From NCBI GenBank assembly GCA_030390025.1, contig CM059430.1:158968001-159032000 (forward strand): a DNA stretch of 64,000 nt, given 5' to 3'. A program made the position numbers and the translations under genes. Positions 1 to 64,000 of this stretch are shown one piece after another. This stretch comes from Squalus acanthias. Taxonomy: Eukaryota. A model generated the notes under the pieces. That model was not told the DNA's origin. It ran no database searches and saw only the letters and a list, made by a program, of their open reading frames with translations. Each line of letters opens with the position of its first letter. The stretch's first letter is position 1.

Positions 1-348
1 CTAGATGCAGGAAGGATGTTCCCGATGGCCGGGGAGTCCAGAACCAGGGGTCACAGTCTAAGGATAAGGGGTAAGCCATTTAGGACTGAGATGAGGAGGA
101 ATTTCTTCACCCAGAGAGTGGTGAACCTGTGTAATTCTCTACCACAGAAGGCAGTAGAGGCCAATTCATTAAATATATTCAAGAAGGAGTTAGATATATT
201 TCTTAAAACTAAAGGTATCAAGGGATATGGAGAGAAGGCAGGGACAGGGTACTGAATTTGGATGATCAGCCATGATCTCATTGAATGGCGGAGCAGGCTC
301 GAGGGGCTGAATGGCCTACTCCTGCTCCTATCTTCTATGTTTCTATGT
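1..348 (+). mobile_element. CR1 LINE 3' end (ORF2 C-terminus and 3' UTR)
   Basis: ORF 16-255 reads ...RTRGHSLRIRGKPFRTEMRRNFFTQRVVNL...GIKGYG, the typical CR1 ORF2 C-terminus. The 3' UTR contains GAATGGCCTACTCCTGCTCC and a (TTCTATGT)n tail. Confidence 0.95.
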
Positions 349-550
349 AAGTATCAGTCTGTGTAAATTACCTTAGGTGTTGTAATCGAGTAGAGTCCAT
401 AAATACCAGTAGGCTATTGTTTTGATGTGCATGAGTGTGTGTGTTTAATAAACTTGCATGAGTTTGTGTGTTCAATAAACTTATTCCAAATTCTTTCAAA
501 AGAATTGGTCTTGCTGTCAATTTAATGCCAGTCGAAATAGAAAGCTTACA
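349..550 (+). mobile_element. Probable 3' part of an LTR (solo-LTR remnant) interrupted by the upstream CR1
   Basis: TATA-like CATAAATA near 398, two AATAAA within a ~28-bp tandem duplication (about 428-482), and a ...GCTTACA end at 550 where an old CR1 resumes. Confidence 0.45.
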
Positions 551-1232
551 ATGGTGTCAAACTAACTAGAGAATAGGTGGATGGAGATCGGGGAGTAATG
601 GTAGACTTGACACTGACCATATCAAACCATTGCAGAGCAATTAACAATGTAAAGAGAATGCTGAGCTATATTGCCAAATTAGCAGAGTATAAATCTTAGG
701 CCTTCATGCTGAAGCAGTATAGTGCTCTGGTCAGGCCATACCTTGAATACAGCATTCAGTTCCAAGGCACAAGAGAAACATTCAGGCATTGAAAACAGTG
801 CTGAGAAAGTCCATAAGGTTATCCCGATGTTAGAAGACTGAGTTATGAAAGAAAGAAATTGTATTTATATAGCGCCTTTCATGAAACATAGACTCTTTAA
901 CCATGAAATGAGGTGAACAAAGCTGCATTAAACATACTATGAGGAGTAGAAAAGATTCATCCTGAACACTATTTTAAGTTAAACCTTGACTGGGGGACAA
1001 GGGACATAAATACAAATGAGTAAAGAGCAAATTGAGGACTGATGTCAGGAAGCACTTCTTCAAACAAAAAGTGATTAATATCTGGAATGGTCTTCCAGAT
1101 AGGGTAGTGGAGGTGAAAGCTCTGGAGTCAATCAAGAGGTAGATGGATACTGATGGAAGAAACATGGATTTTGATGAAAGGATGAGCTAGATAGGCCAAA
1201 TGGCTTTGCTCATCTGTACTAATCTTTGTGAT
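551..1232 (+). mobile_element. Old, degenerate CR1 LINE 3' fragment
   Basis: Decayed CR1 motifs: tatagtgctctggtcaggccataccttgaatac (Y.ALVRP.LEY) and aggactgatgtcaggaagcacttcttc, plus a CR1-type tail near 1200-1232. Confidence 0.8.
848..885 (-). mobile_element. Short 3'-tail fragment of a DeuSINE/L2-type element inserted in the old CR1
   Basis: Reverse complement reads tgaaaggcgctatataaatacaatttctttc, similar to the tail of the element at 44543-44720. Confidence 0.55.
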
Positions 1233-1574
1233 TATCTTAAAATGGTAATTTTGGAATTATTTGGTCTAGCATTTTTATTATGTTTATAAATACATGTTAT
1301 AATAATGCCATTCACATCTCACAGCACTGCAAACATAGGAAAAAACATTATGATGTAATGTCCAATATATTGGTGACATTGCGTTGAGCGAGCTCAGAAA
1401 TGTACAAAGATAATCTACAGGCTTTGGTTAAGTACATAACCAGAGAGAACAAGATCAAACCAACTACATATTAAGGGCAGAGAAAGCAATAAGTAAAGAA
1501 AAACCTGACCTTCACAACTTGCAGCCTCTATGTAATTTCTCTGTTAATGTGCCTCTATAAATGACACATATACA

Positions 1575-2186
1575 CAGACATTACAGAGGCTGGACTCCTT
1601 AAACTGGTAAGAGCCATAAATGATGCAGATTTAATAGGCCATGAGCTTGACAGCATCCTGGACAGAACAGTCCAATTAATCAGTGCCCTACCACTGGATT
1701 TAATAACCATCCCCTCCACCATCAGAATACTGTGGCTACAGCATGCATGATCTACAGATGTACTGTAGCAAATCATCACTATGGCAATACCTCCCAACCC
1801 TGCAAACTCTACCAAGAAGGCCAGGAGCAATAATGTCATCAAAACACTATATCCTCCATGTTCTGCAGGATGCACTGCAGAAACTCACCCAAGTTACAAT
1901 GACAGCACCTCGCAGCCTCACAACCAAGAAGACCGAGTGCTGCAAATCATGGGATCGTCATCATTTCCAAGTTACACACCATCTTGACTTGGACATACAT
2001 CGCCATTCTTTCATTGTTGCTCGGTCAATATCCCGGAGTTCCCTAGCTAACACCATTGTGGGAGTACCATCACCACAGGTATTACAGCCATTCAAAGTGG
2101 TAGCCCACCACCTCCTCTTCAGGACAACTAGGAATGCAGCCTCGCCAGCTTCCCCCACATCCCAAAAACAAATAGAAAAAGAATAA
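1575..2186 (+). mobile_element. Degenerate 3' end of LINE family 2 (CR1/L2 group)
   Basis: Colinear with the 3' ends of the copies at 20503 and 51446 (cattgtgggagtaccatcaccac...caccacct...cccacatccc, then an A-rich tail). Confidence 0.8.
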
Positions 2187-2271
2187 AATTGGCAGAATAT
2201 TACAGAGATTACTCAATAACCTTTGTCGAATTAGAGAGTTTAATAAAGAATTTGCACCTGGGAGTCATAAT

Positions 2272-2949
2272 GGCCTCGATATTAACCCCACCATGATGAG
2301 AGGGAGTCAGTGGGGGGGTTTAAAATTTTATAACGGGGAATGCGTCCCCAACCCGTCGCATACGCACCCTTTGCCGTATTCACAGCGGCGAGTGTCCCAC
2401 CGTGGCGAGGTGGACCAATATTTCATGAACATATTTAAATCAGGCTTCCACAGTGCAAATAGTAGCTGCCACATTGTTTTCCTGGGGCTCGGGAAACCTG
2501 GAAGTAAAAGAGAGGTGGGAGCTTCCGGCTCAAGAAGTTAAGTGCCTTTTCCAACACTCCATGTGGGCCAGGAGGAGCAGGAGTGCTTCCCCCGGCCCCT
2601 CAAGGAAGCCTTTGGCCTCCCCTCTGCCAATCACAGCCTCTCTTCCCCCCTGCCACAATCGCAGACCTCCCACACCGCCACCTCCCCCCCACCACCCCCA
2701 AGCCCAGATCTCCGGGTCTTCACCCCTCGAGATTGCTGGGGACCATCGCCAAGGGTCCCCGTGTGCAGCCTTTTGCCGCTGGTTTTCCCGCCCACAGCCG
2801 GCCAGTTTGTCAATTCGGCCGGCAGAAGAAGAAAATTAGAGTGAGGTCCCATCATTAAATTCGGCAAGATCTCCACATCCCCGGTCTCGACATGTTCCCT
2901 GGCCGTTTTTGCCCCCGACCCTCCCTGCCTCCCCATAAATATCAGGGTC
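2272..2949. mobile_element. Harbinger-type MITE (non-autonomous DNA transposon)
   Basis: Imperfect 12-bp TIRs GGCCTCGATATT / AATATCAGGGTC, 3-bp TSD AAT (2269-2271 and 2950-2952), GC-rich interior. Confidence 0.8.
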
Positions 2950-3327
2950 AATGAATGGTGTATAATGATATGTCTGGTCCACAGCAATCTCAGTGGATTG
3001 TTTACTGGTGCAGAGCTCTACTTCTGAATAAAGCATCACAAAACACCAACTATAGAACTGGTGCAAACCAATATTGGTAGTTAAATCATGTAGCAGACCT
3101 TGCACTCTTGCTACAGAAGAACATGATGATCACAGGTGCCTGTCTGCCTACTATTTATTGAACCAATATTATTAATAGTCAGTGTCCATGATAATGTAGG
3201 TAGTACATGATATGTGGAAAGGTGCCATCTTTATTCCATGCTTTCTTATGTTCTTTATATTTGCAAATTAGCTCTCTCCCCCCAAAAATGGAGAGTTCTT
3301 CCTTTAACAGAGAACCGTTTTTCTTAC

Positions 3328-3343
3328 TTTCTGTGCGGCTTTC
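3328..3343 (-). other. Candidate 16-nt microexon of an unidentified host gene
   Basis: Minus strand: long polypyrimidine tract ...ttgtttttatctctttgtgtctcatgcatag | GAAAGCCGCACAGAAA | gtaaga, in unique non-TE sequence. Confidence 0.5.
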
Positions 3344-3661
3344 CTATGCATGAGACACAAAGAGATAAAAACAACTAAGGGACACAACAGAGGTAAAGGA
3401 AAAGTCTGATTGCAATCTGGCACTGAGATCGAATTTGACCAAGGTACTGAGATGACTATTGTGACTTGACATATGCAAATCTAATCAAATAATTTTTGTT
3501 GCTTTTCAAAAAAGAAGTTGTAAAGTCTAACCCATTATGTGTGTTGCTGCACTGCCTTTTGATGCACACACTCGACAATTACTTATGTACAAAGTGTACA
3601 TTTGTTCATGATCATCCATGTAGAAAACTGATATTTCCAGCTATTGTCTTTCTTACCTTTC

Positions 3662-4485
3662 AACATAAGAACATAAGAAATAGGAGCTGGAGTCGGCCAT
3701 TTGGCCCTTCAAACCTGCTCCGCCATTCAACAAAATCATGGCTGATCTTCTACCTCAACTCCACCTTCCCGCACTATCACCATATCCCTTAATTCCCCTT
3801 GTTCCCAAAAAATTATCAACCTCTGTCTTGAATATACTCAACAACTGGAACATCCACAGCTCTCTGGGGTAGAGAATTCCAAAGATTCACAATCCTTTGA
3901 GTGAAGAAATTTCTCCTCATCTCAGTCCTAAATGGTCTACCCCTTATTCTGTGACTATGACCCCGTGTTCTAGATTCCCCAGCCAGGGCAAACATTTTCC
4001 CAGCACTAACCCTGTCAAGCCCCTTAAGAATTTTATACATTTCAATTAAATTGCCTCTCATTCTTCTAAACTGTTAGGAATATAGGCCTAGTCTACTCAA
4101 TCTCTCCTCATAAGGCAATCCCCTCATCCTAGGAACCAGTCTGGTGAACCTTCGTTGCACTCCCTCTAAGGCAAGTATGCCTTTCCTTAGGTAAGGAGAC
4201 CAGAACTGTACACAGTACTCCAGGTGTGGCCTCACCAATGCCCTAAGACTTCTTTACTCTTATACTCAAATCCCTTTGTAACAAAAGCTAACATACCATT
4301 TGCTTTCCTAATTGCTTGCTGTACCTGCATGTTAACTTTCTGTGATTCATGTACAAGGACACCCAGGTCCCTCTGAGTGCAAACATTTCCCAGTCTCTCA
4401 CTATTCAAAATATATTCTGCTTTTTTGTTTTTCCTACCAAAGTGGATAACTTCACATTTCCCCACATTGTATTCCATTCGCCATG
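3662..4485 (-). mobile_element. 5'-truncated CR1 LINE
   Basis: ORFs 4232-4531 (EYNVGKCEVIHFG...QRDLGVLV) and 3816-4061 (C-terminus); (TTCTTATG)n tail at about 3662. Confidence 0.95.
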
Positions 4486-4725
4486 TTATAGAACTTAGTA
4501 TTTCCCTCTTGTAAAGGCTATTCTGCAACACTTTAACTTTACACTACAACAGAAGAGATTGATTAGAAAATTGGAATCTGAATTATCTCATCAAAAAATG
4601 TTAAATCTAGGATTTTTGAATGAATATTTCAGGTCCAATTTAGCTTTCAGATATACCATTATTTTTGACAGAGGAATTATTGGAAGAATAATAGATCCAT
4701 TGCCTTTCAAGTTATTTTTATCTCA

Positions 4726-4808
4726 CTAATTTTCTTCCCCCTTTTCTCCTGAAGGTTCTGATTCCTGCTGCGATCAGGTTCTCCAGGATACTATTAGCCC
4801 AAGTGACC
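4726..4808 (-). mobile_element. 3' fragment of AmnSINE2-like SINE
   Basis: aattttcttccccct...ctcctgaagg...cccaagtgacc matches the tails of the copies at 14985, 19576, 37148 and 49125. Confidence 0.5.
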
Positions 4809-5127
4809 GGTCAATAAGATCATGGCTGATCTATGACCTCAACTCCACTTTCCCGCCCAATTCCCATTATCTCCATGGGGCCAGCTCACACTTAGATGAT
4901 ATTTCGCACTCAGTGTAGATAAATGTAAAGTGCTGCATATTGGTGCAAACATAAGAGCTTGCAATGTTTGTAAAGATGATACAAATGGAGGATCAATATT
5001 TGAAAAAAGAGCAATGGGGTATGATTTGTGATTATTACAGTGGGCTTATTGAAATAGCATTCAATGCAGGAAAGAGCAATTAATAAGTTGTACAAAACAT
5101 TGAAGTATATATTGCCATAAGTCTGTG

Positions 5128-7935
5128 AAGGTCAAAAAATCATGATAATGAAACAGTTTGGGTGGAGATAAGGAATAATAAGGGGAAAAAAAACACTAGT
5201 GGGCGTAGTCTATAGGCCTCCGAACAGTTGCAACTCTGTTGGATGGAGTATCAATCAGGAAATAGTTGAGGCATGTAATAAGGGAACATCTATAATTATG
5301 GGGGATTTTAACTATCATATTAATTGGACAAATCAAATGGGGCAGGGCTGCCTTGAGGATGAGTTCATTGAGTGTATTAGGGATGGGTTTCTTGAGCAGT
5401 ATGTAACTGAACCGACCAGGGGGCAAGCAACCTTAGATCTGGTCCTGTGTAACGAGACAGGATTAATTAAAAATGTCCTAGTAAAGGATCCACTTGGAAT
5501 GAGTGACCATAACATGGTTGAATTCCATATTCAATTAGAGGGTGAGAAGGTTGGATCTCAAACAAGCGTGCTAAGCTTGAATAAAGGAGACTATGAAGGT
5601 ATGCGAGCGGAATTGAGTAGAGTGGATTGGGAAAATAGATTAAAGGGTAAGACGACACATGATCAGTGGTGTATATTCAAGGAGTTATTTTACAACTTCC
5701 AAAAAATATATATTCCACTGAAAAGAAAAGGGTGTAAAAGAAAGGACAGTCATCCGTGGCTAAGTAAAGAAATTAAGGATAGTATTCGACTAAAAACAAG
5801 GGCATATAAGGTAGCGAAATCTAGTGGGAGGACAGAGGATTGGGAAAACTTTAAAAGGCAGCAAAAAATAACAAAAAGATTGATTAAGAAAGGGAAGATA
5901 GATTATGAAAGTAAATTAGCAAAAAATATAAAAACAGATAGTAAGAGTTTTTATAGTTATATAAAAAGAAAAAGGGTGGCTAAAGTAAATGTTGGTCCCT
6001 TAGAGGATGAGACTGGGAAATTAATGGTGGGAAATATGGAGATGGCAAAAACACTGAATGAATATTTTGTATCAGTCTTTACAGTAGAGGACACTAAGAA
6101 TATCCCAACACTGGACAAACAGGGGGCTATAGGGGGAAGAGGAGCTAAACACGATCAAAATCACTAAGGAAGTGGTACTCGGTAAAATAATGGGACTCAA
6201 GGCGGATAAATCACCTGGACCTGATGGCTTACATCCTAGAGTCTTGAAGGAAGTGGCGGTAGGGATTGTAGATGCATTGGTAATAATTTTTCAAAACTCC
6301 CTGGATTCCGCTAAGGTCCCGGCAGACTGGAAAACTGCTAATGTAACACCCTTATTTAAAAAGGGCAGTAGACAGAAGGCTGGTAACTATAGACCGGTTA
6401 GCCTAACATCTGTGGTAGGTAAAATTTTGGAGTCCATTATTAAGGAAACAGTAACAGGACATTTGGATAATCATAATTTAATAGGACAAAGTCAGCATGG
6501 TTTTACGAAGGGGAAGTCATGTTTGACAAATTTGCTGGAGTTCTTTGAGGAAGTAACATATAGAGTGGATAAAGGGGAACCAGTGGACGTAGTGTATTTA
6601 GACTTCCAAAAGGCATTTGACAAGGTGCCACACAAAAGATTATTGCTTAAGGTAAAAAATCACGGGATTGGGGGTAATATTCTGGCATGGATAGAGGATT
6701 GGCTATCTAACAGAAAGCAAAGAGTTGGGATAAATGGTTCATTCTCAGACTGGCAATGAGTAACTAGTGGTGTTCCACAGGGGTCAGTGCTGGGTCCCCA
6801 ACTCTTTACAATCTATATTAACGATTTGGAGGAAGGGACCAAGTGTAACATATCAAAATTTGCAGATGATACAAAGATGGGAGGGAAAGTACTGAGTGAG
6901 GAGGACATAAAAAACCTGCAAGGGGACATAGACAGGCTAAGTAAGTGGGCAGAGATTTGGCAGATGGAATACAACACTGGAAAGTGTGAGGTGATGCACT
7001 TTGGCAGGAAAAATCCTAGAGCAATTTATTATCTTAATGGCAAGAAACTGGAGAGTACTGAAGTGCAAAGGGATCTGGGGGTCCTGGTGCACGAAACTCA
7101 AAAGGTTAGTATGCAGGTGCAGCAAGTGATTAAGAAGGCAAATGGAATGTTGGCTTTCATTGCTAGGGGGATAGAATATAAAAATAGGGAGGTATTGCTT
7201 CAGTTGTACAAGGTATTGGTGAGACCGCACCTGGAATACTGCATACAGTTTTGGTGTCCTTACTTAAGGAAAGACATCCTTGCTCTCGAGGCAGTGCAAA
7301 AAAGGTTCACTCGGTTAATCCCGGGGATGAGGGGGTGGTCATATGAGGAGAGGTTGGGTAGATTGGGACTCTACTCATTGGAGTTCAGAAGAATGAGAGG
7401 CGATCTTATTGAAACATATAAGATTGTGAAGGGGTTGGATCGGGTGGATGCGGGGAGGATGTTCCCGATGACGGGTGAGACTAGAACTAGGGGACATAGT
7501 CTTAGAATAAGGGGCTGCACTTTCAAAACTGAGATGAGGAGGAACTACTTCACTCAGAGGGTGGTAGGTCCATGGAATATGCTGCCACAAAAAGCTGTAG
7601 AAGCTACATCATTAAATAAATTTAAAACAGAAATAGACAGTTTCCTAGAAGTAAAGGGCATTAAGGGTTACGGGGAGCGGGCAGGAATTTGGACATGAGT
7701 CTAGGTTCGGATCGGTCATGGCCCTGTGGGTAGTGGAGCGGGCCCAGGGACCGTGTAGCCTGATTCTGCTCCTATTTCGTGTGTGCAATTCTGTTCGATG
7801 CAGGAGATGGTTCTGTGATAGATAGTAGATTGGCGGTTAGGATCAGATCAGCCATGATCTTATTGAATGGCGGAGCAGGCTCGAGGGGCCGATTGGCCTA
7901 CTCCTGCTCCTATTTCTTATGTTCTTATGTTCTTA
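5128..7935 (+). mobile_element. CR1 LINE, 5'-truncated, with a duplicated 3' UTR module
   Basis: APE endonuclease motifs (GVVYRPP, MGDFN, SDHN), RT motifs (QHGF, LDFQKAFDKV, FADD), CR1 C-terminus, (TTCTTATG)n tail. Confidence 0.97.
5199..7698 (+). pseudogene. CR1 ORF2 (endonuclease/reverse transcriptase), disrupted
   Basis: Three ORF pieces (5199-6167, 6172-6759, 6787-7698) separated by a frameshift near 6137 and an in-frame TGA at 6757-6759. Confidence 0.93.
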
Positions 7936-8500
7936 TAACTCTGTATAATGCCATAATTAGACTACAATTTGATCTGGCATCCAGTTCTACTGGACATTCA
8001 TTTGTGTGAAATGGTGCAGAAGAGATTGTTCTGTATGAAGATAAATTTGTTACAGAGGTGGACTGGTTGGAATAAGTAAGAAAATTTAGCTTAAGAAGAA
8101 AATTTAATACTAGTATTTAAAATATTGAAGGGGACAGGTAAAGATGGAGATAGCAAGGTATAAGTAAATAAGAAGATATAAATTCGACATTTGGAAAGAG
8201 TCCCAAAGAAATTTTCTTCCTAAAGTTTAATGTGAGAAACAAGCTAGTGCAACGAACAGTGACTATGCAGACTTGAAAGCTTGACAGGTTTGTATCACAT
8301 CAGTGAATTAAGGGGTGCAAGATCCTGGCCAAGATTAATTCAAGCTGGGGCCTAAATGACAAGGGGAATGTTGAACAACAGGATGGAAATGACTGGCAAC
8401 CCCATTCATCGAGAGAGCAGGATAATAATCAGATGGGATATACAAGCCCAAAGGACCATAGGGTCTCTTCTCATTCCTCAGTTTGTATTCTGATACTTCT
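7936..8500 (+). mobile_element. Very old CR1 fragment, probably continuing the relic at about 4900-5110 that the younger CR1 interrupted
   Basis: Decayed CR1 landmarks (ctgtataatgccataattagac, gtgcagaagag, gtatttaaaatattgaagggg) and a CR1-like tail near 8450-8490. Confidence 0.55.
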
Positions 8501-9469
8501 CTTTTGAAACAACCACGTTATGTAAAGTAGATAAGGATGAGGTTTCCGACTAGAATGGAATTATAGGACAGCCAGAATGAACTTAAAGCAATGTAGGATG
8601 GTTTCTTGAAATAGGTCTCACAAAGCTTGTGTTTAGTGGACTTAGGAGTCAAATAACTTTCACATCAATGTGCAGCTGAAACCACTTTGCACAGACATGA
8701 AAGTGACAGTAGAACTGCACCCATAGGGGAAATTGTCGTAGACCTCAGACCATTACTAAATGTTGTGGAGATACAAACACTTTATGTGCTTGGAATTTAA
8801 ATCATATTTGGAATCTATAGGTATTTTAAATACAGTATATATCGATGGAAAAGGACATATTCTGCCCTGGTAATTCTATTCAACAAATGCCTCAGTGCAC
8901 ATGCCATATATAATACTGCTGAGGCACACTGATTTATATTAAGGATATGTCAGGAAAAAGACATTGTTTCCACATGAAACATTTCTGTTTTCCGGAGGTC
9001 AATGCCTCAAGCTAAGCGTAATGAATCAGAGCTAGCTCTTGGAATCTGCCTTTCTCCGATCTGTTCTTCAATCCAGCAGTGGTCTTTTATAAAGATGAAT
9101 AGAAAGAAAAAATATTTTCAATGTCCAAAATTCAACAGCATTAAAGCACTTTTTGCTTCAAATCAGACGACAGCTCCCTGATGGTTTCACTGGCATTGCT
9201 CTGAGTGAATCTCTCAGTGAATTCACATCTGTTCAAATGATGCACTAATTTTAAAATTAATTAGTTTCTTTTTCCCACCAAAAAATTCTGCCACTTGCAG
9301 GGAGGACATTCTAATTAAATCTTATTCCTCATGAGCTTTAAAGTAGGAGCAACAGCAGAGAAGAACGTACATGTACTGCATGACTGTTTTTCAAAAGAAA
9401 ATTGACACCTGCATGGAAATTAGAATTCTTATTAAGTTGCATCGTTCTCTAGGGCTTCGGTGAAACTCT

Positions 9470-10370
9470 GGCCGTAACTTTCCTGTAAAAAAACAGGCGG
9501 GTTTGGAGTGTGGGGACAGTTAAATTGTTAAAGGTGGGATTCCTGACCTGATCCCGCCTCCAACCCGCCCATTTCCAGTTTTACCGGAGGCGGGAAGGGG
9601 GGTGGGCGACCAGAATTTAAATATTGTAATGAGGCTGGAAGCCTCTTTTTCCTGGCCATTTTGAATTTAACTGCCTGGAGACGGGTTTCACACAATTCGT
9701 GAAACCCGGCAGTTAAACTGAGGCGGGGACTGCTGCATCCAGGAGATCAATGGCTTTATACCTAGCTCCTGGATCCAGGGTCCCGAACATACCCACTCCC
9801 CACAATCGGCGACCCCCACACAAGGTCTGCGATCGCATTCCCAGGCCTCTGCCCCCTGCCCAACAATGATGATGAGGCCAGCCACGATCCTCCGGTGGCT
9901 AGCACCAATCCTCCGCTACCCCCCCGCCCGCCCTGATCCCTGGCCGACCCCCCACCCCTGTGATCCGCGATCCCTGATTCCCTCTCGTGGTCCCTGCTGC
10001 CTGCAGATCCCCGACCTCCCCAATCCCCGACCTCCACGATCCCCTGCCGAGCCTGCAAGCCCCCTCGCCGATCCTCTCTCCCCCTCCCGATTCCCAACAT
10101 CCCCCCCCACCGATTGCCGACCCCCTCCTCATTTCCGACCCTACCCCACCGCCCCCCCCACCCGCCGATTGCCAACCGCCCCCCCGCAATCCCTCCCCCA
10201 GACCGACCCCTCGCAACTGAGGCCTACCCGCCCACAGCCAGCCAGCCTCTCAAGCTGGCTGGCTGTGGGCGAGAAACAGAAGCCTCACATTCAAATTCGG
10301 CCTCCTGGGTTTCCCGCCAGCCTTGGAGGCCCCCTCAACCCTACCCACCTCGCCGAAGAAAATTCCGGCC
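9470..10370. mobile_element. Harbinger-type MITE with a C-rich internal tandem repeat
   Basis: TIRs GGCCGTAACTTT / AAAATTCCGGCC, TSD TCT (9467-9469 and 10371-10373), degenerate CCCCCGAT-like repeats at about 9900-10210. Confidence 0.8.
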
Positions 10371-10807
10371 TCTGGGTTCTCACTGACCACACCTCGAATC
10401 CCAACAAGAGGTCAAGTGTGACCTCTCAAAGTTTACTGCTATGTTAAGTCCTTGGCAAGTTGCATAATATTAAGTGAAGTGAAGTGAAATATCATCAAGA
10501 ATTTTGGATGCAAGTCAAGCATTTCAGTATGTAAACAAGAGCCGAACTCAAATGGAATGCAAACTGGCTTCAGGCAGGTCAGTCTATTGTAATTTTCACA
10601 ATAATGTTATTTTCAAAGGGTTTCAAAGATTTTATTTAAATTGGATGTTTGAAGCTATTCATAAACGTTATTATGCAAATTATGAATGACTGACGGCAGC
10701 CGTCTTTCCCGATAATATTGACCGCTGTTTACATAAAGGGGTTTTGTGATGTTACAGATCCTTTAAATGGATCCATTAAATGCTAAAGTTAGATTATAAA
10801 ACTCCAA

Positions 10808-11725
10808 GGGGGAAAAATTCGGTTGGTTAGCGCCTCCTGTTAGCGCCTCCGGGGGGCGCTAGCAACTTAGCGCCCGAGCGCAGAGATTTTAGCGCCGCTC
10901 GCGAAATTGACCAGTCGTTTTGCAGCGGCGCTAAACACTACCGCCACGATCTCCTGCGCCCACATGAACATTGGCTAAACCACTCAAGTGCCAACCCTTG
11001 CGTGTTCTTAGTTGGTAGATTTAGGGCGAGTGTGAGGGGTGGCTAGTGAGATGGGGAAGTGATAATGTAGATAGAGAGAGATGGGTGGAGGTGCAAGGTA
11101 AGTTGGTGTGAGTAAGGATGAGCAGGAATAGGATAGGGAAGGCAGAGTGATGGGGATGTGATGAGTGGCACAGCAGGATGGGGTTGAGTGTGGCTTTGTA
11201 CTAACGTTTCGTGATCTACTGAGATCATTGAAAGTTTTGCGCCACTGCAGCCTGGTCCCCCTGATGACATCCCTGCTTGTGCTGTCCTGTGCAATGTGCA
11301 ACCAGGCTGTGTTGGCCTCCTGGGGAGGTCTCTTCCGTCCATTGGAAGGGAAGAGGACCTCCCTGCGTGCTATGTCTCCCTCCATAAGCATATGGAGGGC
11401 ATCATAGGAGAGCCTGGGTGCAGCCGTGCACCTCTGTGCAGTGCTTGTCAGTGTTTGCAGCACCTCAATGCTGTAGAACACTGACAGCACAACTGTCAAA
11501 GTAAATTTGAGCATGGTCCCTTTAAGGGAACCAGCTGATGACGCATCATGTAATGACGTCATCAGACCCACTTCCTTCAATTGGCCGGGAAACTCGCTGG
11601 GCGGGCTTAACAAGCCCAATCAGGGAAAAGTCATTTTGGACAGCGGGCTGGAGCCGGCAGCAAGGCCGGGACCCACCATCGATATCGCCCGCCATGGACC
11701 CGCTGAGGTTGGTAAAATCCAGCCC
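10808..11725 (-). mobile_element. Internally deleted or chimeric PIF/Harbinger element
   Basis: Ends GGGGGAAAAATT and AAAATCCAGCCC, repeated TAGCGC motifs in the left arm, and a Myb/SANT exon inside. No matching TSD (caa vs ata). Confidence 0.75.
11206..11452 (-). pseudogene. Harbinger Myb/SANT-like (trihelix) DNA-binding protein, exon 1 relic
   Basis: AAPRLSYDALHMLMEG...RREVLFP...AWLHIA...RLQWRKTFNDL, followed by a GTTAGT donor. Homologous to exon 62164-62406. Confidence 0.8.
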
Positions 11726-11739
11726 ATAATCTACAATAA

Positions 11740-12095
11740 CAGTCCATAGCAATACCAATGGAGTGCTATGTAAATGGAGGTCCAGCCCTTCGGATGAGAT
11801 AGCAAAACCAAAAACCCCATCAACCTGTTCAGGAGCATATTAAAAATCCCACGGTACTATTTCAAGAACAGCAAGGGGATTTCTCAGTGTTGTAGCCATT
11901 ATTCTTCACTCAACCAAATCCAACAGAATACAGATTAACTGATCATTCATTTTATTGCTGTTTGGGGCAATGCTTGCACATAATGGTTGCTATGTTTGAC
12001 TACATAACAATAGTCACTATATTACAAAAAGTAATTAATCGTGTGAAAGTGCTGTGAGCTGTTTGGAAACAGTGAAGTATCATATAAATACAAAT
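11740..12095 (+). mobile_element. Degenerate DeuSINE (AmnSINE1/SacSINE1-like)
   Basis: Deu-domain-like core cttcggatgaga...aaaatcccacggtactatttcaagaacagca...ctcaaccaa...cagattaactgatcatt...attgctgtttg, plus an L2-type tail. Family recognised from memory. Confidence 0.7.
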
Positions 12096-12290
12096 ATCTA
12101 AACTTTCCATTGCTCCTTAATATGTTGATTTAAAGTTATAATCAAGAAATAAATCTATTGATTTAATGCAGCAGGGATGCAATACTTTGATACATAAAAG
12201 ATAAAAGATATCCACTGTATTTTAGTGCATTATAAAGAGGACATATATCAGCACTTGGTCATTTTCCAAATACAAGCCAATGAATGTCAT

Positions 12291-14665
12291 TGGAACATAG
12301 GAACAGGCGTAGGCTATTTAACCCCTCGAGCCTCTTCCGCCATTCAATGAGATCATGGCTGATCTGCGATCTAACTCCATATCCCTTAATACCTTTGGTT
12401 AACAAAAAACTATCAATCTCAGATTTAAAATTAACAATTGATCGAGCATCAATTGCCGTTTGCAGAAATGGGCGCCAAACTTCTACCACCCTTTGTGTGT
12501 AGAAGTGTTTCCTAATTTCAGTCCTGAAAGGTCTGGCTCTCAATTTTTAGACTATGCCCCCTAGTCCGAGACTCCCCAACCAGCGGAAATAGTTTCTCTC
12601 TATCGACTCTATCTGTTCCCTTTAATATCTTGAAAACTTCAATCAAATCACCCCTTAGCCTTCTAAATTCTAGGGAATACAACCCTAATTTGTGTAATCT
12701 CTCCTCATAATTTAACCCTTGGAGCCCGGGTGTCATTCTGGTAAACCTACGCTGCATTCCCTCCAAGGCCAATATATCCTTCCTAAGGTGTGGTCCCCAG
12801 AACTGCTCACAGTGCTCCAGGTGTGGTCTAACCAGGGTTTTGTACAGCTGCAGCATAACTTCTACTGCCTTGTATTCGAGTCCTCTAGATATAAAGGTCA
12901 GCATTCAATTAGCCTTTTTGATTATTTTCTGTACCTGTTCATGACATTTTAATGATCCATGTACCTGGACCCCCAAGTCTCTTTGGACCTCCACTGTTTT
13001 TAGCTTTTCACCATTTAGAAAGTACCCTGCTCTACCCTTTACAGGTCCAAAGTGGATGACCTCACATTTGCCTACATTGAAATCCATTTGCCACAGTTTT
13101 GTCCATTCACTTAATCTATCAATATCACTTTGTAATTTCATGCTTTCATCTACACTGCCTACAATGGCTCCTATCTTTGTGTCATTGGTAAATTTGGATA
13201 TGTGGCTTTCTATGCCATCATCTAAATCATGAATAAATGCTGTGAGTAGTTGAGGACCCAAAACAGATCCCTGCGGGACACCACTAGTCACACCTGCCAA
13301 TTAGAGTACCTGCCCATTATCCCTACTCTCTGTCTCCTGCCGCTCAGCCAATTTCCTAACCAGGTCAATAATTTGCCTTCAATTCCATGGGCTTCAACCT
13401 TAGTTAACAGTCTCTTATGAGGGACTTTATCAAATGCCTTCTGGAATAACATCCATAGACATTCCCCTGTCCACTACTTAGTCACCTCTTCAAAAAATTC
13501 AATCAGGTTTGTCAGGCATGACCTACCTTTCACAAATCCATGCTGGCTCTCTCTGATCAGCTTAAAATTTTGAAAATGTTCAGTCATCCTATCCTTAATT
13601 ATAGACTCCAGTAATTCCCCGACAACAGATGTTAGACTAACTGATAGTTCTTGGTCTCCCTCTCTTGCCATTCTTAAATAGCAGAGTGACATGCGCAATT
13701 TTCCAATCTAGAAGGATGGTTTCTGAATCTAGAGAAGATTATAGTTGGGGCATCTGCAATGTGCTCACCTACTTCCTTTGAAACCCTGGGATGGAAACCA
13801 CCATGTCCTGGGGATTTGTCACTCTTTAGTGCCATTATTTTCTTCATTACTGTTATTTTGCCTATGTTAATTTTATTGAGTCCCTGTCCCTGATTCAATA
13901 TTAGTTTCCTTGAGATTTCTGGCATGCTATCCTCTTACTCTTCTGTAAATACTGATGCAAAGTAATGATTCAACATGTCTGCCATTTTTTAATTATCATT
14001 GACAATATCACCGATATCAGTTTTCAAGGGGCCAACGTTGTTCCTGACCACCCTCTTTTTCCTAATATAATTGTAAAAATTCTTTGTGTTGATTTTGATA
14101 TCCCTTGCAAGTTTCTTTTCATACTCCCTTTTTGTAGATTTTACTATCTGTTTTGTCACTCTTTGCTGTTCTTTGTATCGTTCCCACTCACCAGGATCTG
14201 TGCTATTTTTTGCATTTTTGTATGTTTTTTCTTTTCATTTTATGCTGTCTCTTACCTCTTTAGTCGTCCATGGCTGTTTTTTTTGGCAAGTAGAACTCTT
14301 GCCCCTCAGGGGTATAAACTGGTTCTGTATCGCATTAAATTCTCTTTTGAACACCTCCCACTGATCTTCTGTCATTTTACCCATTAACAGATTTGTCCAG
14401 TTTACTGTGAACAGTCTCTGTCTCATCCCATTGAAGTCGGCCTTGCCTAAATCTTGAATCTTAGTTGTGTTTCTCCCTTTCAAACACTCTGTTGAACTCA
14501 ATCATGTTATGATCGCTATTAGATAAATGTTCACGCATCGTTAGGCTGTTAACTAAATGTGGCTCATTACTCATTATTAAATCTAATATGACGTGCCCCC
14601 TTGTTGGTTCTAGGACATATTGTTGTAGGAAACTATCTTGGACACACTCGAGAAATAACTCATGT
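12291..14665 (-). mobile_element. CR1 LINE (second subfamily, TTCCTATG tail), several frameshifts
   Basis: ORF fragments from the endonuclease (EPTRGHVILDL, SDHN) through RT (QHGF, SGVPQGSVLGP) to the C-terminus. Confidence 0.95.
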
Positions 14666-14761
14666 GGCTGAAGGGTGTATTGTAAAGACACAACAAATTG
14701 GTAGTTTAGTTCTTAATGAAGTATTAATTTTTTTGTATATTTTGATTACACATGTTGACTG

Positions 14762-14968
14762 AACAAAGGGTGGTAGAAGTTTGGAACTCTCTTCCACAAA
14801 CGGCAATTGATGCTAGAGCAATTGTTAATTTTAAATTGGAGATTAATAGCTTGTTGTTAACTAAAGGTATTAAGGGATATGGAGTTAGGTCGCAGATCAG
14901 CCATGATCTCATTGAATGGCGGCACAGACTCGAGGGGCTCAATGGCCCATTCCTGTTCCCATGTTCCT
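14762..14968 (+). mobile_element. CR1 3' fragment, same subfamily as 12291-14665 but inverted
   Basis: ORF 14752-14970 (QRVVEVWNSLPQTAIDAR...GIKGYG) closely matches 12259-12543 on the minus strand. Confidence 0.92.
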
Positions 14969-14984
14969 AATAAAATCAAAACCT

Positions 14985-15285
14985 TTGCTGATTTAGCTGA
15001 TCTCAGCCCGGGAAGTGGATGGGGTGTTACAATTAGCCTCAGCACTTCCGGGCTAATAAGAGGGGGACATAATCAGCCAGAAAAATATGATTGTGTGGCT
15101 GTTGGATGAGAACAGCATCAGGCTCAGTTGGGATACTCTCTATAGTCAATTAGCCACCAATATTCATTGTCTAATCTCGCACGTGAAGAATGACCATTTG
15201 GGTGAGGTCCTGGAGTACTGTGGTGAACCCGTGGAACTGTAACCACCATAAATTCAGGAGAAGGGAGGAAAAGAAGGACAAAATT
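14985..15285 (+). mobile_element. AmnSINE2-like tRNA-derived SINE (head missing, internal deletion)
   Basis: ttagctgatctcagcc...tacaattagcctcagc...aatcagccag...gtgaagaatgaccatttgg...ttcaggagaagggagg. Confidence 0.65.
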
Positions 15286-15309
15286 GGTAAGCAAATAGAA
15301 TGACCCAAT

Positions 15310-15545
15310 AAAAAGCAGAAAATGCTTGAATTACACAACTTGTCAGTCAGCACCTGTAAATACAAAAGACAGGTGACAACATTTCAGAGATCCACCCTAC
15401 ATCAGAACAGAATCTGATGACTGCTACACACTGGAAATGTCATAACCTACCTTTTATAGTTGCAAATGCTGACTGACCCACTGTATATTTCCAGAATTTT
15501 TAATTTTATTTCAGATTTACAGCACTTGTAGTTTTTTTCCTTTTT
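15310..15545. mobile_element. Two inverted Penelope-like element end fragments
   Basis: 15310-15408 resembles 38785-38881. 15411-15545 is the opposite-strand equivalent (gctgactgacc...tttccag...ttttatttcagattt.cagca). Confidence 0.65.
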
Positions 15546-15744
15546 ATTTAGACTGAGAGAACATTCATTGCAGTGACACCAGATGTTAAAAAAATACATT
15601 GAGGTTGGAGATTGCAGCTCTGTGATGAAGACAAGGCTTTCAGAGAGGAAGGGACTGGTGAGAAGGATAGAAGGGAGCAGGAAAGAGCAAGGAGAAAGAA
15701 AATATATTTAAAAATAATGCAAAGTAAGGGATAAAAAAAGGAAG

Positions 15745-15950
15745 TCGGTGGAATTCACTTTCAGGGTTAGTGGGTGAAGCAGAAACTATGTCAACGTTCA
15801 AGATTAGATTGGATAGGTGGATAAAGGAAAATGGGATAGAAGGATATGGGAACAGAGAGGTTACATGTGATTTGCTTGTGTGGAGGATAAATGCTGACAT
15901 GGAATGGTTGGGTCAAATGGCCTGTTTCCGTGTTGTAACTTTTATCTACT
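15745..15950 (+). mobile_element. Old CR1 3' fragment
   Basis: tggaattcact...EAETMSTFKIRLDRWIKENGIEGYG and a CR1-type tail aatggcctgtttccgtgttgta. Confidence 0.8.
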
Positions 15951-16019
15951 TATATGCATGTATAAAATGAATAAAGTAGAAAGAGCTATTTAAAGTAAAG
16001 ACTTTAGAGGGACACGAGA

Positions 16020-16225
16020 ATGATTTTACAGAGCAGAGGCAATTTATCACAGAAACAGATCAAGAAGCAAACACAAGAGTAAAACCAACATGGGTGAAAA
16101 GGAAAGAAAACAAACAAACAGAAAAGCAGAAGGGGACAGAGAGAGAAGCAAAAAGAGATAAAGGCAGACAAGCAGACGAGGCGAGAGAGAAGCAGTAATA
16201 CAAAGACAACAGAGACAGATTAAAG
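16020..16225. repeat. GA-rich low-complexity tract
   Basis: Purine-rich AGAG/ACAG repeats on the + strand. Confidence 0.7.
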
Positions 16226-17519
16226 AGTGACTATATTCTCCGACTTACTGTGTACAATGGGAGATTGACTAGTAATGTATTAATAGTCTTGCATGTAGCT
16301 CGCACTTGTAAGTGTAACAATTACTTTCTCTAAAATGTTTCTGTCATGCTTATTCCATCATGATGTTTTCATTACACTCAAAATTGCTTTTTCTAAGTCT
16401 CCCTAGACTTCCCAGACGTATGGGTTCCACTACCCACTATTCCGACACTGCATAACCAGTACCCACCACTGGTAGCCCCCAGTAGCTCATTCCCAATATG
16501 ATTAATAAGAGTTAATTAATCCCAGCTGTTCAGAATCCTGATTGTGCATTTGACAGGAACCAAGAGGCAAAGAGGCAATGCATGAAGACGGTTACTTTAG
16601 CTAACATGGTTTATTATGAACTACCAAGAACACAGAAGAACATAAGTATAGGAAACAGAAGATAACTTGTGGTTGATTCTGAAGTCCTAAAGTGTTCTAA
16701 ACTACTCTATCTGTCATAGCCTGCAAATCGTTTCCTGTGCAATTATTTAACCAATTTTCTCTTGAATTTGATATTTTTCTCCTCTTCACTCCATTTGGTA
16801 ATATTAAGCTGTACCATTATATTAAGAACTACCAACAGCTCATGCAGTCAGCATATATAAAGACATTCTGCATCCAGCCCTCACCGACAAACATATCAAC
16901 TTTGAGTTTACAGGGTATTTAGGCCTACTTCTTAAAATGGCAGTCGATATTGCAGTCAGTAGCAGAGGGGTAATTCGGTAATCCCATGCAATCAATGAGC
17001 AGCCCTGCTCACAGGGAGTGCAGGTTGAAGATAGTGCTACAACATTGGTGATGAATGAACAAGAAAAGTAATTTAGACAACTGTAGCTTGACATTTCCAC
17101 CCAGTCAGGGAAGACAGTTTATTTTCTGGTCAACAGCAGCATTAATGAAACTTCGCAACATCACAATTATCAATAAGTCAGGACGTGTTTTTAATTACTG
17201 TCGTACCATCAAGGAAAGTCATTGTGACTTCTCCACTCCCAACTATATCTACACAACACAGTAAAATAGTAAGCGTTTTAATTACTTTGACTCATAGCGG
17301 CTCCCACTGTCAGGAATATTGATGAGACTGTTACCCTCCATACTTTTAGAATCATTACATCTTTAACCCACTACCATTTTGAAAAGAGGGGGAAAATCAC
17401 AACACCATAGCCCTGTAATCTGCAGCATGTTTGCATAATGCAACATCACCTATTGACACAGCCACATTCCAACCATGGGAAATTAAGTCAGTAACTGTCA
17501 CAGTGCACAAAAGTGTAGC

Positions 17520-18062
17520 TAAAGAGATAGATAACGTTAAAGAAAAGGAGACAGGGACAGAAAGCAAGAGAGAAAATGCAGAGAGATAGTAAGACAGAGA
17601 CAAGCACACAGACAGAGAGATGGATAGACAAATAGAGACAGAAGGAAACAGAGTGAGAGAGACAAATACAAAAAAAGACAGACACAGTCAAAAAAGGAGT
17701 TAAAGACAAAGAGAGAAATGGAGACAAAGAGAGAGACAGGAATAGACTTGCAGAAATATGCCAGAGAAAGAGTCAAAGATAGACAGAAATACAAAGAGAA
17801 AAGGAAAGAGAGAGACATATACACAGACAGAGATAAAGAGAGAGAGAGAGAGACACAGAGAAAGAAAGAGATAGAATCCAAGACAGAGGCAGTAAGAGAA
17901 GGAGACAGACATGCAGTGACAGAGAGAGAGAGAGAGATAAAGAACAAGAGAGGAGAAAGACTGAGAAAGAGTAAGAGACAAGATAGATAGACAAAAAGAG
18001 AGACAGAGCTAAAGAGAGTGAAATATGGGGTAAGAGAGAGACACAGAAACAGAGAGAGATGG
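17520..18062. repeat. GA-rich degenerate microsatellite, (AG)n/(AGAC)n
   Basis: About 540 bp, strongly purine-biased, with several (AG)n runs. Confidence 0.9.
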
Positions 18063-18167
18063 GATCATTTTGACTGTGCGATAGTGTAAAACAGATGATA
18101 GTGAATCGGCAGCACATTTCACATTTCTCCCAACTTTTATTTCCAGTGAAGTCAACAGAAATAAAAA

Positions 18168-18603
18168 TCAGGAGAGCTGTAAAAGGGGCTGCCAATTCGC
18201 TATCACCTGTTTTGCACTATTGCATAAAGGCAAAATTACCCCCAGAGATTTTCTAACCAAACATCTCCCAAATGATTCCACTGATCTAACTAACTTCAGG
18301 TGAGTGCTGGAACTGGCCATTTCTGACCTGTACCTCCCATGACTCGTGGGTGGGTTCAACACTGAGCAGGCACCTTGCTAACTGGGACCAAAATGCATTG
18401 GGATTCTATGTTGAAGTCCTAAATACGTCACACAACACTGAATTGCATAGAGTACAGGGCTCCTGCCTTTTCTGGCTGTCTAATCAAGGCCCGCTCAAAA
18501 ATTACCTCGGGAGGGAAGGTGGTGTTAAGCTTACTTTTACAATTTTTTTTATCACCCCCATTCATACTGGGAAATTGTGCAATGGAGAGATGAAAATTGC
18601 CCC
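18168..18603. mobile_element. Two adjacent degenerate Harbinger-type MITE fragments
   Basis: 18168-18243 ends AAAATTACCCCC and is similar to the right half of 28675-28827. The second fragment ends GAAAATTGCCCC at about 18603. Confidence 0.5.
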
Positions 18604-19575
18604 ATGGACTAGTGAAGTTCAGCATTAAAATACACCAAAACCCCGCTTCAGCTTTCTGCTTCCTTCATCGCAGAAGGCATGCCAAGGTGATCAATAGTCA
18701 GTATAGCCTGTGTGGCCACCAAGATGCCACCATGCATATTTGCAAACAGTATCACACCTATTTGATAGCAGCCATGGGGAATTATCTTCACAAGGTCCAA
18801 ATCACAGAGAGAAAGATGTAAAAGCTGTGCCATCTACTTCAAGAACACCCGCAGCTCACATGCTAGCATTGTCATTGACAGTATTGGTCAGCTGTAGCCT
18901 CAATCATGCTCCCTGCTCCTTCCAAGCATATTGCAATGTTGACCCATTGGGACAATGTAGTGGAGTGGAAAACAGAGTCACCTTCTTTGCAACCACCTCA
19001 AGAACCTCACAACACCAATAACCATCAAGCAAGGGGCTTGGATATTGGGTTGGTCATCGTTTGCCTGCAGAGTCGTGACCACACATTGGGTTTCTTTTCC
19101 TTTTTGCCAGTCATTTCTTTGCCTGTCCCTCATTCTTCGCTTTAATTATACGAATCACTTGAAATTTCACCTGCACACAGTCTTCTGCCCCCACCGTAGT
19201 ATGCTCCTTGCACCTGTCCAAATTCTGTATAAATTGAGGGCTGCACATCACCATTCTGACATGATTTGCATTCCTGTGCCATTCAGAACTGACTTACACC
19301 AGTATACAAAACTCATCCCGATTGCTCCCTTTGTGGGTTATGGTTCCATGTTGCCAGGTGCAAGCCAGTACCTTGCCCAGCTGGCCAGTTTTCATGCAGG
19401 ACTTCCACATTAATGTACTTCCAGTAGGGGATGCTTATTTGCAAAGCAGATTTCCCCAGAGCACTTGGACCCATCAATTACCTGGCACAGTAACCGGTCA
19501 GACTCAAGTAATGCCACTATACTTCCAGCCACAGGTACAGAAACAATTTGTTTTATTTCCTTACTCCTACTCCCC

Positions 19576-19935
19576 AATTTTTGTCATGCTTATCCTGAAG
19601 GCATGGACACTTATGGTTTAACGGGTGCCAACTGCCCTTCTGTCCTTTACCTAAGTGACCATTTTTCATGTATGAGCCTGGATGATAATTGTGGGCAGCC
19701 ATCGGACTGTGGAGGCATTAGAACAGAGCCAGCTGATGCTGTTCTTATTCAATGTTCTCACACACACTTTCCAGCAGGGGTCACTGAATAGCCATCAGAG
19801 GCAGGAACCTTGGCTGATTTTTCTCCTCCCAACTCAGGGGCACTGTGATCAGTTGTAATACCCCTACCACTATCCCAACTGAGATCATCACAGTCCAGGA
19901 ATTGAAATATGTGACCTTCTGGTCCTTGTACAAAT
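19576..19935 (-). mobile_element. AmnSINE2-like SINE
   Basis: + strand shows ctttccagcaggggtcactg...ggaaccttggctgatttt...ctgagatca...ccaggaattgaa, the reverse complement of the family body and B-box. Confidence 0.7.
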
Positions 19936-20012
19936 TTAGCAGAAATTGGTTTTATTATGTTCAGACAACACCATGATAGGCTGAAACTGAATGAAGATTT
20001 TTCTGAAATATT

Positions 20013-20502
20013 GGGCGGAATTTTTACCTGGAGACCCGCTGGGAGCGTGGGTGGGGAGACCGGTAGAACGTGGGAAGCCCGGAAGTCCAGGTTTCCCCGC
20101 AGCGTGCGTGTGACGTCACAGACAGGTTCCCTGCCCGGAAGTCAGCCTGATTGACAGGCTGGCTTCCAGTCGGGCGGGGAACGCTGGACAAGAGGCCGCA
20201 ACCACAGATCAGTGCGAGCCCCGGCCCCAGGGGGCCTGATCCCCGACCCGGGCGGTGGGGGGAGGTTTGTATGGGGGGGAGCTGATGATGGGGGAGCTTG
20301 GGGGGCAGGGAGGAAGCACTCCTGCTCCTCCTGGTCCAAAGGAGTGCTACACGGAGCTGTCCTCGCCTCGCTGCAGCTGTCGGGAGTGCTGAAGCCCAGG
20401 AACCCCGGCTGGCCACAGTTAAACCTGTAAAGCAGGTTAACTGCGAGGCTTCCAGCCTCATTATAATATTTAAAGTGCCAACCCGCCTCCTGGGAGCAGG
20501 TG
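20013..20502. mobile_element. Harbinger-type MITE, truncated by a LINE insertion
   Basis: Left TIR GGGCGGAATTTT. Internal motif gaggaagcactcctgctcctcctgg is shared with the MITEs at 2272 and 30226. Confidence 0.7.
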
Positions 20503-22757
20503 TTTTATTAATCATTCATGGGATGTGGGCGTTGCTGGCAAGGTCAGCATTTATTGCCCATCTCTAATTGCTCTTGAGAAGGTGGCGGTGAGCCGCCTTC
20601 TTGAACCGCCGCTGTCCGTGTGGTGATGGTACTCCCACAGTGCTGTTAGGGAGGGAGTTCCAGGATTTTGATCCAGCGATGATGAAGGAACAACAATATA
20701 TTTCCAAGTCAGCTGAAGATGGTTGAGCCTAGGACACTGCCCTGAGGAACTCCTGCAGTGATGTCCTGGGGCTGAGAGGATTGGCCTCCAACAACCACAA
20801 CCATCTTCCTTTGTGCGAGGTATGACTCCAGCCAGTGGAGAGTTTTCCCCCTGATTCCCATTGACTTCAATTTTACTCGGGCTCCTTGATGCCACACTTG
20901 GTTAAATGCTGCCTTGATGTCAAGGGCAGTTACTCTCACCTCACATTTAGAATTCAGCTCTTTTGTCCATGTTTGGACCAAGGCTGTAATGCGGTCTGGA
21001 GCTGAGTTGGTCTTACAGCACCCAGACTGAGCATTGGTGAGTATGTGCCGCTTAATAGCACTGTCGGCAACATTTGCCATCACTTTGCTGATGATTGAGA
21101 GTAGACTGATGGGGTGGTAATTGTCCGGATTAGATTTGTCTTGCTTTTTGTGGACAGGACATACCTGGGCAATTTTCCACTTTGTCAGGTAGATGCCAGT
21201 GTTGTAGCTGTACTGGAACAGTTTGGCTAGAGGCGCGTCTAGTTCTGGAGCACAAGTCTTCAGCACTGCAGCCGGAATGTTGTCGGGGCCCATAGCCTTT
21301 GCTGTATCCAGTGCGCTCAGCCGTTTCATGACGTCGTGGAGTGACTTGAATTGGCTGAAGACTGGCTTCTGTGATGGTGGAGATGTCAGGAGGAGGCCGA
21401 GGTGGATCATCCACTCGGCACTTCTGGCTGAAGATGGTTGCAAATGCTTCAGCCTTGTCTTTTGCACTCATGTGCTGGGTTCCACCATCATTGAGGATGG
21501 GGATATTCATAGAGCCTCCTCCTCCTGTTAGTTGTTTAATTGTCCACCACTATTCACAACTGGATGTGGCAGGACTGCAGAGCTTTGATCTGAGCGTTGG
21601 TTGTGGAATCGCTTAGCTCTGTCTATAGCATGCTGCTTCCGCTGTTTAGCATGCCTGTAGTCTTGTGCTATAGCTTTAAAAGGTTAGCACCTCATTTGTA
21701 GGTACACCTGGTGCTGCTCCTGGCATGCTCTTCTACACTCTTCATTGAACCAGGGTTGGTCCCTTGGCTTGATGGTAACGGTAGAGTGAGGGATATGCCG
21801 GGCCATATGAGGTTATAGATTGTGGTGGAATACAATTCTGCTGCTGCTGATAGCCCACAGCGCTTCATGGATTCACAGTTTTGAGCTGTTCTGAATCTAT
21901 TCCATTTAGCACAGTGGCAGTGCCACTCAACACGATTGAGCGTGTTCTCAGTGTGAAAATGGGACTTCGTCTCCACAATGACTGTGTGGTGGTCACTCCT
22001 ACCATTACTGTCATGGACAGATGCATCTGCGACAGGTAGATTGGTGAGAACGAGGTCAAGTAGGTTTTTCATTCATGTTGGTTCTCTCGCCACCTGTCGC
22101 AGGCCCAGACTGGCAGCTATGTCCTTCAGGACTCAGCCAGCATTGTCAGTAGTGGTTCTACCGAGCCACTCTTGGTGATGGATATTGAAGTCCCCCACCC
22201 AGAGTACATTCTGTGCCCTTGCTACTCTCAGTGTTTCTTCCAAGTGGTGTTCAACATGGAGGAGTGCTGATTCATCAGCTGAGGGAGGCCGGTAGGTGGT
22301 AATCAGCAGGAGGTTTCCTTGCCCATGTTTGACCCCATGACATGAGACTTCATGGAGTCTGGAGTCAATGTTGAGGACTCCCAGGGACACTCCCTCCCGA
22401 CATTATGCCACTTTTCCGCCAACACTGGTGGGTCTGTCCTGCCAATGGGACAGGACATATCCAGGGATCATGATGGAGGAGTCTGGGACGTTGGCTGAAA
22501 GGTATGATTCTGTGAGTACGACTATGTCAGGCTGTTGCTTGACTAGTCTGTGGGACAGCTCTCCCAATTTTGGCATGAGTCCCCAGATGTTAGTGAGGAG
22601 GACTTTGCAGGGTTGACTGGGCTGGGTGTGCCTTTGCAGTGTCCGAATCTGGTGCCCAGGTCAATGCCAGGTGGTCCGTCCAGTTTTATTCTTATTGTTT
22701 TTCCTAGCGGTTTGATAAAACTGAGTGGCTTGCTAGGCCATTTCAGAGGGCAGTTGG
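20503..22757 (-). mobile_element. LINE family 2 (CR1/L2 group), endonuclease plus partial RT, internally deleted
   Basis: APE motifs (TTYRPP, WVGDFN, SDH) and RT motifs (KAMGPDNIP, ALDIKAAF..VWHQG, GVPQGSVLG). The RT C-terminal part is missing relative to the copy at 51446. Confidence 0.92.
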
Positions 22758-24278
22758 TTACCTGGAGAATAGTGACAACATCTAAAAAAGTCAACCACCT
22801 GCCTTGATAATTCATTTTTTAAATGGACACTGATGGTCAAATTCAAACCTCAATCTATTTGTTTGAGATTACACTGTGTAATATTAGTAACAAACACACT
22901 CATACACTTCTATTAAATTCCTCTATCTCGCATTTAATGAAGGCATTAATCCATTGGTTAGCACATACGTTAAAATAGTGGAGAAAAGAAATTCAAACAA
23001 ACACGCAAGTTTTTTAAAACTATTATTGCAATTTTGACCGCTTAAATTATTAAAAGTCTTAATCTTGTGAGAGACTGAACTTAGATGATAAATGATTTCT
23101 ACCACAATGGCTGTTTTTCCAGATTTATGTATACTAAAATGATGGCCAAAAACTGAGGCTATTTTCATCTTTCTAGGCATTTTTAAAATAAAGCTTCTAT
23201 GAACCCAAAATAAAGTTTGTGTTCTTGAAAATTATGGAAATTAGTATAAATTTTGCAGAATATGCATACTCCAAATGATTAGAACTTGCATTAATAGATT
23301 CTTCCAGAAACCACCTGGATATACAGATTCTTGTTTCAGTACAGTGATGTTAATTATGTTGTACCTAATGCAAATGTTAATTTAGAATTAGCTAAATTAC
23401 AGCCTGTTTACTCGGCTCTGTGTAGAGCATGCAGCAATACACCCAATCATTTTCAAACAGTACATGTGTCACTTCTGTAACAAATATAATAAATATAATC
23501 TTTAATATGCTATTATTTCTTTGGGTGATCTGGGAAATTTATGTACAAAGACACCAACTTGATTCAAAAGTGTTTAAATGCAATCCAATAACATAACTGA
23601 TATAATTACTCTAAAAACATTAACCTCTCATTTGCACTTAAATGACTGCAGCATTCCCTTCCTTTCTTTCTCTGCCACTATCGGAATCAAAACTGAAGTT
23701 CCCGATTACGAGTTACGTACAGATGAAGACGACAATTTAGCCAGAATACAATCCTTACCTTCTGCTACTACAGCAGCTCGCAGTTCCTTCGATAATTCTA
23801 GTGTCTGGGCATTAACCACTATGATTTTTGTCTAGCTTTGGTTGGTGGTTGTCTCTTTAAATACCTTTAACAGCCAGTTAAGGCAAAATCTTATACCAAG
23901 TCTATCTTGATAAAATGTTGCAAGTTGCATCAGTTACAGAAAGGAATAATTCAAACTTGAACAATGCTGTGAGACTGGTTCAGCTTGTGCATGTCTACAG
24001 TCCCTTTTTTAATTTGAATGGTCAAATATTCAACTTCCAGAAAGTCCCAGTAACTATTTTCCAGGGTATAAAAAGGGACGCAAGTTTAAATCCAAGAGTC
24101 TATTTGAAAATTATAGAGAAGGAATCGATCTGTTTGAAACTCCATAAAGTGAGAAACATTGATTTGAATTTCCAAGAGACAGTTTGGATTAGTTAGGCTC
24201 TCACAGTTCTAGGAAAAGAAACAGTCTTATTTAAAAGTTATATACACAAAGGATTAGTTTAGTTCTAAAAACTATAAT

Positions 24279-24640
24279 GGGCCGTATTTTCCGATCGGAG
24301 GCTTCCCGTGTGCGGAAGCCTCCGATCTGGAAAAAATCTACGCACTTACCTGAGGGCTCCCGGGACGCACACACTTCCGATCCTGGGCGCCTCCAACTCC
24401 AAGTGCGCAGGGCCCACGTATCCCAGGGGCACATGCAGTTCGCAGCGTCCCTGTGATCACGTGGGCCATGGGGAGCCAATCAAAGAAGGGAATCTCCCTT
24501 CATACACTTGACAGATAGACCTGTCAAATATATGAATGGAGATCACCCCAAAAATACTTTAAAACATTAAATAAATTTTTAAAAACATCACATTTTAAAA
24601 ATTAGTTGAAATTACAATAAATTTAATATTTTAAACAATC
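24279..24640. mobile_element. Harbinger-type MITE, left arm only
   Basis: TIR-like GGCCGTATTTT, then a CpG-rich arm and an AT-rich core similar to the MITE at 47635. Cut off by a CR1. Confidence 0.6.
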
Positions 24641-25050
24641 CCACCTGTTTTGTGTCGTCAGCAAACTTGGAAATATTACATTTGGTTCCATCATCCAAAT
24701 CATTGATATATATTGTGAATAGCTGGGGCTCAAGCACTGATCCCTGCAGTACCCCACGAGTCACCGCCTGCCACCTCGAAAAATACCCATTTATTCCTAC
24801 TCTCTGTTTCCTGTCTGTTAACCAATTTTCAATCCATGCCAGTATATTACCCCCAATCCCATGTGCTTTAATTTTGCACACTAACCTCTTATGTGAGACT
24901 TTATCAAAGGCCTTTTGAAAATCCAAATACACCACATCCACTGGTTCTCCCTTATCTATTCTACCAGTTACATCCTCAAAAAACTCCAGTAGGTTTGTCA
25001 AACTCGATTTTCCTTTCATAAATCCATGTTGAATTTGTCTAATCCCATTA
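24641..25050 (-). mobile_element. CR1 RT-core fragment
   Basis: ORF 24612-25019: LTNLLEFFE...LDFQKAFDKV...INDLDD...KFADDTK. Confidence 0.93.
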
Positions 25051-26810
25051 ATACAGCACAGAAGGAGGTCATTTGTCCCATCGAGTCTGTGCCAGCTCTT
25101 TTAAAGTTAGTCCCACTCCCCCTCCCTTTCCCCATATCTCTGCAATTGTTTTCTCCTTCAAGTATGTATCCAATTTCCTTTTCAAAGTTACTATTGACTC
25201 TGTATCACCACCCTATCAGGCAGTGCATTCCAAATCCTAACCACCTGTTGCGTAAAAATGATTTTCCTCATGTCACCTCTGGTTCTTTCACCAATCTCCT
25301 TAAATCTGTGACCTCTGGTTATCGACCCTTCAGCCATTGGAAACAGTTTCTCTTTATTTACTCTATCTAAACCCTTCATGATTTTAAACACCCCTATCAA
25401 ATCTCCTTTTAGCTTCTCTGCTCTAAGGAGAACAACCCCAGCTTCTCCAGACTATTCACATAAATGTATTCCCTCATCCCTGGAACCATTTTAGTAAATC
25501 TCTTCTGTACCCTCTCAAAAGCCTTCACGTTCTTCCTAAAGTGCGGTGCCCAGAATTGGACACAATACTCCAGCTGGGGCTGAACTAGTGTTTTATAAAG
25601 GTTTAGCATAACTTCCTGGCTTTTTTTTACTCTATGCCTCTATTTATAAAGCCCAGGATCCCATATCCTTTATTAATTGCTTTGTTACCTGTCCTGCCAC
25701 CTTCCAAGATTTGTGCACAAACACCCCCAGGTCTCTCTGTTCTTGCACCCCCTTTAAAATTGTACCATTTAGCTTGTACTGTCTCTCCTCATTCTTCCTA
25801 CCAAAATGTGTCACCTCACACTTTTCTGTGTTGAATTGCATCTGCCATGTGTCCACCCATTCCACCAGCCTGTCTATGTCCTCTTGAAGTCTATTGCTAT
25901 GTTCCTCAGTGTTTATTACAATTCCACGTTTCATGTCATCTGCAAATTTCAAAATTGTGCCCTATACCCCCAAGTCCAAATCATTAATGTATATCAAGAA
26001 AAAAATAGTGGTCCTAGTATTGAACCTTGTGGAACACCACTGTATACATTCCTCCAGTCCAAAAACAGCCATTCACCACAACTCTCTGGTTTCTATCCCT
26101 TAGTCAATTTTGTATCCATGCTGCTATTATCCCTTTTATCCCATGGGCTTCAATTTTGCTAACAAGTCAAATATGTGATACTTTTTAAAATGCTTTTTGA
26201 AAGTCCATATGCACAACATCAACTGCACTGCCCTCATTCACCCTCTCTGTTACCTCATCAAAAAACTCAATCAAGTTAGTCAAACACGATTTGTCCTTAA
26301 CAAGTCCATGCTGATTCTTCTTTTTTAGTCCATGCTTGTCCAAATGGCTATTAATTTTCTCCCGGATTATTGTTTCTAAAAGCTTCCCCACCGCCGACGT
26401 TAAACTGACTGGCAGTAATTGTCAGGTTTATCCTTCTCCCCTTTTTTAAACAAGTGTGTAACATTTAAATACTCCAGCCCTTTGGCACCACCCCTGTATC
26501 TAAGGAGGGTTGGAAGATTGTCCCCAGCACCGCCACAATTTCTACCTTTACTTCCCTTAACAACCTAGGATGCATCCCATCGGACCGGGTGACTTACCTA
26601 CTTTAAGTACTGCCATTCTGTCTAGTACCTCCTCTTTATCTATTTTTATATCATCCAGTATCCCTGCAACCTCTTTGTTTACCATAGTTTTGGCAAAGTC
26701 CTCTTCCTTGGTAAACTCCGATGCAAAGTATTCATTTAGAACCTCAGCCATGCCTTCCGTCTCCACCAATAGATCTCCATTTTGTTCCCTAATCGGCCCC
26801 ACAGCTCTTC
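25051..26810 (-). mobile_element. CR1 LINE (third subfamily, tail AATGxCCTCCTTCTGTGCTGTA), decayed
   Basis: ORF fragments 26557-26802, 26185-26391, 25644-25952, 25409-25609 and 25191-25400 are colinear with CR1 ORF2. Confidence 0.92.
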
Positions 26811-26956
26811 CGACAACCTCAAGCTCTATGAACTGCTTTGTTAACCTGTCCTGCCACCTTTAAAGATTTGTGCACAAGCACTCCAGGCCGTTCTCTTCTT
26901 GCACCCCTCTGAATATATTATTCTTGGTTTACTTTCTCTATCCCATTAAATATCTT

Positions 26957-27192
26957 GGGATCAAATTTCCTTGGCCATTCTGCCAAACTGCTGCCATAGG
27001 TGTGGTGGGCATCCAGCAGACTAGCTTGTTAAAATTCCAGGTCTCAAATACACTGACTGCTGCCCTTTGTTGGAAAAAAACACTCAGCCTTGTAAGAGGT
27101 GGAGCCGCTGTCCGCGCCTTCCAGAGCCAGCTACATTAGCGAGGGCAGGACCGGGGCAGTTCAGCATCATTACCCACTGCAAATTCCGGGCC
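26957..27192. mobile_element. Short Harbinger-type MITE
   Basis: Ends GGGATCAAATTT / AAATTCCGGGCC. No clean TSD. Confidence 0.45.
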
Positions 27193-28674
27193 AATATTTG
27201 TGTAGAAAAAGATGAGGGATGTGATGCTGGCATATGGAACCTTTTTTACTTTTGTGCTAAGAAATAGTGCAGATGAATTTAAATTCATGTATGTATGAAT
27301 TGGAAGTTTATCTTTCTCAATCTCTCAATTCATTGAATTCTGGAATGAAAAAGCAGGAGTAAGGAACATGATCAGTGCAAATCACCAACATGCTGCTGAT
27401 GTGATGGGACAGAGAGGACAATTTAAAACAGGAGAAAAATGCTTAAGACACAATAAAGAAAAGCAAATAAGATCTGTTTGCCATTGTTCTACAGAATAGC
27501 TGCATGTGTGATACTGATACTGCCGAGACTAAATCTACCAATTGGAAAACAAGCAAATGAGTGAAGAGTGAACAGCAAAATGGCAGCAATCCAAGTGTCA
27601 AAACAGTTGCCCTTGTGGGATTATGCACAGGATCGATTGTTGTACGGTATTGCAGAGTACAACATTCATACATACCATCCCACTTAGTAACAAGGTGCAA
27701 TTCTCTCTTTGTGAAACAGGCAATCAAAGGCATCAAAACTGCTTATTTTGCTGATCAGAAACTTGCAATGTACTTTACTCCATTGAAAAGGATACCTGCT
27801 AAATGCATACTTCAGAATATGTTTAATACTATTATTTCATTGTGCCCTTTCTGTAAAGTGGATAATATGGAAAATACATTTTAAGTGTATAATTCTTTTA
27901 ATCTGTCAATTCTTTCTCTATATACTAAAGCCTGTTCAATGCATCATACTGGAAGCTCTTTAAGCTCTCTTAAGCCATTCTATTACTTATTCAACTTGTG
28001 CAAACCATCCCAGCTCCATTTTAAAATATGAAATCTAACGCTAATGGCACAAATAAATCTTTATTACACAATGATACATTTTCCATCCAGTGTTCTGAGT
28101 GCATAATTAGCGCAGGATTTACAAACGTCTCATTTAAGAGCTCAAGCAATAACTTGCACTGAATGAGAGATGCTGCTGAAAGTCATGGCTTTACATTATT
28201 GTGCAAAAAAAAGTGCACTTTACATAAATCTACTCATCTTTCAAAAATATGTATTTTTCCTCCCCTGTTTAACGTCATTTATCTCCCCACTGTAAGGTCA
28301 CCACAGAACACAATCGACTTTGCAATCAGAAAGTGTGAGGGAACATACAGTCAGCTCTCTGGGATTAGTCACAAGGGCTGTGGAAGGGTGAGCTGGGCCG
28401 ACTGTTCAGTTGTCCCTTCCAACAAAGCTAACATTGAGGTTTGTCCATGCAGACACCATATTTAAACAGAAATCCAATATGGTTACCCGACTAAATATTA
28501 AAACCGCAACATCCGAAAGCTTTAGGGACCCATTGCTGCAATGTGTTGCAACAATGTCACTTTCACATTTGAAACCCAGACTTTTGGGATGCAAGGCTAC
28601 AATGATAAATAGTGTGGAAAATATGACTGATGTTTACAGTCTACTTGGCTTAAATTGGGCCTCACGTATCTAAT

Positions 28675-28827
28675 GGGGGCAAAGCTTTGCTCTGCAATGC
28701 TATTACCCCTTATGCTCGACTAAAACTGCACCACCACACTAGACAGATTCCAGCGGGCAGAGTATAAAAGAGGCTGCCAATTCCCGAGCGCCTATTTTGC
28801 GCTGACGTCCAGGGCGAATTTCACCAC
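28675..28827. mobile_element. Short (~150 bp) Harbinger-type MITE
   Basis: Ends GGGGGCAAAGCT / GAATTTCACCAC. Right half is similar to 18168-18243. Confidence 0.5.
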
Positions 28828-29144
28828 AGCGTGTGGAAAGTGAAAAGTGGCCCATTCTCCAGCATCAACATCAGCAGCCTGATATTTTTTATTTGCACGC
28901 ACATATTATCAAGAAAAGAAACAAATACAGGGAAAGTTTTGTGGGTAGCTGCAGTTTGTGGGGCAGCAGCAACAGCCCTTGCTACAAAAGCCACTTCGAT
29001 GATTTATGGCCAAAGATTTGCAATATAATCTGTTGTAAGCTATTTCCTCAGTTGTTGCTGTACCAATACCGCAACTGTTCTTTGTATATGTTGAATCTTT
29101 TGTGTATTTGGTGTCATTTTTGTTTTTCATCAGTTGAGTGTCTG

Positions 29145-29312
29145 ACTTGCCCTTTCTGTCCCCGAGGCGCTGACCCCAATTTTAGTATAACAATTGTTTT
29201 CCCAGCTGAGATTACCCAACTCAGCATTGACTAGAAATAAAACCTGGGATCTTTTGATTCATGTAGCCTAGTGCTGGGCAGGGATTTGATCCACTAAGTG
29301 ACCAGAGGAGCT
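29145..29312 (-). mobile_element. AmnSINE2-like SINE, 5' head
   Basis: cagctgagattacccaactcagca...aaacctgggatc...atccactaagtgaccagaggagc is the reverse complement of a tRNA-like head. Confidence 0.55.
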
Positions 29313-29861
29313 ACAAGCGTTTTTTTTTTGCTGGCATTTTACACGACACAGTACACAAGTCATTTTTTGCACTTCATGGTGCCATTATACCATGTAGACT
29401 TAATATCTGAATCGTCAAATCTGCAGTATTCCAAGTCACTGTTGATGATTGACCAGACAGGCTGGCTCATTGATGGGCAGATCTCTAATTGGGGCAAGGA
29501 TCTTACCACTTATCTCCAGATAACCTTGCAAGCCAATGCTAATGGATAGGGCAGCATTAGCTGGATAACTAGCAGAAAGCAGAGTAGTGTTCTGTGTTGG
29601 TAAGCTGCACAGTTTTATCTGGCTAAACTACAGTAGTGCTCTTGTGCATGGTGTGTATGTCATATCACATGCAATTGGAAACGCTATATGAATTTCAAAA
29701 TAGTTTTGTCTCAAAATATGATGATACTGAGGTATCAAGTCGTCATGGGTGTCAGGATGATGCCATGAATTGTAAAACACATGTAGTGCATTGCTAGCTG
29801 TTGTGTAAAATGGCAACAAAAAATACTTAGAACGTCTGTAGTAGTTTAATGGATAAAGAGA

Positions 29862-30105
29862 TCTCACCCCTGATCATTATCCATCAACTCTTGCTGGAAC
29901 TGCAAATCCATAGCTGTTGGGCATGGTCTGAATTGGGTAAAGATCTGATGCCCCCATGGTTGAATAACCCACTGAAACTCACTGTAATGGCTTGCACAGG
30001 AGCAATAGCTACCTGCTGGAGGTGCTAGAGGGTGACAAGCTTATTCCAGCAAGGAGCCAACACCTTACGGAAGGCAAAGGAAAGGAGAGAAAATTGGTTA
30101 GAAAA
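29862..30105 (+). mobile_element. AmnSINE2-like SINE, 3' part
   Basis: cctgatcattatcca...tgctggaa...tgatgcccccatggttgaataac...actcactgt...ggagagaaaattgg. Confidence 0.55.
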
Positions 30106-30225
30106 AATAATATTCCTTTAAATAGCTTTTAAAAACCAATTAGGTCTACACACCATTTGCAGTTTCAAGTCTGATTCCTACCATTACATCATATTTCCGC
30201 ATCCACAATTACACCAATAGACTTG

Positions 30226-30849
30226 CGGCCTGATTTTAACTCCAGGCCAGTGTTTCCATGGGTGAGTCGTGGTGCTAGTTAGAAACTTACCCACAGCTCT
30301 AGAAATGAGGCCTGAGGTATTTAAATGCCACCGGCCGACTTCCCACCCATTCTCACTGGGGATTCAGCGGGAAGTGGTGGAAAATTCTGCGGCTTGTAGG
30401 CCGCCTACAGAGTCCAGGTAGGTGGAGTGGTCAGCTGCCGGGGATATCTCACGATTGGTATGGGGGGATGCTGGGAAACCTAAGTTTGCCTTGTGGGGCC
30501 TGGAGGAACAGTCCTGTTCCGCTTGGCCCCACAAGGAAAGTAAAAAAAAAAAATTGAAAAAAATGTAACTTATTGGGCCGCCTCTTCCCAGCTAGGATGG
30601 CCTGCCAGCAAACTCACTGCGGCTTCCCACTCAGGCTGCCAGGTCCCGAGAATGTCACTGGGACTCGACGTGCATGTGAGAAAAAGGGATCCCGCCGGCT
30701 TTGTGAAGGTGTCCTTCTCGCCTGCTCAGTTGAGCAGGTTAAAATGGGGCAATGTTCCTGGCATCTCCAAGGTAGGTAAGTAAACTTGGGACTTTAACTG
30801 CCCATCCACCCACGCTTTTTATTGGGCAGGTAGGGTTAAAATTGGCCTT
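30226..30849. mobile_element. Harbinger-type MITE
   Basis: Ends GGCCTGATTTTAAC / GTTAAAATTGGCC, and an internal motif ggaggaacagtcctgttccgcttggccccac similar to those at 2272 and 20013. Confidence 0.65.
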
Positions 30850-31025
30850 CGTTTTCAAAAACTTAGGCAAGAGCAGGGAGGAAATTATGTTGCAGCTTCC
30901 CTTGCCACCAGCATTAAAATCACCACCATATAATTTCAAGCAATTATTCAAGTCAACAATTTTATTTTTAATTCAGTTCATCTTTAATGCAAGACAAAAT
31001 ATTGGATCATAGATCAGATATATTT

Positions 31026-31395
31026 GGAAAGACCTGATGATGCAGTGGGTAAAACATTGCTCTTCCAACATTTAGGACTGGAGTTCAAATCAGCCCAAAA
31101 TGATGGAATGAAGATGCCTGCTAGCTGTAAGGTCTTTAAGTGAAATGAATTCAGGCAGTCTCAATACAAATCCTCATGGGCATGAGCCCACAGCACAACA
31201 ATGGTACTAAATGATAATCTTGCTCAGATGAGCCACAGGCTAACTGATATGAAAGAGGGGGCACTTTCTGAGATTGGGGCTAAGGCCCCTTGTTGATGCA
31301 ACTTTACTCCAAATATAAATGCTGCTTTGCCTGACTTGGGACTAATTGATGTTGACATTGAGGGCCTGAAATGGAAAATGTTCCATTCCCTGGCT
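31026..31395 (+). mobile_element. LF-SINE-like tRNA-derived SINE
   Basis: A-box-like TGATGCAGTGG, B-box GAGTTCAAATC, then cagccca...gtgaaatgaatt..gcagtctca...aatggtactaaatg in the order recalled for LF-SINE. Confidence 0.55.
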
Positions 31396-31825
31396 CTAAT
31401 ATTTTTATCACGATAAGCACAAAAAAACATACATAGCAGAACAAAAGCAGCAATTACCATTTTATTTTATCATCAATGTATATCAGCTTCACTGTCTTCA
31501 GCAGCAATTAATTTTCATTTCTTTATGTAAAATTACCAAAACCTCATTTTTATATATTTAGAAGCTTCTTTGTGTAAACTAACCAAACTACCCTGAAATA
31601 TGACAAACACAAAATGTATGTGAAACACTCTAGGGTTTAATTTCCTGTATGTACTATTTTTAGCCCATTGGTTAACCCGCTTACAATAATTCCTAATCCT
31701 TCTTCTCACATCCCACTTCCCCCTCATCCCACAATCTCTTCTCACTGCTGATGGTGCAAGCATGCACATCTTGCTTCCCCCCCTCCTCTCACCACAACCC
31801 GACCCTTGTGCCGTTCTCCTTTCAG

Positions 31826-32890
31826 GTACCCAAGAACTCCCAGCAGTCCAGCCAGTGCAGGAAGAACTAGAGAAGGAGAGTGATGGAGAAGAGGCACCAT
31901 CACTCGCTCCGACACTCCCAGGCACCAGCTCAGAAAATGGCACTGTGCAAACTTTAGAGGGTAGTATAGAGGTGGTATCTGCACGTGATGAGTCAACGGG
32001 CACATGTGGACTGCAGCCAGGTAAGGGGGAAATGGTAGCGTATGTGCCAGCTCCCCAGAGGGTGAGTTCACACACGAGTTCTGCTGCACAGGACTCAGAT
32101 GAGGACTTCGATTGGGGCAGCCTTCAGAAGAAGGGTGATGGACATGCACACAGAACTGCTTGGTGCAATGGCAGGCCTGCCAGAGGGGCATGGAGGAGTC
32201 CAGCTCCAATATTGTACATGGCTTTGCGCGTAGCTTGGAGCCCATGATTTCCAGGATGGAAGTGATGGGGACCTCCATTAGAGCACTTGTGGAACCAATC
32301 ATGATGCTGGGTGTGATGGGCGATGTTGCAGCTTCCATTGCAGCACAAGCGGAAGTGACCCAACGTCTGAGTGCTGCAGTGGAAGCTCAGACATCTGCTA
32401 TGCAGGCTCAGCTTGCTGGCATGGAAGCTCAGACTGCTGCCATTGTGGCTGGATTTACGAGTGTGGAAAGGGGCTTGAAGGGTCTCACAGCAGTCCAGCA
32501 ATCTGTGCACCAACCGATGGCTAGGAATGCTGAGGCGCCGCCCTGAGGCAGTGTCCATGTGGAGCAGGAACCTGCTGTCCTCTCTCAGGATGACAGCATT
32601 CGTACTCCCACCACTGTCACGCCGTCAGTGCCCTTACTGTTGCCTGTCAGCCAACCAGCCCAAACTGCTGCACGCCCATGCAAAGGTTGTGCGGTCTATA
32701 GCCGGGCTTTCTCGGCCAAAAGCTGCTCAAGGTCATCCTGCAAGGCCATTTGCAGTGTTCCCCACAGAAAGTCAGCAGCCTTCCACCAGCCATGCTGCAG
32801 CCACCGTGGTAACACTGCGTAGGAGCACTAGAATAGAAAAAACAACACGAAGGACAGACAATAAGGGAATGCACAAGGTTGATAAGTTGA
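31826..32890 (+). pseudogene. Harbinger Myb/SANT-like partner protein, last exon, frameshifted
   Basis: Acceptor ttctcctttcag at 31825. Motifs AAQDSDED, MGDVAASIAAQ and EQEPAVLSQDDS are shared with 62949-63908. Confidence 0.8.
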
Positions 32891-33054
32891 CTTTGTTATG
32901 TAAGATTCAAAATAATAATTTATAAATTATGTTTGGAATGTTTGTTTTGTGGTGGCTCTCATTTTAACCTTGTGCCAGGGGGGACGCTGTGATGTTCCGT
33001 GACAGAGGATGGTAAGATAGCGAAGTGGTGAGCAACGGGGATCTGGGGTTTCAT

Positions 33055-34160
33055 TCACTGGAACTGGAGTCTGATGAGGTGCTCACGGACAGCCCGTCTG
33101 GAATGGGGATTTTCTGCAAGCCTCCTCCCTTCCTCCGCCTCCTCCTCCTGAGGTGCTCGCGGAACCCGTGGTGGCAAGGGCTGCACCCTCATGATGGCCA
33201 AGTTGTGGAGGATGCAGCAGACCACCATGAAATGGGACACCCGCTCCAGCGTGCACTGGAGGGCTCCTCCTGAGTGGTCAAGGCAGCGGAACCATTGCTT
33301 GAGCATTCCGATGAGGTTCCCCATGGCAGCATGTCTGTCATCATATGATTGCTGGCCACGAGTGGTGGGGTTGCGGAGGGGAGTCATCAGCCAGATGTAG
33401 AGCGGATAGCCCTCGTCTCTGAGCAGCCACCCTCGGGTTCGACGTAGTGGCTGAAAGACTGCTGGCACAGCGGACTAGCGCAGGATGAAGGCATCATGAC
33501 TGCTGCCAGGATACCAGGCATTCACCATCATGATGTGCTGGGCATGGTCGCACACCAGCTGCTCATTCAGTGAGTGGGAGCCTTTGCGGTTGCGGTACAG
33601 CTCAGGATTGATATGCAGCGCCCGCAAAGCCACGTGTGTGCAGTTGATGGCACACTGCACCATGGGGAAGTCCGATATCCTGGCTAAGCCATGTGCGCGC
33701 TCCTCCTGCTTCTCCCTGTTCAGAGATAAGACAATGAAGTCCCTTCTCCTGGAGTACAGCGCCTCTGTGACCTCCCGGATGCAGCGATGGACGGTGAACT
33801 GGGTGTTGTTCGCTACATCGCCTGGTCCAGCCTGGAAGGATCCGGTGGTGAAAAATTCAGGACCACGGTCACCTTGAGGGCCACTGGTAGCGCCGTCATC
33901 ACGCTGCTCTGAGGCTGCAGGTCTGGTTCCAAGAGGTGGCAGAGTTCTGTGACCACCTCCTTGGTGAAGCAGAGCCTCTTAATACACTGCTTCTGGCTTA
34001 AGTGCAGGTAGGAGAAGCGCTCCCTGAAGACCTTGGGTGGGTAAGGCCTCCTGCTGAGAGCCCTCCTCCCCCTCCCTCTGTGAGCAGCTTGTCTTTGCTG
34101 CCTCTGATCCATCTCCCTGGCATGCTGCAGCGCGAGGGGAACTGCGAGTAGAGCCGCCAT
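33055..34160 (-). pseudogene. Harbinger transposase (HARBI1-like DDE_Tnp_4 nuclease), disrupted
   Basis: ALPVALKVTVVLNF / AINCTHVAL / NRKGSHSLNEQLVCD / YPGSSHDAFIL / WLLRDEGYPL / CCILHNLA. There is a frameshift, a stop at about 33475, and the first catalytic Asp appears as Asn. Confidence 0.92.
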
Positions 34161-34583
34161 GACTGGGAGCAAGTGGTGTAGTCAGAGGCCTTCCTTTAAA
34201 AGCCAATGCCTTCCCAAAATCCAGCACCACTCCCTGCACTCTTTCCCAACTTATTGAATGTCTTACAGCAAGGAACTACTCAAATAAACTGTACAGGAAC
34301 CAGTACAAAACTAAAAAGCAACTTATCTCAAAGTTGGCTGTATCCCTTTAAACTGGTGCCGGGAGGCGGGGGGCGGGGGGGGTGGGGGGGGGTCCCTCCT
34401 GCAGCTGAGCACACGTTCAGCTGTGCGTGTTTAGGAGAGGGCATACAGTGGACCTGCGATGTCCAAAATGGTAGGTCATGCGTCAAATCAGCGTTGCACA
34501 CTGATTGATGTCACGATCTGCCTCATTTGCATTCTTCCGCCGCACGCAGGCAATGGCCGAGCTAGCAACCTGCCCAAAATGGC

Positions 34584-35646
34584 ACAGAAACATAGAAACA
34601 TAGAAGATAGGAGCAGGAGTAGGCCATTCGGCCCCTCGAGCCTGCTCCGCCATTCGATGAGATCATGGCAGTTCATCCAAACTCAGTACCCTCTCCCTGC
34701 CTTCTCCCCATATCCCTTGATACCTTTAGCCTTAAGAAATATATCTAACTCCTTCCTGAACATATTTACTGACTTGGCCTCAACTGCCTTCTGTGGTAGA
34801 GAATTCCACAGGTTCACCACTCTCTGGGTGAAGAAATTCCTCCTCATCTCTGTCCTAAATGGCTTACCCCTTATCTTTAGACTGTAACCTCTTGTTCTGG
34901 ACTCACCCGCCATCGGGAACATCCTTCCTGCATCCAGTCTGTCTAGCCCTGTTAGAATTTTATAAGTTTCAATGAGATCTCCTCTCATTCTTCTAAACTC
35001 CAGCGAGTATAAGCCCAATCGACCCAATCTCTCCTCGTACGTCATTCCTGCCATCCCAGGTATCAGTCTGGTGAATCTTCGCTGCACTCCCTCCATGGCA
35101 AGAACATCCTTCCTCAGATAAGGCGACCAAAACTGCACACAATACTCAAGGTGTGGTCTCATCAAGGCCCTGTACAGCTGCAGCAAGACGTCCTTGTTCC
35201 TGTACTCAAACCCTCTCGCTACGAAGGCCAACATACCATTTGCCTTCTTAACCGCCTGCTGTACCTGCATGCTTACCTTCAGCGACTGGTGCACAAGGAC
35301 ACCCAGGTCTCGTTGCACTTCCCCTTCTCCCAATCTATTGCCGTTCAGATAATAATCTGCCTTTCTGTTTTTGCCACCAAAGTGGATAACCTCGCATTTA
35401 TCCACATTATACTGCATCTGCCATGCTTCTGCCCAATCACCCAACCTGTCCAAATCATACTGGAGTTTCTCGGCATCCTCCTCGAAGCACACACGCCCAC
35501 CCAGCTTTGTGTCATCTGCAAACTTGGAGATATTACATCTAGTTCCCTCGTCTAGATCATTAATATATATAGTGAATAGCTGGGGTCCTAGCACCGATCC
35601 CTGCGGTACCCCACTAGTCACTGCCTGCCACTTGGAAAAAGACCCG
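34584..35646 (-). mobile_element. Young 5'-truncated CR1 inserted in the Harbinger arm
   Basis: Uninterrupted 312-aa ORF 34683-35621 (SGVPQGSVLGP...FADD...GIKGYG) and a (TTTCTATG)n tail. Confidence 0.97.
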
Positions 35647-37147
35647 AGCCCATGCCAGAAGTGGGCAGAAGCAAGGCGGCCGCCTTTTTTTTGCCGAAAC
35701 CGGCCTTAACTGCCGGCTCTAAGGTGCCGAATTTTGCGGCTTGCATTCTTTGTCTACATTAAGTATTCATGACCAACATTTACATAGCACAATATTGCTA
35801 ATGTACTGTGTACAACCATATGGCCATGCTGCAAATAGAATCTGAAATTATTGCACCAGCGAGACATTGTAATTCCTTTTGAAAAATATAACTGCCCTGA
35901 GTGGTTACTACAGCAATGTGTTTTATTCTGACGCCGTAGATGTATGTTTTATTGCAGCAGTGTTTCTTGTAAAGCAGATGGAAACAATTATTTACTACTA
36001 GGGCACGCTTTCTTTTAACAATAGTCACGGGCTTCTGTGGCCATTTATTCAGAGCAAGCAGAGCTAACTGGGACTCTACCACAGCTGGAGCTCGTCCCTC
36101 TGGCTATATTGGAGGTGATGGAGTTGAAGCAGTGTCTGTCCTTTGTCTGCCTCAGTGGTCTTATCCAAACACATACAACAGCTGTTTTCTCACCTTTGCT
36201 GGTCGCTTGTTTATGTTTCGCTCCACTGAATGGATTTTATAATGAGGTGATTTGAAGAATATTCACTCAAGTCCCATTTGGGTGATTTAAAAATTTTTTT
36301 TTTTATTAAAGCTGGTATCATTTATCCTGCATTGTTACTAAAGGGAAACCGGGGGCATGCAACTTTATTTCTCTATTAACAACACAAGCGCATGTCCAGC
36401 GCCCAAATGTTAAGCCATTCTCAGAACTGATTGCATGTTTAGAAACTGCTTCTCAAACAGCAGCCGGATGCAAAATAAAAAATGATTTTAGTATGTAAAG
36501 ATTGCGTCAGAGCAATGTACACACAGGTAAGTGTGCCAGCCAGTCCCGCGGAGCAGTGCAATCATTACTGGAAATAATGCAAACAAGATTGATTCATCTC
36601 TGTTGTCTTAATAAAGCCACAGTATCTGTTTTCCAACAAATTCACATGTCAATATTAAGTCAATTCATTATATTCAAAATCAACCAACTACACATTTCTG
36701 CATGCTCAAACTCGTTTAGAAGCCGGTCCATCATTATTACTGCAATGAAATCCATCTTAAAAGAAAAATTCTAACAATAAAATGATTAGAGCGTTTCAAA
36801 TAAAAAGAAAATACACTTCTATTTTTTATTACCAATTTCAAGCTAGACCACAAAGCTTTTGGGATGGGGTGTGGGGAGGAGGAAGCAAGAGAAGGATTGA
36901 GCAACATAGCAATGCAAAGCTTCAAAGTCTAAGCATTGATCGTCTTGCTCTTCATGTATAAATCATACAAAAAGAACGGTGTGACAAGACCATCAATGCT
37001 TGCACCATCCAATCGATACAACTCCTAGCAAGGCAAAAAATGGGGAAAAATTGTGGACACTCCAGCAAAATCTATGTGAAAGTGCTTCTTGACCCTATAA
37101 GGGGCATTGATAATTGGTCTGCTTTAATTGCTTTGCTTTACCTAGCG

Positions 37148-37705
37148 CTTCTGAGGCCGAGTGGTAAAGGCACTAAGCCGTACAGAGCAGAAGGTCTAAG
37201 GTTTGGTACCTGGTCCATGCAAAGTTAGCTCTCGTTATCCAGAATGTTCCCGCTAAGCTGCGCGGCCGTGCAACGGTCCGGAAGCCCCACGCAGGTCGCT
37301 CACCGGCTTCACAATGGAAATAACCGCGCATGCGCAAAAATTTGAATGGGCCGCACAGCCAATTAAAAGGCCCGTGCATCAAAAGAAAATACAGGGAACA
37401 TTGGACTTCGGAGTGGTGGAATTGGCCTCAGAGCCCCCCGGAATAGGGAGGGGAAATTAGACAAGAGTCCTATTGCTGAATGTTATCCAGTGACCTCTTC
37501 TGGAAAGTACAAGTGTGTAAATGTTGGGCAAAATTCGGATTCTGCTCAACTGGGGTGCTTTCAATGGGTGAATACCTTCCTGCAGTTACCATCGAAGCAA
37601 CAGATGAAGAATGGCCACTTGGAAAAGAAGCTCAGAGGGCTGTGGGCGCCCAGGAATCCGTAGCCCAGAATTGCCTTCAGGAGAAGAAGGGAGAAAATGG
37701 GTGGA
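37148..37705 (+). mobile_element. AmnSINE2-like SINE, near full length, interrupted by a MITE
   Basis: Head ggccgagtggtaaaggcactaagccgtacaga...gaaggtc, body aattggcctcag...tatccagtgacc...gaagaatggccacttgg, tail gccttcaggagaagaagggagaaaat. Confidence 0.7.
37242..37403. mobile_element. Small hAT-like MITE
   Basis: TIRs (g)AATGTTCCC / GGGAACATT(g) and a CpG-rich interior. No TSD visible, so the superfamily call is tentative. Confidence 0.55.
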
Positions 37706-37769
37706 TTTCTGGGCAAATTTTCACCTATTTTCCTTTCTTGATGATACTGACCCAATGAGGAAACCTGAT

Positions 37770-37840
37770 TTTTTTTCTCTCTCTGGATAGATGCTGACGG
37801 ATCAGCATTGTGAATTTCTAGAATTTTCCATTTTTACTTT
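37770..37840 (+). mobile_element. Penelope-like end fragment
   Basis: ctctctggatagatgctgac...gaatttctagaattttccattttta resembles the reverse complement of 38780-38840. Confidence 0.45.
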
Positions 37841-38844
37841 GCTGTCAGCTTTCAAGGTGCATTGTTTACTATGAAAGGTCTGTAATGTACAATAATTTCT
37901 ATTCCACTCTTGCTCAAACCACAGGCTTCCCAGTGTAGAGGTTACCAAAATGAAACCATTTTGTGTGTGAGCTTAGGTCCATTGAGTACTGGCTGAAAAC
38001 AAGGAACAAGCACATTTCTACATGTGATCTGCAATAACATTAGTAAAGGGTGACCTTGATTGCTCATCACTAAACTGCTATGAAGAACAAAAGAAAAAGA
38101 TATGCCAGATTATTTGAGGTGTAAAATCTGGAGTTTTGCACCTTATTGTCTCATGTACATCTTTTGCTGACGTGAACCATCCCCATTGGGGTAAACTGAG
38201 ACACTTGGGGCTTGATTCTAATAAATGGTCAGTTGCATCTCTTCCTTTCTTTCAATTTAATTTATTCTGGAAATCACAGTGTTAAGAATTACATTTCCAG
38301 TAAAAAAGACAACAAATTACATGATCAATGAAGTAAAGGACAATAATAATTACATAATCAATGAGACAGGAAGGAGATAATAATTTTGTATTGGATTTGG
38401 AGAAAGACATCAAATTACTTAGTCATCAGTTAGGAGAGACTATTTAAAGGCTGGGTGCAAATAAGGCATTTTGAATGGTAGGCGAGTTTTACAGATGAAA
38501 AATTTAAAGGGTTGTTACTGGCTCAATGATGGAGTTCTCTGCAGAACCTGAACTCAGAACAGAAACTCAACAGAATATAGATAGGGGTTTTGCTACAGTG
38601 CTTTATTTCATTTGAAATCTTCCTATTGAATCCCATCATTAGCCATTGAAACTAATTGAGAAACGTCAACCAAAAACTGCTGAATACTGGTTGGAATTAA
38701 GCTGCTTGATGACTGTAGCTGTGGACCAGGTCCTCACAAAATAACACAAAAACAAAATACTGCGGATGCTGGAAATCTGAAATAAAAACAGAAAATGCTG
38801 GAAATACTCAGCAGGTCAGGCAGCATCCGTGGAGAGAGAAACAG

Positions 38845-38881
38845 AGTTCACATTTCAGATCGATGTCCTTTCGTCAGAACT
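38845..38881 (-). ncRNA. Decayed minimal type I hammerhead ribozyme in the Penelope 3' region
   Basis: Minus strand: AGTT-CTGACGA-aaggacatcgatct-GAAA-tgtg-AACT. Both core boxes, stem I (AGTT/AACT) and an imperfect stem II are present. Confidence 0.6.
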
Positions 38882-39002
38882 GGAAAAAGTTAGAGATGTA
38901 ACAGATTTTAAGCAAGTGCAGGGGCAGGGACAGGGGGGAGAGGAGGAAAGAACAAAAGGGAAGGTCTGTGGAGGGCAGGAGTGATTAAATGACAAAAGGT
39001 AT

Positions 39003-39378
39003 AAGAACATAAGAAATAGGAGCAGGAGTAGGCCATTTGGCCCTTTGAGCCTGCCCTGCCATTCAATAAGATCATGGCTGATCTTCTACCTCATCTCCAC
39101 TTTCCTGCACTATCCCCATATCCCTTGATTCCCTTACTATTCAAAGATCTATCGATCTCTGTCTTGAATATACTCAATGACTGAGCCGCCACAGCCCTCT
39201 GGGGTAGAGAATTCCAAAGATTCACCACCCCGTGAGTGAAGAAATTTCTCCTCATCTCAGTCCTAAATGGCCGACCCCTTATTCTGAGACTGTGACCCCT
39301 GGTTCTAGACTCCCCAGCCAGGGGAAACATCCTCCCTGCATCTACCCTGTCAAGTCCTGTAAGAATTTTATATGTTTT
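39003..39378 (-). mobile_element. 5'-truncated CR1 inserted in the Penelope element
   Basis: ORF 39091-39330 is the CR1 C-terminus, with a (TTCTTATG)n tail and a possible TSD GTAT (38999-39002 and 39379-39382). Confidence 0.93.
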
Positions 39379-40269
39379 GTATGATAGTACAAAGCAAAAG
39401 GAGATGGTAATGGGACAAGTAAAGAAACAAGAGATGAGTCCAGATGAGGTGTAAATGGGAATGGCAAAATCATCAACAGCTACCAGGCGAAAAAATAGGG
39501 GCAGAGGTTATGGTCTGAAATTGTTGAACTCAATGTCGAGTCCAGAAGGCTGTAAAGTGCCTAATCGAAAGTTGAGGTGTTGTTCCTCGAGCTTACATTG
39601 AGCTTCGCTGGAACAGTGTAAGAGGCCGAGGACAGAGAGGTCAGAGTGGGAGTGGAGCAGAGAATTAAAGTGACAGGCGACGGAAGCTCGGGGTCACGCT
39701 TTCGGATTGAACGGAGGTGTTCCGTAAAGCGGTCGCCCAATCTGCGTTTGGTCTCCCCAATGTAGAGGAGACCGCATCGTGAGCAGCGAATACAATATAC
39801 TAAGTTGCAAGATGTTTAAGTAAATCGCTGTTTCACCTGGAAGGAGAGTTTGGGGCCCTGGACAGTGGGAAGGGAGGAGGTAAAAAGGCAGGTGTTGCAT
39901 ATTACAAAATAATCCAAACAATTTGTAGGTTTAAAGTTGTAGTGCATCCCCAATTCTTTTTTTTCTAATCAAACACATTTTGTGTTCAAAGTGAATGATG
40001 GAACACTTTGCATTTAGGGCTCCCAGTGCAGATTTAACTTGGTAACCCTCATCTACTATCATCGGCAATGTACCTCAGCTCCAACATCATAGGAAGACCT
40101 AATAATGCACCAGACTGCCATTTTTCTATTTCCCACAACAGACATGCTGTTCTCTTTGGGTGAGATTACTATTGTACTATCAATTAGTGCTGAGTTATGG
40201 ACAGTTTTGTACTGTGAGTTCATGTCCACTAGAAACTGGGTTGTAACTGTCCAAAATCTCAATACATAA

Positions 40270-40646
40270 ACAATGAGGAGGTTAGTAACAGACTGGTGAA
40301 ATGGGCAGATGAAATTTGATGCAAAGAAGTGTAAAATAATACATTTTGGTAGGAAGAATGAGGAGAGGCAATATGAACTAAATGGTACAATTTTAAAGAT
40401 TTAATGAGGAAACATTATTTTGCACAGCGAGTTGTTGTGATCTGGAATGCGCTGCCTGAAAGGGCGGTGGAAGCAGATTCAATAATAACTTTCAAAAGAG
40501 AATTGGATAAATACTTGAAGGGGAAAAAAATACAGAGCTATGGGGAAAGAGCAGGGGAGTGGGACTAATTGGGTAGCTCTTTCAAAAGGGCTGGCACAGG
40601 CACAATGGGCTGAATGGTCTCCTTCCGTGCAGTATCATTCTATGAT
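40270..40646 (+). mobile_element. CR1 3' fragment with an internal deletion
   Basis: aagtgtaaaataatacattttggtaggaagaatgagg is joined directly to atgaggaaacattattttgcacagcgagttgtt, followed by a CR1 tail. Confidence 0.85.
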
Positions 40647-41011
40647 TCGACAGGATCTTTACAGCTTGCATCCCTGGATGTCCACTATCATCTCAGCATC
40701 AGTCTCACTTAACTCAGATGAAATTTAACATGAAATAGTGCTAACATCGAATCCATATTATTGCTGCTGGCTAATTACATTATCAGATACCCCAGGTGTA
40801 AACATTATATGGACAATTTTAACCATACTCGCCCTACAGAAACCAGGCTGTTAAAATAGGTTATGTGACGTACCTATCAATTTACCGCCTGGATCCCGTT
40901 ATCTTTCGTTTTAACCTGCCCTTCTGAGCAGGCACCTGAAGCCAGCAGGATCCTTTTAAAATATGCAATTCACGGTCCAATGACATAATTGCAGTTGGGG
41001 CCCGATGATAA

Positions 41012-43670
41012 CCCTGGCCTGAGGTCGAACTCCAAACCATCATCAATACCTTCACCGAAGCGTACGAGAGCATGGGCCTTACACTAAACATCCGTAAGAC
41101 AAAGGTCCTCTTCCAACCTGCCCCCGCCACACAGTACTGCCCCCCGATTATCAAAATACATGACGAGGCCTTGAAAACGTGGACCACTTTCCATACCTCG
41201 GGAGCCTACTGTCAACAAGGGCAGACGTCGATGACGAAGTCCAATACCGCCTTCAGTGTGCCAGTGCAGCCTTCGGTCACCTGAGGAGGAGAGTGTTTGA
41301 AGACCAGGACCTCAAACCCGGCACTAAGCTCATGGTCTACTGTAAGGGGTTTTGTCGTGCTTGTATCACAGACGGTGCTGGTGCGAGGTTAGGCCTTTGT
41401 TGCCTAATACTATTGCTTGCTCTGGTCTCCGGCCAGCCTTGTTGCAATAAGCACCTGTGAGTGGTTCGACCCACTCGCCCTTACAGTTCTAACACTGGAC
41501 TTAGGTGCGAGAGCAGTAATGCAGAGAAAAACTCAAATAGACCCGGTTGAATAGTACGAAATGGAAATCTTTATTGCATAGCGTCCAAAATCATGAAGTA
41601 CATGTCATAGGCGCAAATTAACGAGAGTACAAGTATACATACATTCATAAAGCTTGGTCTATGGTAATGAAGAACGCACGGCACATCGTAAAAAGGGGAA
41701 CACATTATACTTTATCCTTAATAAAACCACCCTCCCCTATCAATACCTACACTACGTCTAGATTTGTAGGATCGGGAAACATGCTCACCACTCGTGATAC
41801 TTCGGAGAATTTTAAAGTGAGGCACTCGGCTCGTTCGCTGCAGCGCCTGTCTGTCACATGTTTGGAGGGGTCTCTGTACCCCACTTGTTTATCTTCGCTG
41901 CTGCGGCAAGCAGGCCGGGCTCCCCGTTGTCATGAAGAACTCGACAGAACTCGGGCCCGGTTGTAGAACTCAAAGAAAAGTCTTCCTGTACTGACACCAG
42001 TGTCGGTAGAATTCAATGAAGAGTCTTCCTATGGTGATGGAGTCGATGGACCTAAACCGGTTCGTGCAATAACCCGTAGAATTCAAGAAGTGAGTTCTAT
42101 ATTTTCGGGCGCGGTCGGGGTTTACTGACCGCGGCGGCACGTGGATTCTTCTTCTTTTCTTGTCATTTCGTCTTGTCTTGTTGGGCCTTCGGGTCCAGAC
42201 ACCGTTTACCGACTCTTGGGATGGCGCACCTGGTCACTTGCCCTTGTCGAGGCGGCTCGTTCCGTTTGAGCTCCACCCAACATTCGAATAACCGACCAGT
42301 ACGGCTAAAAGACAAGAGTCAACAATGTCCAGCCCTAAGGAAAAGCTTCGGCAGTCAGCAGCAAGCTAAGAGACCGATGGACGTTTGTTCACTATAGTTA
42401 TAGTGCTGTGTTCCCTTATCTCCCGCTCAAATCTTAATGTTTGTCCTTTGTGAAATATTGGCGCTCAAAACTCCCAGCATGGGGCGATTCTTGTCTTTAA
42501 CGGGTTTCGGTAGCACCTGAAACTGGCCAACTATCCGTTAATGTTTTCCCCATTGTTGACCCAGCCAGGATTGTCTGAATCGTCTCCCTGACTGGTTTTG
42601 GGGGCCCCCGAATACTCGTTTGATCACCCGTCAATGTCTCTCTCATTGTAGAGCCGTGGGGGTATTTGTGTATTGATGTGTCTGGATGGGCCTTCGATTG
42701 CCCAGTACAATGGTCCTTACTTGTGCATGGAAAACGATTCCAGCACTTATATCTTTTGCTATTGTTTCGAATGCAAACAGGTTGCATCCTGTCTTTATCA
42801 GTGTTTATCGAGTATGATCCCGTCTTATATTGAAATGTTTATTCGAACGCCATCTTGTCTGCCCACTGTAATTCTGGAAACTTCTGCCACGATGCGCGGC
42901 GGCCATTTTACAGGCTTCTGTGTCCTTTATATCATGACAGCATTTCGTTTAATAAAACTGATCAAGCGAATCTGCTTCTCTTGTGTTATTTTGAATCGCG
43001 ATAATTGCGAAACTTTACACTACAGAGCAGCAGTGATACCTGCCCTCCTGTATGCCTCAGAGACATGGACCATGTACAGCAGGCACCTCAAAGCACTGGA
43101 GAGGTACCACCAACGCTGCCTCCACAAGATCCTGCAAATCAATTGGCAGGATAGGCGCACCAACGCCAGTGTTCTCACTCAGGCCAACATCCCCAGCATC
43201 GAAGCTTTGACCACGCTCGATCAGCTCCAATGGATGGGCCACATTGTCCGCATGCCCGATACGAGACTCCCAAAACAAGCGCTCTACTCGGAGCTCCGAC
43301 ACGGCAAGAGAGCCCCAGGTGGGCAGAGGAAATGCTTCAAGGACACCCTCAAAGCCTCCTTGAAAAAATGCAACATCCCCACCGACACCTGGGAATCCCT
43401 GGCCCAAGACCGCACAAAGTGGAGGAGAAGCATCTGGGAAGGCGCCAAACACCCAGAGTCTCTTCACCGGGAGCAAGCAGAAGCCAAGCGCAAACAGCAG
43501 AAGGAGCGCACGTCAATCCAAGCACCCCACCCACCCGCCCCTTCAACCACCGTCTGCCCCACCTGTGACAGAGACTGTAGGTCCCGCATTGGACTCATCA
43601 GTCACCTGAGAACTCATTTTTAGTGTGGAAGCAAGTCATCCTCGGTTCCGAGGAACTGCCTAAGAAGAAG
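41012..43670 (+). mobile_element. RTE-clade LINE, 5'-truncated (pieces 41012-41340 and 43020-43670)
   Basis: MGLTLNIRKTKVL, FPYLGS, ASAAFGHL, TKLMVY|RAAVIPALLYASETW, WMGHIVRM...RLPK, a C-terminal CPTC...HLRTH zinc finger and an (AAG)n tail. Confidence 0.93.
41341..43019. mobile_element. 1679-bp probable solo LTR (retrovirus or Gypsy); orientation probably minus
   Basis: Begins TGTAA and ends TTACA, with an exact 4-bp TSD CTAC (41337-41340 and 43020-43023). Removing it restores the RTE reading frame. Confidence 0.8.
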
Positions 43671-44542
43671 ATTAATTAAGCGTCACACCTCTCCATGGCG
43701 GGATACTCGGACACCCCGATATCCGCGTCCGTAAAATTGGCGGCGGGCTGGCGTCGCATCCCACGCTTTTCACTCTTTAACCACCACCCCTGACCCTCTC
43801 CCACCTGCTGTGGGAGGGTTAATATCGAGGCTTCACTCTCTGGGACCACACATTAAATAATGGAGACTTGGGGAAGTAGAGGAGGGCTGCTGGCGACCAT
43901 GGAATTGTACCCAATATGAGTAAAAGCTTGGGGTGGAAGGAGGGCAGTAAAGAAACCTCTTATGCCAACACTTAAAATAGTTCTTAAACTCCAAACACTT
44001 AGATAGTTATTACACTCCAAACGTGATGCGTCAGCACTGAATGGTGTCTTGCCACTAACAGCAGAAAGCCAGGTTTAGTGTTTGTACAAAATGACATTAA
44101 ATCAGCACCTTAAATCTACAAGTGAAATGTCGACATGGACAAGTTTTGACTAACTGTACATTGTTAAAATATTCCCTCTCTCGAATGAAGCAGCTACTTT
44201 CGCACGAAAGACCCTGAAGATTTAGGGCTCGGAGACATTTCGATAAGACTAATAAATCAATGACAACTCGTTTTCAACTCTGTTGAATTAAAGACCAACT
44301 GAACCAACTGAGAGGTCTTGCTCTCTGCAAGGCTCTGCTTTGAAGGTTCAAAACAGGAAACGTTTCTTTTAATTAACAGAAGAATTTCCGTTTCCTTCGT
44401 ACTGAACAACCTACTAAAGAAACTCACATGAATGCATTATTTCTGAGAATGTGATTGCATTAGTGGGTCATTAAATCCACAGAAAAAGTTTTCATCCCTC
44501 TCACTAAAGCTTACTGTCGATTCAGGTATTTCCTGAAAATAA

Positions 44543-44720
44543 GATGATCTGGTCATTATCACATTGCTGTTTGTGGGAGCTTGCCGTGCGCATGTTGGCT
44601 GCTGCGTTTCCCTACATTACAACGGTGACTACATTTCGAAAGAACTTCATTGGCTACAAAGCGCTTTGGGATGCTGAGATTGTGAATGGCACTATAGAAA
44701 TGCAAGCCATTTTTCTTCTT
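44543..44720 (+). mobile_element. DeuSINE (SacSINE1/AmnSINE1-like) 3' fragment, well preserved
   Basis: atctggtcattatcacattgctgtttgtgggagcttgccgtgcgca...cattacaacggtgactaca...aaagcgctttgggatg...ggcactatagaaatgcaag. Confidence 0.75.
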
Positions 44721-44762
44721 TTTCCCTCAGTAGATTAAACAACTGAATCTGAGAATTACATC

Positions 44763-44920
44763 AGAACATAAGAAATAGGAGCAGGAGTAGGCCAATCGGC
44801 CCCTTGAGCCTGCTCCGCCATTCAATGAGATCATGGCTGATCTGATCCTAACCTCAAATCTAAAGAACACAAGAAGTAGGAGCAGGACCCGGCCACTCAG
44901 CCCCTGGGCCCGCTCCGCCG
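44763..44920 (-). mobile_element. CR1 3' UTR fragment with a duplicated terminal module
   Basis: Two tandem aagaa.taggagcagga...ggcca...gcccc...gctccgcc units, as seen at 7699-7935. Confidence 0.85.
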
Positions 44921-46010
44921 ACGGGTTCTCCCAGGTGATGGTTATTGTGTAATCACAGTTGCTTCAGGAGCAAACGGTGCCATAAAATAACCATGAACTA
45001 TGTTCATATGCCAACAAGGCAGAGGCACTGCTAGGTCTAGTTATGAGTAATGAATGAGATCAGGTAGGTGAGTTAAATGTGGGTGAGCACCTCTGGAGTA
45101 GTGGTCCTAATATGATACGGTTAAAGGCCCAAATAAAAATGGAAAACGTATAAAACCAAAGGCACTAGATTAGAATAGGGCAGGTTTTAGAAAGATAAGG
45201 AGAAAGCTACTGAGGTGTGGTGGAAAGAGATATTGCACACAGGACTGTAAATCAATGATTTTTAGTAAAAGATTACAAAGGTGCAGAATAAATATATACC
45301 ATTAAAAAGGAGACAACTTCAAGTTGCAGAATGTTGTTGAAAACTGAAGAGGTTAGAAACAAACTAAATTTGAAGAAGCGTGCAAATGGGGTCTATAGGT
45401 ATGATAAAAAAGAAAGAGAGAGAATGCAACAAAAGTACAGGAAGAGGTTGAGAAAGGAATGTGAAAAGCAAAGAGGGATTATGAGTGGAGAATCTCGAAA
45501 AATATTAACCCGAACAGTAACTATTTTCTAGAAATTTTATCAGTAAAAAGACACTTGTCAAATGTGGGATGGAACAACCGAGAGGAAAGGATAGTGAATT
45601 TGTAGAGCATAAGAGGAAATTGATGATAATATTTAACAAGTAATTTGCTTCAGTGTTTACAAAAGAGAAGAATATTAGGCAGAAGATAAGTCCTGAATTG
45701 GTCAAAAGTGACTTGAGATATATAAAATATAATCGTATTAGATAAGTTAATTAAGCTAAATGAGGACAAGATGCCAGGATCTAATGGAATACATCTAAGG
45801 ATCCCAAGGGAAATGAGAGAAGAAATAGTGGACGCCCTGGAAATTATATTTCAGGGTTTTATTGAGAGTGGATGTGTGACGGAGGACTGGAGAGTGACCA
45901 ATGTAATACTCATTTTCAAAAAGGCAGACAGAGCTAACCCAGGTAATTATAAGCCAGTTAGTTTAACATCTGTGGTGGGGATAATTTTAGAATCTTTAAT
46001 TTAAGATGAA

Positions 46011-47466
46011 GGCCTGGAGTTTCCGCTCGATTGCACTGGTTTTCTCAGTGCAATTCACCCGATCGAGACATAACCAATTCACAAATCGTGGAATTTTAAT
46101 CGCAAATTGCGTTCAGCGCAACTCAAGTTTCCGCGATCTTTGGCACTAGACTTAAAAACATCGCGCTAGAAGCAGGCCCCGCCTACAAAACTGGCTACGC
46201 CCCCAGGGTGAATTAATCACCATTGGGAGTTTCCGCTAATTGTGCTCGTTTGCAGACCTTCGAGGAGGCTCCAAAAATTAAGTTGGTTCATTTGGGTGCA
46301 AGGACATTAATAGATACATTTTGAGCGGTTTTGAATGAAATTTTAAAAAAGCTACTAAGGAACTGACTACGGAACCCAAGTCTAACTAGAAAATAGTTTT
46401 GTAAATTTTTTAAAAGTCATTTTCTGTCATTTAAAATCAAGTTACTCACAGGCAGTGGATTGACACTGTGATTTTAAATGCTTATTTTTTGTGATAAACC
46501 CATTTTCAGTTGTATTAATCAAACTTTACCAAGTTCCCACTCTTAAATAGATCATGGAATTCTCTTTAAAGCAGTCAAAAAAATAAATTGGGCTAGAAAT
46601 TCACCTCCTTTGCACCTCCCGTTAGCGCCTCCGGGGGGCGATAACGACTTACCGCACAGGCGCGGCGATAGCACCGCTGCCTGTGAAATTCACCTGGAGG
46701 TTTGCGGCGGTGGTAACCCCTAGCGTCACGATCTCCTGCGCCCTGAGATCATGACGCCATCCGGCTGTGCAGCGCCCCGGACCCGAAATTCTCTTCCGCC
46801 ACCTGCAGTCTTGCCGGGCGATCACACCGACAGCTCCAGCAGGCGTTGTTCGGGAGGCCGGGCGCTTCGAGAGCGGTAATTAAAAGTAAGGCGGCTGGTC
46901 TGCAGAAAAAATTTGTTTCCGTCTCTTAAGTTGCCATTTGAAAGTTTTTAACTGCCGCGATTGATCAGCCCTGCACTTTCTTAGAGTGCTTGGAGCTGAT
47001 CGTTGCGGATCCTGGCTGCCATCGGTGACAAGGGACATCTTTGAAATGCACAGCCTGTAGCAATGGCCCTTCCCTTTAAGGGAGGAAAGGAGCCTCGAAT
47101 CCCGGCAGTGCTGCCCGGGACAATGTGCAGCTCTGCACCGTTACCGCCCCTCCTGCATGGTTAGCGCTCCAGAAGGGAAGTGGTAGCGCTTGATTTAGCG
47201 CTCCACTTCCTTCCTGGAGCACGAACACCCAACTTAGAGAAAGCTGAGAATCATTAGCGCCTGCCGCTAATTTTTCCAGCTTTCAAAATTTATCGCCCCC
47301 AAATTTCTCCCCCATTATATTTTAAAACGCTGCCCGCTTGCGCTGGTTCACGGCAGATTTTGCATTCGGCGACATACAAATGATTTTGCATGGCAACTCT
47401 GGGGGAAAAAAAACACTTTTCAAAATGGGCAGTTTACGATTGCGCCCAAAGCAGAAATTCTACCCC
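46011..47466. mobile_element. Harbinger-type MITE hosting a nested MITE
   Basis: TIRs GGCCTGGAGTTT / AAATTCTACCCC, TSD GAA (46008-46010 and 47467-47469). The CR1 is colinear on both sides. Confidence 0.8.
46590..47313. mobile_element. Harbinger-type MITE (TAGCGC family), nested
   Basis: TIRs GGGCTAGAAATT / AATTTCTCCCCC, TSD ATT (46587-46589 and 47314-47316). Similar to 59503-60139 and to the left arm at 10808. Confidence 0.85.
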
Positions 47467-47634
47467 GAAATTAGTCAATATCTAGATGAAGAGAAAATAA
47501 CTTGAAGCAGCCAACACACATTTCAGAAGGGAAGCTGCCAAGGGATATTCATAAGATGGTGGAATGGGCAAAAACATAGAAAGATTGAATTTAATGTGAG
47601 GTGGTACATTTTGGTTCAAAATATGAAAGTAACA

Positions 47635-48369
47635 GGGCTCGAATTTGCGGTGGGAGGTATACCTCCAGAGTACGCCTCCGACCCGAAAAAAAATCCGAAC
47701 CAACATGCTGGCTCCCAGGCTTCAGAGACTTCGGGTCCTAGGCCTGCAGGTGTACGCCTGCGTAAGGGCCCACGGATCCCGGGGACGCAGGCGGTTCGGC
47801 AGCATCCTTTGGATCACGTGGACCAGGTCCTCCTATCAGAAAGGAGGATTCCATTGCTGTCATTTCTGAACTGAATCCCCCAATGACAAACAATAGCATC
47901 CCCAAATAATTAAAGAACTTACACAGTTCTAATAAAAATAAATGTTCCCGTTTTCACGTTGAATTAAAAGTCCCTTTAATGAAGCATATACAATAAACAT
48001 TTACTTTTTTGAAAAATAATTTTAAACATTTTAATCAGGGCCAAAATTTACATAAACTAATTTTAAATGTTTGTGGATGAATTTTTATTTTTAAATTTTT
48101 AATTTCCCTTACGCTGATGAAAGCTGGCTTTTACCAGGTGTAAGGGTTTCATGGGCATCTGCTGGGCAGTAGTTGGGCAAATATCCCAACTCTGCACCAG
48201 CTAAAGTGATTTTACTTTTGGTTCGGAGGATCTGGCAAGGTGAACCTAGACAGATCGCGAGTTCCGGGTTTTCGCGCATGCGCAGCGCATGCGGAAACCT
48301 GGAACTTGCGGGGCCTTTTACAAGGCTTACGACAGCGTACGTCATCATCGGCCCTGCAAAATCTGGGCC
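47635..48369. mobile_element. Harbinger-type MITE
   Basis: TIRs GGGCTCGAATTTGC / GCAAAATCTGGGCC, GC-rich arms and an AT-rich core. It interrupts the CR1. Confidence 0.75.
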
Positions 48370-49124
48370 ATTGTGCTTTGAATGGGGGCAAACTCAGTAA
48401 TGTTGAAGAACAGAGAGATTTGGGCATTCAGGTTCACAAGTCTTCAAAAGCAGCACTTCAACTAGATAAGGCCATAAAAAAATGGAAACCTGGGTTTTAT
48501 GGCAAGAGGTATCGAATGTGAAAGCTGAGATGTAATGGTGAATCTATATGAAACTTTAGTAAGATCACAGTTGGAATATTGTCTACAGTTTTGAGCTCCA
48601 CACTATAGGAGGGATGTTGTGACAATAGAAAAGGTAGGGTGCACATTCGCTAGGATGCAGCCTGGTATGAGCAAATACAGACTGAATAAAGATTTGAAAA
48701 ATTTAGGTTGTTTTCGTTAGAAAAGAGATTAAGGGGTGGTTTGATAGAGGTCTTTAAATTTATGAAGGGGTGGGACAGAATAGATAGAAACAGATTGTTT
48801 CCAGGGATTGAGGGGGCTCTGGAATAAGAAGAAAGAAAGAGAGAAAGAAGAGAAAGAAAGAGAAAGAAAGGATTGGCATGTAAGAGATTTGGAATAGAGA
48901 GTTGAAGAAACATTTTTTACACAGAACATTGGAAGGCTCTGGGATGAGCAGTTTGTTTCCATATTGTAATTTCTATGTAATTCTGTGAACTGTGATCACA
49001 AAGAAGTAAACAGATTTTTTTAAATCAGAATTTCGTCTTCAGAGGAAGACTTACTCAGCTGTAGTTCGTACAAAATGCCTCAGTAAAACATATAGCCACT
49101 GAACGCTGACGAGGCTTTCTTGGA

Positions 49125-49495
49125 CAATTTTCTTTCCTGAAGGCACTGACTCTTGCTGTAGATACAGTTCTACAGATACCAGCAGTCCTCCCAGTTAGTT
49201 TCTTTTTTACTCAAGTCACTATTCTTCATATGTGAGCCGAGGCAATGAAAATGAACACTTGGTTGTAGTATCACCATTTGGGTAAAGTACCAAGTGGTTA
49301 TTCTGCTGGCAACTGTGGAACAATAGCTCAGTAACAGTTAATCAAAGGCAGAAAGTCTGGCTGATTTTTGCCTTCCCTGGCCCATGAGCACTGAGGCTAA
49401 TTGTGGAACTCCAACTGAAATGAACTACCAAAGCACAGAACAGTATGGCTCAATGCTACATCAGGCAGTTCCTTTACCCACTAGGCTATTGGAGA
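49125..49495 (-). mobile_element. AmnSINE2-like SINE, degenerate
   Basis: cctgaaggcactgactcttgctg...attcttcatatgtgagcc...ctggctgatttt...ctgaggctaattgt...gtatggctca...tttacccact. Confidence 0.6.
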
Positions 49496-50149
49496 CGTTA
49501 ACAAAATAGTTCAGTGGCACAGATGTTGTACAAGATAGTTTAACCAGATGGCCATACCTCATTAAAGGAATTGGTGGTAAATAGTCCAAATTTAGCAACC
49601 AACAGATATCAGAACAAGTATGACAAGGAACAAGATTACTGAGTTACAGTACTCTTGTGCAGGATATGGTGTACATTATTTTTTAATGAGGCTAGAAAGG
49701 ATTCACTGCTAAGTTGCTTTCACTCTCTATGTCATTCTATCCATTACCAACCTAAGTATTTCACTAACTTAAATGAAATTCAGTTCAATCTGAAGTAATA
49801 TTAACAAATTGATTTTCAGTTTCTGTTAAATGTATATTTTTCCTGTTGATTTTATAGAGTTGAACTTTGTTATGGTGTCATCAGCATAAACATTAAAAAC
49901 ATATTTAAGATGGGACAATTATAAAATACTACCGCCCTGTTGATTATATCAATCCTAGTTTTGTTTCATGATCTTGGAAAAACCCCTGCTCTTTGACATT
50001 AAATGCAGTGCCATGCAACAATCAGCAGCAGCCCTTGTAGCAATAGTTAGTAACATTAATGGTAGGTCCAAGGAATTTCAGAAAGATGAAAAACCAAACC
50101 TATACAGGAGTAAAAAAAACAGGAATTGGTGGTACAATATATCTTCCCC

Positions 50150-51125
50150 TCCTGTCGCTCAGTCATGCCACTTTTCACTTCCCCTCTCCTGGTACTTTGA
50201 ACCTGCAATCATCACCCAACCCATCACTACTCCTCTACTTTGCTACTCTGCTGCTATCGTTCCAGGCTTGAATGTCCCTTTGATAATCCTCTTCACTGCC
50301 TATGAGCAACAACCCAAACTGTCCTATTCTTCTCTCTCCCATGCAGCATGACGACTGGGGGTTAACCTCACCAATCTCCTTCCCATCCCATTCATCCCAC
50401 CCACAAATGTTTCTTCCAGCAGGCCAACAATCACCACACCTCTCCACATTTTGCTCTAGAATGTCTGCTCACTCAAGAATAGGTTCCTTACCATCCATGA
50501 CATTGGATGATTGCTCAAACATCCTGATTTTACTCAAACTTGGCTCATGGGTGGAGACAACTTGCCCCTTACTGAAGCCTCCACAGGTAGCTGTTCCATC
50601 CAAACCAGCATGGTGGCGGTATGGCTGACATCATCAAATCACACCTTGGTCTCAGCCCTTAGTCCTCTGCTACCTTCTCCTCCTTCAATCAGCACACAAT
50701 GTCCCACTCCTCTCACCACTGGTTTGAAATCCTTGTTGTCTACTATCCACTCCACAACCACGCTCCCCCCAGCCCCCAACCCTGCCAAGCCTCAGTCAGA
50801 GTTGCTCACTGAGATATCCTCCCTCAGCCTCTGCACTAAGTATCTCGTCATCCTGGATGATTTCAATCTTCATCTCTACTTCCCTTGCCCTCTCTTCTCT
50901 GAATTCACTGACCATCTGTCCTCCCTAAGCTTCTCCCTTTAAATAATCTCTCCTATCCACATTTGTGGCCAACCCCCACTTGACACCAACTCCCGTGGCT
51001 TCTCTATTCCCATCACAGACAAGGCCATTACACTTCCTTATCTCCCTCATCACACACATCCCTCTACTCGCTTCCAACCCTACTTCCTTCTGTGTCCATC
51101 CCTGGAAAAAAATCTCCCAGATGTC
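50150..51125 (+). mobile_element. Old L2-type LINE, endonuclease-region relic
   Basis: C/T-rich + strand typical of L2, with decayed APE motifs TQTWLMGGD and LVILDDFNLHL in ORF 50511-50942. Confidence 0.6.
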
Positions 51126-51182
51126 TCGGTAAACAGAGTGAAAGTTATTAGGTGGTGACATCGCTTTAAGCTTGTATCATGA

Positions 51183-51275
51183 CAACAATAATAATTTGCA
51201 GTTATATAGTGCCTTCAACATAGTAAAAGCATCTCAAGGGGCAGCACAGGAGTGTTATCAGATAAAATTTGACAG
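51183..51275 (-). mobile_element. L2-type 3' tail fragment
   Basis: Reverse complement ends ...tttactatgttgaaggcactatataactgcaaattattattgttg. Confidence 0.5.
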
Positions 51276-51445
51276 AATTTTGTGGAGATAAATTGTGCAC
51301 AAATATTTCAATACGTTATGCATTCTTAATGAAACTGTGGAGGTGATCTATGGTCTGAGTACTTAGCAGTGACAGCATTTGTCCACAGAATCACCTTCTG
51401 ACTTAAAGTTCTTCTTGGCGAACAAAACAGTGTGAAATAATAAGA

Positions 51446-53846
51446 CTTTTTTTTTATTCGTTTATGGGATGTGGGCGTCGCTGGCAAGGCCAGCATTTAT
51501 TGCCCATCCCTAATTGCCCTTGAGAAGGTGGTGGTGAGCCGCCTTCTTGAACCGCTGCAGTCCATGTGGTGAAGGTGCTCCCACAGGGCTGTTAGGGAGG
51601 GAGTTCCAGGATTTTGACTCGGCGACGATGAAGGATCGGCCGATATACTTCCAAGTAGGGATGGTCTGTGACCTGGAGGGGAACTTGGAGGTGGTGGTGT
51701 TCCCATGCGCCTGCTGCCCTTGTCCTTCTAGGTGGAAGAGGTTGCGGGTTTGGGAGGTGCTGCCGAAGAAGCCTTGGTGAGTTGCTGCAGTGAATCTTGT
51801 AGATGGTATACACTGCAGCCACGGTACGCCGGTGGTGGAGGGAGTGAATGTTTAAAGTGGTGGATGGGGTGCCAATCAAGTGGGCTGCTTTGTCCTGGAT
51901 GGTGTTGAGTGTTGTTGGAGCTGCACTCATCCAGGCAAGTGGAGAGCATTCCATCACTTGTGCCTTGTAGATGGTGGAAAGATTTTGGGGAGTCAGGAGG
52001 TGAGACACTTGCCGCAGAATACCTAGCCTCTGACCTGCTCTTGTTGCCACAGTATTTATGTGGTTGGTCCAGTTAAGTTTCTGATCAATGGTGACCCCCA
52101 GGATGTTGATGGTGGGGGATTCGACGATGGTAATGCTGTTGAATGTCAAGGGGAGGTGATTATATTCACACTTGTTGGAGATAGTCATTGCCTGGCACTT
52201 CTGTGGCGCGAATGTTACTTGCCACTTATCAGCCCAAGCCTGAACGTCGTCCAGGTCTTGTTGCATGCGGGCATGGACTGCTTCATTATCTGTGGAGTTC
52301 TGAATGGCGCTAAACACTGTGCAGTCATCAGCGAACATCCCCATTTCTGACCTTATGTTGGAGGGAAGGTCTTTGATGAAGCAGCTGAAGATGGTTGGGC
52401 CTAGGACACTGCTCTGAGGAACTCCTGCAGCGATGTCCTGGGGTTGTGATGATTGACCTTCAACCACCACAACCATCTTCCTTTGTGCTAGATATGACTC
52501 CAGCCAGTAGAGCGTTTTCTCCCCGATTCCCATTGACTTCAGTTTTACTAGGGCTCCTTGATGCCATACTCGGTCAATTGCTGCCTTGATGTCAAGGACA
52601 GTCACTCTCACCTCACCTCTGGAATTCAGCTCCTTTGTCCATGTTTGGCCCAAGGCTGTAATGAGGTTGGGAGCCAAGTGGTCTTGACAGAACCCAAACT
52701 GGCATCAGTGAGCAGGTTATTGGTGAGTAAGTGCCGCTTGATAGCACTGTTGATGACACCTTCCATCACTTTGCTGATGATTGAGAGTAGACTGATGGGG
52801 CGGTAATTGGCCGGGTTGGATTTGTCCTGCTTTTGTGGGCAGGACATACCTTGGCAGTTTGTCACATCGTCGGACAGATGCCAGTGTTGTAGCTGTACTG
52901 GAACAGCTTGGCTAGAGGCACGGCTAGTTCTGGAGCACAAGTCTTCAGCACGATAGCCGGGATGTTGTCGGGGCCCATAGCCATTGCTGTATCCAGTGCG
53001 CTCAGCCGTTTCTTGATATCATGTGGAGTGAATTGAATTGGCTGTGATGGTGGGGACCTCAGGAGTAGCCGATATGGATCATCCACTCAGCACTTCTGGC
53101 TGAAGATGGTTGCAAACGCTTCAGCCTTGTCTTTTGCACTCATGTGCTGGGCTCCACCATCTTTGAGGATGGGGATATTCCTGGAGCCTCCTCCTCCCAT
53201 TAGTTGTTTAATGGTCCACCACCATTTACGACTGGATGTAGCAGGACTGCAGAGCTTTGATCTGATCCGTTGATTGTGGGATCGCTTAGCCCTGTCTATA
53301 GTATGCTGCTTCCGCTTTTTAGCATTCATGTAGTCCTGTGTTGCAGCTTCCCCAGGTTGGCACCTCATTTTTAGGTATGCCTGTTGCTGCTCCTGGCATG
53401 CTCCTCTACATGCCTTATTGAACCAGGGTTGGTCCCCTGGCTTGATGGTAATGGTAGAGTGAGGGATATGCCGGGCCATGAGGTTACAGATTGTGGTGGA
53501 AGACAATTCTGCTGCTGCTGATGGCCCACAGCGCCTCATGGATGCCCAGTTTTGAGCTGCTAGATCTGTTCTGAATCTATCCCATTTAGCACGGTGGTAA
53601 TGCCGCACAACACGATGGAGGGAGTCCTCAGTGTGAAGCCGGGACTTTGTTTCCACAATGACTGTGCGGTGGTCACTGCTACCAATACTGTCATGGACAG
53701 ATGCATCTGCGACAGGTAGATTGGTGAGGACGAGGTCAAGTAGGTTTTTCCCTCTTGTTGGTTCTCTCACCACCTGTTGCAGGCCCAGACTGGCAGTTAT
53801 ATCCTTCAGGACTCGACCAGCTTGGTCAGTAGTGGTGCTACCGAGA
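51446..53846 (-). mobile_element. LINE family 2 (CR1/L2 group), 5'-truncated, frameshifted
   Basis: ORFs 53087-53851, 52862-53086, 52626-52940 and 51592-52677 (NYRPISLLS, LDIKAA.DRVWHQG, MFADDC), with an A-rich tail. Confidence 0.93.
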
Positions 53847-54644
53847 TGCAATAAAGTCTTGAGTAAGGCAAAGGATGTATGTAGATAAAATGGAACTTCA
53901 AGAATGTACTACTCAGAAAATTACTCAAAAAGATTAGACAAAGAGAACCAATGCATTGGAGACTCATTAAAAAATATTTCAAGGACTTGAAAATACTTTA
54001 CAATGAATTCAATGTCCATAAATTCTTGAAAAGAAATTGTGAACGGAGTTATTCCAAGGGCATTTTTTTCTTGCATTCTTTTGTTGCAATTCTCAACATA
54101 CAACAGCTTACAACAAAGAAAAGTATTGAATGCATCAACTAAAACTTAATAGCAAGCTATGAAAACTGCAATAGTGACCTGGAAAAGAGTGGGTTGTAGA
54201 GTTGATTCGATTGTCTAACATTCCCATAGCAACAGATTTTAAACTCTGAATGAACGTGCCATTGTACAACATATGCTGCTCGTGTCATGAGGGGATTTTG
54301 ACACTTTGGTTTTCCACTACAAATCGGCAATGTCTAATGGATACTGTGTGTTATGTATTTGCATTTGTTTCGCTCCTTCCTCTACAGCCTCTCTCTATTT
54401 ACCTCAGTTAGACGTGGGAGCCAGCGGAGTGTGATTAAAAACAACTTTTATTTGCCAGTGAGCAATTTCATCGACTCAGCCAGACTGCAATTATCGAATA
54501 AGCAGACCATTGGAAGACAGGCATTTTCTCAGAAAACAAAAAAGTCAGAGATATTAAATAATGTGCCGTACAATTTTTTCATGCTTCCTGTATGTTTGGA
54601 GGCATAAAGTATAACATTGTGAACAAAATTAAGACAAATTATAA

Positions 54645-57600
54645 GACATAGAAAATAGGTGCAGGAGTAGACCATTCGGTCCTTCGAGCCTGCACCGCCA
54701 TTTAATGCGTTCATGGCTGAACATGCTACCTCAGTACCCCATTCCTGCTTTCTCGCCATACCCCTTGATCCCCCTAGTTGTGAGTATTATATCTAACTCC
54801 CTTTTGAATATATTTAGCGAACTGGCCTCAACAACCTTCTGTGGTAGAGAATTCCACAGATTCACCACTCTCTGGGTGAAGAAGTTCCTCCTCATCTCAG
54901 TCTTAAATGGCTTCCCCTTTATCCTTAGACTGTGACCCCTGGTTTTAGTTTTCCCTAACATTGGAAACATTCTGCCCGCATCTAATTTGTCTAAACCAGT
55001 CAGGATTTTAAACGTCTCTATAAGATCCCCCCTCATTCTTCTGAACTCCAGAGGATACAAGTTCAGTTGATCCAGTCTTTCTTGATATGTCAGTCTGGCC
55101 ATCCCAGGAATCAATCTAGTGAACCTTCGTTGCACTCCCTCAATAGCAAGAATGTCCTTCCTCAAGTTAGGAGACCAAAATTGCACACAATACTCCAGGT
55201 GTGGCCTCACCAAGGCCCTGTACAACTGTAGCATCACCTCCCTACTCCTGGACTCAAATCCCCTTGCTATGAATGCCATCATGCCATTTGCTTTCTTGAC
55301 TGCCTGCTGCACTTGCCTTCCCACCTTCAGTGACTGATGTACCATGACGCCCAGGTCTTGTTGCACCTCCCCTTTCCCTAATCTGCCACCATTCAGGTAA
55401 TAGTCTGCCTCCCTATTTTTACCACCAAAGTGGATAACCTCACATTTATCCACATTGTACTTCATCTGCCATACATTTGCCCATTCACCCAACCTGTCCA
55501 AGTCACTCTGTAGCCTCCTAGCATCCTCCTCATTGTTCACACTGCCTCCCAATTTAGTGTCATCCACAAATTTGGAGATATTACAATTAATCCCTTCGTC
55601 CAAATCATTAATATATAATGTAAACAGCTGGGGCCCCAGCACCGAACCCTGCGGTACCCCGCTGGTCACTGCCTGCCATTCTGAAAAGTACCCATTTACT
55701 CCTACTCTTTGTTTCCTGTGTGCCAACCAGTTCTCAATCCACGTCAACACATTACCCCCAATCCCATGTGCTTTAACTTTGCACACCAATCTCTTGTGTG
55801 GGACCTTGTCGAAGGCCTTCTGAAAGTCCAAATACACCACATCTACTGGTTCCCCCCCGTCCACCCTATTGGAAACATCCTCAAAAAATTCCAGAAGATT
55901 TGTCAAGCATGATTTCCCTTTCACAAATCCATGCTGACTTGGACCTATCATGTCGCCACTTTCCAAATGGTCTGTTATGACATCTTTAATAATTGATTCC
56001 ATCATTTTACCCACCACCGATGTCAGGCTGACCGGTCTATAATTCCCTGCTTTCTCCCTCCCTCCTTTTTTAAAAAGAGGGGTTACATTAGCCACCCTCC
56101 ACTCCTTCGGAACTGATCCAGAGTCTAAGAAATGTTGGAAAATGATCGTCAATGCATCCACTATTTCCAAGGCCACCTCCTTAAGTACTCTGGGATGCAG
56201 ACCATCAGGCCCTGGGGATTTATCAGCCTTCAGTCCCATCAATTTCCCCAACACCTTTTCCCGACTGATAAGGATTTCCCTCAGCTCCTCCCTCTTACCA
56301 GATCCTTTGATCTCTTTTATTTCCGGAAGGTTGTTTGTGTCCTCCACAGTAAACACCGAACCAAAGTACTTGTTCAATTGATCTGCCATTTCTTTGTTCC
56401 CCATTATGACTTCCCCTGTTTCTGACTGCAGGGGACCTACGTTTGTTTTTACTAACCTCTTTCTTTTTACATATTTATAGAAGCTTTTGCAGTCCGTTTT
56501 AATGTTCTCCGCAAGCTTCCTTTCATATTTTATTTTCCCTGCCCTAATCAAACCCTTCGTCCTCCTCTGCTGAGTTTTAAAGTTCTCCCAGTCCTCGGGT
56601 TTGCTGCTACTTCTGGCCAATTTGTATGCCACTTCCTTGCTTTTAATACTATCCCTGATTTCCCTTGTTAGCCATGGTTGAGCCACCTTCCCTTTTTTAT
56701 TTTTACGCTAGACAGGGATGTACAATTGCTGTAGTTCATCCATGCGATCTCTAAATGTCTGCCATTGCCCTTCCACTGATAACTCCTTAAATATCGCTTG
56801 CCAATCTAACCTCGCCAATTCACGCCTCATAGCCTCAAAGTTGCCCTTATTTAAGTTCTGGACCATGGTCTCTGAATTAACTGTTTCCTTCTCCATCCTA
56901 ATGTAGAACTCCACCATACTATGGTCACTCTTCCCCAAGGGGCCTCGCACCACAAGATTGCTGATTAGTCCTTCCTCATTACACAACACCCAGTCCAGGA
57001 TGGCCTCCCCTCTAGTTGGTTCCTCAACATATTGGTTTAGGAAACCATCCCTTAAACACTCCAGGAAATCCTCCTCCACCGTATTGCTTCCAGTTTGAGT
57101 AGCCCAATCTATATGCATATTAAAGTCACCCATGATAACTGCTGCGTCTTTTCTGCATGCACCTCTGATTTCCTGTTTCATACCCTCCCCCACCTCACTA
57201 CTACTGTTTGGAGGTCTGTACACAACCCCCACTAACGTTTTCTGCCCTTTGGTGTTCTGCAGCTCAACCCATATTGATTCCACATCCTCCAAGCTAATGT
57301 CCTTCCTAGCTATTGCATTAATCTCCTTTTTAACCAGCAATGCTACCCCACCCCCTTTTCCTTTTATTCTATCCTTCCTGAATGTTGAATACCCCTGGAT
57401 ATTCAGTTCCCAGCCTTGATTGTTCTGGAGCCACGTCTCTGTAATCCCAATCACATCATATCCGTTAACATCAATTTGCACAGTCAATTCATCCACCTTA
57501 TTACGGATACTCCTTGCATTAAGACACAGAGCCTTTAGGCTTGTTTTATTAACACCCTTTGTCCTTTTAGACTTATGATTTAGTATGGCCCTTTGTGTTT

Positions 57601-57782
57601 CTTGCCTTTGTTTACTCGGATTTCCCTTATTGTTTCTCACCCTTCTAACATTTGTTTCTGACTGCATATTACTTCCCTCTGTTTTGCTACATAGGTTCCC
57701 ATTCCCCTGCCATATTAGTTTAAATCCTCCCGAACTGCCTTAGCAAATATTACCCCGAGGACATCGGTTCCAGTCCTGACCT
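54645..57782 (-). mobile_element. CR1 LINE with a full-length ORF2 and the end of ORF1
   Basis: ORF1 C-terminus RTGTDVLGVIFAKAVREDLN* (TAA at 57715-57717), complete APE and RT domains, and a 3' tail. Confidence 0.97.
54731..57667 (-). pseudogene. CR1 ORF2 (about 980 codons) with a single in-frame stop
   Basis: The 319-aa and 651-aa ORFs are in the same frame, separated only by TAG at 56708-56710. The RT motif reads FVDD instead of FADD. Confidence 0.93.
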
Positions 57783-58408
57783 TTCAGAGAGAAAATCAAT
57801 CTAGCAGGCTTACCTACAATTATCAACTCAGCAGCCCATGAGACAATGGGTTTTGATAGTGAGAATCAAAATACCAAAACTTAGGAAATTATTAAACTAA
57901 GTTGCATCTTTCCTTTTCCACTGAACAGCACTGCAACAGACTTATTGGTCTAAAAAAAACCTCCTGCTTGTATACTATTTCTAAATTCAGGACATATTAG
58001 AATCAGTAATGATTTCTCTGCTGGTTTTGTTTCTGTGTTCTCCCTCAGATAGACATAAATAAGAGAGATTCATCTGTTCCCAGCTACTTCAAAAATACCA
58101 CCAAATAAACAAGTAATAGATTTTGATTTCCTCCTCTCTATTTGCAGATGTTGACATTCCACAGGTGTTTATAGCACCCAAGTATGAGCCTGGTCTGCAA
58201 ATATTAACAGGATATTTAATTGTGCTCAACTGATCCTGATCCTGTCGTTATCTGTTGCATACGCAAACCTCCAGCAAAGGCCATTGAATAGCAATGAAGA
58301 GCAAGACCATTGGACAATTTTTCAGCAGCATTGCCCAAAGACTCTAAGCCCAGTTGACTGAAACCAGCCAACTCAAATGAAGAAAAAGGCTGAATTTGGA
58401 GACTCTTT

Positions 58409-59149
58409 GGGCTGGATTTTGAATGACCTGTGGAGTCGGGTTTGGAGGCGTGTGGGGGATTAAGTAGCAGATTCGGGGGTCCCGACCCTATCCCGACTCC
58501 AACACACCTCCACGCAATTTTGACAAAATGGGTCACGGGGTTCCCGACTCCGTCCCGACTCCAAGAGGCGCGAGAGGCCATTAACGCTCTTAACTATCCC
58601 TAAATTAGCTCTGTAATGCCATTTTGAAACGTTTTAGCTAGTTTAACCCTTTTCCGACATGAAGTACGCCTGATGTGAAACACGCCAGTGAAACCTGGTG
58701 GGAGCACAAGTGGATAGCTGACTATCAGCTGCAGGTCTACTATTACAACGGGGATGTGATGAAGGTAGTAGTAGTATTAGGTCTGAAAGTCGCCTCTGAT
58801 GCTGCTGCATTGAATGTCTTCAGAGACTGCCTGGCCTTTGCTGTGAGAGGACCTGGATGCAAAAAAATTCTCTCTCTCTCTCTCTGAGATGCTGCTCATT
58901 TTGCATCCAGGTCCTCTCACACCAAAAGCCAGGCAGTCTCTGAGACCAGGCAGACCTGCAATGATGACATCATCAGAGGCGACTTTCAGACTCAAACCAC
59001 TAATTGGTTCATGGGTTCCCACATGCTGGAACTCAATTACCCAATTAAGTGAAAATTGCATCATTCAGCCACATTAATCTGGAGTCGGGGAGGCAACACA
59101 AAATGTGAGTAACATGACCCCAACCCAACCCCAAGACAAAATCCAGCCC
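58409..59149. mobile_element. Harbinger-type MITE containing a long internal palindrome
   Basis: Perfect 12-bp TIRs GGGCTGGATTTT / AAAATCCAGCCC; flanks ttt / att. Confidence 0.8.
58781..58991. repeat. Long inverted repeat (fold-back) with a (CT)n loop
   Basis: Perfect 21-bp outer arms GTCTGAAAGTCGCCTCTGATG / CATCAGAGGCGACTTTCAGAC, and 45-bp inner arms with 2 mismatches. Confidence 0.92.
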
Positions 59150-59502
59150 ATTATTTTTATAGCTCACATCACAGCATAAACCCACTGCGCGATTACAGTA
59201 GCTGCACAGCCCAGTCCTGGGTCTTAAATCACGACAACAATTGCCATCAAGATATTTGGTGGAAGTCTTTCTGTGTTGAGGAGGTGATTCCAGTGGTGTC
59301 TGTTAATAAAAGGTAACTATGAGGAGTGGAAGGTATGCCACTGAAGATTAGGTCAACCCTTAGCCAGGGTCATTTTCATTGCTATCATCTGACTACTGCC
59401 AACCTTAATCTTAGATGCTGATCCATTCTCCACTGCTTCCTTGAGGTTCAGTGGCAACTGCCTACTACAAGAGCTAGAGTGAGGTAAAATCTGAAACACA
59501 TT

Positions 59503-60139
59503 GGGGGCGAAATTCGCCTCCTTTGCGCCCGCCGTTAGGGATTGCATGGGTCGCTAACGGGACGCAAAGGGCTTATTGCCTGTGCGGGGGTAGCGCCCAC
59601 CGAGAAGTTCGGCGGGGTGCTACTGAGGCACTAGCCGATAACGCCGCACCCCCGCCGGTAGTGCCCTGTGCCGCTGCGCCACCGGCGATGACGTCATAGC
59701 CGAGCGACACAACCCCTTAGTGCCCAGTGGCCGAAATTCGGCTGCGCCCCATGAGGCTGCCACAGGTGATGTCAGCGACAGCCTTGCGGGTCGCAAGCTG
59801 GGCCGCGCACTGCTGGCAGGACGCTAATTAAAGGGACATTTTTTATTTTGGCCGACCTGGTGGGCGAGTGGAGGCCGTCAAACGGCCTGCAGAGTGCGCA
59901 GTGGCCGTCCCCTTTTATGGAAGGGGAGGGGCACTGAAACGCGTCAGCGCTACGTGGCGTGGCCGCGTAGCGCTCTGGCACGACCGCGCTTTGCGCCCCA
60001 CGTACCGCACAGAAAGGAAGTGGAGTGCCTGAGATAGCGCTCCACTTCCTCAGTGTGGCGGAACTCCCGTCCCGAGCGCTAAATGTGAGGCGCTAATTCG
60101 GTTACCGCCACTTATGGGGCGTAAATGAATTTCACCCCC
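59503..60139. mobile_element. Harbinger-type MITE (TAGCGC family)
   Basis: TIRs GGGGGCGAAATTC / GAATTTCACCCCC, flanks att / ata, colinear with 46590-47313. Confidence 0.85.
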
Positions 60140-60484
60140 ATAAAATGAAGGAAATAAGTGAAAACCCCATTAACAGTTAACACTAGAGGAACAATCCAAG
60201 TCAATTTTTTGTTTATTCAAAAGGAGAAGCCAGATGAAAACCATCGGCCAATCTTCCTCTCCTGGAGCTGTCTGGAAGCAACTAATCATGGGCACATTGG
60301 AAATTCACTCAACCAGGACTTGGCGTTGAGTGCCCAAACGTGTCCTCGGGTCTCATTTAAATAAAGGAGGCACAACGTGGGGGCACACTTATAGCTACAA
60401 AGCCAGAAGAGGTAATCTGGGCACATTCTGGCCTTTAAAGGCACCAGAACTACTGAAGGGGTCGGCACAGTTAAAGCCCCATAG

Positions 60485-60682
60485 GTAGTGTCAGTCTAGG
60501 TTTATGTATGAAGAATGACCACTTAAGTGAAGCATCATAGGGCAGCCTGTACTTATAGGACCGTACCCCAGCAAGAGTCAGTACCTCCAGTAAAAAATAG
60601 TGAATGGCTCTTCCGAAAAGTCGACACAGACATGATGGACTGAATGGCCTCCTTCTGTGCTGCATGTTTCTACGATTTTATG
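60485..60682 (+). mobile_element. AmnSINE2-like tail followed by a CR1 tail fragment
   Basis: atgaagaatgaccactt...ccgtaccccagcaagagtcag, then gatggactgaatggcctccttctgtgctg. Confidence 0.6.
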
Positions 60683-61189
60683 AAAAAAGATAGCATGCGC
60701 GATAGGGTATTGAGCTAGAAGTAATGGAAGCACAAAGTAACTGGAACACACAGTTGGCATATCAGGCAAAATAAATGCAACAATATCTTTACATCAAAAA
60801 ATATTTTTGTGGAACACAGTTTTGATTTAGAAAAATCTATTTTTCTATTTTTCTCTTTTCTATAAAATTGCCTTTGTTTCATTTATTCTTCCCTCCATCT
60901 TGTTAATCTTATTTTCTCTTCTTTTGTCAAGCCTTTTATTTTTATTTCTATCTCAGCCTTTATGCTGCCCTTTCCTTGTCTTATTTTCTGACTTTTTTTC
61001 TTCCCCTCAGATTCATTTTACAGAAAATCATTGCAAGATCAGTGTAAAACCTTACGGAGAGAGATAGAAATCTTACAACCACTAGCACTGACTGATAACC
61101 TGCTGCTAGGTTAGTGATCAGAGAGCTTAGGAAAACTCGGATGGAGCACTTACAGCCCCGTAAGCACAATTCACTATGGATAGAGAAGT

Positions 61190-61500
61190 CAAAACCCCAG
61201 AGCAGAGCTCAGGCAGGAATCAGAGACAGGATAGCATAAGAAAGCTCGGACAGAAAGAAACACTGCCAAAAGAAAGATTGAAGATCTAGGATGAATTCAG
61301 ACAGAACAAGATACAGCAGGAGGGATATCAAAGAGCTGGGACAGATTGAGAGAAAAGTTGGGACACAATGAGACACAACCAGAGATCAAGAGAGTTGAAA
61401 CAGATGGAGAGAGAAATGGGACAAAGCATGAGACAACTAGAAAATGTATCAAAGAGCAAGGCAGGCTAAGACAACCAGGAGCGATAGGCAAGGCAAACAC
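61190..61500. repeat. GA-rich low-complexity tract
   Basis: Purine-rich AGAG/GACA repeats on the + strand. Confidence 0.65.
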
Positions 61501-61804
61501 ATATGTATGTTTAAAATTACTTGGTAATTTTTTTCTGTTGTCACATATCCCACAATCAGTTCTTTGAAATAGGTTCCCCATCCTACAATTGTGTGTGTCA
61601 TTTTAACTTTCATGTTATTAAAAGGACACTAACACTCTTCATATTATGAACTAATATTTCAAACATTTAACCTTCCTATTTAGAAATTATTTATAGTTGG
61701 AAATTACTTTCACTCAGTACACAGGGCATTTTTCTCAAAGTTTTTTGACAAGTCTGTACAGTATCAATCGTTCCTTTCTTATTGCATGAGACTTAAAAGC
61801 CAGA

Positions 61805-64000
61805 GGGCTAGAAATTCATTATAGCCCAGGAATGGGCGGTATCTTTAGAAGAGTTTGAGAATTGGTGCCAGGCGCTAATACTTTAGACTGCACGCAAAAT
61901 CCGTGCTAACTGCTCAGAGAAATGATTGGAGCGCTAAATCAAATGTTAAAGCCCAAGCTCATTGGCGTTACAATCAAACGGTGGACCAACATCGCATGCA
62001 GCCGAATCGCAAGTCATCATTGCCACAGACTATTTCCAGTTTGTAAATGGGAGGTTCATTGATGCTGCAGAACCTCATTCTCAGCATTGCTGGCAGTGCA
62101 GCTGCCTCAGCAAGCAGCAGCAGGTCAAGTAGAAGGAGCCGGACGACTCAAGCAGCTGTACTGATGGCAGATCCACGCCCCAGGGAGAGAGCCCGCAGAT
62201 TCTGCAATCAAGCATTGGAGGCGTTGATGTCCGCTGTGGAGAGACGGAGGGCGGTGCTCTACCTAGCAAGTGGCAGGAGGCCCTCGCCGCAAGTCTTCCG
62301 TACCTTGTGGAGGGAGGTAGCCCAGCACGTCTTAGGCAACACTGTGGTCCCCAGGACCCACACACAGTGCAGGAAGAAATTTAACAACCTCACTCGGGTG
62401 GTCAGGGTGAGTCAATGCTTTACCAAATGTTACATACCACCATCTGAACCACAGTCTGCACACACTGCCCAAAGCACCACACCCCCAGCACTCACCCACC
62501 AACAATCTCTACCTACCAACACTCACACACACCTTGCACACAATGACAGCTATTCAACTATGGCAGGCACATCACCCAAACACATTGCTCTACACTCACT
62601 CACACACTTTCCTTTCTCTGGCAGGCCAAGGTGGCTCACAACAGGAGGGAGCAGGAGTGCACGGGCAGGGGACAAGCCGACACCTAACCACAGTTGGCGC
62701 TGGAAGATAGAGTGCTGCAGATCATTGGGCGCCAGGTGGTGGGCACCGTGGCCACCAGTGGAGTGACGTTGACCCCCTTGGGGACAACAATGGTATGTTC
62801 ATCCCGACTCCTTCTTCTCACATCCCACTTCCCCCTCACCCCAGAATCGTTTCACACTTTCCAGCTAATCATGCTGTATGCATGCATTTCTCCCTTTCTG
62901 CCCCCCTCCCCTCAACTTTACCCGACTCTTGTGCCTTTATGCTTTCAGATAATCAACAAGCACCTGAGCAGCCTGTCCCTGAGGGCACCGTAGAGAGCGA
63001 GACGGAAGAAGATACGAGGAAGAACACACCGCGTCACTGCATGTCTCACCCGCAGGCACCAGCTCAGATACTGGCACTACGCGTTCTTTAGAGGCTAGTA
63101 TAGTAGCGGGATCTGCACAGGGTGAGGCACCGGGAATGAGTGGGCTGCAGCAAAGCCAGGGGGAAAGGGTAGCTCGGGGTCCAGCCCCCCGGAGGGCGAG
63201 TTCACGGACCAGTTCCGCCGCACAGGACTCAGATGAGGACCTCGATGGGGAGGCCTTCAGAAGAAGGGTGATGGGCATGCACACGGAGATGATAGGTGCA
63301 ATGGTAAGGGTGACCGAGAGCCTCTTGGCAATGGCAAGGAGCATGGAGGAGTGCGCCTCCAACGTTGCACAAGGCTCTGCGCACACCATGTAGTCCATCA
63401 TTTCCAGTCTGCAAAGGATGGTAGACTCCCAGAGAGGCCGTGGTGACCCAGACCTGATGCCGCATGTGATGGGCGATCTGGCAGCTTCCATTGCAGCACA
63501 GGTGGAAGCAATGCAACGTCTTAGTGCTGTAATGCAGTCTATGTTTGGTGCATCCAATCTCAGACTGCTCTCATGCAGTCTCAGCTTGATGCCACACAAG
63601 CTCTAACTGCTGCCATCATGACTGGGTCTACCACCGTCGACCGGAGCTTCCACGGTGTCGCAGCAGGCCAGCAATCTGTGCTGCAACAGATTGCTCAGGA
63701 TGCTGAGGTGCTGCCCAGGGGGTGTGGCAGTGGGTCAGTGGAGCAGGAACCTGCTGTCCTCTCTCAGGATGACAGCAATCCTGCTCCCAACACTGCCACT
63801 CTGCCATTGCCCTTGTCGCTGCCCGTCATCCAGCCAGCCCAGACTGCTGCCGCCCATGCTGAGGTGGTGCAGTCTACAGCCGTGCCTTCCAGGCCCAGAG
63901 TTACTTGAGAGCATCCTGCAAGGCCAAATGAAGTCTCCCGCACGAACACTCAGCATCCTTCCACCCGCCATGGAGGGCTCCTTCTGAGAGGCCAAGGCAG
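61805..64000 (+). mobile_element. PIF/Harbinger transposon, left part (continues beyond the window)
   Basis: Left TIR GGGCTAGAAATTCA, subterminal GCGCTA motifs, and a three-exon Myb/SANT gene. Confidence 0.9.
62164..63908 (+). pseudogene. Harbinger Myb/SANT-like (trihelix) protein gene, 3 exons: 62164-62406, 62625-62792, 62949-~63908
   Basis: Exon 1 reads RARRFCNQALEAL...WREVA...RTHTQCRKKFNNL. Splice sites are AGG|gtgagt, gcag|GCC, ATG|gtatgt and ttcag|ATA. Exons 2-3 carry frameshifts and stops. Confidence 0.85.

Follow-up and report, generated by a model that had tools for sequence, protein, structure and literature searches.

A solo LTR in Squalus acanthias from a high-copy, env-bearing endogenous retrovirus that probably belongs near the base of Retroviridae

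In the 64,000-nt stretch of the Squalus acanthias genome analysed here (the window), the reading frame of a LINE is interrupted at 41341..43019 by 1679 bp of foreign DNA, which raises the question of what kind of element inserted there. A reading made from the sequence alone had proposed the solo LTR of a foamy-like or otherwise undescribed fish retrovirus. The answer that we hold to be quite probable is a solo LTR of a high-copy, env-bearing endogenous retrovirus (ERV) whose reverse transcriptase (RT) has a basal position in Retroviridae, likely within the lineages of snakehead retrovirus (SnRV) and class III ERVs.

The insertion and its copies in the genome

The insertion has the termini TGTAA and TTACA (TG...CA) and lies between two exact copies of the 4-bp target site duplication (TSD) CTAC (41337..41340 and 43020..43023, plus strand). 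To its left, the plus-strand fragment of an RTE-like LINE at 41012..41340, which we take to be of the RTE type, ends in ...TKLMVY, and to its right the frame resumes at RAAV... (43024..43623, plus strand; junction LKPGTKLMVY | RAAVIPALLY) and continues up to a C-terminal C2H2 finger, the only named domain that Pfam reports on the flanking LINE. Contigs of public runs also contain this LINE without the insertion at the same junction. The coordinates, ends, duplication, frames and motifs given in the sequence-only reading were all recovered in the sequence, as was the richness in CpG, with an observed/expected ratio of 0.93 in the insertion versus 0.42 in the window. Within the 64,000 nt there are no further copies of the element, and the insertion contains no long terminal inverted repeat.

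Compared with the genome, the insertion gave 44 matches (from 40 scored among 4510 candidates), of which 36 span almost the whole insertion at 93-100%. Among solo-like copies whose ends are complete, a set that excludes L010, L023 and L030, an exact 4-bp TSD is present in 16 of 20, a 3-bp TSD in two and none in two. Because of these matches and exact duplications, the insertion is not a chance match. Its nature as an LTR follows from three paired copies, spaced 6.1, 7.9 and 9.3 kb apart, which enclose a coding interior with a primer binding site (PBS) and a polypurine tract (PPT). At the start of these interiors, 18 nt form the exact complement of the genome's own tRNA-Arg(TCG) plus CCA, and at their end lies the purine tract AGGAGGGAC. 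Both sites fix the sense of the LTR, previously left uncertain, on the minus strand, with the U3 end at 43019 and the U5 end at 41341. The plus strand holds AATAAA at 42951 and 41720; the former was rejected as a true signal, being kept in only 24 of 37 LTRs and conflicting with the PBS/PPT orientation. Two copies on C8 that lie 25 kb apart were rejected as one LTR pair, since they are separate solo LTRs, each with its own TSD. We conclude that 41341..43019 is a real, ordinary solo LTR, which would likely have been left by recombination between both LTRs of an integrated provirus.

Genome-wide, the LTR-interior junctions were matched exactly at least 2863 times for the PBS and at least 3418 times for the PPT, and an 18-mer of U5 at least 7432 times, while the reversed controls gave 0 in each case; all three counts are lower bounds, and the U5 motif is absent at some provirus ends among the matches listed. 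The genome thus contains about 3,000 proviral junctions. Among the first junctions listed on C1 (G000:C1), 70 of 89 PBS sites have a PPT inside 15 kb, and the spacing is 9.2-9.5 kb in 43 of these 70 and 5.9-6.1 kb in 14. L031, the one short-spacing copy that was read, has kept gag and env and lacks pol. Because the short spacing recurs and the copy read is without pol, it is likely that a class of copies devoid of pol has multiplied in trans.

The divergence between 5' and 3' LTRs of eight pairs is 0.0037-0.026 (K2P), with a matching TSD in six pairs and none in two; ten RT loci contributed five of the pairs, the other five having no complete or collinear pair in the fetched stretch. At 2.2e-9 per site per year this corresponds to 0.8-6 My, and at a tenfold slower shark rate, an assumption made by Han (2015; PMC4422223), to 8-59 My. 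The nearest sampled relative of the LTR in the window diverges by 1.8%. The RT matches that were scored (150 of 16,207 candidates) are all 98-100% identical and the 104 scored env matches all 95-100%, and long open frames are common among both. Judged by these sequence divergences, the retrovirus family as a whole is young, and it would have spread recently, at least partly by reinfection.

Layout and transcription signals of the LTR

Signals on the minus strand were compared in 37 LTRs from several subfamilies. In U3, a YY1-like motif AAAATGGCCGCC at 42898..42909 (starting at 42909) has its first 8 nt invariant in 37/37, and a second one, AAGATGGCG at 42848..42856 (starting at 42856), is kept in 34/37; the label YY1 is presumed for both. 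CCAAT at 42457..42461 (28/37) is found 59 nt upstream of a likely TATA box, TATAA at 42398..42402 (LTR position 618), which is invariant in all 37 LTRs. A candidate major splice donor, G|GTGAG at 41784..41789 (LTR position 1231; 37/37), lies ~210 nt ahead of AATAAA at 41570..41575 (LTR position 1445; 36/37), the likely poly(A) signal. The subfamilies vary most at LTR positions ~600-1100 (window 41920-42420), with 28-65% in some 100-nt bins, a part that carries short direct repeats, and U5 is the most conserved region.

These signals suggest a U3 of ~645 nt, an R of ~800 nt and a U5 of ~210 nt. They are suggestive only, because 3-5% of all 5-6-mers (5% of 5-mers) are invariant among the 37 LTRs anyway. 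Transcription would start near LTR position 645 and end near 1470, so that an R of ~800 nt is plausible. A splice donor placed ahead of the poly(A) signal is, according to PMC3694450, peculiar to foamy viruses, in which the binding of U1 suppresses the 5' poly(A) site. U1 at the donor in R would act here in the same style. Such an LTR layout suggests that R is very long and that poly(A) control resembling that of foamy viruses occurs beyond that group. In contigs of public runs, which as such reveal neither starts, ends nor splices, no GT..AG joint beginning at this donor was listed.

The same retrovirus might instead have a short R, with its promoter at the alternative TATAA at 41705..41709 (minus strand; LTR position 1311) and the first 1.3 kb serving as a long U3 enhancer. 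This second box is kept in 34/37 LTRs and lies ~130 nt ahead of AATAAA, the R+U5 of SnRV spans just 84 nt, and with 5% of all 5-mers invariant the conservation of the upstream box is modest evidence when taken by itself. However, no CCAAT is found near position 1311, whereas the box at 618 is invariant, has its CCAAT at canonical distance and coincides with a change in base composition, and the invariant donor at 1231 would fall outside a transcript that starts at the downstream box. We regard a short R as unlikely, though it deserves consideration, and retain the long R as the preferred layout.

No sense ATG ORF is conserved in the LTR across the 37 copies. Antisense LTR ORFs of 101 and 114 aa were rejected as genes, since they are kept in close copies and absent in diverged subfamilies.

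The provirus interior and the placement of its polymerase

The provirus consists of LTRs of 1.6-1.7 kb around an interior of 9.3-9.4 kb, in which the primer site is followed by gag, whose product has a CCHC knuckle, then by a single TGA, pol, env and the purine tract. The pol gene continues in the frame of gag behind the single stop, and TGA-CTAG was found in 18 of 18 matching loci (30 examined); Pol would be made by read-through of UGA-CUA-G. It comprises protease (PR), RT, a tether RNase H-like domain, RNase H and integrase (IN), with Pfam recognising the dual RNase H as PF17919/PF17917 followed by PF00075. The env gene encodes 783 aa and is not followed by any sense ORF that reaches 90 aa. 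Each of the three interiors that were read is broken, by stops and frameshifts in pol, by a deletion over the IN-env junction or by loss of pol. With gag-pol-env and the dual RNase H, the expectation of an env-bearing fish retrovirus is borne out, and the element is neither an env-less Gypsy nor a TIR element.

At the 2863 or more exact junctions, the PBS begins 5 nt past the terminal CA of the LTR (4 nt in some subfamilies). Because this gap is 1 nt in SnRV and usually 2 nt, the piece of U5 removed by the integrase may be longer than is customary. The 3' pattern of tRNA-Arg(TCG) has 429 matches, and most of those listed fall in tandem arrays (period ~1623 bp) at G000:C26:38.99-42.2 Mb, adjoining tRNA-Ser, pointing to an abundant primer supply. 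In one locus (L032:5668-6477), IN is followed by a low-complexity stretch of ~270 aa with an internal duplication, which gave no match in Pfam and is probably a Pol tail; many pol frames have ~1496 aa.

For the placement of the RT, 147 regions from search matches were reduced to 96, 78 and 45 rows, mainly by dropping redundant Gypsy sequences, and foamy, lenti/beta-type and two further shark families were added. Trees and AU tests used LG+G4 without a mixture model, on rows that included neither fish foamy-like ERVs nor Odin. The RT groups on the Retroviridae side and outside Gypsy (100/99; 98 SH-aLRT in another tree), at an open base that it shares with SnRV and class III-like rows. The closest sequences in the tree are Pol proteins of ERVs from frog and coelacanth, annotated as 'NYNRIN-like' or 'ribonuclease H', with ~44% identity, a grouping of 82/57 and a path length of ~1.0 changes per site. 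Union with SnRV is not rejected (p-AU 0.20), but this grouping is absent from the tree. An epsilon- or gamma-type ERV was rejected, as union with epsilonretroviruses has a p-AU of 9e-6 and the TM region is without CX6CC. A search of the genome with one RT pattern of the FLERV type gave no match, which is no proof of absence, and no loci with env or RT relatives were returned from metagenome or viral contigs.

The basal position of the RT is common to SnRV and class III ERVs, i.e. clade Huo (Xu et al., 2018; PMC6001957) and CmiERV lineage I (Han, 2015; PMC4422223), and the family fits best in this SnRV-related/class III assemblage (clade Huo; PMC6001957 and PMC4977317). SnRV also has a CCHC Gag, a single stop between in-frame gag and pol and a very similar TGGCGA- primer site. 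We take its primer to be tRNA-Arg, and we identified the SnRV sequence by its length of 10,688 nt and by motif identity with a published alignment. Nevertheless, the family is not recovered as the sister of SnRV and differs from it in several respects: its LTR of ~1.7 kb has a long R-U5 in contrast to the 84 nt of SnRV, the stop between gag and pol is TGA rather than TAG, its gap between LTR and PBS is 5 nt rather than 1 nt, its Env has 783 aa rather than ~1100 aa, and no ORF follows env.

Among the readings that would move the family out of this assemblage, the foamy(-like) virus suggested as one option by the sequence-only reading fares best, while being improbable. Foamy viruses have a long LTR and a 4-bp TSD, a Gag without CCHC, a Pol that is not fused to Gag, and accessory tas/bel2 genes after env. 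The family shares with them the LTR of ~1.7 kb, the 4-bp TSD, a candidate donor ahead of the poly(A) signal (PMC3694450) and probably an F-like Env, which in foamy viruses is of subclass Ib (PMC11468914). A sister position of its RT is not rejected (p-AU 0.10), but the tree does not contain that grouping. In contrast, its Gag does have the CCHC knuckle, gag and pol are joined by an in-frame TGA of the read-through type, the primer is tRNA-Arg, no accessory ORF resembling tas/bel2 was seen 3' of env and none is conserved in U3. Moreover, the foamy clade forms at 100/100 without the RT of the family (in a tree without fish foamy-like ERVs), and its Pol scores better against RT chains of the MLV/XMRV type (E 1e-69) than against foamy chains (E 1e-57 to 1e-62). 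The foamy identity is hence not supported.

Still less probable is a lokiretrovirus, which would be the first one known in cartilaginous fish, because none of six chondrichthyan genomes was positive (Wang and Han, 2020; PMC7947760) and no report of lokiretroviruses in this group is known. With lokiretroviruses (PMC7947760; lokiorterviruses in PMC9040795), the family has in common the order gag-pol-env, the tether with dual RNase H, a long LTR and a likely F-like Env with an RxxR site, and several nucleotides also separate the LTR end from the PBS in a published Loki-Bsp sequence. However, its RT motifs LPQGFHNSP/QYVDD differ from PFGY.N../IYVDD in published Loki RTs, the AU test rejects a grouping with Loki (p 0.030), and proteins with the Loki motif, recognised in the tree by their match to the published set, form their own clade at 100/99. 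Trees of IN and of RNase H have little resolution and likewise leave the family outside Loki. In addition, no smc-like ORF was seen in the family, and its Env has an extra N-terminal stretch of ~240 aa with a likely Ig domain, whereas the one published Loki Env compared, that of Loki-Xtr, begins at the F core. An env-less Gypsy LTR or a Ginger-type TIR transposon, which the TG...CA ends and the 4-bp TSD alone would suit, can practically be dismissed in view of the paired direct repeats, PBS, PPT, env, dual RNase H, an RT outside Gypsy at 100/99 and the lack of a long terminal inverted repeat. 

The envelope protein and the history of the family

The Env of the family has a likely signal peptide, the cleavage motif RQRR at 327-330, ten sequons and one TM helix near 734, and the CX6CC motif is absent from it. 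Several lines point to a likeness with the fusion protein F of paramyxoviruses: ESM Atlas scores against F are 0.93-0.95, and an HMM built from 37 paramyxovirus F proteins, one of them verified as PF00523, scores Env at 11.9 bits versus at most 2.9 in 500 local shuffles. In contrast, hhalign of Env against F gave a P of 0.18, and neither PF00523 nor another F match was returned by sequence and profile searches of Pfam and the PDB. AlphaFold2 models are poor (pLDDT 31.8 with a single sequence and 35.7 with 29 rows); PDB fold searches with these low-confidence models did not list F, which leaves an F fold possible, and in the BFVD only a torovirus spike was found (E 2e-4, TM < 0.1).

Near residues 85-180, several weak and concordant lines suggest an Ig-like domain. 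Pfam Ig_3 is found in two Env homologs below the curated cut-off, the region has weak matches to JAM-A and CRTAM and weak support from Foldseek and VIA, and a frog gene model has an Ig-like stretch after IN (Ig_3 E 0.012). The Ig scores all stay under curated cut-offs, and the Atlas Ig score of 0.8 equals the chance level. Taken together, Env probably resembles paramyxovirus F and has an Ig-like domain at its N terminus, on evidence that is concordant but weak; it would be a furin-cleaved fusogen of the measles/RSV type whose N-terminal domain is predicted to bind the cell. Foamy Env is an F-like fusogen of subclass Ib, a scaffold that takes up receptor modules N-terminally or as inserts (PMC11468914). 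By analogy, an N-terminal Ig attachment module would fit this scheme. The likely module of the family is N-terminal, as opposed to the inserted one of foamy viruses.

The Env of SnRV, also without CX6CC, has a similar N-terminal Ig-like motif and is colinear with that of the family over 286 columns at 26% identity with the furin site in register, a weak similarity that 11-25 of 1000 shuffles equal under two profile settings; with a third setting the number is 100 of 1000, and the pairwise z is 0.9-2.5. The SnRV env (L162:6131-9532) beats 493 of 500 shuffles on the paramyxovirus-F HMM, and its product may be F-type as well. Named homologs of the family Env come from skate, sawshark and catshark only. 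The Env of a skate (P0001) is 76% identical to the young family, more than the 69% of an older subfamily (L142) from the genome of that young family, a hint of cross-species spread or of long-lived parallel lineages. A third ERV family of the genome (L134-L138), a young one, has open frames of 1704 aa, and its env was not found in the one downstream stretch searched.

A description of this retrovirus family was not found in the literature searched, the coverage of which did not extend to subscription papers, and the family is unusual, very abundant and probably undescribed. The single insertion is one of thousands of LTRs, and the interest lies in the combination of an RT on the canonical side with a likely F-type Env. 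The ~3,000 young proviruses contrast with the 100-700 ERV insertions given for the elephant shark in PMC4977317. So far, F-type Env has been reported for lokiretroviruses and foamy viruses, and the family would be a third carrier; PMC7947760 and PMC9040795 do not decide between separate gains of such an Env and its inheritance. A second ERV family of this shark (L133:1-768, minus strand, and L140), with a Pol 32% identical, has the same Env core at 35-40% identity. The third carrier and this second shark family favour deep inheritance of F-type Env, and both make the question of its origin testable with structure. As a tentative extension, which we consider possible while leaning against it in its entirety, retroviruses of cartilaginous fish, frogs and coelacanth, perhaps together with SnRV, may form one basal lineage in which an immunoglobulin domain sits at the N terminus of an F-type fusogen. 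The F-type would then be the ancestral retroviral Env, shared with foamy viruses and Loki. In the family itself, the R of ~800 nt would come with a foamy-style control of polyadenylation by U1, and this family may be infectious in sharks and skates to this day.
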